Positions 1 to 46,479 of a stretch of DNA of 46,479 nucleotides are shown here, in pieces (position 1 is the first letter of the stretch; the number at the start of each line of letters is the position of its first letter). This stretch comes from Candidatus Dadabacteria bacterium (lineage in GTDB: Bacteria > Desulfobacterota_D > UBA1144 > Nemesobacterales > CSP1-2): NCBI GenBank assembly GCA_040289575.1, contig PSLL01000004.1:54740-101218 (forward strand). Reading direction: 5' to 3'. Both the position numbers and the translations under genes were made by a program. A model generated the notes under the pieces. That model saw nothing but the letters and a program-made list of their open reading frames with translations, did not search any database and was not told the origin of the DNA.

Positions 1-767
1 TTGCCGCTTAGTTCCACACTATTGAGAGTATCAACTACATACCCATCAACCTCCTCAATCCCCTTTTTAAGCACTACCTCCTTCACAAAAGGTTCAATGG
101 GTCTAATCTTAGCTCCGCGCGTAATCTCTCTATATGAAGACGTGATTTTCGCAGATGACATCTTCTTACCTAAAACCTCTAATATCTCAATCTCTCCGAG
201 AACAGCCACTTTATATCCGATTCTCCTTCCGGTTAAAGGATGAAGCACCGCCTTTGATGAACGGAATACCGTAAATCTGTCTCCCAGTTGAACATTATCC
301 TCTGAACCGACGTTTGTATAAACTATGTCACCCTCGCCAAGGAGAATCTTAGGCGGTTCAGAACTAATAATGGTGCCCATATTCTCCCATTCATCGGGCA
401 GTATAAGACCTTCGCTCCCTCCACGGGAGTAGAAGAACACAGGTGGCGGAGGCTCAATCATACCAACAGTTTTTGATTTAATCTTCGGAGTAATTTTGAC
501 TACAGGGAGCGTAGGGACCTCAGGCGGAGCGGGCTTTAGGGAGAGCACATCGCCAGGATATATAAGATTGGGATTATCAATGTAGGGGTTTAATTCCCAA
601 AGACGGGGCCACAGGAGTGGGGTATTGAAAAACCTTTTTGATATCTTCGAGAGCGAATCCCCGGGGCGAATTACATATATAGTTACACCGCCTTTAGGTT
701 CTGGAAGTTCCTGGGCTAAAGCCATACCGCCTAAAAAAACTGCCACCAGAATTAACTTTAGACGCAT
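1..767 (-). CDS. LysM peptidoglycan-binding protein with signal peptide (TsaP-like), runs off window start
   Basis: Manual translation from ATG at 767 (RBS AAGGAGG upstream): MRLKLILVAVFLGGMALAQE...IYVIRPGDSLSKISKRFFNTPLLWPRLWELNPYIDNPNLIYPGDVL, a LysM with the W-P-x-L-W-x-x-N-P-x-I-x-N-P-x-L-I-Y-P-G motif. Absent from the ORF track because no stop falls in the window. Confidence 0.85.
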   Translation of the reverse strand, partial: MRLKLILVAVFLGGMALAQELPEPKGGVTIYVIRPGDSLSKISKRFFNTPLLWPRLWELNPYIDNPNLIYPGDVLSLKPAPPEVPTLPVVKITPKIKSKTVGMIEPPPPVFFYSRGGSEGLILPDEWENMGTIISSEPPKILLGEGDIVYTNVGSEDNVQLGDRFTVFRSSKAVLHPLTGRRIGYKVAVLGEIEILEVLGKKMSSAKITSSYREITRGAKIRPIEPFVKEVVLKKGIEEVDGYVVDTLNSVELSG

Positions 768-1027
768 CCTCTTGATACCTCCTTTAGGTATATATTATAG
801 ACCTCTACTTTAAACCCGCTTTCATACCTACCAGAAATTTACACCCTTTTGAAATAATTAAAAAGAGGCTCATAATTCTTCAAATCGTGTGTTTCCTAAG
901 TTTATTGCTTTTTACATTTACACGCGCCTAATAGATTAGCCCATCCAATCTTTCATATATTTAACTTATAGTCTATAATTAACTCACACAGCACCCAAGA
1001 TTCACGGGTACTCAATACACAAACTAT

Positions 1028-2515
1028 ATGGAAAGCCTCATCCTTATAAACGTGACCTTCAATGAAACCAGGGTTGCCGTTGTAGAGAACGGAACACTTG
1101 CTGAGCTATACGTAGAGAGGAAATCACAGCCTCGAACAGTGGGCAACATCTATAAGGGAAGGGTCGGAAAGGTCATCCCCGGAATGCAGGCAGCATTCAT
1201 TGATCTTGGGCTTGAAAGGTCGGGATTTATCTCTGTAGAAGACGTGCACGAAGACTCGTTTCTTGAATTCTTTCTGGAAGAAGACGAAATACAGGCGCAA
1301 AGAAGGCGTAGTAAGTCTCTAATCCAGGACATGCTTCGAGAGGGGCAGGAGGTCCTCGTTCAGGTTTTAAAGGAGTCCACCGGCGGAAAAGGCGCCAAAC
1401 TATCCTCGCACATCGCTCTTCCGGGGAAATATCTCGTATTTCTCGGCACGGCCGACTTTGTAGGAATATCAAGAAGAATAGAGAATGAAGATGAGAGAAA
1501 AAGATTAAGCGATATTATAAGAGGCTCTAAGCCTAAGGGAGTCGGCTTTATTGCAAGGACGGCAAGTGCAGGGCGAACGGAAGATGAGATACGACAGGAT
1601 ATGGAGTATTTAACTGCACTATGGGAAGGAATTAAAAAGAGGGCGGATGAACAAAAAGCCCCCGTGCTTCTTTATGAGGAGCCTAGTCTCCATATAAGAG
1701 TCGTAAGAGACCTGATTACAAGCGACGTAAAGGGAATAATCGCAGACTCCGAGGATGTCTATAAGGAAATATTGAGCTATTTTATGTCGCGTTTTCCTGA
1801 GCTGAGCACCAATATTGAACTTTACCGGGATCAGACCCCCCTTTTTATTCAGTTTGGAATAGAGCCTGAGATAAAGAAGATCTTTGAGAAAAAGGTTTGG
1901 CTTAAATCGGGCGGCCACCTTATCATAGAAGAGGCCGAAGCCCTGACTGTAATAGACATAAACACCGGGAGATACCTGAGCGGTGGCACTCAGGAAGAAA
2001 CCATATTCAAGATTAATATGGAAGCGGCTTCGGAGGCAGCGCGTCAGATACGGCTCAGAAACCTCGTAGGGATAATCGTTATAGATTTCATAGATCTCAA
2101 GAATCGCTCAAAGAGGGAGGAGATTTTTCAAGCCTTCATTGAAGCCCTGAGAAAAGACAAATCTCGCTCGGCGATACTCGAGATGTCCTCATTTGGAGTC
2201 GTTCAGATGACACGTCAGAGGATAAGAGAAAGCCTCCTTAAATCCCTCTCTGAACCGTGCAGCCACTGCGGCTCAGTCGGATACGTAAAATCTAAGGAGA
2301 CGGTCTCTTATGAAATTATAAGGGGGATAAAAAATCATATAGCAAAACCCCTTGTGAGAAGAATTCTGGTGCGTGCAAACGTAGATGTCATAAAAACTAT
2401 GAATAAGATCGAGTTGGATGGTCTTAAGCAACTCGGGGCAGAGCGTGGAGTGGAAATACTCTTTGAGCCTAAGGAGACCCCGGATTTCGAGGATTTTGAT
2501 ATAAAAGCCGAATAG
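1028..2515 (+). CDS. rng: Ribonuclease G (Rne/Rng family)
   Basis: GNIYKGRV..V.PGMQAAF S1 region, IDINTG, RQIRLRNL.GII.IDFID, CxxC Zn link; 495 aa is RNase G length. Confidence 0.93.
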   Translation: MESLILINVTFNETRVAVVENGTLAELYVERKSQPRTVGNIYKGRVGKVIPGMQAAFIDLGLERSGFISVEDVHEDSFLEFFLEEDEIQAQRRRSKSLIQDMLREGQEVLVQVLKESTGGKGAKLSSHIALPGKYLVFLGTADFVGISRRIENEDERKRLSDIIRGSKPKGVGFIARTASAGRTEDEIRQDMEYLTALWEGIKKRADEQKAPVLLYEEPSLHIRVVRDLITSDVKGIIADSEDVYKEILSYFMSRFPELSTNIELYRDQTPLFIQFGIEPEIKKIFEKKVWLKSGGHLIIEEAEALTVIDINTGRYLSGGTQEETIFKINMEAASEAARQIRLRNLVGIIVIDFIDLKNRSKREEIFQAFIEALRKDKSRSAILEMSSFGVVQMTRQRIRESLLKSLSEPCSHCGSVGYVKSKETVSYEIIRGIKNHIAKPLVRRILVRANVDVIKTMNKIELDGLKQLGAERGVEILFEPKETPDFEDFDIKAE

Positions 2516-2516
2516 C

Positions 2517-2545
2517 TTGACACCAATTGGTTTCTAGCTTAACGT
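2517..2545 (+). promoter_or_regulatory. sigma-70 promoter for rpsU
   Basis: TTGACA-N17-TAACGT about 40 nt upstream of the rpsU ATG. Confidence 0.6.
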
Positions 2546-2584
2546 TTATCTATACCATAATAAAAAGGGGGTGAGATAGAATAA

Positions 2585-2779
2585 ATGGCAGAAGTAATGA
2601 TTGGGAAAAACGAAACCCTTGATAACGCCCTGAGAAGATTCAAAAGGCTCGTTGAAAAAGAGGGGATAATATCGGAGCTAAGAAAAAGAGATCACTATGA
2701 AAAGCCGAGCGATAAGAAGAAAAAAAGGGCACGCGCGGCAAGGCTTAGGCTTCTAAAGAAGACCTCTAAAAAAGAGTAG
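2585..2779 (+). CDS. rpsU: 30S ribosomal protein S21
   Basis: [12 protein letters not shown]...[12 protein letters not shown] signature. Confidence 0.97.
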
Positions 2780-2788
2780 ATAGAATAT

Positions 2789-3547
2789 ATGGGCAAAATG
2801 CTCTTCCGGATATTTTTGGTTTCTCTGCTGATTGTCTTCTCGTGTAGCGGATCGGAAGACAAGGGCGGAGAAACCAAAATCCCTCAAAATCTCCCTCTCC
2901 AAACTATATCAAATAGAGAGCTTAAAGTCCAAAGGAATATCAATAAGGAGGAATCTAATACCCACTTTTCGTCTACTGACATAGGGAAAAACCATCCTCC
3001 GGAGGTCACATCAATCAGTATCGCTTATGTTTCTGATAACAATCCAAGGGGCGGATTAAGGACTGTCGCGCGTGCAAAGGATCCGGATGGAGACGAGGTC
3101 AGTTTCAGATACCAGTGGAAGAGAAATGGGGAGAAAATCATAGGGGCGGTTGGCGATGCTCTAGAGTGGCAGGACAATTTTAAGAAGGGAGATAAAATCT
3201 CGGTAGAAGTCATTCCATATTATGGAAAGGATGAAGGGATCTGGAAGGCGGAAGGAGAGTTTACTATTCCAAATTCCCCTCCGAGAATAACCTCGGAACC
3301 TGAGGCGAAAATGGAAGGAGGAAAATTTAGGTACGCCGTGAAGGCTGAAGACCCGGACGGAGATCCAATAGAATTTACCCTAAAAGACGCTCCAAGGGGG
3401 ATGTCAATAGACCCTAAAACTGGGATTATCACCTGGGATTTCAATGAGAAGGACGCCGGAGAATATAGGGTTGAAGTAATAGCCTCAGACCCCGAAGGGG
3501 CTAAGTCCTCTCAAATACTTACCTTAACTATTCCCAAAGCTAAGTGA
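2789..3547 (+). CDS. Lipoprotein with two Ig/cadherin-like (He_PIG-type) domains
   Basis: Lipobox LIVFSC; two repeats NxPP.(V/I)TS...DPDGD; APRGMSIDPKTGIITW motif. Confidence 0.75.
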   Translation: MGKMLFRIFLVSLLIVFSCSGSEDKGGETKIPQNLPLQTISNRELKVQRNINKEESNTHFSSTDIGKNHPPEVTSISIAYVSDNNPRGGLRTVARAKDPDGDEVSFRYQWKRNGEKIIGAVGDALEWQDNFKKGDKISVEVIPYYGKDEGIWKAEGEFTIPNSPPRITSEPEAKMEGGKFRYAVKAEDPDGDPIEFTLKDAPRGMSIDPKTGIITWDFNEKDAGEYRVEVIASDPEGAKSSQILTLTIPKAK

Positions 3548-3720
3548 ATGTAAAGGCGGTGACCGTTCGCCCATAATGGCTCCTAATCCAGCACATACGG
3601 TTTATCCAGGTTTCATACAACAGTCTGCTAAATCCTGGAGCGAGTTTTAACCCATCCTTCCTAACTGATATAGAGGCCTGCAACTTTCCTCCCCTTCACT
3701 ATCTGTTATCCTTAATTAAC

Positions 3721-4845
3721 ATGGTATCTATCGCAAGGCGCAATCTATTCTATGATAAAACCAGACTCGCCATTACGCTTGTGGGAATAATGTTTGCGGT
3801 GGTCCTCATGACCGCCCAGATTGGAGCGTATCTCGGGTTCGTAAGCAACGCCTCTCAGATTATTGACCATTCCCCTGCAGACATCTGGATTACATCCAAG
3901 AATGCGGTGAATTTCGACTCGGCAAAACCATTTTCGGAAAATAAGATAGACAAGGTAAGAGAAATCAAAGGGGTGCTCTGGATTGAAAAGCTTGCCCAAA
4001 CCTGGGGGCTTATGAAACTCAGAAACGGCGCTACGGAATCGGTTCAGATAATAGGCTTTAACCCAGAGACTGGAATAGGCGGTCCTTGGAGGATGAAAGA
4101 GGGGGATATAAAGGACGTGAAGGTAGGAAACTCAATTATAGTTGATGAATCATCTTTGAGGAGGCTAAATGTCAAGCCCGGCGATAAGGTAGAGATATTT
4201 GACAAACAGACTAAGGTCGTTGGAATAAGCCAGGGCGTAAAATCATTCACGACTTATCCCATAGCCTTTACCTCATACAAGACCGCAAAAAGCTATTCAC
4301 GGATAATGAGAGATGATCAAACCACATTTGTCCTGGTAAAACTTCGGCCGGGAGTTGATGTCAATTCCGTCGTAGAAAAATTGAGGGAAACAATGAGCGG
4401 TGTTGACGTCTATACAAAAGAGGATTTCAGCGAAAAAACGAGAAGGTACTGGAGGGTTCAGACTGGAATAGGAATTGGAATCGGAGTCACTGTACTACTT
4501 GGATTCATAGTAGGAACCGTAATTGTCGGACAGACTATATATTCTTCCACCATGGAGCACCTGCGCGAATTCGGAACACTCAAGGCGATCGGAGCTACAA
4601 ACATGGACATTTACAAAATTATTTTTCAGCAGGCGCTCATCAATGCATGCATTGGATATGGACTTGGTTTCGGGTTTACTCTGATTACAAGGAGCTTATA
4701 CGAACGCCTCGGGGTGGTTCTGGTTCTGACTCCCCAGCTTATAGTGGCAATGTTTTTTATAACTATGTTTATGTGTCTACTTTCTTCATTCATCTCAATT
4801 CAGAAGGCGGCAAAGGTTGACCCTGTGATTGTATTTAGGGCCTAG
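3721..4845 (+). CDS. ABC transporter permease, MacB/FtsX-like (DevC-type)
   Basis: N-terminal TM, periplasmic domain, EHLREFGTLKAIGA, C-terminal VDPVIVFRA. Confidence 0.88.
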   Translation: MVSIARRNLFYDKTRLAITLVGIMFAVVLMTAQIGAYLGFVSNASQIIDHSPADIWITSKNAVNFDSAKPFSENKIDKVREIKGVLWIEKLAQTWGLMKLRNGATESVQIIGFNPETGIGGPWRMKEGDIKDVKVGNSIIVDESSLRRLNVKPGDKVEIFDKQTKVVGISQGVKSFTTYPIAFTSYKTAKSYSRIMRDDQTTFVLVKLRPGVDVNSVVEKLRETMSGVDVYTKEDFSEKTRRYWRVQTGIGIGIGVTVLLGFIVGTVIVGQTIYSSTMEHLREFGTLKAIGATNMDIYKIIFQQALINACIGYGLGFGFTLITRSLYERLGVVLVLTPQLIVAMFFITMFMCLLSSFISIQKAAKVDPVIVFRA

Positions 4846-4924
4846 TGCTTGAAATGTGTATATTTGGCGCTAGATATTAGGTAGGATCAACAATGCCAAT
4901 TCGCTTACCTAGTATAGAGAAACT

Positions 4925-5007
4925 TGTCGTGGCGCGGAAACTTAATTACAAAGCGATCCCATCCTCAGACCAGGCATTGAGATTGCTTCAACACGCTCGC
5001 AATGACA
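4925..5007. repeat. Degenerate GTCATTGCGAG/CTCGCAATGAC-type palindromic interspersed repeat
   Basis: TGTCGTGGCGCGG...GCGATCCC...GAGATTGCTTCAACACGCTCGCAATGACA. Confidence 0.6.
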
Positions 5008-5029
5008 TCTACTTGAATATAAATAGAAT

Positions 5030-5710
5030 ATGAAGCAGATAGAGGTAATTGACATACATAAGGTTTACGAAGAAGGCTCAGTTAAAGTTCACGCAGTAAA
5101 AGGGGTGAATTTATCTGTAAATGCAGGGGAATTGGCCCTTCTTATGGGCCCATCGGGAAGCGGAAAGACAACGCTTCTATCGGTGATGGGGTGCATACTT
5201 AAGCCGACAAAGGGCCGTGTGCGGATTATGGAGGAAGAGATAAATGACTGGGATGAAAATAGGCTTCCCCTTATAAGAAGGAAACACATAGGATTTATAT
5301 TTCAGCACTTTAATCTCCTGAGCGCTCTTACAGCCCTTGAGAACGTGGAGGCCTCTCTAAACCTCAAGGGTATAAAAGACAAGGATGCAAAGAGTGAGGC
5401 AATGAGATTGCTTGAGCAGGTTGGATTGGGAGATAGATGTGATTTTCTGCCCAGGGATTTAAGTGGGGGAGAAAAGCAGAGGGTTTCGATTGCAAGGGCA
5501 CTTGCCGGAAATCCACAGATTATTCTGGCAGACGAGCCTACGGGCAATCTTGATTCCCAAAACGGGCGGATGGTAATTGAGCTTCTCAAAGGCCTCACCG
5601 ACAGAGAGAACAAGTCCGTAGTAATTGTCACACACGACAACAGAATCACAGATCTTGCCGATAAGATTTATCATATGCAAGACGGCGTTATTGAGAATGG
5701 ACTTCCGTAG
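5030..5710 (+). CDS. ABC transporter ATP-binding protein (LolD/DevA-like)
   Basis: Walker A GPSGSGKT, LSGGEKQR, ADEPTGNLD, VTHD. Confidence 0.93.
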   Translation: MKQIEVIDIHKVYEEGSVKVHAVKGVNLSVNAGELALLMGPSGSGKTTLLSVMGCILKPTKGRVRIMEEEINDWDENRLPLIRRKHIGFIFQHFNLLSALTALENVEASLNLKGIKDKDAKSEAMRLLEQVGLGDRCDFLPRDLSGGEKQRVSIARALAGNPQIILADEPTGNLDSQNGRMVIELLKGLTDRENKSVVIVTHDNRITDLADKIYHMQDGVIENGLP

Positions 5711-5744
5711 GAACACTACCTTGAATATGGAATTGCCCTTAGAA

Positions 5745-6509
5745 TCAAGCCTTAATAGGCTCTGCGAGTTTTCTTCTTTGAGCTCTAATCTGGATGAGCT
5801 TTAAGACCCCTGCAATTATTAATCCAAGAGACATAAGCTGAGCTAAAGAGATTCCTGGGATAAAACTCGGTGTCGTATGCCTTATAAACTCTATAAGAAA
5901 CCTCTCTACCCCAGTCAGTATTAAAACCATTGATGTAAGCCATCCAATGGGCATGTTTCTTTTACGAATCTTCCATATATAAATAAATATTCCCAGCGTC
6001 AATAGTACTTCATAGATTTGAGTTGGATGCACCCTCTCATTCGTCGGGGGAGAGCCGATTGGAAAAGACATAGCCCATGGGAGATTTGAAGGAGTTCCGT
6101 AGTCGTCGCCCACAAGAAAACAGCCAATCCTAGCAATTGCATAGGTAATAACAATGGGAGCCATTGCGTCGGCGGCGAGCCAAAAATTTACTCTCTTTAT
6201 ATGCATGACAGTCAAAAAAAGCAGAGCCGCACCCACAAAACCTCCCAAGTATGTAAGCCCTGATGAGAGATACCTTACAGGGTCGGATATGAATTGTGAG
6301 AGTGTTACATTCTCTAAGAGAAAGAGAATCTTCGCCCCTATAAGCCCCCCGATTATACTTGCTATAAAAGCCATATCGAGAAGGTCTTCCCCCAAACCCT
6401 TTCTTTTAAACTCGCTCTCGCACAGCTTATAAGCCACAAGGAAACCAATAATCATCATTACTGTATATGAAGAGATTGTAAAACTGCCTATTCTAATTAT
6501 TGGATACAT
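5745..6509 (-). CDS. lgt: Prolipoprotein diacylglyceryl transferase family
   Basis: MYP start, GL.Y.GG, RIGCFL.GDDYG, HPTQIYE, RF.IEF.R motifs. Confidence 0.85.
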   Translation of the reverse strand: MYPIIRIGSFTISSYTVMMIIGFLVAYKLCESEFKRKGLGEDLLDMAFIASIIGGLIGAKILFLLENVTLSQFISDPVRYLSSGLTYLGGFVGAALLFLTVMHIKRVNFWLAADAMAPIVITYAIARIGCFLVGDDYGTPSNLPWAMSFPIGSPPTNERVHPTQIYEVLLTLGIFIYIWKIRKRNMPIGWLTSMVLILTGVERFLIEFIRHTTPSFIPGISLAQLMSLGLIIAGVLKLIQIRAQRRKLAEPIKA

Positions 6510-6622
6510 TTATATTCCCGGCTCCCAGTTTGGAATTATTAAGGCTAAATTAACATAGAGTCAATTTCCCCGCAAATACATTGATGTAAAGCCTTTAATA
6601 ACACGAGGCCACGGATCGGTTT

Positions 6623-7894
6623 CTAGGGAGTTTCGTCCCTGCATCCGCCCTCTTTGAGAATCTTTTCTATCTCGTATCCCGCCGCAATGGTCGCCGTGCA
6701 GGCAATCAGTTGATACGCAAGAGGAAAGAATTTCTCGCATTCTCCATTCTCACAGTCGCCTTCCTTTTGAAAAGAAAGGCATGAAAATTCCATCCCCCTT
6801 GTGTTTAGATTGTCAAACTCGCTTTTTCCCCTATTTAGCCTGAGAAAACCGCCCGCCGTCTTTGCTTTAACGAGATAAATCACAGGTTCCCCTACGGTTT
6901 CCGAATCCAATCTCAATGATGTCGGTATTCCCTCCTGAATCACCACATCCCTTACGGGCTTTCCGCCCTTTGAGACCCTCATCTGCTTCCTCCTCTCTGC
7001 ATTGAGCGTCCTTACTTCATCTGCGCTGAAGACGCTTATCACAGCCATCCCGTATGTGCCTGAGTTGCTCTTTAAGAAGAGAAACGGACTTTCTCGGACA
7101 CCCCTTTTTTTATATTCGTATCTAAGTTCACTGAGAACCAAGTCTACAGATTGTGCCACCCTTTGACGATCCTCAGGATTGTCAAAATCCACTCCGCCTT
7201 GCGAAACCGTTTTTATAGAGATTGTCCAGGGGTCGATTCCGATTATCTCTGCAACCTCGAAAGCGAGTTTGTTATAGAAATCAAAGTGAACGCTCTTTCT
7301 CCTTGTATGCCAGCCGATCTCTACAGGAGGCTCAACGGGTTGCCGAACGCCTCTCAGTATTTCAGGGCACTTTGATGAAAAATCGTTATTTATCAAGATG
7401 AGGTCTGGGGTAAAGTCCGAAACAAAAACCGTGTCGCCGTCCCTTTTTAATCTAAAAGCCCTAACATACTCTCCGGTTATGGTTTTAAATCCCACTTCAT
7501 CCTCATAAAGCTCATCACTTACAAGCCCAACCCCTACAAGAAAACCCACACTCCCAAGAATAGATTTAATCGCATATATGTTTTCCCAGTAGTAAGGGTT
7601 CCTTGTATGAAGCTCAGGGATTATGAGAATCCTCTTTGCACCGGGATAACTCTGAATGAAGTGCTCTCTAAAGAGTTGTGCCGCACGCCTTCTAAAGACC
7701 GGACAGAGATTATTAAACCCAGCGGGAAATACATTAGTATCAACCGGAGTAATTTTATGGTGAGAAATCCGCAGATCAACCGATGCATAGAGCGGGACAT
7801 CTACCTTCCGGCACTGCTCGTCTATCCAGCCTTTAATCTCCTCTGCTTTTTCCCCACTCTTTCGATTTATCTCATCAAGAAATTCCATTGTCAC
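6623..7894 (-). CDS. gshA: Glutamate-cysteine ligase (GshA, betaproteobacterial/PF08886 type)
   Basis: PLYASVDLR...PVDTNVFPAGFNNL, PE.HTRNPYY.EN, NNDFS, GTYGMAV, IQEG, NLN..G motifs. Start may be the ATG two codons later. Confidence 0.85.
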   Translation of the reverse strand: MTMEFLDEINRKSGEKAEEIKGWIDEQCRKVDVPLYASVDLRISHHKITPVDTNVFPAGFNNLCPVFRRRAAQLFREHFIQSYPGAKRILIIPELHTRNPYYWENIYAIKSILGSVGFLVGVGLVSDELYEDEVGFKTITGEYVRAFRLKRDGDTVFVSDFTPDLILINNDFSSKCPEILRGVRQPVEPPVEIGWHTRRKSVHFDFYNKLAFEVAEIIGIDPWTISIKTVSQGGVDFDNPEDRQRVAQSVDLVLSELRYEYKKRGVRESPFLFLKSNSGTYGMAVISVFSADEVRTLNAERRKQMRVSKGGKPVRDVVIQEGIPTSLRLDSETVGEPVIYLVKAKTAGGFLRLNRGKSEFDNLNTRGMEFSCLSFQKEGDCENGECEKFFPLAYQLIACTATIAAGYEIEKILKEGGCRDETP

Positions 7895-7915
7895 AGATCG
7901 ACTCCAATCCTAAAA

Positions 7916-8785
7916 TCATTCCTTTACAACATAAGTTCCAGCAAACTTATCGTGCCATGCCTGACTTTTTGAATCAAAAACTGCCCAGATAAATCCGATA
8001 AATATGAAAAATGCAGATACATAATACCCAAGCCACCTTACGAAAGCCTCCCAGAGCCTCATTGATTCCCCATCGTCTCTTATTATCCTAATTCCCAAGA
8101 TCATCTTTCCTATGGTTTTCCCAGTAATCCCTTCGAGAAAAACGAAATAGGTGGAGCCTAAGAAAAGCAGGATAATATATACCGGAATGAGCACATCTAC
8201 ACCCTCTCCCCAGCCAAGGCTAAAACTGGTACCGGCAAATAAAAGGCCGATCCCAAGTGTAAGCGTCGCGATTCCAAAAATAATTATGAGATCAATGATA
8301 AATGCCGCAATCCTTGAGCCGATTCCGGCGAGATTAAAAGAAATCGTCTTTTCTTTAGATTGTAAATCTTCAGGCACGGAGTTGTATGCAGAGTATATGG
8401 AAGGAACGGGCGATTCCGTATCATCCCATTCTTCTTGTCGGGATTGCCCGGATGAGGACCTATAAGGCAAGAATTCAGAAGGAATGGACAGATTGAGAGA
8501 TTCATCCTCTTCCATTTTATTTTCATCTGAGATTGATCGAATCTGAGGCTCATTCAAAGTCCCCGACGGCGTCTGCGCGCGGGATAAATCAGGTGCAGAC
8601 AATACAGCACCAGATACAGGTTTTTCTAACGCTCTTTCATCTATTTTTGCACTCTCCTTCTTTTCCGCCTCGGATACGGATTCATAAATAGCCTTATATA
8701 TTGGGTTTGGCTTAAGCGGATTTCCACACCTCTTACACGTGCTTAGGTAATCAAAACTGTTGAATCCGCAATTGGGACACTTCAT
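7916..8785 (-). CDS. RDD family membrane protein with N-terminal zinc ribbon
   Basis: MKCPNCG...CKRCG; RIAAFIID, GKTIGKM.LGIR, Q.WHDKFAGTYVV. Start reassigned to ATG 8785. Confidence 0.85.
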   Translation of the reverse strand: MKCPNCGFNSFDYLSTCKRCGNPLKPNPIYKAIYESVSEAEKKESAKIDERALEKPVSGAVLSAPDLSRAQTPSGTLNEPQIRSISDENKMEEDESLNLSIPSEFLPYRSSSGQSRQEEWDDTESPVPSIYSAYNSVPEDLQSKEKTISFNLAGIGSRIAAFIIDLIIIFGIATLTLGIGLLFAGTSFSLGWGEGVDVLIPVYIILLFLGSTYFVFLEGITGKTIGKMILGIRIIRDDGESMRLWEAFVRWLGYYVSAFFIFIGFIWAVFDSKSQAWHDKFAGTYVVKE

Positions 8786-8948
8786 TGTGTTTTTAAGATA
8801 ACACAACGTAAACGGAATCACAATTAAAAATCCAACCCTTGACAGAATAAAATCCCCATGATACCTACTTAAAACCTTTAGTCACAGAGAAAAGAAAATT
8901 ATTTATTGATTCGTGTTTAAATCATGTTATTAAAAAGGAGATAAGAGA

Positions 8949-9966
8949 TTGAAGAAAAAAAAGAGAAGAGTACTTACACACCCCTGTGCTTCAGCCATCC
9001 GTAAGAAATATAAAGAGTATAGGGAACTATGTCCACGCCTTTTCCAATATGTCATTCCAAGCAAGGGCACTCGGTGAGGGGGCAAAAACCCTTTTTGAGA
9101 TGGTCAAGGCTCCTGATTGTTTAAAAACACTCACCATAGCTGGAGCCCCCGTGCCCGGAGGGCTTCAGGGCGTAATATGCGACTTGATCGAACTCAAATT
9201 TATAGATGTTATTGTCACTACAGGTTCCCAGATCGCGCACGATTTAGTAGAAGCCCTGGGATTTAGCCATCATAAGGGTCATCATATGATGGATGACGTA
9301 GAGCTTAGAGACCTGAGAATTGACAGGATGTATGATGCCCTTTTAGACGAGACAAAACTAAATGAGGTAGACCTTATCCTAAACAGGCTCTGGAAAAGAT
9401 TAGAAAAGAGGATTCTTTCTACGCCGGAGATCTTTATAGAGATTGCGAAATACATTACAGAAACCGGGCTTAATAAAGGACAGAGCTTTCTTATAAGTGC
9501 AGTAAAAAATAACGTCCCTATATTCTCTCCAACGATCCACGATAGCGAGATTGGAATTTCTCTTACGACATTTAACAAGAAAAACCCCAAAGGAAGAATA
9601 ATAATTGATCTCCTTCTTGATAACGAAAAATATATAGAAATCTTCTCCGATCAGAGATATAAAAAACACGGAGTCCTTATTCTAGGGGGCGGTGTTCCGC
9701 GCAACTGGACGCAGCAGGTAACGCCTATGATTGAATTTATAAAACATGGGGTTCAAATATTAGAAGACAGGGAGATCGGCTATGATTACGGGATTCTGAT
9801 CACAACAGACCAGCCACAGTTTGGAGGCTTAAGCGGAAGCACGCTTGATGAAGCCATATCTTGGAACAAATATGCACCTTAAGCAAGATTCGCCACAGTC
9901 CACTGCGATATGACAATTGCCCTACCCATTATGGTTGGAGCCGTAAAGGAATGGATGGGGATTTAA
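8949..9966 (+). pseudogene. Deoxyhypusine synthase-like (homospermidine synthase type) gene with a frameshift and an in-frame stop
   Basis: Motifs HDLVEALG, GGGVPRNW, GGLSG.TLDEAISW.K. RBS plus TTG at 8949 is out of frame by one base (A8 run). After TAA 9880-9882 the frame continues ARFATVHCDMTIALPIMVGAVKEWMGI*, the conserved DHS C-terminus. Confidence 0.8.
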
Positions 9967-9970
9967 TAAT

Positions 9971-10000
9971 TGTAGGGGCGCACAGCGATGCACCCCTACA
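9971..10000. repeat. GTAG-type REP palindrome between convergent genes (may act as terminator)
   Basis: TGTAGGGGCGCA-CAGCGA-TGCACCCCTACA. Confidence 0.7.
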
Positions 10001-10012
10001 CCAAAAGCAAAA

Positions 10013-11008
10013 TTAAAGATTTCCGGCAAGGCTTGAATCAATAGCGGCTTTTAAAGCCTCATAATTAGCGCCTTGAACGGGAAGTCCGTTTACAAAAAAT
10101 GAAGGCGTTGAGTTCACACCAACTGATACCCCTTCTTTAATCTGATTCTGGACTTTAGTAGCCGTGTCGGGAGAACTGAGGCAGGAGTTGAATTTATTTG
10201 TATCCAGTCCCGCGTCCTTTGCAAAGCCCTTAAGCTGATCCATTGATTTTTCAGCTGTGATCTCCTTCTGTTTGGTAAAAACCAAGTCATGGAATTTCCA
10301 GAACTTATCGTTCCCCTGTTCATAGGCACACACCCCAGCAATCGCCGCATTCTTAGCCCAGGGATGAATCTGCTCGAGTGGGAACTGTTTGTATATGAGT
10401 TTTACCTTGCCATCGTAATCCTTTAGAATCTTAGGAAGAACATTGGTGCTGGCGGACTGACAGAAAGGACACTGAAAATCCGAATATTCAACTATCGTAA
10501 CCTTTGCATTTTGATTTCCCATTACAGGAACGCCCTTAAGGGAAATCTTTTTCATTGTTTCCTCAAGCGGATTGACCTTTGAGTCAACCAATTCTCCAAG
10601 GATTATATACTTTCCATCCTTACTCATTAGTACAGGAACCGACTGGCGCCCCAAAGCAATTGCTCCCCTCTTAAGTCCCGGCACGCCGGTATCCTCAAAT
10701 TTTTGAGTGTCTATGGGCTCTCCAAAAACTAGATACCTTCCATCATTGCTGATAAGAAATGGAACATCCCCTGAACCCCTAGAAGACTGAACCACAAAAC
10801 TGCCCTTTTTGAACCACTCGAGAGGAGCCTTTTCATACCCCTTTACATCAATCTTCGCATCCGCAGGAAGACGCGCTCCCAACGTCCTTCTGAGAAGAAG
10901 CTGTAGCCTCTTTACATCATCAGCCGATATGTTTTCGGCAAATACCTGAACTCCAACCACAAGAATGGATAAAACCGATACAATTATCCAAAAATACTTA
11001 AACCTCAT
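10013..11008 (-). CDS. DsbA/Thioredoxin_4-family periplasmic thiol-disulfide oxidoreductase
   Basis: Signal peptide from MRFKY; EYSDFQCPFC active site; cis-Pro GVNSTPSFFVNG. Confidence 0.88.
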   Translation of the reverse strand: MRFKYFWIIVSVLSILVVGVQVFAENISADDVKRLQLLLRRTLGARLPADAKIDVKGYEKAPLEWFKKGSFVVQSSRGSGDVPFLISNDGRYLVFGEPIDTQKFEDTGVPGLKRGAIALGRQSVPVLMSKDGKYIILGELVDSKVNPLEETMKKISLKGVPVMGNQNAKVTIVEYSDFQCPFCQSASTNVLPKILKDYDGKVKLIYKQFPLEQIHPWAKNAAIAGVCAYEQGNDKFWKFHDLVFTKQKEITAEKSMDQLKGFAKDAGLDTNKFNSCLSSPDTATKVQNQIKEGVSVGVNSTPSFFVNGLPVQGANYEALKAAIDSSLAGNL

Positions 11009-11287
11009 CTTTATTCTTCCCTCCATAACTAATTTATGTGCGTAAATATACCACCATCCATCTGGAAAGCAAATAAATTCGCTTCACTTAAGAAGTTGAG
11101 ATAGGAAAAACCTCTCGCCGGATTGAATCTAAGTTTAGCGTTTGAGTTGAAATCTCCAAAGTGATATGGGATGCTGTTATAGGATGCGACATTATAGAAC
11201 TTTTGAAAAAGATTCTAAAGCCCATATTCCAGTAAAATCATATTTAATTAGAGCCTTCTTAGGAATCTAGAAACTAGTTAAGTCTCT

Positions 11288-12592
11288 TTAGAGACTCTGA
11301 TCAGAAAACACCCTATTGAATATATAATCAACATTCTTTAGGTCGCGCTCTACGCTAAAGCACTCCTCTATCTCATCCGTGGAGAGATGGTTTGACAGTT
11401 GACTATCTTTAAGAAGCAAACCTTTAAAATCCTCTTTCTCTCCCCATGCCATCATCGCATTCTTTTGCACAATCCCATAAGCCTCTTCCCTCGATAATCC
11501 CTTTTCAATCAACTTAATCAGAACCTTCTCTGAAAAGATAAGCCCGCGTGTGAGCCAGAGGTTTTTTTCCATATTCTCCGGGTATATCTGAAGTCCATCA
11601 AGGAGACCCCCGAGCCTATAGAGCATGAAATCAATCAGGATTGTGGCATCGGGACCTATCACCCTCTCTACGGAAGAATGGCTTATATCGCGCTCGTGCC
11701 AGAGGGGAATGTTTTCAAGTACGGAGATTGAGTAAGAGCGAACGAGTCTTGAAAGACCGCATAGATTCTCCGCAAGTATTGGATTTCTCTTATGCGGCAT
11801 AGCAGACGATCCCTTTTGCCCCTCTGTAAAAGGCTCTTCAAGCTCAAGCACCTCGGTTCTTTGAAAGTGCCTGACCTGAAGCGCAATCTTCTCAACCGTT
11901 GCGGCAATAATCGAGAGCGTAAGAAAATACTCGGCATGTATGTCGCGCTGAATAATCTGAGTAGAAATCCTTGCAGGCCTGAGTCCGAGAATCTCACACG
12001 CGCGCTCCTCTACACGCGGAGGCACGTTTGCAAATGTCCCAACCGCACCGGATATCTTGCCAACGCTTATAGTCTCCCTCGCCCTTTCCATACGCTCAAG
12101 GTTTCTCATCATCTCGTCATACCAGATGGCAAAAACAAGTCCCAGTGTTGTAGGCTCTGCATGAATACCGTGGGTTCTTCCAACTATTGGTGTGTATTTG
12201 TGTTTAAACGCAAGCCTCTTTAGAGCCTCAATTACCTTTTTTATATCATCAATTATTATTGTCGCCGCATCCCTTAACTGAATCGCAAAAGCTGTATCGA
12301 GCACGTCTGAGGATGTGAGTCCGAGGTGTATATATTTCGACTCCTCCCCTACGTGCTCGGCAACGGCGGTGAGAAAGGCAATGACATCGTGCTTTAAGGT
12401 CTTCTCAAGCTCATCAATACGACCTACATCAAACCTCGCACGTTCTTTAATCTTCTCTAAGGCCTCGGTTGGTATTTGTCCAATCTCAACCCAGGCCTCG
12501 CATACAGCGATCTCCACACAGAGCCAATTCTGATATTTGGCTTCATCACTCCAGATTTTTGACATCTCAGGTCGAGAGTATCTCTTAATCAA
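11288..12592 (-). CDS. purB: Adenylosuccinate lyase
   Basis: GRTHGIHAEP, GSSAMPHKRNP, HERDISHSS. Start reassigned to TTG 12592 (MIKRYSRPEM), which overlaps the upstream TGA and has RBS GGGGAGG. Confidence 0.96.
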   Translation of the reverse strand: MIKRYSRPEMSKIWSDEAKYQNWLCVEIAVCEAWVEIGQIPTEALEKIKERARFDVGRIDELEKTLKHDVIAFLTAVAEHVGEESKYIHLGLTSSDVLDTAFAIQLRDAATIIIDDIKKVIEALKRLAFKHKYTPIVGRTHGIHAEPTTLGLVFAIWYDEMMRNLERMERARETISVGKISGAVGTFANVPPRVEERACEILGLRPARISTQIIQRDIHAEYFLTLSIIAATVEKIALQVRHFQRTEVLELEEPFTEGQKGSSAMPHKRNPILAENLCGLSRLVRSYSISVLENIPLWHERDISHSSVERVIGPDATILIDFMLYRLGGLLDGLQIYPENMEKNLWLTRGLIFSEKVLIKLIEKGLSREEAYGIVQKNAMMAWGEKEDFKGLLLKDSQLSNHLSTDEIEECFSVERDLKNVDYIFNRVFSDQSL

Positions 12593-13335
12593 AGTGTTAA
12601 AACCTCCCCTAAAGCTTTTCTCTGGGCTACGATGAGCCTTGTATGGTCCGCACACTTAATAACTGAAGAGGCGGCTTCTATCGCCTTTTTCGGCGTATTA
12701 TTCGATTCGCTCAAATGAGCCAGAACAACATACCTGAGGCCATCATGTATAAGACCCTTAAGAAGCCCCGCTGCATCCCTATTCGACAGGTGCCCCAGAC
12801 GGCTCTTTATTCTCTGTTTTAAGTCCCAGGGATAAGGACCGTAAATCAGCATCTCCTCGTCATGATTGAATTCCAGGATAAGCACATTCACCCCCTTTAG
12901 TCTCTCTCTTACAAGAGCCGTAACAGAACCTATGTCTGTTACCACACCAACCTTTTTATGGTCTGTCTGTATCGTAAACCCTAGGGGTTCTATCGCATCA
13001 TGAGGGATTGGAAAAGGAGTAACTAAGGCGTCGTTTATATAAAACGCAGAGCCAGTATCGAATTCCCTAAGATTCTCAACCCTATCCTTCCAGAGAAATG
13101 TTGTAGCTGAAGCGACATATACAGAGGCATTGAGAAACGGGAGCGCGGCAATGTGGTCTGTGTGCTCGTGTGTGACAAGCACCGCGTCTATCTCCGATAT
13201 CTGAATGCCGAGAGCCTTAAGCCTGATGGCAATCTGTCTCTGGCTTATCCCCGCATCCACGAGAATCTTCGCCCTCTCTGTTTGGATAAACAGGGAATTT
13301 CCTGAGCTTCCGCTTGCAAGGGTGCAGATTCTGAT
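12589..13335 (-). CDS. Metallo-beta-lactamase fold hydrolase (YycJ/WalJ-like)
   Basis: THEHTDH, HDA, LEFNHD, GHLSN, AHLS. Conserved N-terminus RICTLASGSSGN lies upstream of the track start; ATC at 13335 occupies the Met position after AGGAG. Confidence 0.85.
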   Translation of the reverse strand: MRICTLASGSSGNSLFIQTERAKILVDAGISQRQIAIRLKALGIQISEIDAVLVTHEHTDHIAALPFLNASVYVASATTFLWKDRVENLREFDTGSAFYINDALVTPFPIPHDAIEPLGFTIQTDHKKVGVVTDIGSVTALVRERLKGVNVLILEFNHDEEMLIYGPYPWDLKQRIKSRLGHLSNRDAAGLLKGLIHDGLRYVVLAHLSESNNTPKKAIEAASSVIKCADHTRLIVAQRKALGEVLTL

Positions 13336-13483
13336 TTTATCTTCTCCTGATTAAAACTGACGACAAATTAGCTACAGAGAGAATTAGGAGCTAACCTCAG
13401 TAGAGGTTCCGGTCTTGTCTAAAACATTCAATACCCTCTGCAGCTAATAAGATTATGAGCCATGAAAAATTCAGTTGTCAATT

Positions 13484-14292
13484 CTATTTAATCTTCTTAA
13501 TCTCTTCCTTAAGAACCGATTCAACCACAATCTCGGTTTTTGATTTCTCATCAAGGGCTTCGATTTTTTAGCATCCGACTCCGTATTTGGTATTTGTTCT
13601 ATAAGTTCTTCTTCAAGTAGTATTATCTCCTCATTAAGCCCAGATGCCCCCGGTTCTATCTTTATTTCTTTAGTATCGTTGTTATACCCAGCCTCCCCCT
13701 GTGATTCGCATTCTTCTTCAAGCAGAATTATATCATCAGAATCAGGCACCTCTTGTTGTATTTTGACTTCTTCAGTGCCGTTGCCACAATCCGATTCTTT
13801 ATATGATCCATAGTCCAGTGGCTCTTTGTAAATTGTATATTCATTAAGCATCTCAAACCCATCGGACTCTCCTACTACCTCGGTATGGGAAAGCGAATTA
13901 AATATAGAGCCTATCTCCCTCCGTTCATACTGATTGATTAAAGATTCCACCTTTTTTATTATTCTTTCAGATTTGAGAGGCTTTATTAGAAAATCGTCCG
14001 CGCGTGCCCCCGCGGCTTTCACCTCATCGAATACACCGAGCGAAGACGCAATTAAAATAACGGGGATATATTCGAGAGCCGGATCACCTTTTATCTTTCC
14101 CGACACCTCATATCCATCACCATTAGGTAAAGAGACATCAACTAAGATTATGTCCGGTTTCATCTCCCTAGACTTCGATATAGCATCCGCACCGCTTGAT
14201 ACATGTACAACCCTGTAGCCGAGATCGGTAAATAGAGAACCGATAGATCCCCTTATAGCACTGTCCTCATCAGCAATGAGAACGGTTTTCAT
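13484..14292 (-). CDS. Receiver-domain protein with acidic linker (RomR-like); probable frameshift near the C-terminus
   Basis: Receiver motifs VLIADED, DIILVD, KP; acidic low-complexity tail. A shift at the A6 run (13564-13569) gives ...EIVVESVLKEEIKKIK*. Track ORF is 13471..14319. Confidence 0.7.
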
Positions 14293-14515
14293 ACCTTTTC
14301 TTTTCACTACATTATTCATATAGAAACGGAACTCTTAAAATATATTTTATAATTCAACGCAGACAATCTTCAAACGCAACCGTATACGAAACGCACAGAG
14401 ACACTCTTCATAATTATACCTAAATTATTAAACAATGCGTTGACAAGAAATCCTATCTAATATACTTTCTTTGATAAATGCCCAAGACAGGTAAGAATAG
14501 AGGAGGAGAGAATAG

Positions 14516-15321
14516 ATGCCTAAAGTAAAAGCAAACGGTATAAATATGAATTATGAGAAAACAGGGAGTGGAGAACCACTCATTCTTATACCCTTTTTAA
14601 GTGCCGATAACGCCTGCTATGCCTTTCAGATTCCGGAGTACTCAAAGCGCCTCACGTGCTTCTCCGTAGATACAAGAGGGGCTGGTGAAACCGACAAACC
14701 AGAGGGCACCTACTCCACAGAGCTATTTGCCGATGACATAGCAGGGTTTATGCATGCGGTAGGAATAGAAAAAGCCCATATAGCGGGTGTTTCATTAGGC
14801 GCAGCTATAGGTATGTGGCTTGCGGCAAAATATCCGGATAAGGTTAAGTCGTTATCACTACATAGTGGATGGACAAAGACTGACTCCTTCCTTAAAACTG
14901 TTGTGGAAGGCTGGCAGGTAATTGCCAAAGCCTTGGGGAGTGTTGCGGAGATGGTGATTTTAGGTATTTTCCCGTGGTGTTTTACCCCCGAACTCTATGC
15001 TGCTAAACCCGATTACATAAAGGCACTTTCTGATTTTGTAAGGGGAAGACCGGCACAGCCCGTGGACGCATTTATAAGACAGTCCGATGCCGTTATATCT
15101 CATGACTGTGAATCCCAGTTGGGTAAGATAAAGGCACCCACGCTTATTACATTTGGTAAATATGATATGGTAACCTCAATCCGTTTTGCCAATACAATGA
15201 AGAATAATATTAAAAATTCTGAGTTAGTAGTTTTTGAGGGCTGTTCTCATGCTGGGCTCTATGAGAAGACTGAGGAGTTCAACCAAAAAACCTGGACTTT
15301 TTGAAAAGGCACACCGGATAG
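14516..15321 (+). CDS. Alpha/beta hydrolase (enol-lactonase-like); 1-nt frameshift near the end
   Basis: GVSLG nucleophile elbow and catalytic His. Track stop is 15304; the shifted frame gives TLDFLKRHTG* ending at 15321. Confidence 0.85.
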
Positions 15322-15397
15322 AAATTCATAGGGACGTATTGCAATAGACTCTACCATAGCGAATCACGAAATCCAAATCACAAGATACAAAAACAAA

Positions 15398-16165
15398 ATG
15401 AAGTTGCAAGATAAAATCGCCCTCATAACAGGTGGAGGAACAGGAATAGGAAAGGCTACAGCCATCCTCTTTGCCCAAGAAGGAGCAACAGTAATAGTAA
15501 TCGGAAGGAGGAAGAGTAAGCTCGTAGAAACCGTAGATGCAGCTCAAAGAAATGGTGGCAGGGCCGACTATGTTGTCGGCGATGTATCAAATGTAAACGA
15601 CACAGAAAGAGCTGTTAAAGAGACGGTACGCAGGTTTGGTGGCTTGGACATACTTATAAACAACGCAGGCGTGTTTCGGGGAATTAAGATAACCGATGTT
15701 ACCGAAAATGAGTACAACCGCATTATGGATATTAATCTCAAAGGTATATTCTTTATGTGCAAGCATGCGGTCCCTGAGATGGAAAAAAGGGGCGGAGGCA
15801 CAATAGTAAATGTCGCAAGCATATTAGGAATAAAGGGATATAGAGCGGGTTCAACATCGGTATATTCGGCCTCAAAGGCGGGCGTAATAATGCTCACAAA
15901 AGCGCTCGCACTTGAGCTTGTCCCCTATAAAATAAGGGTAAATTGTGTGTGTCCGGCAGTGGTAGAGACAGAGATATTTGAAACCCTAGGGATTCCAAAA
16001 GAGAGAATCCCTGAGCGTATGAAGAAGTGGGAATCTTATCACCCGATGGGAAGAAACGGAAGGCCTGAAGAGGTTGCCCGTGCCTTACTATACTTTGCAT
16101 CCGACGATTCATCCTGGGCTACGGGATCAATACTCAATCTGGACGGGGGTGTGACGGCAGAGTAG
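15398..16165 (+). CDS. SDR family NAD(P)-dependent oxidoreductase
   Basis: TGGGTGIG, NNAG, YSASK, DGG. Confidence 0.93.
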   Translation: MKLQDKIALITGGGTGIGKATAILFAQEGATVIVIGRRKSKLVETVDAAQRNGGRADYVVGDVSNVNDTERAVKETVRRFGGLDILINNAGVFRGIKITDVTENEYNRIMDINLKGIFFMCKHAVPEMEKRGGGTIVNVASILGIKGYRAGSTSVYSASKAGVIMLTKALALELVPYKIRVNCVCPAVVETEIFETLGIPKERIPERMKKWESYHPMGRNGRPEEVARALLYFASDDSSWATGSILNLDGGVTAE

Positions 16166-16239
16166 ATAAACTAAGAGTCAATGCACCTACTTAGAAAACT
16201 ACACCCGGAAGCAATATGCGTTACTGCAAGATATAGCCT

Positions 16240-17085
16240 TCATCTGCTTTGGCGGTGCTTGACAGGGCCAGCCGCTTTTGTCAGGTTGAGCACAGTATTT
16301 ATTAGCCCCACATGTGAAAACGCCTGGGGAAAATTTCCTATAAGCCGCCGTCCCTTTGTGTCGTATTCCTCTGACAACAAGCCGACATCATTGCGCAAAT
16401 CCATCAGACGCTCAAAACCCCCCTCGAGCCCGCGAGGATCTCCGAGGCGTCCCTCATCATCATCCTGGCCGCCTCTGCCTGGTTCTCGACCTGGATCCTC
16501 TGGGGCAGCTTCCTTATATCGTCCCTGTAGAGCAAGATTATCGGCTAACCAAAACGTGCAGATCAGAAATACCCCTTCACCTGAAGGCAGGCCATCAATC
16601 TCTGGGTCACTGGAGTAGCGCCTGACAAATCCGTCTTGCATTAACCGTTTCTGTATTGCTTTCACTGTACCCTGAATACGCAGATCCTTTGGTGGTAAGA
16701 AGCCCACAAGCGGAAGCATCAATAGGCTGGCATCAAGTCTCTTTGATCCGTAGTACTGAACAAAAGAGTTTAGTTCTGGATCAAAGCCTTCACGGCAGAC
16801 CTGGTCATGGATTTCCTTGCGCAGGCGACGCCACTTATCAATAGGACCACTAAGTCCGAATTTCTCAACCGACTTTACTGCGCGATCCACGGCAACCCAT
16901 GCCATTACCTTGGAGTGTGTGAAGTGCCGTCTTGGCCCCCGAATCTCCCAGAGCCCTTCATCAGGCTTTTCCCAATCAGTTTCAAGAAACTCCATAAGCG
17001 CCTGTTGCACTCTCCATGCATTTTCGTTCGGCTCCAGCCCGACGCGTCGAGCAAAATAAAGCGCGTCTATACAAATCCAAGCCAA
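16240..17085 (-). pseudogene. C-terminal fragment of a glycoside hydrolase family 15 (glucoamylase/trehalase) with a foreign insertion
   Basis: PDEGLWEIRG, HSKVMAWVA, LDASLL, GLLSEEYD, GNFPQAFSHVGL. The N-terminal half is missing and a 30-aa non-homologous insert is present. Confidence 0.85.
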
Positions 17086-17128
17086 CCAACATAATAGACC
17101 TAACTGTCGGCAAATAATGACTCTTTAG

Positions 17129-17206
17129 TGGCGGGGGCGATGGGACTTGAACCCGCGACCTCTGGCTTGACAGGCCAGCGTTCTAACCGGGCTGAACTAC
17201 GGCCCC
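17129..17206 (-). tRNA. tRNA-Asp(GTC)
   Basis: Cloverleaf, anticodon arm CTGGC-CT GTC AA-GCCAG, encoded CCA; one mismatch each in the acceptor and T stems. Confidence 0.93.
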
Positions 17207-17249
17207 CAAGATTAGTTGATAACTAAGAACTATCAACTCTCAACTAACA

Positions 17250-17324
17250 TGGTGGGCGGTACTGGTTTCGAACCAGTGACCTCTTGCTTGTAAGGCAAGC
17301 GCTCTTCCACTGAGCTAACCGCCC
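17250..17324 (-). tRNA. tRNA-Val(TAC)
   Basis: GGGCGGTTAGCTCAG...CTTGC-CT TAC AA-GCAAG...GGTTCGAAACC...ACCGCCCACCA. Confidence 0.96.
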
Positions 17325-17467
17325 TAAATCAATTCTCCCACAAGTGTTGCCTTCACCAATTATAAAAAAGAAATAAGGGCGAATCTTGCATTATTTCGAG
17401 TGCAGTACCGTGAGAAATGAAATAACATAGATTGGCCCCTACATTCTAGAACAAAATTTAAGCCTTA

Positions 17468-19906
17468 TCAAGAAAGATTTACATTAGTTTCGACTATACT
17501 CTCGCCGATTGGAAGCGGGCCTAAAGGAGAAGTTGCTACATCATGAAGCACAGGGGTATCTGAAACTATAGCTTCCCTTATGACCTCATCCATATGCTCA
17601 ACCATTTTGATCTCTATATCTTTCAAAATCTTGTCGGATATATCCTTTAGGTCTTTTTCATTTTCTCTAGGAATAATAACCTTCTTTACCCTACCACGAT
17701 GGGCTGCTAATATCTTCTCCTTCAGTCCTCCGATAGGAAGCACCCTTCCACGGAGAGTAATCTCCCCTGTCATCGCTACATCATGCCTTATGGGTTTTCT
17801 CACGAGTGCAGACACAATAGCCGTCGCAATTGCAATACCGGCTGAAGGGCCATCTTTAGGAGTAGCACCCTCAGGAACGTGTATGTGTATATCTATCTTC
17901 TGATAGAAGTAGCGCTCAAGCCCTAGCTTCTCGGCTCTCGATCTAACATAACTCATTGCGGCCTGAGCAGACTCCTGCATTACCTCTCCGAGCTTTCCCG
18001 TAATTGTGAACGTTCCTTTACCAGGCACAATACCGACCTCAATCGTAAGGAGTTCTCCGCCAACCTCAGTCCAGGCAAGGCCGGTTGAAATCCCAACCTG
18101 GTCTTTTTCCTCAATCTCCCCGAATCTAAACTTTGGAATCCCAAGATACTTGTGTATGGCACCTGAATTAATCCTCGATACATGGTCGGGACCGTGCTTT
18201 ACAACCTCTTTTGCCACCTTTCTGCAGAGTGTCGCGAGCTCGCGCTCCAGGGTTCTCACACCCGACTCACGCGTGTACTGTCTTATCACCGTTAAGATGC
18301 CGCTATCGGAGATTTTAAAATTCTCCGGCTTTAGCCCATGAGCCTCGAGTTGCTTAGGAATGAGAAACTTCTTTGCAATTTGAAGCTTTTCATCCTCTGT
18401 ATAGCCGGGGAGGCGTATAATCTCCATTCTGTCTTGAAGCGCCCAAGGTATGGTATGGAGCACATTTGCAGTGGTTATAAAAAGCACATTTGAAAGATCA
18501 TAGTCTGCATCAATGTAATGGTCATTAAACGAATGGTTCTGCTCCGGATCAAGCGCCTCAAGAAGGGCCGCTGCGGGGTCACCTCTAAAGTCCATTCCAA
18601 GCTTATCAATCTCATCGAGCAAGAATACCGGATTGATAGTTCCCGCTTTTCTCATTCCCTGAATAATCTTTCCAGGAAGTGCACCGATATATGTGCGGCG
18701 ATGCCCTCTGATCTCAGCTTCATCCCTTACGCCGCCCAGTGATACCCTCACAAACTTTCTTCCCATAGAGCGGGCTATTGACTTGGCAAGGGAAGTCTTT
18801 CCAACCCCCGGAGGCCCTACAAAGCAAAGGATTGGTCCCTTCAGTTTCTTTGTAAGCGCCCGAACGGCAAGATATTCGACGATTCTCTCTTTCGGCCTCT
18901 CAAGCCCATAGTGGTCTTCATCAAGTATTTTAGCTGCCTCATCAATGTCGAGTCTATCCTCGGTCTTCTCATTTGTCCAAGGAAGGGAAAGAAGCCAGTC
19001 AATATAGTTCCTTACAACAGTAGCTTCAGCAGACATTGGGGACATCATCTTGAGCTTTTTAATCTCACGCCTGACCTTTTGCTCAACCTCTTCGGGAAGG
19101 TTTTTTTGTTTTAATTTCTCCTCAAACTCCTGAATCTCAGATTTAAGGTCATCTTTCTCTCCTAGTTCCTTCTGAATTGCCCTCATCTGCTCAGTGAGAT
19201 AATACTCCTTCTGAGCCTTCTCCATCTGCTTCTTTACCCTTGTTCTAATCCGCTTCTCTATCTGAAGGATTTCAACCTCGCCCTGTAGCTTCTCGTAGAG
19301 CTTCTCGAGCCTTTCGGCAGGGCTGAGGGCTTCGAGTATCTCCTGCTTATCCTGAAGCTTAAGTCCAAGGTGCGAGGCGATTGTATCTGAAAGACGCCCC
19401 GGCTCATCAATTGACGATATGGTTACAAGCACCTCAGACGGAATCTTTTTATTTAATTTTACATAATTCTCAAATGCGGTAATGAGCGTACGCATGAGGG
19501 CTTCAGTCTCAACCCTTCCATCGTCAACCTCAGAAACCCTCTCGGCTTCAACTAGGAAAAAGCTCGGATTCGGAATATAACGAATGATCTGTGCCCTTCT
19601 TTTCCCCTCTACCAATACCTTTACGGTTCCATCAGGGAGCCTAAGCATCTGGATTATAGTGCCTATAGTCCCAATTTTGTAAATATCCTCTTCATTCGGG
19701 TCATTTGTCTTGGCGTCCTTTTGAGCAACAAGTAGGATCTCTTTATCCTTTCTCATCGCCTCCTCAAGCGCGCGAATGGATTTCTCGCGGCCCACAAAAA
19801 GGGGCGCAACCATATAAGGGAAAATCACCACATCCCTAAGAGGCAAAAGCGGTATAGTGACTATTTCCTGTTTTCTCTCTCCGTCAAATTTAAAGAACAT
19901 TGGCAT
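17468..19906 (-). CDS. lon: ATP-dependent Lon protease
   Basis: LPLRDVV N-domain, [17 protein letters not shown] catalytic Ser, GGLKEK. Confidence 0.98.
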
Positions 19907-19930
19907 CTTTCTTCCCCTCTACTAATAGAT

Positions 19931-21208
19931 TTATCCAGAACCTAAACGCCTTTCCTCCTCATAGAAGAAAAGCGGAGCACCCGCGCCTTGTATTAAATCC
20001 TCCGTTATTACACAGCGTCTAAGTCCATTTAGAGATGGAACTTCGTAGGATATATCGAGCATTATATTTTCGATTATAGCTCTCAGCCCACGCGCTCCGG
20101 TCTTTCTCTTGATTGCCTCCTGAGCAATCGTCTTCAGTGCACCCTCCGTAAATTCCAATTCAACCCCCTCGAGTTCCATAAGTTTCTGAAACTGTTTTAC
20201 AACTGCGTTCTTTGGCTTCGTAAGAATCTCAGTGAAGGTCCGTTCATCAAGCTCGTCCAGAGTCGCAACAACCGGAACCCTACCTACAAACTCCGGAATC
20301 ATACCGAACTTTATCAAATCCTCCGGTTGAACCTCTTTTAAGATCTGACCCAAGCCCTTATCCTCTCTTTTGCCCAAGTTTACCCCAAAACCAATTGATT
20401 TTTCTCCAATTCTACGTCCTATAATATCCTCAAGCCCACAAAAAGCACCGCCACATATAAAAAGGATATTTGTCGTATCAACCTGAATAAACTCCTGTTG
20501 AGGATGCTTTCTCCCTCCCTTTGGGGGAACATTTGCCTTTGTGCCCTCTATGATCTTCAGCAGTGCCTGCTGAACTCCCTCTCCCGAAACATCCCTCGTA
20601 ATCGAGGGGCTATCGCCCGATTTACGGGCGAGTTTATCTACCTCATCTATATATATAATACCTTTTGAAGCCCTTTCAACATCATAATCGGCGGCTTGAA
20701 GGAGACTCACTATCATATTTTCAACGTCCTCTCCCACATAGCCTGCCTCCGTGTAGCATGTAGCATCAACTATGGTAAATGGAACATCGAGAAACTTAGC
20801 AAGTGTCTGTGCCAGAAGCGTTTTTCCGCATCCCGTAGGACCCACGAGAAGGATATTACTCTTTTGAATGTCCACATCATTGCTCCGTTTCCCACTGTAG
20901 ACATTGAGTTCTATCCTCTTATAATGGTTATAAACAGCTACAGCTAATATCTTTTTTGCTCTTTCCTGACCAATTACATACTCATCCAAAAATGTCTTAA
21001 TCTGATACGGAGTAGGAAGCGTCGAGTAGCGACGCCTCAGATGACCTTCCTTTGCCTCCTCTTCAGCTATTATTTCATTGCATAGCTCAATACACTCATT
21101 GCATATATAAACAGTAGGACCTGCAATAAGCTTTTTGACCTCTTTCTGGCTCTTTCCACAGAATGAACAATAAAGATTCCCGTCTCTTCCTTCACGTCTT
21201 GTAGTCAC
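19931..21208 (-). CDS. clpX: ATP-dependent Clp protease ATP-binding subunit
   Basis: CSFCGK...C..C zinc domain, [25 protein letters not shown] loop. Confidence 0.98.
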
Positions 21209-21804
21209 TTTGCCGCTTCCTCCCTTTTTGCGATTATAGCATCAACTATGCCATACTCTAAGGCATCTTTAGCCGTGAGAAAAAAATCCCTCTCCGTATC
21301 CTTTGATATTCTCTCAAGCGGTTGTCCCGTATGCTTTGAGAGAATTCGGTTTATCTCTTCGCGAACCCTCAGAATTTCCTTGGCATGAATCTCAATGTCT
21401 GCGGCTTGCCCCTCAACACCACCTAAGACCTGATGAAGCATCACACGGGCATGAGGGAGAGCGTATCTTTTTCCCTTTGTACCGGCGGCAAGAAGCACAG
21501 CAGCCATGCTTGCAGCCTGACCAATGCAGATAGTTGCAACATCTGGCTTTATATACTGCATGGTATCATACATAGCAAGCCCTGCAGTGACGTGACCACC
21601 GGGAGAGTTGACATAAACGTAAATATCCTTTTCGGGATTTTCGGATTCCAGAAAAAGCAGTTGGGCGATTACCGTGTCTGCAACCGCATCCGTAATCGGA
21701 GACCCAATAAAAACAATCCTGTCTTTTAAAAGACGGGAGAAAATATCATATGCCCTTTCTCCCCTGTTGGTCTGCTCGATCACAATAGGCACATAACTGG
21801 ACAT
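21205..21804 (-). CDS. clpP: Clp protease proteolytic subunit
   Basis: [27 protein letters not shown]. Confidence 0.98.
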
Positions 21805-21815
21805 TCTGCTGGTTT

Positions 21816-21844
21816 AGTATACTGATTTTGACCCTCTTTGTCAA
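21816..21844 (-). promoter_or_regulatory. Internal sigma-70 promoter for clpP-clpX-lon
   Basis: TTGACA-N17-TATACT, ending 11 nt before the clpP ATG. Confidence 0.75.
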
Positions 21845-21845
21845 T

Positions 21846-23132
21846 CTAAGATTCCCCTCTTGAAACCTCTTCTACATTAGATTTTTCAATGAGAAATCGA
21901 AGAACTTTATCTTCAATTAAACGCGCCTCTAACTCTTCAATCATATTATTTTTTTCATAGATCTCTCTTACCTTCTCAAAAGGGATCCGTACCGCTCTTG
22001 AAATCTCAGTGAGCTTATCCTCTATCTCTTCATCCTCTGCCTTAATTCCCTCCTTCCTCGCAATTGCCCCCAGGATTATAGATGCCCTCACGTTATCAAC
22101 TGCCCTTTGCCCGAGTTTCTCTTCAGCCTCATGACTCAGTTGTGGAACCTCAATTCCATGCCTCTGGAGATTATACTCAAATTCACGCCTCATACGAGCC
22201 ACTTCATTCTCTATGAGACTTGGCGGAACATCAAAAGAGTTCTTCTCAAGGAGAGATTTGATAATATCTCCCTTCAGCCTGTCCTCGGATTCTCTCTCTA
22301 GCCTTTTTTCTAAGTCCTCTTTAATCCTTTTCTTCAAACCTTCGAGACTCTCCTCACCCAAATCCCTTGCAAACTCATCATCTATTTCCGGCAGGATTCT
22401 CTCAAGAATCTCTTTTACATTTACCCTAAATCTTACGGCCTTTCCGGCAATGTCCCTTATCTGAAAATCCCCAGGGTAGGTGAGCTCAAACTCCTTTTCT
22501 TCTCCTTTTTTCATCCCAATGAGATTATCCTCAAACCCCGCAATTAATTTTTTCTCCCCTACTACAACATGAACATCTTTTGCCTGAAGGTCTTTAACAG
22601 GTCTTCCCTCGAGAAACCCCGTATAATCAATTATCAAGTAATCCCCTAACCTGACCCCTCTATCCTCTTCAATAGGGTTAGCCTGAACCGACTGCTCTCT
22701 TATTTGATTTATTGCCCGCTCAACATCCTCGTCCTTTATATAACGCTTCTCCTTTTTCAGTTCAATCCCAATATAGTCTCTTACCTCAAATTCCGGGATC
22801 ACCTCAAAGGTTACTGTATAGTGGAATTCCTTATCCTGCTCAATCTTGTCCGTTGTGATCCGCGGTCTGGATATTGGGATCACAGAAATCTCTTCAAGGG
22901 CCTTTTTAAATGACTCAGATATGAGTTTTGAAGACACCTCCTCAAATATATAGCTCCCGTATTCAGCTTCTATAATCTTTCTCGGAGCCTTGCCGGGACG
23001 AAATCCCTTGATTTTCGCACTCTTCTTGATTTCGTTAAAAACCTCCTCTATCTTTGCCGCTACATCCTCAGGGGGAATAAACACCTCGACCTTTTTCTCC
23101 GTATTGCTAAGCGATTCAACATTGACTCTCAT
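21846..23132 (-). CDS. tig: Trigger factor
   Basis: GFRPGKAP ribosome-binding motif, FKBP domain, synteny with clpP. Confidence 0.96.
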   Translation of the reverse strand: MRVNVESLSNTEKKVEVFIPPEDVAAKIEEVFNEIKKSAKIKGFRPGKAPRKIIEAEYGSYIFEEVSSKLISESFKKALEEISVIPISRPRITTDKIEQDKEFHYTVTFEVIPEFEVRDYIGIELKKEKRYIKDEDVERAINQIREQSVQANPIEEDRGVRLGDYLIIDYTGFLEGRPVKDLQAKDVHVVVGEKKLIAGFEDNLIGMKKGEEKEFELTYPGDFQIRDIAGKAVRFRVNVKEILERILPEIDDEFARDLGEESLEGLKKRIKEDLEKRLERESEDRLKGDIIKSLLEKNSFDVPPSLIENEVARMRREFEYNLQRHGIEVPQLSHEAEEKLGQRAVDNVRASIILGAIARKEGIKAEDEEIEDKLTEISRAVRIPFEKVREIYEKNNMIEELEARLIEDKVLRFLIEKSNVEEVSRGES

Positions 23133-23302
23133 GAAAATGAAACCCCTTTTTTATTTTAGCCGCAATTGAGCAAGGATTTACACAAATAGAATGATACACA
23201 ATTCATAATACGACAAAGTACTTGCATGTGCCCTGCATCGTGTATCTTGCATCTTGTTGCCTTCTGATGATCTTCATTTGTGGCTAATTAACTTAGAATA
23301 TG

Positions 23303-23384
23303 TGCGAGAGGGGGGAGTTGAACCCCCACGGGAAATCCCACTGGATCCTAAGTCCAGCGCGTCTGCCAGTTCCGCCACTCTCGC
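23303..23384 (-). tRNA. tRNA-Leu(TAG), CCA not encoded
   Basis: GCGAGAGTGGCGGAA...CTGGA-CT TAG GA-TCCAG, long variable arm, GGTTCAACTCC. Confidence 0.95.
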
Positions 23385-23435
23385 TTGCGGTTCCCTAAAA
23401 TCCTCCCTCTTTGATCGCTACCCCAGATCCCGGAG

Positions 23436-23509
23436 TGGGCTGCGAGGGATTCGAACCCACGACCCAGTGATTAAGAGTCACTTGCTCTACCAAGCTGAGC
23501 TAGCAGCCC
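23436..23509 (-). tRNA. tRNA-Lys(CTT), CCA not encoded
   Basis: GGGCTGCTAGCTCAG...AGTGA-CT CTT AA-TCACT...GGTTCGAATCC...GCAGCCCA. Confidence 0.95.
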
Positions 23510-23894
23510 ACTGTATCATTCCAATATCTTACAACACATTATGAATTTTCCAAATCCCTAAGGATGAAGGTTTCTTCCTTGTAAGCTCAATATTCAAATA
23601 ACCTAAATATTCGTTTATCGCTACAATACAACTCCACTTTCACCTACCCTTGTTCCCGCTATATATCTGAGATCGTGAATTTAAGCTCTTTAATTAGTAT
23701 GCCCGTGGGTGTTGAGAAAGGCGATTCTCACGTTCTTAATAGGCCTTTCGATTTTTCCGATTAGCTTTTCATGCTATTCTCAAGTCACATTTAAAGAAGA
23801 ATCCCATTAAATTTAGTAGCACTTATTATAAACACGTTATTTTCAAAATCAACATTTCCCCTTTTAACAGTGATTCAATCGCAAAGACTCACCA

Positions 23895-24254
23895 TCACTT
23901 TATGGGGTTTTCAACAAAACCTTTAAGTGCAACAGCGTTATTATGTTCTCTATCCTTTGCACTGTAGATTAAAGTAAGATTCCCCCTTCGCCATTTCGGC
24001 GAGCCTTATAAGAAACCTCCTTTTTTCTTCGTTACCTGTGAATTCCTGTTTATACCTCTTACAAAATTCCTTCCATCGAGAGGGAAGATGGGAAAACCAT
24101 TTTCTAAGTTCAGTGCTTGGAGCAACTTCCTTTAACCACAGGTCAATCTTAATTTCCTCTTTTTTAAGCCCCCTTGGCCATAATTCGTCAACCAGAGCCC
24201 GTATTCCATAATCTTTTTCCACTTTATCATAAACTCTAATTTCGTCTTAATCAT
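23895..24254 (-). pseudogene. DUF488/YeaO family protein with two frameshifts
   Basis: Reconstructed [28 protein letters not shown]...[13 protein letters not shown].../[20 protein letters not shown]. Confidence 0.8.
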
Positions 24255-24412
24255 GATACACTACCCCTTTTTAAGACATTCAACTCCAAATATAGTAAAG
24301 CCCTTCCAAAAGTCACCAATAAATCACACGGGGTTTTAAGATTATGGAGAAATACTCTTTATAGCCCAATCTCCTGGGTTTGGAATTATCCTTTTTTATT
24401 AATCGGTATTTG

Positions 24413-25105
24413 TTAAATTTCTAATCTACTGCAATCACTCTTTAACAGCAATCTGATCCTGTCAAACACCACCGATACCACACGATCGCAACGTGTGGCA
24501 TCAAACTGGAATGCACCCACAGTCGCAATCCCGATGCGTGAATAGATCTCTTCGCGCAGTAAAGCACGCGCCCTGTGCAAGCGTGTCTTGACGGTCTCCT
24601 CAGTAATGTCGAGACACTCAGCCATTTCAGCAGTGCTCATCCCCTCAATCTCCCTCGGCACGAAAACCGAACGATAACTCTCAGGCAGTGAATCAACCGC
24701 GGCTTCTAATACCGCCTTCAGTTCCCCGGTTAGTAATTGCTGCTCGGGATCAGGTGTTTTGGATATACCCATACCCTCCCTCCATGATTTTGATACCAAG
24801 TCAATATCCACAAATCGGCCGCGTCGGCGAACCCGCGCCAAAGCCTCATTTACGGCGATCTTTGTCAGCCAGGTTGAGAATTTAGCCCGTCCAGAAAACT
24901 GATTAAGGTGTGTGTATGCATGGACGTAGGCGTCTTGCATCACATCCTCCGCCTCGCTGTCATCCCCCAGTATGGCACGAGATACACGGTAGAGCCGCTG
25001 GTTGTACCGACGCATGAGGATTTCAAATAGCGTGATTTCACCGGCGAGTATTAGCCTCTCCACCTCTTCGTCGGACATAGCATCGGCATTTGCTCCGGTA
25101 CTCAT
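24413..25105 (-). CDS. ECF RNA polymerase sigma factor with a C-terminal RCD extension (ECF29-like)
   Basis: Region 2 AEDVMQDAY...FSTWL, region 4 TVKTRLHRAR, tail AFQFDATRCDRVV; no anti-sigma gene adjacent. Confidence 0.9.
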   Translation of the reverse strand: MSTGANADAMSDEEVERLILAGEITLFEILMRRYNQRLYRVSRAILGDDSEAEDVMQDAYVHAYTHLNQFSGRAKFSTWLTKIAVNEALARVRRRGRFVDIDLVSKSWREGMGISKTPDPEQQLLTGELKAVLEAAVDSLPESYRSVFVPREIEGMSTAEMAECLDITEETVKTRLHRARALLREEIYSRIGIATVGAFQFDATRCDRVVSVVFDRIRLLLKSDCSRLEI

Positions 25106-25147
25106 TACAGCTCAGCCCCCTGTGTGGTTTACCAACCCTAATATAAT

Positions 25148-25175
25148 ATAGAGTCATCTACAAACAAAAAGTTAC
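25148..25175 (-). promoter_or_regulatory. Putative ECF-dependent autoregulatory promoter
   Basis: GTAAC-N17-CTCTAT facing the sigma gene. Confidence 0.7.
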
Positions 25176-25194
25176 GAGTTTTCTTCTCGAATCT

Positions 25195-25222
25195 GTAACC
25201 AATCCTTTCCTTAAAACTCTAT
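25195..25222 (+). promoter_or_regulatory. Putative ECF-dependent promoter of the divergent operon
   Basis: GTAAC-N17-CTCTAT, with the same boxes and spacing as the opposite-strand copy. Confidence 0.7.
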
Positions 25223-25274
25223 GTTCTATAGAGCAAAGATCAAATCTACTCTCAATTAAGAGGGAGGAATAGAA

Positions 25275-25700
25275 ATGAAGCGAATAAGCATAGGTTTAAT
25301 GCTCTTGGCTCTCTGTCTTCTGGCTTTAGGAGGCAGTGCACAGACTGCTCTGTCACAGGAGATGGCCCCTCCAGGAGGCAAGTACAAGAAAGTTAGCTCG
25401 CTTGTGAAATTGCCAGATTTTCTCCCCGGCCTCGGAACGCTTTATGTAGACCCAGACACACTACCAGCAGGCCCATTCCTGGCCTATGACCGTGAAGGCC
25501 ACCTTGCCAGCACAGTCTATATGATTCCACTTAAAGACATCAACGACCACAAGGCCTTCAACAATCTGGCCGTTGCACAGGGACAAAAGGTAGACCACGT
25601 TGATATATACTATAGTGCGGGACATCCGGGCGTGCCCGAGCCGCACTATTACATCATACTTTGGTATATCTCACCTGAGAAGGCGGCAGCACTCCCGTAG
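25275..25700 (+). CDS. Secreted protein, TTHB210-like/DUF5602-like
   Basis: Signal peptide; PGLGTLYVDP..LP.GP and VDHVDI...GHPG..EPHY motifs; strong RBS. Confidence 0.65.
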   Translation: MKRISIGLMLLALCLLALGGSAQTALSQEMAPPGGKYKKVSSLVKLPDFLPGLGTLYVDPDTLPAGPFLAYDREGHLASTVYMIPLKDINDHKAFNNLAVAQGQKVDHVDIYYSAGHPGVPEPHYYIILWYISPEKAAALP

Positions 25701-25708
25701 GAGGCATT

Positions 25709-26269
25709 ATGCCGACACGGCGAGAGTTCATCAAGACCGGCGGGTTGGCTCTCGTCGGCCTTGTATTCTACAACACACCTAGACCCCACACACCACACAC
25801 GGCTCATGTTGTTGAGATCTATATGAAGAGCGATAATCTGGGCAGTAGGGTATGGTTTGATCCTATCGGAATATATATCGAACCCGGGCAAACGGTACGG
25901 TGGATTGTTGTTGAGAATGTACACACGACATCTGCATACCATCCTCGAAATAGCAACCATTCACTGCGGATTCCCCCAAATGCTACCCCCTGGGATTCTG
26001 GATTTTTGTCACCCGGTGAACACTTTGATGTAAAACTCAAGACACAAGGTATCTACGATTACTACTGTACGGCACATGAAGAGGCAGGCATGGTAGGGCG
26101 TATTATTGTCGGAAAGCCCACCGGACCAGGTGCTTTACCATTCAACTACTACGTGGGAAGATCAGATACAACAAACTGGCGACCAGTACCTCCTGCAGCC
26201 CAGAAAGCATTTCCAAGCATAGAGCAGATAATGCGTGAAAAGGTTGTCCGACTCAGATGGACAATATAA
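25709..26269 (+). CDS. Tat-exported blue copper protein (halocyanin/plastocyanin-like)
   Basis: TRREFIK twin-arginine signal; type-1 Cu ligands H (NVHT) and C-T-A-H-E-E-A-G-M. Confidence 0.88.
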   Translation: MPTRREFIKTGGLALVGLVFYNTPRPHTPHTAHVVEIYMKSDNLGSRVWFDPIGIYIEPGQTVRWIVVENVHTTSAYHPRNSNHSLRIPPNATPWDSGFLSPGEHFDVKLKTQGIYDYYCTAHEEAGMVGRIIVGKPTGPGALPFNYYVGRSDTTNWRPVPPAAQKAFPSIEQIMREKVVRLRWTI

Positions 26270-26292
26270 TGAATACTATGACGTAGATACCT

Positions 26293-26955
26293 TCAAAAGT
26301 AGACCAATCTATAAATTACAGGCCAGAGCAGGACAACAAAATACCAGAATATTCCGCATGTCTCTAAGTCAACCATATTCTTAGGAAATTTCTTTACTAT
26401 TGCACGAATGGAAGCGGCAATTAGCCACAGACATGATATAAGAACATGAATAGCATGGAACCCTACAATTATATAGAATATAGAACCATATATACTCGAT
26501 GTCATTGTAAGTCCATAGGCTACTAACTTAATCCATTCATTTTCCTGAAGAACAAGGAATAAAATTCCAAGAATTATTGTAAGGATAAGAAAAAAAGTCA
26601 GTTTTTTATAACTCGTATCCCCCTTGTGCCAATTTCTCCTGAAGAGAAACATCGTCAACCCACTTAAAAGAAGAACGGCGGTATTTAAAGCAGTCGTTTG
26701 AGCAGGGTATCTTGGTTGGCCCGGAGGGGGCCAGGGAGAAAGGTTATGTTTATAAGCAAGGAATGACCCGAGAAGTCCCCCAAATAGCATTATCTCAGAA
26801 AGTATAAAAAGCATTAATGCAAACCTGGCAAGGGCAAGGCGTGAGCGGAGATGATCATCTCCGCCATTTCTCCTTCCCATCCCAATATTGATAGGCTTAG
26901 ACTTCTTTTCAACAGGTTGCCTTTTTATTCCTATTTCCGCAATCTGTTGCATCAT
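26293..26955 (-). CDS. Heme-copper oxidase subunit III (second copy)
   Basis: FILSEIMLFGG, NT.VLL.SG, GFHAIHV, FWYFV. Start reassigned to ATG 26955, overlapping the subunit IV stop. Confidence 0.88.
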   Translation of the reverse strand: MMQQIAEIGIKRQPVEKKSKPINIGMGRRNGGDDHLRSRLALARFALMLFILSEIMLFGGLLGSFLAYKHNLSPWPPPGQPRYPAQTTALNTAVLLLSGLTMFLFRRNWHKGDTSYKKLTFFLILTIILGILFLVLQENEWIKLVAYGLTMTSSIYGSIFYIIVGFHAIHVLISCLWLIAASIRAIVKKFPKNMVDLETCGIFWYFVVLLWPVIYRLVYF

Positions 26956-27257
26956 CTCTTTAAAGTCACAATAGCATCCGGCATAAACCCAAAGAACGCT
27001 ATTATCAGGAGTGTTAATGGCACTAAAACGGCACATACTATCAGTATCTTTTCAAATCTTAGGTGCATAAAGTTCAGTGCTATCAAAACCGCTTTTATCC
27101 CCGCGAGGGCAAAGAGGATAAATGCGGCTAAATACCTAAACTCTATATGGTGCCTGGGATTCAGTATGACGGATGTTAGTATGCTCAATGTCGTAAGCCC
27201 GCAAAGTACAATCCATACAAGAAGATAGTTGGGATGAGTAAGGTGTTTATTAGCCAT
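26952..27257 (-). CDS. Cytochrome c oxidase subunit IV (caa3-type)
   Basis: Three TM helices; KAVLIALNFMHLRFE motif. Confidence 0.88.
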   Translation of the reverse strand: MANKHLTHPNYLLVWIVLCGLTTLSILTSVILNPRHHIEFRYLAAFILFALAGIKAVLIALNFMHLRFEKILIVCAVLVPLTLLIIAFFGFMPDAIVTLKR

Positions 27258-27284
27258 TTTTAAACCTCCTTTAATCTTGCACCA

Positions 27285-27905
27285 TCATGAGAGATAGAAG
27301 AGCGGAAGAAGAAACACCCAAACAATGTCCACGAAATGCCAGAAGAGTCCTGCATTCTCAACAAGAGAACCCGGGTTACCCGGTTTTTTCTTACGGCTAA
27401 TTAGGATTAGGACAACTGTATTTATAACGGTTCCTGTAAAAACGTGTACCGCGTGAAAACCCGTTAAACCGTAATAAAAAGCCCAGAACGGCCCCGAATG
27501 GAAACCATATCCGTGTTCGATCTCTCCCGCATATTCTATAGCTTTAATCGCTAAGAACAAAAGACCTGATATGATCGTAAGAAATATATATAGATATGCA
27601 GACCTAAGATTCCTCTCATCCACCATTTTATGCGCGAGAACGATTGTGAAGCTACCCGTAATAAGCACGAATGTGTTTATAGAACCTGTTAAGGCGTTAG
27701 TTTCACCAGAGAACTCATGCCACTGCGGATAACTCAGCCTAAAAAGAACGCAGGTTATAATGAGTCCGCCGAAAATAAGGACTTCACCGGATAGAAACAC
27801 CCACATCCCCACCTTTGATGATGGTATGCCGACTGAAGACTGACCAACTGCGCTCTGCGATTCCAAAGACTCTATTCCTACATTAGTGTTTTCCAATTGG
27901 TGCAT
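27285..27905 (-). CDS. Heme-copper oxidase subunit III
   Basis: KVGMWVFLSGEV..FGG, TGFHAVHV, GLFWHFVDIVW. Confidence 0.92.
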   Translation of the reverse strand: MHQLENTNVGIESLESQSAVGQSSVGIPSSKVGMWVFLSGEVLIFGGLIITCVLFRLSYPQWHEFSGETNALTGSINTFVLITGSFTIVLAHKMVDERNLRSAYLYIFLTIISGLLFLAIKAIEYAGEIEHGYGFHSGPFWAFYYGLTGFHAVHVFTGTVINTVVLILISRKKKPGNPGSLVENAGLFWHFVDIVWVFLLPLFYLS

Positions 27906-29610
27906 CTGTTCCCTCCCTAAATACCTCCTCTCTAGAAATGAGTATACCCTGGGGCTTGAAGTCTTCTCGCTCCTCTTCCGGAGAATACTCGTAAGGGTCG
28001 TTTACAACTATGGGAACCATGCCGTTCCAGTTATGGTGGGGCGGGGGGGATTCCGCAAGCCACTCAAGGGTAGTAGCCTTCCACGGATTGCGTTCCGCCT
28101 GCTTGCCCTTAAATATGCTTACAAAGAAATTGATGATAAATGGGGCCTGGGATGCGATAAGTAATATTGCCCCAACAGTTGATAGGACATGAATCCATTG
28201 AAAGTGCCTTAGGTAATCAATGTGTGTAATGTCATAATATCTCCTCGGACCCCCTGCAATTCCTAAAAAGAATAGAGGAAATGCAAAGATATTAAACCCT
28301 ATAAAGGTTCCCCAGAAGTGAACCTTGCCCCAGGATTCACTCATCTTTCTCCCAAACATCTTGGGAAACCAGTAGTATATACCCGCAAAGCTAGCCAAAA
28401 TGACAGATGGAAAGATCGTATAGTGAAAATGGGCTATTACGAAATACGTATCGTGGAGGTAAACATCTAATACTTGAGCTCCCAGAAATAATCCCGTAAG
28501 GCCGCCGATGATAAATGCAACAAAGCTCCCCAATGCGAAAAGAAAGGAGGAGGTAAACCTTATTGAACCATTCCATAATGTTAAGGCAAGACAGACAAGT
28601 ATTACAGAAAACGGAACGGAGATTGCAATTGTTGTAACAGCAAATGGGTATGAAAGGGACGGATTCATTCCTGAGACAAACATGTGATGACCCCATACTA
28701 CAAAGCTCAGTATGGCCGAAGCTATTGTCGCATATACAATTGATTTATATCCAAATATAGGTTTTCTGGTATGGGACGCAAAAACCTCGGCTATTATCCC
28801 AAGCCCGGGAATTAAAACCACATAAACCTCCGGATGCCCGAAGAACCAGAAGATATGTTGCCACAAGAGCGGATCCCCCTGACTCTGAGCCGTCACCCTG
28901 AAAAATGAGGTTCCCACAATTACATCAAGCAAAAGAAACCCAACTCCGGCCACAAGCGGGGTTACGGAAAGCAGAAAAATAAGGGCAGCAATAAACTGCA
29001 TCCATACAATTATAGGAAGCCGCATCATACTCAAGCCCCTTGTACGAAGGTTAATAGTCGTAGTAATGTAGTTTATTCCGCCCATAAGCATGGAGGCAAA
29101 CTCAAGAATGAGGGCGAAAAGAAAAAGGATCCCCCCCATCTTGGCTCCTGTAAATCGCGGATCCGCCGAAAGCGGTGGGTAGATTGTCCAACCAAAGGGC
29201 GCCGGGCCGCCGGGGACAAAGAACGATGAAAAGAGAACTATACTTGAGATGAAAAACACCCAGTATGAGAGCATATTCAATCCTGGAAATGCCATATCCT
29301 TTGCGCCCACCATAAGCGGTATGCAGAGATTCGCAAACGCGCCTATTAAAAGCGGCATGGCAACCCAGAAGATCATAATTGCTCCGTGCATTGTAACAGA
29401 CGCATTGTATGACTCCGGGGTAAGTATCGCTCCGGGTGATGCAAGCTCGGTCCTGAAAAACAACGCTAGTAGAGCCGCTGTTAGCGCCCATATAAGGGCA
29501 GTAATAAGGTACTGAATAGCGATTACCTTATGGTCTGTTGAAAATATATATCTCCTAATAAAACCCTGGTGTTCGGTGTGCGCATCTTCAATTGTGATTA
29601 TACTCTCCAT
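27883..29610 (-). CDS. Heme-copper oxidase subunit I, A family (A1 motif), K-channel residues absent
   Basis: STDHK, TMHG, DMAFP.LN, GWTIYPPL, WFFGHPEVY, WGHHMF, HDTYFVIAHFHY, PRR. Confidence 0.96.
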   Translation of the reverse strand: MESIITIEDAHTEHQGFIRRYIFSTDHKVIAIQYLITALIWALTAALLALFFRTELASPGAILTPESYNASVTMHGAIMIFWVAMPLLIGAFANLCIPLMVGAKDMAFPGLNMLSYWVFFISSIVLFSSFFVPGGPAPFGWTIYPPLSADPRFTGAKMGGILFLFALILEFASMLMGGINYITTTINLRTRGLSMMRLPIIVWMQFIAALIFLLSVTPLVAGVGFLLLDVIVGTSFFRVTAQSQGDPLLWQHIFWFFGHPEVYVVLIPGLGIIAEVFASHTRKPIFGYKSIVYATIASAILSFVVWGHHMFVSGMNPSLSYPFAVTTIAISVPFSVILVCLALTLWNGSIRFTSSFLFALGSFVAFIIGGLTGLFLGAQVLDVYLHDTYFVIAHFHYTIFPSVILASFAGIYYWFPKMFGRKMSESWGKVHFWGTFIGFNIFAFPLFFLGIAGGPRRYYDITHIDYLRHFQWIHVLSTVGAILLIASQAPFIINFFVSIFKGKQAERNPWKATTLEWLAESPPPHHNWNGMVPIVVNDPYEYSPEEEREDFKPQGILISREEVFREGTDAPIGKH

Positions 29611-30307
29611 AAGCTGTATACTCCGATTTATCGTTTTCCTCCAACCACGCCCTATAATTCTTTAAAAATCTTTCATATTCGTCTTTACTGACAACCTTTA
29701 ATTTTGCCTGCATCATAAAATGCCCCGGACCGCAAAGCTGTGTACATGTAATAGGATAATCGCCCACCTTCTTTGATATAAACCACTCCGTGGTTTCTCT
29801 GCCAGGGACCGCATCGTATTTCACTCTTAGATTAGGTATGAAGAGTGAATGTATAACATCCCCGGAGGTAAGTGTGAGAATTACCGTTGTATCTACAGGA
29901 ACTACAAGATAGTTACCAAGGGTAAAGTCATCATTGGTCCCGAATTTTCTATCCAGTCCGGGATAAACAAAGCTCCAGAAGAACTGCCTTCCAATGACCC
30001 TTGTCTCTACGTAATTTTTATGTTCTTCAATCAATTCTTTTCTACCCTGTATCACATGGCTCCACCCTACAGAACTAAAAGAGACCATAACAATGTCAAG
30101 TATAAGCAAAACTACATCCAAGTATACGAGCTTAGAAATGAGCCCTAATTTGCGCGTTGCTCTGGGATTTTTAGATTTACGGAATGCAATCAGAGAGTAT
30201 CCGATTATTACAAATGAGAGTATAGCTACAGCAACGGTTATGACAGATACTAAGATCATAGTATTATCAATCCAATACCCGTATGCAGAAATATCCTTTG
30301 GCCACAT
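29588..30307 (-). CDS. Cytochrome c oxidase subunit II (CuA)
   Basis: Two TM helices; DVIHS...CTQLCGPGHFMM CuA motif. Confidence 0.93.
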   Translation of the reverse strand: MWPKDISAYGYWIDNTMILVSVITVAVAILSFVIIGYSLIAFRKSKNPRATRKLGLISKLVYLDVVLLILDIVMVSFSSVGWSHVIQGRKELIEEHKNYVETRVIGRQFFWSFVYPGLDRKFGTNDDFTLGNYLVVPVDTTVILTLTSGDVIHSLFIPNLRVKYDAVPGRETTEWFISKKVGDYPITCTQLCGPGHFMMQAKLKVVSKDEYERFLKNYRAWLEENDKSEYTAYGEYNHN

Positions 30308-30309
30308 AT

Positions 30310-31503
30310 CTAGCTTGAGTTCTCCTTATGATACTTTTCATGTAGAAATTCTACATAAGAGACAAGGTTCCATATTTGATCAGGGGGAAGTGAAAAACCA
30401 GGCATCGGTGTCCCTTTTATACCAAGCCGTATCGTTCTGTATATCTGTTCTGGCGACCCCTTTTTGAATGGTTCGGTTGCAAAATTCCTCGGCAATATAT
30501 CTATGGGCTTGCCGTCTTGCCCAAGCCAATTGGTTTCCAGATCAAGTCGCTTCGCATTCTTCCCTAAATCCTCTATATCACCGTGGCACACACCGCATGC
30601 GGCTTGAAAAAACGTTCTGCCCTTCTGTATCCTATCATCTACAGGTTTAAAATTGTCGGTTTTCAAAGCCTCAGCCAAGTCATCCGGCACCTTCAGGTCA
30701 ACGACGGCAGGGTCTGGTTTCTTCATTCCGAACCTCCATTGCATGTATCCGAAGCCCATAACATATTCAGTAAGCGCTTTGATCTCCTCTTCGGTTAGAT
30801 CGGCAAACCCCGGCATAGGGGTTCCAGGAAGACCATTTCTTATCGTATCCTCTATATCTTCCTCCAGAGCGGGACCTTGCTGGGCCGAGCTAAATTTAAA
30901 AACCACTTTTCCGTCTTTTACTATATTCCCATCACCTCTAATAAAATGGGATTCACCGGTAAAATCCCTTGGGGCAACCGCGAGTTTTTCAGGGGTCCTC
31001 GGATGGCCGTTTCCCTTCTCGCCATGACACGATACACACCGGTATTCGTAAAGGTTCTGCCCTTCTTCCATGAGTTTAAAATCAGGCTCCCAGTATATCT
31101 CTAGTTCTCCCAAAAGGTTTTTAATATCCTCAATTTGTGGAATATCTGGATGTGATCCGTTGGACAGAAGGGCTATGGTGCCTTCGACTAGACTGTTGTT
31201 TTCATCTTTGGGCAGAACCTGTTTTAGTTTGCCAACGTTTGATCTCACCTCCTCTAGTCTCTCTTTCAGACCCTCTACTTTTTCTCCTTCCATCTTTGTC
31301 TTTTTAAGCCCGTCCACTGCGGCATCTATTGCTGAATCTATTTCTTTTACCTTAGCGGTTCTAAATGAAATCTCCTTCGCTCTGAGCGCCTCCTCTTTAA
31401 CCTCCTGAGGATACAAACTCGAACCCGCCTTAATGAAAAAAAATGATAGAGACATGGCCAGTGCTATACAAAGAACGGCTATTACAGAAAGGAAAACCCT
31501 CAT
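30310..31503 (-). CDS. Membrane-anchored di-heme cytochrome c
   Basis: N-terminal TM; CVSCH and CGVCH, each followed by PRDF/PRNF and GTPMPGF (Met ligand). Start is either ATG 31503 or GTG 31515. Confidence 0.9.
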   Translation of the reverse strand: MRVFLSVIAVLCIALAMSLSFFFIKAGSSLYPQEVKEEALRAKEISFRTAKVKEIDSAIDAAVDGLKKTKMEGEKVEGLKERLEEVRSNVGKLKQVLPKDENNSLVEGTIALLSNGSHPDIPQIEDIKNLLGELEIYWEPDFKLMEEGQNLYEYRCVSCHGEKGNGHPRTPEKLAVAPRDFTGESHFIRGDGNIVKDGKVVFKFSSAQQGPALEEDIEDTIRNGLPGTPMPGFADLTEEEIKALTEYVMGFGYMQWRFGMKKPDPAVVDLKVPDDLAEALKTDNFKPVDDRIQKGRTFFQAACGVCHGDIEDLGKNAKRLDLETNWLGQDGKPIDILPRNFATEPFKKGSPEQIYRTIRLGIKGTPMPGFSLPPDQIWNLVSYVEFLHEKYHKENSS

Positions 31504-31664
31504 CGCAGGAACCACCGTTCAGATTCTAAAAAGCTAAACGACTAATATAATAGACTACCTTAAGTCGAATGTGTTTCAACTGACTTTTTATATCTTTCGA
31601 TACTTCTGACATAAGTTTCGGCGTATATTCCGTTGTATTGTGTCATAACAAATTCTTATGGTGA

Positions 31665-31696
31665 GGTGGGTGTATATGTATATTACACCCACCTTC
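31665..31696. terminator. Stem-loop downstream of the 31728-32042 gene
   Basis: AGGTGGGTGTA...TACACCCACCT inverted repeat; no clear U-tract. Confidence 0.5.
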
Positions 31697-31727
31697 CTTC
31701 TCAAATTTTAATTACTTAGCCCATTGG

Positions 31728-32042
31728 CTAATTCTCCATACCCTCAGAACCACCCATATTCTTGATATTGTGGATCACGGCTGCCCTTCTATTTCTCATT
31801 CCAATAATGACATTATCACCAACCCGAGCCCTTTCGAGTTGTAATGGTGCAGCGGGTATAACTATGTGTATTGTACCCCTGCTGTCCTTGACTACGAGAC
31901 TATCCCCTTCAATATCATTTATCTGACCCATAAGGGTTATCTCCCGGGTGTTTGTCTCTGTTTTTGTACCATTAGCAAACGAGCTTACTCCGCCAAGGGT
32001 GAGCCCCGCCGCTATAAAAATAGATATAAGTAACAATCTCAT
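31728..32042 (-). CDS. Small secreted hypothetical protein (possible OB-fold)
   Basis: RBS AAGGAGG, signal peptide ending SFA, G.I..I.G..LVV...RVGDNV pattern. Confidence 0.65.
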   Translation of the reverse strand: MRLLLISIFIAAGLTLGGVSSFANGTKTETNTREITLMGQINDIEGDSLVVKDSRGTIHIVIPAAPLQLERARVGDNVIIGMRNRRAAVIHNIKNMGGSEGMEN

Positions 32043-32125
32043 CGGACTTACCTCCTTCTTACCCTATTCTATGGATAAGCTTAATTAAATCATCGGATGG
32101 CCATTTCTCAATCCCGGATAACTGC

Positions 32126-32266
32126 CTACACCGTTAGTATTTTGCATACACCGTACCTTTTCATCTTCTTATAAATACCCCTTTGCCTCATGCCGGAATG
32201 TTCGGCAACAAGCCTCACGCTCCCTTTAAACCTCTTAAGAAGTGCCAATAAATATTCCTTTTCTGC
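32126..32266 (-). pseudogene. Orphan C-terminal Fis-type HTH of a sigma-54 activator
   Basis: Manual translation AEKEYLLALLKRFKGSVRLVAEHSGMRQRGIYKKMKRYGV; no AAA+ domain upstream. Confidence 0.65.
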
Positions 32267-32417
32267 CGCACCCCGGACACCTCATATAGCAGAGTTCCTT
32301 TATAGCCCGCTCCTGCCTTTCCAAAATCTCCTGCTTTATTTTCTCTTTGAGACGCTTTATCTTTTCTGCATTCTCTCTAACAAAATATTCATCCTCTATT
32401 TTTCTTAACTTGTCCAA
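32265..32417 (-). pseudogene. N-terminal half of a small zf-TFIIB-type zinc-ribbon protein
   Basis: EDEYF.RE...KELCYMRCPGCG, then homology stops; the second CxxC is missing. Confidence 0.6.
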
Positions 32418-32614
32418 CCCCCTAAATTAACTGTCTTATAAAATCAATAAATCCCGCTCCCCCCACACCCGGTGTTATGAGAACTTTGAATAGGATTTTT
32501 TTATGACTAGGTAGCAATAAGAAGCCATACTGTCTAGTCGTCTCCAGTTGTATGGTAAGCTCAAGTTCGAGTCCGGGCATTATGAGCCGAGCATATTATG
32601 CTCCTCTAACATAG

Positions 32615-32630
32615 TGCATAGGCCATGCCA
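32615..32630 (-). promoter_or_regulatory. sigma-54 -24/-12 promoter
   Basis: TGGCATGGCCTATGCA (GG-N10-GC), followed by AGAGGAG. Confidence 0.5.
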
Positions 32631-32912
32631 GAATAAAGAAGATTCAATACCGAGAAATTCTCATGTATTTACTGGCAATTATGATGGACATGATTTATAC
32701 CAGTTGATTAAATACGAACTTTTCGTTCGTAATAAGAACTCTTAGTTCAAACTTAAAAGTCATGCATATGTCAATTTTCATTTTGAAATATTACATTAAT
32801 AAATATAGTCCTCACATATACTTAGATAGACTACGAGTCTGCCCATTGTCTTAAACGTGAAAGTGCCTTAATGATACATCTCAATGGGAAATTGGGATTA
32901 GGATAGATTTAG

Positions 32913-33343
32913 TGAAGCTCCCCCACCACAGGTGGGGACTTCTTTAAAAAATCCTTATGAGCAGCGTAGTAGCCTCTAAAAAAGACTTAACTGTCTACAA
33001 GAAATCTCCTCATACTTATGATACTCTATGTACTTGCGTATCTGCTCTGCTGTAACCTCATCTCCCACTGTCTTTACAAAATACCCTCTCTCCCAGAAAT
33101 TGATTCGCCATAGCTTTAGCTCCTTCCTATCTATCAATCTCCATCTGGTGATTTGAAGCTATCTCCTGAAAGATTTCTTCAACTCGACTTCTTATCTCTT
33201 TCCTATCTATCCACCCCCTGTATTTAGGAGTCCAAACAATGTGATATTTGGTATCATGTGGGGTACGTTTCAGTGTCATACAAAACTGTATCACACTGAG
33301 TGTGCCTTTCATCCCCCACTACAAATGGGGGCTTTCAGGCACA
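32913..33343 (-). mobile_element. tnpA: Internally deleted IS200/IS605-family element (tnpA remnant 32976-33279) with both end hairpins
   Basis: KYHIVWTPKYR N-part and FWERGYFVKTVG...IRKYIEYH C-part lie in different frames and the HUH motif is absent. Hairpins at 32914-32942 and 33301-33343. Confidence 0.88.
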
Positions 33344-33370
33344 ATTCAGTAATTTTAGAAACTTAGATTC

Positions 33371-33386
33371 TGGTATGGAGTTTGCA
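33371..33386 (+). promoter_or_regulatory. sigma-54 -24/-12 promoter
   Basis: TGGTATGGAGTTTGCA, 45 nt upstream of the HMA gene. Confidence 0.65.
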
Positions 33387-33431
33387 ACTCCACTGTCATA
33401 AAAAGCGTCTAAACCTTAGAGGTAAACAGAT

Positions 33432-33964
33432 ATGAGAGGTTTTGTTTGGGGATTAATAATTGGAATGATTTTTCTCTTATCGGCTGGACTCAGCACCGAA
33501 TCAGCTGAAGAATGGCAAACCCTAGAGCTCAGGATATTTGGTGTATGTCCGGCCTGTGATAGCGATGTCAAATCAAGGGTCTTAAGCATTCCCGGAGTCG
33601 CTGAGGCTAATCTTGATCTTATCAAAAAGAAACTCTTTGTGACATTTGATCTGGAATCTGTAAGTGAGACGAAAATAATAATAGCTCTGGAGGAGGGGGG
33701 TATGAAGTAAGGCGTCCATTTAGGAAGAAGAGGCTTGAGAGGGTGATCCTTGAGGTCTCTGGAATAAAGGATAAAAGCGAGATAACCGAGATCGAAAGGA
33801 CGTTCTATGCCTTCTATGATGTAGATAGAGTGGAGATATCAAAGCACTCGGGTAATCTCATTACAACCATAGATTTTAGAAGGGATGGGCTTGACCCAGG
33901 GCAGTTGGTTATGTCACTGAAGGACAGCTTGCCCCATGCATGTGTGGAAATAATACCAAGCTGA
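33432..33964 (+). CDS. Secreted two-domain HMA (heavy-metal-associated) protein, split by a 1-nt indel
   Basis: Signal peptide, GVCPAC, PGV..A..D. Adding one G to the G6 run (33695-33700) joins both ORFs via GGYEVRRPFRKKRLERVILEVSGI. Confidence 0.72.
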
Positions 33965-34189
33965 CAGACGCTGGAGACCCAGGTCGGGACAGAGATAAAA
34001 GCGCAGGACGTTAAGCACCAGTAAAATTGTATGGAATGAAATCAAATTGAAACTGGCGGCAGGAGCTATTGTTGATCATGTGCCATAAGACCATTAATCG
34101 TACCCTAAATCTGCGCAATTTGCTATAGGGAATAATCCCTTATTTTTATAAGTACTTGAAAAGATTCATATCATGATTAGATTAAATAC

Positions 34190-34205
34190 TGGCACAGAAT
34201 TTGCA
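34190..34205 (+). promoter_or_regulatory. sigma-54 -24/-12 promoter with upstream IHF-like site
   Basis: Consensus TGGCACAGAATTTGCA; IHF-like TTTCAAGTACTTA on the minus strand at about 34149-34161. Confidence 0.8.
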
Positions 34206-34234
34206 CAGATGATAAAGTTAGGAGGCAAAAATAA

Positions 34235-34450
34235 ATGACAATAACAATAGCTCCCTTCACGGTTGACTCAAAAGGCAGCTACACGGCACCGCTAGTTGGA
34301 GATACAGAGAAGGAGAAACCTACTCAAAAGAATTCTCTTACCTATTGGGGAATCTACATAGACGACAAATACGTTTCCTACACATCGAGTAAAGAGTTGG
34401 CTGAAAAGACAAAAGTATGGATGGAGAAGTGGCTAAGGAATAGACTTTAA
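34235..34450 (+). CDS. Small hypothetical protein
   Basis: RBS AGGAGG, sigma-54 promoter upstream, hairpin downstream. Confidence 0.7.
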   Translation: MTITIAPFTVDSKGSYTAPLVGDTEKEKPTQKNSLTYWGIYIDDKYVSYTSSKELAEKTKVWMEKWLRNRL

Positions 34451-34764
34451 AAGAAAAAGAGAGCCTCATAAGGGTTCTCTCGCTCTTTGAAAAAGTTTCC
34501 GGTTAAATACCTTTAACAGGATATGCTTTTTAGAAACCATCTAATAATAAATTCGAGCGCAAGAAGTACTGTTAAGAAGGGTGCGCCGTCATTATTTGCA
34601 GTAGCCCGTATTTATTAGTTTCTTCATTATTCCCAGATTATTGTGATATATACTAAGCGAGATTGTAAATTCGCTCAGACTGAAACCTATACCGACCCTA
34701 TCAGTTTAAATACCTGAAAGGGTCAAAATACCAAACTAGTCTTTCAAATAAGGAGATTAAAAAG

Positions 34765-36084
34765 ATGAAAAAGAAACTCATAATGATTGGCTTGGCATTG
34801 GCGATGCTTTTTAGCATTGAATATGCAAGGCAAGTTCAAGCCCACACGACAGTTAGCTTCAATCTGTTTTTCGATGCCCTTGCCCCCTATGGCAACTGGG
34901 TATCAACGCCGGACTACGGATATGTATGGTCTCCCACTGATGTGGGACCTGATTGGGAGCCTTACACTAACGGATACTGGGTCTGGACAGATTACGGATG
35001 GACATGGGTCTCTTATGAGCCTTGGGGCTGGGCCCCGTTTCACTATGGAAGATGGGTATATACCGATTATTATGGATGGGTCTGGATACCCGGTACTGTT
35101 TGGGCACCTGCATGGGTTACATGGTATAAAAGCCCTGACTACATAGGATGGGCACCCCTTCCACCCGACGAGCGATTCTCGCTCGAAGTAGGCATAAGTT
35201 TTTCCAACCGTAATTACTATGTACCATACAGGGATGTTGTGTTTGTTCCTTCGCACGCTTTCCTAAGTACTCACATTCGTAATGTAATCGTTCCGCGATC
35301 GAGAAATATTACTATTATCAGAAACACGAAAGTCATAAACAACATAACAATTCAAAATAACAGGGTTATAAATCGGGGCCCTGATGTGAATTTTGTTGAG
35401 AGAGCTACAAGAGCAAGGATTCAAAAGGTGAATCTGGTTGATAGAGATGTAGACCAGCGTACGGTTATCAGAGGCGGTAAAATTAACCAAATAAAAGGAA
35501 AGGACTTTTATGTATACCGTCCCGATGTGATTAGGAAGGGAAATGAAGCACCCGTAATTAAAAAGAATGTTGAAAAAAATACTATCCAAAACAGAAACAG
35601 AAATGTAGAAATCGAGAATAAAAACAGGAAAAATGTAGAAATCCGAAACGAGGGCTACCTCACACCTAATCAAGGGCATACGGTATTTAATAGGGATGCC
35701 GAAAACAACCCTATGAAAATCAAGAATAAAAATAAAGAAGTCTACAACCCAAATGAAAAAAAGATTAAGAAACAGGAAAGAATTGAAAACCGGAATAACC
35801 CTCAGAACCCGAAGCCGCATCAACAGTACCCAATGAGACGGGATGATAATAATAGAAAAGGGAATCCTTTTGTAATGCAAGATACCTTTAAATCCCACAG
35901 CCCTGTTATACGTCCAGAAAACCGCCAGCCGGTATATAGAAATACCGAGAAAGAGGCTCCACATTATCAATTTAATTCGGACATTAAAGGACAGAAGTTC
36001 CAGAAGAAGGACTTTGGACAGCACCCAAACAACAGAAACCTGGATTCACGCCGAAACCATAAGCAAATCGATCGGAACGGTTAA
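34765..36084 (+). CDS. Secreted DUF6600-like protein (W/Y/G/P-rich repeats plus N/K/R-rich disordered tail)
   Basis: LAPYGNW, WEPYTNG.W, EPWGWAPFHYGRW, WAPAWV.W, IGWAPLPP. Confidence 0.85.
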   Translation: MKKKLIMIGLALAMLFSIEYARQVQAHTTVSFNLFFDALAPYGNWVSTPDYGYVWSPTDVGPDWEPYTNGYWVWTDYGWTWVSYEPWGWAPFHYGRWVYTDYYGWVWIPGTVWAPAWVTWYKSPDYIGWAPLPPDERFSLEVGISFSNRNYYVPYRDVVFVPSHAFLSTHIRNVIVPRSRNITIIRNTKVINNITIQNNRVINRGPDVNFVERATRARIQKVNLVDRDVDQRTVIRGGKINQIKGKDFYVYRPDVIRKGNEAPVIKKNVEKNTIQNRNRNVEIENKNRKNVEIRNEGYLTPNQGHTVFNRDAENNPMKIKNKNKEVYNPNEKKIKKQERIENRNNPQNPKPHQQYPMRRDDNNRKGNPFVMQDTFKSHSPVIRPENRQPVYRNTEKEAPHYQFNSDIKGQKFQKKDFGQHPNNRNLDSRRNHKQIDRNG

Positions 36085-36102
36085 TCCAATAAATAACCAG
36101 AG

Positions 36103-36146
36103 ATAAAAAAGGGGAAGTACCTTGCACGGTACTTCCCCTTTTTTAT
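36103..36146. terminator. Bidirectional rho-independent terminator
   Basis: AAAAAAGGGGAAGTACC-loop-GGTACTTCCCCTTTTTT. Confidence 0.88.
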
Positions 36147-36190
36147 AGAACGCCCTTATAATCCCCCATATACCCCAGGCTATATAAGAT

Positions 36191-37792
36191 TTGTTTATTA
36201 CAAATCCATTTGGTAAAGTAGTTAGTTTTACTGGCCCTAACAGGAGCACAAAAGTCATATCCAACAAAGATCAAATAGCTATCTTACTTATACCTATCAC
36301 TTTATTGGGAATATTTCTCCGACTCTACAGGCTCGGCTCAAATAGCCTATGGTTTGATGAAGCCGTGAGTGTTTGGTTTGCCAACCGCTCCTTAAGAGAC
36401 GTGCTCTTGATGCAGCCAAGTGGGGATGTTCATCCGCCTCTCTATTACTTGATTCTCAACCTATGGATAAAGGTCTTTGGAATCAGGGAGTTTCAAGTGA
36501 GGCTCATTCCGGCCATCTTCGGGATTGCAAGTATCCCTTTGCTCTATATCGTTGTAAGAACCCTATTTAGAAATCCATCGGTGGCTTTAGTTTCAGCACT
36601 TATTCTTTGCATATCTCCATTTCATGTCTACTATTCACAAGAATCGAGAATGTATAGCCCTCTTACATTCTTTGTTCTTCTATCAATTCTCTTTATGGCT
36701 AAGATGCTCTCTATAGACAATCAAAAGGAGGTAGGAAAGAGTCCGTTTCTTTACTTTATCGGCTATGTCCTCTCTACGGCAGCGGCTCTCTATTGCCACA
36801 ATATTGCACTATTTCTGCCCGTAGCCCAAAATCTCTTTTTTATATTTTTTTGGAGGAGATATAAGTCCCTGTTAAAATTTTGGATACCGTCTGTATTGAT
36901 AATCCTGATTCTGTGGACTCCATGGATCTCTTTTTTCTTCAAACAAACCTCAATGGTGCACAAAGATTTCTATGCCCCTCGGATCACATGGGGGAGCATA
37001 GCCGACGTTTTCGCCACTTTTGATAACGGCCCTGCTTTTTGGTTATTTAATTGGATGGGAATAGACCATTTAAATCTCATCCGAGGAAGGTTGGTTCTAT
37101 TAACCCTTATCTTATTCGGTACTCTATTTTTAATCGGGGTTATTTCTGCGCGCCATAATCCTCAGCCTTTTGTGTTTCTTTTGCTTACCCTCTTTGTTCC
37201 GATAGGAGCCGAGGTTTTAATAAGTTTAAAGCGCCCTATTCTCACCACACAAACCCTTATATGGGCTTCCGTGCCCTATTATGTTTTAATCGCAAATGGA
37301 ATTGTTGCATTAAGAAACAGATGGACGGTTGGTATGGGAATCGTTTTAATTACCATATTTAGCTCCTCTGCCCTTTATAAATACTACGCCGATTTTGAGA
37401 AAGAGCGCTGGGACCTTGCCGCCCATTACGTTGCCAAAAACCTAGACAAGAATGATCTGATTCTCTTTAATTCGGGCTTTGGACAGATTCCATTTGATTA
37501 TTATTTTGATAGATATCATAAGCTAAATACAGAAGAGCACGGCGTTCCGAAAGACCTCAGCGAGAAAAGAATGGATTTAGAGAGCTTGCCCGAACTGAAA
37601 AAGTCAATACAGGGTTATAAAAGAGTATGGCTTATATACAGCCATGAAGAATTTACAGATCCTCAAAGGCTCTCTAAGGCAACCCTCGAGAAGAGTTATT
37701 GCATCTCCAATCAGAAGGATTTCAAGAGCAGCCAAAACAAAATTATATGTTACTTATTTGAGAGATGTGATAAGGATTGTTTAAATGAATGA
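36191..37792 (+). CDS. GT-C fold membrane glycosyltransferase (family 39/PMT_2-like)
   Basis: SLWFDEA, DVHPPLYY, SPFHVYYSQESRMY, many TM helices. Start uncertain. Confidence 0.85.
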   Translation: MFITNPFGKVVSFTGPNRSTKVISNKDQIAILLIPITLLGIFLRLYRLGSNSLWFDEAVSVWFANRSLRDVLLMQPSGDVHPPLYYLILNLWIKVFGIREFQVRLIPAIFGIASIPLLYIVVRTLFRNPSVALVSALILCISPFHVYYSQESRMYSPLTFFVLLSILFMAKMLSIDNQKEVGKSPFLYFIGYVLSTAAALYCHNIALFLPVAQNLFFIFFWRRYKSLLKFWIPSVLIILILWTPWISFFFKQTSMVHKDFYAPRITWGSIADVFATFDNGPAFWLFNWMGIDHLNLIRGRLVLLTLILFGTLFLIGVISARHNPQPFVFLLLTLFVPIGAEVLISLKRPILTTQTLIWASVPYYVLIANGIVALRNRWTVGMGIVLITIFSSSALYKYYADFEKERWDLAAHYVAKNLDKNDLILFNSGFGQIPFDYYFDRYHKLNTEEHGVPKDLSEKRMDLESLPELKKSIQGYKRVWLIYSHEEFTDPQRLSKATLEKSYCISNQKDFKSSQNKIICYLFERCDKDCLNE

Positions 37793-38162
37793 AGAACCTC
37801 GGGAGAAAAAAGAAATTCATACAATCAACCTGGATGAATTTCTTGCTGCATCATTTGTAAGTAGAGAAAAACCGCTAAGGATTGAAATCTGTAAAGAGGG
37901 AACCCAAGGCTATATATCGGTCCTAGTATCTACAGCCGAAGAAGATATAGAGGAGGATGGTATAGATTTCGAATTGTCTCCGTGTGAGTGCCTAGATTTT
38001 GACAATATGCAGGTTTCAGATTTTCTTAAAAAGCCCGTTTTTACGAGCTCTGCCTATGAGTTTTTCGACTTTATGTTTATGTTCTTCACCTCTCTTGAGT
38101 GCATTGTGGATTTTACAGGAAACACATGGAAGGTAAGGGTCTTAAGAACCAATAAGATTTAG
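37785..38162 (+). CDS. Hypothetical acidic protein
   Basis: ORF overlapping the upstream stop; no recognisable motif. Confidence 0.6.
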   Translation: MNEEPREKKEIHTINLDEFLAASFVSREKPLRIEICKEGTQGYISVLVSTAEEDIEEDGIDFELSPCECLDFDNMQVSDFLKKPVFTSSAYEFFDFMFMFFTSLECIVDFTGNTWKVRVLRTNKI

Positions 38163-38261
38163 ATTATCCTGAAATATATTACGTTCATCTCGCAGTATCC
38201 ATACCAACCGGTTTGTTTCTTGATTTTTCAATATTCATAGAAGGTTACAAAAGAGAATCAT

Positions 38262-38356
38262 GAAAAATTAGAAGGGGAACCCTACTTAGGAGTTCCCCAC
38301 TTTCTTAAAGGAGGATGGAGGATGACATTAAAGTTAAGTTGTTTTATTAACTTATA
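38262..38356 (-). ncRNA. Candidate small RNA with tandem anti-SD motifs
   Basis: TTGACA-N17-TATTTT (38390-38362), body containing CATCCTCCATCCTCCTT, GC hairpin plus T-rich tail. Confidence 0.4.
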
Positions 38357-38497
38357 ATATAAAAATAAAGCCATTTACTTTAAATGTCAAGGGGTAAATT
38401 CAAAATAATCGAAATTTTGGCTTCTACCCAATCTCAGATATAATATTCAGCCAGCCCAAAAGTACTAGGTCAATCAACTAGGAGGAGAAGAAAAGAG

Positions 38498-38821
38498 ATG
38501 AAAGTAAAAGATCTTGATAAGATAGTAGAAGCGTGGAAAAGCCACATTTTGGTGGATGCCCTTTGGGGCTACTCTCTAGAGATTGACGAGGATGTACCCA
38601 GGGAATTTGCGGCAATAGCTCTCTACCTGGACTCATTAACTGTTCGAGCGGCAGGTGAGACCACTGAGTTTTACGATGGCTATAGAAAGGCCTCAAAGGA
38701 TGTTTTAGAGCTAATCGGTGTCGAGATGATACAGGATGATGAGATGAAAACAATTCTCATAAAGCGGAAAATTACCGAAGAAGACAAGCAAGAGATATTA
38801 AAACAGTATATCTGGGGGTAA
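38498..38821 (+). CDS. Hypothetical protein
   Basis: RBS AGGAGGAG; coding-like composition. Confidence 0.7.
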   Translation: MKVKDLDKIVEAWKSHILVDALWGYSLEIDEDVPREFAAIALYLDSLTVRAAGETTEFYDGYRKASKDVLELIGVEMIQDDEMKTILIKRKITEEDKQEILKQYIWG

Positions 38822-38853
38822 CTTCTGAGGTTAATCGCTACATTCCTACTTAG

Positions 38854-39648
38854 ATGAAAATTGCCGATTTATTTGACCACTTTTTAATTGACCTAGATGG
38901 CGTGGTCTATGTCGGAGATAAACCAACTGCCGGGGCTAAAGAAACCATTGCAACCCTAAGAGCAATGGGAAAGAGTGTGGTTTTTCTTACGAATGACCCA
39001 AGAAGCTCATCCGGCGAATACGCAGAAAGGCTAAAGTCTATGAGCATCCATGCAACCCCAAATGACGTAATAACATCGGGGATGGCAATTGCCCTCTACA
39101 TTAAAGAACACTATGGACCGGATTGCGGCAAAGCATATGTTGTCGGAAGCCCCGCGCTTAAAGAAGAGATCAAAAAGGTTGGGCTCAAGCTTGCCGACGG
39201 TGAGGAATCCAAAAAAGCAAACTTTGTTATAGTCGGCGGACATCCGGAATTCAATTATGAGGAAATGAAACTCGCCACAATCGCAATAAGGGGCGGCGCC
39301 CACTTCTTCGGAACAAACCGTGATCCGCTCTTTCCCACACCCGAAGGGCTAGTTCCCGCAACGGGAGCAATAGTGGCATCAATCGAATTTGCTTCAGGGA
39401 AAAAGGCAATTACAGCCGGGAAACCAGAGCCCATAATGTTTGATGTGGCAAAGAGGCTCCTTTCATCTCAAGAGAGAATCGCAATTATAGGAGACAGGCT
39501 CGACACAGATATTGCGGGAGGCAAACGCGCAGGGATTGCCACGATACTCGCCCTCTCGGGCTCTACAGATAGAGATGAACTCTCTCGAGCTGACATTATC
39601 CCCGATTACGTTATTGATGATCTGAGGGATTTGCTAATGGAAATGTAA
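38854..39648 (+). CDS. HAD-IIA family hydrolase (NagD-like)
   Basis: DLDGV, LTN, GKPEP, GDRLDTDIAGG. Confidence 0.93.
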   Translation: MKIADLFDHFLIDLDGVVYVGDKPTAGAKETIATLRAMGKSVVFLTNDPRSSSGEYAERLKSMSIHATPNDVITSGMAIALYIKEHYGPDCGKAYVVGSPALKEEIKKVGLKLADGEESKKANFVIVGGHPEFNYEEMKLATIAIRGGAHFFGTNRDPLFPTPEGLVPATGAIVASIEFASGKKAITAGKPEPIMFDVAKRLLSSQERIAIIGDRLDTDIAGGKRAGIATILALSGSTDRDELSRADIIPDYVIDDLRDLLMEM

Positions 39649-39703
39649 TAAAAGACTTTTTGGCTAAAATTATTTTAATCTCAGGACTCAAAAGGGGATA
39701 ACA

Positions 39704-40507
39704 ATGCCTAGAATAAAAATCAATGGTATCAGCCTTAATTACGAGCTTAATGGTAGTGGATCAACAGTTATGCTTATAAACGGCCTGACTATGGACGTAA
39801 ACGGGTGGTATTTGCAGGTCCAGCCCTTTTCAGAAAGGTATACAGTTTTAAGATACGACTGTCGGGGTCAGGGACAGTCTGACAAACCTGATACAGAATA
39901 TTCCCAGGAAATGCACGCAGACGATTTAAAGGGATTAATGGATAAGATTGGGATACAAAAAGCCCATTTGGTTGGCATCTCAAACGGCGGTATGATAGCC
40001 CAGCACTTCACACTAAAGTACCCGGAGAGAGTCGGTGCTTTGGTTCTCGTTGATACATGCAGCCACATAGACACCCTCCTTGAGATGATAATAAAGGTTT
40101 GGATAAGGGCAACAGAGATTGGAGGGAGTGAATTTAGATATGATGTATCCCTTCCGGTCCTCTTCGCAGAGAGTTTTATAAAGAAAAATTTGGAAGTCAT
40201 ATTATCTATGAAAGAAATCAGTGTAAAAAACAATCCTCCAAAACCCATCATAAACCTGGCAAAGAGCTGTCTCAAACATAACGTTGATGACCGAATCCGA
40301 GAGATTAAATCTCCGACGCTTATTATTGTAGGCGAGGAGGATATCCTCATTCCCATTAAGTACTCAAAAATACTGAATGAAAAGATTGAAGGCTCAAGGC
40401 TCGTCGTTATAAAAGATTGTGGCCATGTGCCCATACTCGAAAAGCCGGAGGAATTCAATAGGATTGTGCTGGATTTTTTAAAAGACCATGACGGACTCCT
40501 CGTATAA
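39704..40507 (+). CDS. Alpha/beta hydrolase (3-oxoadipate enol-lactonase-like)
   Basis: YDCRGQG.S, GISNGG, GEED, GH...EKP. Confidence 0.9.
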   Translation: MPRIKINGISLNYELNGSGSTVMLINGLTMDVNGWYLQVQPFSERYTVLRYDCRGQGQSDKPDTEYSQEMHADDLKGLMDKIGIQKAHLVGISNGGMIAQHFTLKYPERVGALVLVDTCSHIDTLLEMIIKVWIRATEIGGSEFRYDVSLPVLFAESFIKKNLEVILSMKEISVKNNPPKPIINLAKSCLKHNVDDRIREIKSPTLIIVGEEDILIPIKYSKILNEKIEGSRLVVIKDCGHVPILEKPEEFNRIVLDFLKDHDGLLV

Positions 40508-40626
40508 GTTTTTACACTGGAAACTTGCTTTAATATCATATAATTTAATGGATATGCTTTGTTGCAAACATCGTCTCTTAGGGGTTGCTTGCTCAATATT
40601 AATTCTATGGATAGGCATCGTTGTAT

Positions 40627-40682
40627 TGTAGGGACTGATGCCCTCATCAGCCATAATTATCATTTGGTGAAAGAGCCCTACA
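40627..40682. repeat. Degenerate GTAG-type REP
   Basis: TGTAGGG...CCCTACA ends with an internal CTGATG/CATCAG stem. Confidence 0.45.
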
Positions 40683-40786
40683 TTTTGGTATAGAATCTAA
40701 AGAGGTTAGAAAATCCCATCTATCGTGTTATATATGATCTTTACAACAGAGCATAAGGGATAAATAAAACAAAAAGGAGATTCTAA

Positions 40787-41833
40787 ATGAAAGCGGCGAC
40801 TTATCATGGTCCAAGAGACATAAGGGTTGAAACGGTTCCTGACCCTAAGATTCAAGACCCGAATGATGTAATTCTCAAGATTACAAAGAGCGCAATCTGC
40901 GGCTCCGACCTACACTTTTATCGCGGTCACGTGACTATAGATGATGGATTCATAGTAGGACATGAATTTATGGGGATTATAGAAGATATTGGGAAGGGTG
41001 TAAAACTATTTAAGAAGGGTGACAGGGTAGTAGCCCCCTTCTGGGTAAGCTGCGGGGTTTGCACAAGCTGCCGAAATCAGGTTCCGACATCGTGCACGGG
41101 AGGCGGCGGATGCTTTGGCTTTGGAAATGCCTTTGGAGGATTCGCTGGCGGTCAAGCTGAATATGTAAGGGTTCCATTTGCGGATAGCACACTTGAGAGG
41201 GTTCCAGAAGGGATTGAAGACAATAGAGCTTTATTTCTCGGAGATATACTCTCGACGGGCTATTTCTGTGCTGAATGGGCGAATATAAAGCCAGGAGATA
41301 CAGTCGCCGTATTTGGCGATGGCCCGCTCGGGCTCCTTGCTACAGCCTCTGCAAGGCTTTTTGGGCCATCCCAGATAATAACAATCGGGAGGCATGACTT
41401 TCGACTCAATGTGGCAAAAAGGATGGGAGCCGATGTTACTATAAACTCGAATAAAGAAAACCCGATTGAAAAAATATTTGATATGACAGATGGAAAAGGC
41501 GTGGATAGAACCTTAGAGTGCATAGGTTCTGAAAGAGCACTCCTTGATTCTATTAAAATAACAAGACCTGCAGGAACGATTTCATTTATTGGGTTCTTTG
41601 CTCAGCCTATAGCGATTCCGATGTTGGATTTCTATCTAAAGGATCTTACTCTAAGAGGAGGTGTCTGCCCTGCGAAGAACTATATACTAAAACTCATGCC
41701 TCTTGTTGAGAAAGGAAAACTCGATCCGACTGCTGTAATTACGCACGATCTCAGGTTAAGTGATACACCAAATGGATATAGGCTCATGGATAGCAAAGAT
41801 GAGAATACAATAAAGGTCGTGCTTACACCATAA
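40787..41833 (+). CDS. Zinc-dependent alcohol dehydrogenase (MDR, FDH-like subgroup)
   Basis: ICGSDLH, GHE, CGVCTSC.......C, GGQAEYVRVP.AD, LGDI..TG. Confidence 0.93.
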   Translation: MKAATYHGPRDIRVETVPDPKIQDPNDVILKITKSAICGSDLHFYRGHVTIDDGFIVGHEFMGIIEDIGKGVKLFKKGDRVVAPFWVSCGVCTSCRNQVPTSCTGGGGCFGFGNAFGGFAGGQAEYVRVPFADSTLERVPEGIEDNRALFLGDILSTGYFCAEWANIKPGDTVAVFGDGPLGLLATASARLFGPSQIITIGRHDFRLNVAKRMGADVTINSNKENPIEKIFDMTDGKGVDRTLECIGSERALLDSIKITRPAGTISFIGFFAQPIAIPMLDFYLKDLTLRGGVCPAKNYILKLMPLVEKGKLDPTAVITHDLRLSDTPNGYRLMDSKDENTIKVVLTP

Positions 41834-41839
41834 AGACAA

Positions 41840-42049
41840 CTATCCCCAGATAAATATCTTCTTTGCGGATACGTCAAAACGGACTTTGCGGCCGGCGCAC
41901 TCAGGATAGAGCTTGTATATTTTATCGATCATCTCTCTATCCAACTGCGCAACCTTGCCCCTATCATTAGCAAGCACAGCTTTCTGTATGGACTTTTGCA
42001 AATCCCATAAGACTCCATAGTCTTCTTCTCTAACGGGTATGGGATTCAT
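41840..42049 (-). CDS. Small hypothetical protein
   Basis: Strong RBS AAGGAGG and ATG; convergent with the ADH gene. Confidence 0.6.
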   Translation of the reverse strand: MNPIPVREEDYGVLWDLQKSIQKAVLANDRGKVAQLDREMIDKIYKLYPECAGRKVRFDVSAKKIFIWG

Positions 42050-42281
42050 TATCTATTCCTCCTTATATTGGAGCCAAATTCCTGACATTAGGGGTTATTT
42101 TAAATAATTTTATCCCTATTGCCAATTAAATCCACTTGTGTCCATAAGAGCAATTAGGATTAACTCAATTGAAAGATAAACAGCTTTGGAGAAAAAACTC
42201 ACTTAATATGGATATTCTTTATGTGATAATCGGGTAAAATTTCATCCGTGAAATTAATCTAAGGAAGAAACATAACAGTCA

Positions 42282-43214
42282 ATGCGAATCCTGGTGATAA
42301 GACGGGGGGCAATCGGGGATACTGTTGTTACACTACCCACACTCGAGATTTTGAGAGAAAACTATCCGGATGCCTACATAGAGGCTATAGGCAACTGTGA
42401 ATATTGGGAGATAGCACACAATAGATATTACATAGATGCCGTCTCAAGTGGAGAAACTCGGTTCCTACATGAAATTTATTTAAGAGATGGGCAATACAGC
42501 AAAGAGACTATTGACTATTTTTTTTCATTTGATCTAATCTTCGCATATGTAAGTGATCCCGAAGGAATCGTCTTTGAGAATTTAACGAAAATCGGTGCAA
42601 AGAGGATCATTATCTACCCCCCTTTTCCCAGAGGAGAGAGCCATCATGCAGCTGATTACACAGCCCTTATTCTTCGAAAAATAGGCATCAATGTTAATCC
42701 TCCACTATTTCCTAAGATCCATCTAAGTAGAGAAGACCTCAACTTTTCATCTCAATTTCTTTTCCCTTTTATGGAATATCAACCCCTGGTGGCAATACAC
42801 CCAAGAACCTTTGGTCCTAAAGGATGGGCGATCGAGAGGTTTATTAACATAGCGACGTGGATTGAAAACACACTCAATGGAAAATCAATTTGGATAATAG
42901 GTCCGGCAGAAGAGGAAAATATAACCCTAATCAAATCAAATCTTCCTTCTTCCCCTGTTCTTCAATTCTACTCTCTTCCCAAGATTGCCGCTGTTCTCAG
43001 ATCCTCCCATCTCTATTTTGGCTGCGATACGGGAATTTCTCATCTTGCCGCCGCGGCCGGAGCGCGTGTTCTTGCACTCTTTGGCCCCACAAATCCTCGG
43101 GTCTGGTGCCCAAGGGGAGAAAATGTCTGGATTATAAAGGCGGATGAAATGTCTAAAATTCAAGAGGATAAAGTGAAAGGCACTATTATTAACACATTAC
43201 GAGCAATGATATAG
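42282..43214 (+). CDS. Glycosyltransferase family 9 (LPS heptosyltransferase-like)
   Basis: RRGAIGD, AIHP...K.W, GCDTGISHLAAA, LFGPTNP..W.P. Confidence 0.92.
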   Translation: MRILVIRRGAIGDTVVTLPTLEILRENYPDAYIEAIGNCEYWEIAHNRYYIDAVSSGETRFLHEIYLRDGQYSKETIDYFFSFDLIFAYVSDPEGIVFENLTKIGAKRIIIYPPFPRGESHHAADYTALILRKIGINVNPPLFPKIHLSREDLNFSSQFLFPFMEYQPLVAIHPRTFGPKGWAIERFINIATWIENTLNGKSIWIIGPAEEENITLIKSNLPSSPVLQFYSLPKIAAVLRSSHLYFGCDTGISHLAAAAGARVLALFGPTNPRVWCPRGENVWIIKADEMSKIQEDKVKGTIINTLRAMI

Positions 43215-43351
43215 GATATAAAGTAATTCAGTAGTGAAAAGCCGAATCGGGTTATGTCTCACAACCCCCTGAGTATATGGCTTTAGTAACTGTCTGGCTT
43301 CAAAAGTTTTTTGATTCTCTCTGTACATTATAAAATTCTAAGATAAATACA

Positions 43352-44120
43352 ATGATTCCTTATATAGATAAGGCAATTGATTTAGTTAAAGAACTCAAGC
43401 TAACAACAAACCATCACCCCTGGGAGATTCAGCATGGTATTTTAGCAAACGGAATTGAATACAAAATCTCCGACCCATGGGATAACGAGATTAATGCCTT
43501 GGATTTTCTCCTACGCGGAACAAATGTAGAATGGTATCCAATTCCTGGAGGCATTGTTCGAGAGGATGAAAATGGCTATCCGTATTTTATAGAGAAAGAG
43601 AGAGGGTTAGAAGCCGATATTCATCTAAATCTCTTTCTTGGGGAATTCTCAACTATTGATGTAGACCTAGATTCAAATACCGTTTTAACCAATCTGGTAA
43701 ATGAATATCCACTTAGAAAAGCTTTGGAGAGGGCCATGCTTTATACCTTTCCTTCTGAGTGGAAAGAAGATAAAGAAGAGCCTACTTGGATGATTACTGC
43801 TTTTAGCAGGTATCTACCCTCAGGGGTTATGGAAAAATATTAAAGGGGAAGAAGTCGGTCTTAAGGATATAGTGGCATATGCTAATGAACTGGAAATAGG
43901 ATTTGGTTCATGTATGGGAACGCACGTTATGGAAGGTTTAGCAACTGCTATAATAAATTATATGAAAAAGACTGGCCTCTCTCCCGATGAGTTTCGAAGC
44001 CCCTGGCACCAAGCACATCAGAAGCTTGAGCTGGCCATTTCTCTTGTAAGAGAGCATCAGCGAAAAGACGGCTCCATTCCCCGCCTGTGGTTTAAATCGG
44101 ATCCGATGCCTAGGAATCTA
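43352..44120 (+). pseudogene. Uncharacterised protein (HPWEIQHGILA...EPTW...SCMGTH...QxxDGS), frameshifted at about 43825 and fused to the downstream radical SAM
   Basis: The shifted frame LWKNIKGEEVGLKDIVAY links the two track ORFs. Confidence 0.55.
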
Positions 44121-45815
44121 AAAGCAGATCATCTAAGCGAGCTTTGGATACATACAAACAACTCGTGCAACCTCCAGTGCGCCCACTGTCTTGTAAGCTC
44201 GGCCCCCTGGGAAGACAGAGGAATGCCAAAAGAAGAAATAAAACGCATCATTGACCAGGGACGTGAGCTTGGAGTGTTTCGGTTCTATTTCACGGGCGGG
44301 GAACCATTTATAAGAAAGGATATTTACGAGCTAATAGACTACGTCACTCGTGACGAGAATTCAGAGCTTATCGTTCTTACAAACGGAATGTTCTTCAACC
44401 AAAAAGAAAAGCTCAATCAGCTTCTCGAATTAGCCAGAGGTCGCTTTAAACCTCAAATCAGCCTCGACGGCTCAACCCCTGAGATAAACGATCCGATTCG
44501 CGGGAAAGGCACGTTTGAGAAGATCATAGAAGGGATAAAAATAGCCGCGGAATCAGGTTTAAATCCAACGGTCACCACAGTGGTCACGGCGGCAAACGCC
44601 GAAGACATTCCAAACATTACAAGGAAAAACTCAGGTCAAAAAAATTTACGAGATTTGATCTCAGCAATGCCTGCTGGGAAAGCCTATGCGTTTATTCAAA
44701 CGGAGAGGTTTACCCGTCTGCCGCGTTTGCAAATTTTGACGGTCTAAGCTGTGGGAACGTAAAAGAGAAATCCCTCAGAGAAATCTGGCAAAGAAGTCCT
44801 ATCTGCCAGATGTTTAGAAGCGCAACGGTTCAGAAAAAGACAAAGTGCAATAACTGCTATCTGAAATTCATATGTGGAGGCGGCGATATTGAACATTCAT
44901 ATTTCTACTCAGCCGCCACATTTGGCGAAGGAAGTGTACATGGGCTTGATCCTTATTGCGATCTCCATCAGGACATGATTAGATCGGTCTTATTTGAAAT
45001 GGCTGAAGAAAAGCGCAAAGCCCACAACCTCAAATCCGGATTTAACGCGCCCACCGTTTTTCTCAGCATGGGAGAAGGCGCTCTGTCGTGCGGTACAAAT
45101 GGAAACAGAAATGGCAAGTTAAAAGGCTCCCTGGATTTTAGCATAGAAGTATCACACTCAAACTGCGTGCTTTCGTTTGATATAGACAAATCACGCGAGA
45201 TTGTCAGGCAGTTTTATGGAAAGGCGGCTGAAGAACCGCAGAAAGAACTGTGCTGCTCTACAGGCTATCCCACTGAAGACATAAGCCATATCCCTCAAGA
45301 GGTCATTGACAGGTTCTATGGATGCGGAAGTCCAATGAGTATCGCCGATATTAAGCCCGGAGAAGGCGTAGTTGACCTCGGCTCAAGAGCAGGAATTGAC
45401 TGCTTTATTGCCGCAAAGAAGACAGGGCAAAGTGGACGAGTAATTGGAGTAGATATGACAGATCAGATGCTTAGCGTTGCAAATGAGTGCCGCTCTGTAG
45501 TCGCCAATAATCTCGGATACGACGTCGTAGAATTTAGAAAGGTTTTTAGAAGAAATACCGATTGAGGATAAATCGGTTGACCTAATTACATCAAATTGCG
45601 TAATAAACCTCTCACCCAACAAAAAGAAGGTCTTCTCCGAAATGTGGCGAATTCTCAAGGATCACGGAAGAATCGTAATTTCAGATATTGTGTCGGAGGT
45701 AGAGGTTCCTCCTCACATAGTTACAAATGACAAGCTATGGGGCGAGTGTATAGCTGGGGCATTGACGGAGGAACAGTTTGTCTCCTATTTAGAACAAGCA
45801 GGATTCTGCTGTTAG
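44121..45815 (+). pseudogene. Radical SAM-SPASM-ArsM(As(III) methyltransferase)-like fusion, disrupted
   Basis: CNLQCAHC, TGGEP, LTNG, ISLDG; SPASM ACWESLC...CNNCYLKFICGGG...C; ArsM motifs LCC, YGCGSP, DLGS, GVDMT, SNCVINLSP, WGECIAGAL. Breaks at about 44621 and 45540; truncated at 45815. Confidence 0.85.
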
Positions 45816-46235
45816 ATCAAGTGAATTTAACTCAAAACATAAGGAGAAATTCAAGGGAAAATCCCTAGGTGAAAAGATGGCAAACGCATTTACCAAGACC
45901 TTTTCTCTCGGAGCCAAAAAGGCCGTTATTATCGGAACTGACTGTGTTGAGATTTCGGATCGGATAATCTCTCAAGCCTTTGACACACTTCACAGGGTAG
46001 ATGTCGTATTGGGTCCGGCAGAGGACGGTGGGTACTACCTTCTAGGACTCAAAGACCTGAGATTTTCAGCGGCATTCACTGGAGTACAAACCTCGTCCTG
46101 AATCAAACATTAAAGAAGCTAAAGGGAAGAGGGTTAAAGTTCAAACTATTAAAAACTTTAAAAGACATTGACACAATCAGCGATGTTAATGATGAGTTGC
46201 TACTTAAGATTCGAGAAAGGGAGGACGGGGAATGA
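45816..46235 (+). pseudogene. C-terminal part of a TIGR04282/DUF2064-like transferase, frameshifted at about 46056
   Basis: LGEKMANAF, IIGTDC, VVLGPAEDGGYYLLG, then in the shifted frame PEIFSGIHWST..VL..T...LKDIDT. Confidence 0.82.
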
Positions 46236-46479
46236 TTACCGCTGCTCTTATCGTACTTGTAGTCATGCTTTCATTTGCAAACGGTTCAAATGACGTTTCA
46301 AAGGGGATTGCAACACTCGTTGGAAGCAGAATAACCGACTACAGAAAAGCCATTATATGGGGAACAATCTGGACTATGGCCGGGGCAATAGTTTCTGCGT
46401 TTTTTGCACTTGAGATGGCAAAAACCTTCTCCGCCAGTGGGGTAGTAAAATCAACCACTAATCTAAATCAAATGTTTCC
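46232..46479 (+). CDS. PiT-family inorganic phosphate transporter, partial (runs off window end)
   Basis: Manual translation MITAALIVLVVMLSFANGSNDVSKGIATLVGS carries the PiT signature; ATGA overlap with the upstream stop. Confidence 0.85.
   Translation, partial: MITAALIVLVVMLSFANGSNDVSKGIATLVGSRITDYRKAIIWGTIWTMAGAIVSAFFALEMAKTFSASGVVKSTTNLNQMF

What the first reader, a model, noticed from the sequence alone, without database searches (positions are those of the whole stretch)
27883..30307. A-family heme-copper oxidase that has lost the K proton channel
Helix VIII aligns without gaps to the R. sphaeroides aa3 sequence as I recall it ([25 protein letters not shown]) but reads TTIAISVPFSVILVCLALTLWNGSI, i.e. 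T359F, K362I, S365C (DNA 28561-28630). S299 is Ala (GIIAEV), and subunit II lacks the ExxWT K-entry glutamate (KLVYLDVV). The D-channel (Y33, N121, D132, N139, N207, E286), cross-link Tyr, six His ligands and Arg pair are all intact. K362 mutants of canonical enzymes lose oxidase turnover yet keep peroxidase activity. Coordinated loss in two subunits of an otherwise intact operon suggests a distinct subfamily: a D-channel-only oxidase, an alternative proton route, or a different substrate such as H2O2 or NO.
Basis: partly seen in the sequence, partly recalled or inferred. Interest (0 to 1): 0.85.

Follow-up and report, generated by a model that had tools for sequence, protein, structure and literature searches.

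The report
Cytochrome oxidase lacking the K-channel lysine
This operon encodes an oxygen-reducing cytochrome c oxidase from a large, widespread bacterial lineage that lacks the textbook 'K' proton-channel residues in both core subunits but carries its own conserved replacements; such lysine-free oxidases have been noted in print, though I found no biochemical study of this lineage.

Summary
CoxA (27883-29610, minus strand) is an A1-type heme-copper oxidase. The R. sphaeroides positions T359, K362, S365 and S299 read F334, I337, C340 and A274. CoxB has no ExxWT motif.

This is neither decay nor error:
- dN/dS against a 90%-identical relative is 0.08.
- 132 of 161 related loci share the lysine-free state.
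- They form one well-supported clade next to lysine-bearing CoxN-type oxidases.

- Glu170 replaces S197 in the D-channel.
- Ser sits at the K-channel-lining positions G327 and A356.
- An Asp (D71) in CoxB helix 2 is present in 121 of 121 lysine-free loci and has no counterpart in 26 of 26 lysine-bearing ones.

A predicted complex puts D64 and D71 on the CoxB face that touches CoxA helix VIII.

In two single-chromosome genomes this oxidase is the only heme-copper oxidase found. Neither has cytochrome bd and both have heme A synthase.

Best reading: a working O2 reductase with rebuilt proton supply, not a peroxidase or NO reductase.

K-channel-less family-A oxidases are already described (Degli Esposti et al. 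2020, 2021). This is therefore a variant of a known kind, and the route is unproven.

The parts
30310..31515 (-). Membrane-anchored diheme cytochrome c, directly upstream of coxB; likely electron donor or extra subunit
   Evidence: Pfam Cytochrom_C/Cytochrome_CBB3 with 2 stretches. Two CxxCH motifs in the translation. A diheme cytochrome c also lies upstream of coxB in L019 and L023, and a 401-aa ORF stands at the same place in L095 (80% identical).
29588..30307 (-). CoxB (subunit II, 239 aa) with a CuA site; the usual Glu between the two Cys is Gln190
   Evidence: PF00116. TIGR02866 152.9 bits against a cut-off of 147.7. H153, C188, C192, H196 and M199 are invariant in 43 lysine-free CoxB. 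CxQxC occurs in 13 of 125 lysine-free CoxB, CxExC in 110.
30062..30142 (-). CoxB transmembrane helix 2 (about residues 56-82). It lacks ExxWT and carries D64 (30116-30118) and D71 (30095-30097).
   Evidence: Asp at the D71 column in 121 of 121 lysine-free loci with this region recovered. In 26 of 26 lysine-bearing loci that column is a gap and the LExxWT Glu is present. D71 is invariant in A1. Residues 63-64 and 71 are on the predicted CoxA-facing side.
27883..29610 (-). CoxA (subunit I, 575 aa), A1-type (HPEVY) heme-copper oxidase
   Evidence: PF00115 456 bits. Best PDB relatives are mycobacterial aa3 at 1e-125. TIGR02891 578 bits, below its 670.75 cut-off. All metal ligands mapped.
28561..28635 (-). 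Helix VIII (residues 326-350): F334 (T359), I337 (K362), C340 (S365), plus clade-specific S331 (A356)
   Evidence: Clade statistics. S331 is invariant in A2.
29101..29103 (-). Glu170 codon, at the position of D-channel residue S197 on helix IV; followed by F171 (G198) and M174 (S201)
   Evidence: Mapping. E or D in 132 of 132 lysine-free loci and in 0 of 29 lysine-bearing loci. Invariant in A2.
28789..28791 (-). Ala274 codon at the position of K-channel residue S299
   Evidence: Ser here in 0 of 132 lysine-free loci and 29 of 29 lysine-bearing loci.
27285..27905 (-). CoxC (COX3-like, 206 aa); its start overlaps the end of coxA
   Evidence: PF00510. Conserved downstream of coxA in the related loci.
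26952..27257 (-). CoxD (subunit IV, 101 aa)
   Evidence: PF03626. TIGR02229 42.3 bits against a cut-off of 37.25.
26293..27036 (-). Second COX3-like subunit. The true start is probably the ATG at 26955 or 26952, overlapping the coxD stop.
   Evidence: PF00510 86.7 bits from residue 71. Candidate starts. A COX3 doublet is found across the related loci.
25709..26269 (+). Cupredoxin (plastocyanin/azurin family) with a twin-arginine-like N-terminus; a possible electron carrier, link to the oxidase not shown
   Evidence: PF00127; below the NCBIfam cut-offs. Reading the N-terminus as twin-arginine-like is my own.

Best explanation
The operon encodes a working, heme-A-type, CuA-containing cytochrome c oxidase that reduces O2. 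It belongs to a distinct A1-type clade. Its operon has a COX3 doublet, and its nearest relatives are the lysine-bearing CoxMNOP-type oxidases.

On the stem of this clade the canonical K-pathway side chains were all replaced by non-polar residues: E101 of subunit II, and S299, K362 and T359 of subunit I. In the same clade other residues became fixed:
- an Asp in the middle of subunit II helix 2 (D71), with a second ionisable residue two turns below it (His in most members, D64 here);
- Ser at the K-channel-lining positions G327 and A356;
- a Glu at D-channel position S197 (E170).

Most likely mechanism (inferred, not shown): protons for the reductive half-cycle reach the His-Tyr/heme a3-CuB site by a rebuilt route. 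This route would run along the interface between helix VIII of subunit I and helix 2 of subunit II, through D64 and D71 to S331/S302 and Y263. The D-channel (D105 to E261, now with E170 as an extra carboxylate) would carry the other protons.

Shown: the residue pattern, its conservation and co-variation, clade membership, purifying selection, and sole-oxidase status in two genomes.
Inferred: O2 reduction, heme A, and the proton route.
For: 1. Catalytic core intact. Six His ligands, Y263 (Y288), E261 (E286), R456/R457 and the H386/D387 pair map exactly. The CuA ligands are invariant.
2. Under selection. dN/dS against L095 is 0.076 for coxA and 0.077 for coxB.
3. A clade trait.
   - 120 of 120 nearest cluster representatives lack Lys.
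   - Of 161 loci, 132 lack Lys; all 132 have Glu or Asp at position 170 and none has Ser at 274. The 29 with Lys have Ser at 274 and no acid at 170.
   - The clade is monophyletic: support 100 in FastTree (49 of 199 rows) and 100 in IQ-TREE (22 of 65 rows).
4. Subunit II co-varies. Asp at the D71 column in 121 of 121 lysine-free loci. In 26 of 26 lysine-bearing loci that column is a gap and the LExxWT Glu is kept. The D64 column is His in 102 of 121 lysine-free loci.
5. K-lining positions turn polar. The columns of G327 and A356 are Ser in 99-100% of the clade; lysine-bearing sequences have Gly 75% and Ala 89% there. PMC10341450 (passages read) uses G327 and A356 as corners of the K-channel volume and S197 as a corner of the D-channel volume.
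6. Predicted CoxA-CoxB complex.
   - Score 0.88, best control 0.00. The mark was reached by 58 of 80 solved complexes and 2 of 110 mismatched pairs.
   - Runs agree in at least 97% of contacts; partner pLDDT at least 82. Like complexes are solved, so the pass may be from memory.
   - CoxB residues 57-58, 60-61, 63-64, 67-68, 71 and 74-75 are interface residues. So are CoxA helix VIII residues 328-329, 331-332, 335-336 and 338-339. F334 and I337 are not.
   - Both Asp, S331, and position 336 (an invariant Glu in the large subclade) are therefore all listed at the subunit interface.
7. Physiology. In two single-record chromosome assemblies (G003, 4.6 Mb; G004, 2.6 Mb) the lysine-free locus is the only PF00115 match. 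Neither has cytochrome bd, PF01654. Both have heme A synthase, PF02628.
Against: - No coordinates were available. I could not measure any distance, or test whether a hydrated path joins D64/D71 to Y263, or E170 to E261.
- The complex tool lists interface residues but no helix VIII-helix 2 pairs. The register I give is my inference.
- An invariant buried Asp could be purely structural.
- The lower entry is not conserved. The column of the canonical Glu is Q 35, E 31, L 30 and other residues among 121. D64 itself occurs only in the query and L095 (2 of 121).
- F334 and I337 place bulky non-polar groups where the canonical path runs.
- Completeness of G003 and G004 is not reported, so 'sole oxidase' rests on their being single-chromosome records.
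- In the window's own genome a canonical A2-type oxidase with Thr and Lys also exists, so here the enzyme may be accessory.
- No biochemical data for any member were found.
Confidence: 0.5

Rival explanations
1. D-channel-only oxidase, one of the first reader's options. The K-route is truly closed. All chemical and pumped protons enter through D105 and reach the active site through E261. The extra Glu170 at the S197 position is the adaptation that makes this possible. The subunit II Asp is only structural.
For: - The D-channel entrance and E261 are 100% conserved in the clade.
- E170 (or Asp) is present in 132 of 132 lysine-free loci and 0 of 29 lysine-bearing loci.
- S197 is a D-channel residue in PMC10341450 (passage read).
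- F334 and I337 fill the canonical K-path.
- The entry column of subunit II is not conserved.
Against: - It leaves unexplained the invariant mid-membrane Asp of subunit II (121 of 121), its His/Asp partner two turns below, the invariant Glu at position 336 in the large subclade, and the Ser at two K-lining positions.
- In canonical enzymes, K362 variants are blocked in the reductive phase although the D-channel is intact. This is established knowledge, restated in PMC10341450.
Confidence: 0.27
2. The enzyme has changed substrate and works mainly as a peroxidase or an NO reductase rather than an O2 reductase.
For: Only by analogy. A-family oxidases show some NO reduction (PMC11214002, passage read).
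Against: - The His-Tyr motif and three CuB His are invariant.
- PMC11214002 (passages read) says the cross-linked Tyr is what O2 reduction requires, and that the characterised NORs (cNOR, qNOR) lack it and bind Fe through an extra Glu.
- It is the sole heme-copper oxidase found, with no bd oxidase and with heme A synthase, in two single-chromosome genomes.
- No nitrogen-oxide genes were seen next to the operon.
Confidence: 0.05
3. Decay or sequencing error: a dying paralogue whose channel residues drifted.
For: The window's genome has other heme-copper oxidases, including a canonical A2-type with Thr and Lys.
Against: - Open frames with overlapping starts and stops across five genes.
- dN/dS of 0.08.
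- The same residues recur in 132 loci down to 47% identity.
Confidence: 0.01
4. The lysine-free state is ancestral rather than a secondary loss. This clade would never have had the K-pathway, as Degli Esposti et al. argue for the oxidases of iron-oxidizers.
For: In the IQ-TREE tree, other lysine-free lineages (P0125/P0168, P0147, P0153) sit unresolved at the base of the 41-row group that holds this clade. The B-family outgroup branch is very long (9.06), so the root is unsafe.
Against: - The two nearest clades (CoxN-type, 7 rows; the Rokubacteria/Methylomirabilis type, 8 rows) carry Ser/Thr, Lys, S299 and the subunit II Glu together.
- Regaining that four-residue, two-subunit set is less likely than losing it.
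- The other lysine-free lineages carry different residues at these columns.
Confidence: 0.15

Closest known systems
Canonical A1-type aa3 cytochrome c oxidases (R. sphaeroides 1m56/6pw0, P. denitrificans 1ar1, mycobacterial CIII2CIV2 7rh6/6adq)
   Same: 12-helix subunit I, gap-free in the catalytic helices, E about 1e-115 to 1e-125. Same six His, HPEVY Glu and Tyr, Arg pair, D-channel entrance and CuA subunit II.
   Different: S299, T359, K362 and S365 of subunit I and the ExxWT Glu of subunit II are replaced. S197 is Glu, G198 is Phe and S201 is Met. G327 and A356 are Ser. Subunit II helix 2 has an Asp at a column with no counterpart in lysine-bearing relatives. It scores below the TIGR02891 equivalog cut-off.
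CoxMNOP 'alternative cytochrome c oxidase' / COX operon subtype a-III (doublet of COX3 homologues; PMC6431628 and PMC4986455, passages read)
   Same: A1-type subunit I. Operon with two COX3-like genes plus a subunit IV. One of the two nearest clades in both trees. About 44-46% identity.
   Different: Ralstonia, Bradyrhizobium and Skermanella CoxN keep 'IPTA(I/L)KVY', and their CoxM keeps a Leu-Glu-Trp/Leu-Trp motif. They have no Glu at the S197 column. Their gene order is cox3-cox3'-IV, against cox3-IV-cox3' here.
K-channel-less family-A COX of acidophilic iron-oxidizers and relatives (Degli Esposti et al., bioRxiv 10.1101/2020.03.01.968255, sections 7-8 read; PMC8239418, passages read)
   Same: - Lys replaced by a hydrophobic residue such as Ile in COX1, and the helix 2 Glu substituted in COX2, with the D-channel kept.
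- The CuA-associated Glu is also missing in the query (Gln190).
- A diheme cytochrome c lies upstream and a cupredoxin nearby.
- Variants with duplicated COX3 are reported in Gemmatimonadetes, a phylum well represented in the present clade.
   Different: - Those COX1 are described as A2-type, deep-branching and (2021 paper) with two extra N-terminal helices.
- The query is A1-type. It has only 16 residues before the part that aligns to 12-helix structures. It branches beside CoxN-type oxidases.
- No Acidithiobacillus sequence could be fetched, and the papers' supplements were closed. Whether this clade is in their tables is unknown.
B-family ba3 oxidases (T. thermophilus 1ehk/1xme): a lysine-free K-channel analogue
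   Same: Works like: a proton route to the active-site Tyr without any Lys, built from hydroxyl side chains, with a subunit II carboxylate at its entrance. This is recalled knowledge; PMC11214002 (passages read) mentions the B-family K-channel and its conserved Ser.
   Different: Not a member. E about 1e-11 to ba3 against 1e-125 to aa3. The D-channel and E286 are present here. The helix VIII positions used by ba3 are non-polar here.

Membership tests
Heme-copper oxidase superfamily, O2-reducing | Six His ligands of the low-spin heme, high-spin heme and CuB | tested here: met
   H75, H259, H308, H309, H394 and H396 map to H102, H284, H333, H334, H419 and H421. All are invariant in 56 clade members.
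Heme-copper oxidase superfamily, O2-reducing | Cross-link Tyr one turn after the first CuB His (helix VI) | tested here: met
   Y263 = Y288 in HPEVY; invariant. The covalent link itself cannot be seen in sequence.
A-family, type A1 | Glu of the helix VI HPEVY motif at the top of the D-channel | tested here: met
   E261 = E286; 100% in the clade.
A-family, type A1 | D-channel residues D132, N121, N139, N207, Y33, S142, S197, S200, S201 | tested here: inconclusive
   The entrance and Asn gate are all present and 100% conserved. The upper part differs: S197 is Glu, G198 is Phe and S201 is Met. S200 is kept in the query.
A-family, type A1 | K-channel residues K362, T359 and S299 (subunit I) and E101 (subunit II) | tested here: not met
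   I337, F334, A274, and no ExxWT motif. The same holds in 132 of 161 related loci.
A-family, type A1 | CuA-binding subunit II (2 His, 2 Cys, Met) | tested here: met
   H153, C188, C192, H196 and M199 are invariant. The Glu between the Cys is Gln190 in the query.
NCBIfam TIGR02891 CtaD_CoxA (equivalog) | Score at or above the curated cut-off of 670.75 bits | tested here: not met
   578.2 bits.
COX operon subtype a-III / CoxMNOP type | Two consecutive COX3 homologues in the operon | tested here: met
   PF00510 at 27285-27905 and 26293-27036. Here they are separated by subunit IV. Named CoxMNOP loci have cox3-cox3'-IV.
COX operon subtype a-III / CoxMNOP type | Subunit I groups with named CoxN proteins | tested here: inconclusive
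   A neighbouring clade, not inside it. Union supported at 96 in FastTree. It is an unresolved three-way split in IQ-TREE.
K-channel-less COX of iron-oxidizers (rus-type) | Lys replaced by a hydrophobic residue in COX1 and the helix 2 Glu replaced in COX2 | tested here: met
   as described in 10.1101/2020.03.01.968255, section 7.
K-channel-less COX of iron-oxidizers (rus-type) | Two extra N-terminal helices in COX1 (PMC8239418); classed as A2-type (preprint) | tested here: not met
   The alignment to 12-helix structures starts at query residue 17. The HPEVY Glu is present, so it is A1-type.
K-channel-less COX of iron-oxidizers (rus-type) | Direct sequence kinship with Acidithiobacillus CoxA/CoxB; outer-membrane Cyc2 and rusticyanin in the cluster | not tested
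A cupredoxin (25709-26269) and a diheme cytochrome c are present. No Cyc2-like gene was recognised upstream, but I made no dedicated search.

The most novel reading that the evidence does not exclude
This clade is a third architectural type of A-family oxidase. The K-pathway has been moved off the inner face of helix VIII onto the subunit I/subunit II interface. There it is carried by subunit II carboxylates or His (D71, D64/His), plus Glu at position 336 of subunit I in most members. The D-channel ends in two glutamates (E170 and E261). If so, nature has already done the experiment of removing K362, T359, S299 and E101(II) together while keeping a competent, probably pumping, O2 reductase that can serve as an organism's only terminal oxidase.
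Probability: 0.35. Interest if true: 0.7.

Novelty: new variant of a known kind. Interest (0 to 1): 0.5.

Why it matters
Why A-type oxidases need two proton input channels, and what K362 really does in the reductive half-cycle, are long-running questions. So far they have been approached with crippling point mutants.

This is a large natural clade spanning Myxococcota, Gemmatimonadota, Verrucomicrobiota, Bdellovibrionota, SAR324, Binatia and others. It has dropped all four canonical K-pathway residues yet is under strong selection. In some genomes it is the only oxidase found. That offers a functional, evolved counter-example.

Isolate genomes hold it: Pelagicoccus sp. (L019) and Puniceicoccaceae strain K14 (L014), whose record titles are not marked as MAGs. 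Turnover, H+/e- ratio and the roles of the subunit II Asp and the extra Glu should therefore be open to direct test.

It also matters for annotation. The protein falls below the CtaD equivalog cut-off, and relatives are labelled 'cbb3-type'. Pathway predictions that score oxidases by K-channel residues would misjudge it.

Tried and rejected
- **Expression.** The look-up of sequencing runs listed no RNA holder. I laid no reads and make no claim on expression.
- **Literature.** Searches were.
  - Only the Degli Esposti papers treat K-channel-less A-family oxidases.
  - None of these searches asked for the S197-to-Glu change or the subunit II Asp as such. I did not meet either in the passages I read, and the library lacks most subscription journals.
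  - The 2020 BBA review by Degli Esposti was not held.
  - Supplementary figures and tables of the 2020 preprint and the 2021 paper classify K-channel variants and about twenty COX1 subclades.
- **Organism names.** The listing of cluster members gave no organism names.
- **Acidithiobacillus or Thioclava sequences.**
  - None of the 40 listed rows of the plasmid search came from these genera. The four top-ranked records I opened, H1, H3, H31 and H38, all keep the Lys.
  - I therefore could not test kinship with the iron-oxidizer enzyme.
- **Channel analysis on a model.** No tool returns coordinates. Structure prediction and fold search were not used, because they would only confirm the fold.
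- **Rooting.** Rooting with the genome's own B-like fragment gave a 9.06-long branch. I do not rely on the root.
- **ACIII linkage.** The upstream genes I sampled in L002, L019, L023 and L095 showed no ACIII-like families.
- **Rows dropped before counts.** In one search, 4 lysine-free and 2 lysine-bearing CoxB lacked the helix 2 region (contig ends). 8 of the 161 loci yielded no CoxB at all.
- **Circularity.** In one search the groups were defined by the Lys column itself. That column is circular; the others are not.
- **First submission.** One search was turned back because the confidence field was misplaced. This call repeats the same report with that field corrected.

Full report
**What is there.**

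The minus strand between 26293 and 31515 carries a tight operon:
- a membrane-anchored diheme cytochrome c (30310-31515);
- CoxB (29588-30307);
- CoxA (27883-29610);
- a COX3-like CoxC (27285-27905);
- subunit IV (26952-27257);
- a second COX3-like gene (26293-27036), whose real start is probably the ATG at 26955 or 26952 that overlaps the coxD stop.

On the other strand lie a cupredoxin (25709-26269) and a TTHB210-like protein (25275-25700). An ECF sigma factor (24413-25105) follows on the minus strand.

**Checking the observation.**

- phmmer against all PDB chains finds A-family subunit I proteins. The best are mycobacterial aa3 at 1e-125; ba3 reaches only about 1e-11.
- The printed alignment has no gap in helices VI-VIII. 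The query's 'vpfsvilv' lies opposite 'vptgikff', and 'giiaev' opposite 'givsei'.
- To use R. sphaeroides numbers without relying on memory, I took a canonical CtaD from a Skermanella plasmid. I aligned it to 6pw0_A/1m56_A, which gave the numbering of S197, S200, S201, N207, E286, Y288, S299, T359 and K362. I then aligned it to the query.
- K-channel positions changed: T359=F334, K362=I337, S365=C340, S299=A274.
- D-channel positions kept: Y33, N121, D132, N139, S142, N207 and E286.
- Also present: Y288, the six His ligands and the Arg pair.

Two things were missed:
1. The upper D-channel is altered (S197=E170, G198=F171, S201=M174).
2. CoxB helix 2, though lacking ExxWT, carries D64 and D71.

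**Not decay, not chance.**

- Against a 90%-identical metagenomic relative (L095), dN/dS is 0.076 for coxA and 0.077 for coxB.
- All 120 of the 120 closest 90%-identity cluster representatives (54-90% identical) lack Lys at the K362 column.
- I pooled the 80 best species genomes, the 80 best metagenome contigs and the query, 161 loci in all.
  - 132 lack the Lys. All 132 have Glu (128) or Asp (4) at position 170, and none has Ser at position 274.
  - The other 29 have Lys, Ser at 274 and no acid at 170.
- Subunit II co-varies perfectly.
  - Lysine-free loci: the D71 column is Asp in 121 of 121 with that region recovered.
  - Lysine-bearing loci: in 26 of 26 it is a gap, because helix 2 is four residues shorter, and the LExxWT Glu is present.
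- The changes are phylogenetically one event, not 132. What counts is their retention down to 47% identity.

**The clade and its neighbours.**

- A FastTree of 199 rows gives the lysine-free sequences as one clade (49 rows, support 100). An IQ-TREE of 65 rows agrees (LG+C20+F+G4, SH-aLRT; 22 rows, support 100).
- The nearest neighbours are two lysine-bearing groups.
  - One is the CoxN type. Ralstonia 'coxN', Bradyrhizobium and Skermanella loci have the COX3 doublet, keep 'IPTA(I/L)KVY' and keep the CoxM Glu.
  - The other is a Rokubacteria/Methylomirabilis type.
- Secondary loss is thus the more economical reading. The root is unsafe, however, and other lysine-free lineages sit nearby unresolved.
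- A large subclade is nested inside (Myxococcota, Gemmatimonadota, SAR324 and others). It has an invariant Glu at position 336 (R. sphaeroides 361). It also has His at the D64 column of subunit II, in 96 of 97.
- Lysine loss is not rare in the family. Among the 150 best 50%-cluster representatives, 89 have Lys, 59 do not and 2 are gapped there. The state changes at least 15 times on the 199-row tree.

**Clade signature** (133 and 57 lysine-free rows against 93 lysine-bearing rows; invariance in A1 and A2).

| Position (R. sphaeroides) | Lysine-free clade | Lysine-bearing sequences |
|---|---|---|
| 170 (S197) | Glu 99-100% | S/A/L |
| 171 (G198) | Phe | Gly 91% |
| 174 (S201) | Phe/Met | Ser 87% |
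| 298 | Ala/Thr | Ile 100% |
| 302 (G327) | Ser 99-100% | Gly 75% |
| 331 (A356) | Ser 100% | Ala 89% |

PMC10341450 (passages read) uses S197, S200 and S201 among the corners of the D-channel volume. It uses G327 and A356 among those of the K-channel volume. The new polar residues therefore sit on known channel walls.

**Where the subunit II Asp residues sit.**

- A CoxA+CoxB complex was predicted from my alignments A2 and A1.
  - It scored 0.88 against a best control of 0.00. The mark was reached by 58 of 80 solved complexes and 2 of 110 mismatched pairs.
  - Runs agreed in at least 97% of contacts, and the partner pLDDT was at least 82.
  - Like complexes are solved, so the pass may be from memory. 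I use it only for geometry.
- Interface residues of CoxB helix 2 are 57-58, 60-61, 63-64, 67-68, 71 and 74-75.
- Interface residues of CoxA helix VIII are 328-329, 331-332, 335-336, 338-339 and 342-343.
- F334 and I337 are not listed, although the tool warns that unlisted residues are merely uncertain.
- D64, D71, S331 and position 336 are thus all listed at the subunit interface.
- The register (D64 near 335/336, D71 near 328-331) is my inference from the opposite helix directions. It was not printed by the tool.

**Physiology.**

- In two single-record chromosome assemblies (G003, a 4.6 Mb Myxococcota genome; G004, a 2.6 Mb Longimicrobiales genome), the lysine-free locus is the only PF00115 match.
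- Neither has cytochrome bd. Both have heme A synthase.
- Completeness is not reported for these handles.
- The window's own genome (95% complete) also has a canonical A2-type oxidase with Thr and Lys, a B-like gene in two pieces, and fragments of another A1-type gene. Its heme A synthase lies beside the A2-type gene.
- A diheme cytochrome c precedes coxB in L019 and L023 as well, and a 401-aa ORF 80% identical to the window's stands there in L095.

**Interpretation.**

The enzyme is most likely a working aa3-type cytochrome c oxidase. The canonical K-pathway is gone.

- Best reading (about 0.5): a rebuilt input route at the helix VIII/subunit II interface, alongside a modified D-channel.
- Rival (about 0.27): all protons use the D-channel, with E170 as the enabling change.
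- A change of substrate has no support.
- Nothing here measures proton transfer.

**Comparison with what is known.**

- Degli Esposti and co-workers describe family-A COX1 with the Lys replaced by residues such as Ile, and COX2 without the helix 2 Glu. They report these in acidophilic iron-oxidizers and in relatives from Thioclava, Actinobacteria, Chloroflexi and Gemmatimonadetes, some with duplicated COX3 (bioRxiv 10.1101/2020.03.01.968255, sections 7-8 read).
- Weighing an archaeal-origin scenario that they go on to reject, they note it would require seven independent K-channel losses (PMC8239418, passages read).
- Their iron-oxidizer proteins are called A2-type, and have two extra N-terminal helices. 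The query has neither feature.
- The COX3-doublet operon is their 'a-III' subtype (PMC6431628 and PMC4986455, passages read).
- The phenomenon is therefore known. The S197-to-Glu change, the invariant subunit II Asp and the sole-oxidase status did not appear in what I could read. I ran no search aimed at these features, and the papers' supplements were closed.

**Verdict.**

This is a new variant of a known kind, of moderate interest. Isolates that carry it make the question experimentally approachable.

Noticed in passing
window 32976-33312 (minus strand): Two short adjacent ORFs match the two ends of the IS200-like Y1 transposase (PF01797 profile positions 3-43 and 90-120). This is a broken IS200/IS605 transposase remnant upstream of the oxidase operon.
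   Followed up: partly
window 33432-33710 (+): Small protein with an N-terminal hydrophobic stretch and a heavy-metal-associated (HMA) domain with a CxxC motif (PF00403). It may be a copper-handling protein near a copper enzyme operon. The neighbouring 73-aa ORF at 33743-33964 has no family.
   Followed up: partly
window 29738-29740 (CoxB Gln190): The residue between the two CuA cysteines is Gln instead of the usual Glu. CxQxC is found in 13 of 125 lysine-free CoxB, CxExC in 110 and CxKxC in 2. The 2020 preprint reports loss of this Glu as peculiar to proteobacterial iron-oxidizers.
   Followed up: partly
own genome G000: C116:106209-107013, C88:1438-2777, C59:5348-6670: Besides the window's oxidase, the genome has a canonical A2-type oxidase with heme A synthase next to it (C59). 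It has a B-like subunit I in two overlapping frames (C88). It also has an A1-type gene broken into at least five pieces, one holding a stop codon (C116).
   Followed up: partly
representative proteins P0121-P0270: Several other, separate A-family lineages lack the Lys. One group reads 'ISIPSVIILT'. A second has Phe then Asp/Glu ('ISLPFD', 'ISIPFE'). A third group of about 780-860 residues has Gln or His in place of Lys. The state changes at least 15 times on the 199-row tree.
   Followed up: partly
L019:9842-11470 (Pelagicoccus sp. locus): A group II intron reverse transcriptase/maturase gene lies directly downstream of the lysine-free oxidase operon.
   Followed up: no
window 17132-17324 and 23303-23509 (minus strand): Two pairs of tRNA genes (Rfam RF00005).
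   Followed up: no
window 34765-36084 (+): A 439-aa secreted-looking protein with DUF6600 and a long, Asn/Lys/Arg-rich low-complexity tail.
   Followed up: no
names: Many members of this clade and of the CoxN type are labelled 'cbb3-type cytochrome c oxidase subunit I' in public records, although they are A-family enzymes with CuA subunits. The query falls below the CtaD equivalog cut-off, which probably explains the generic name.
   Followed up: partly
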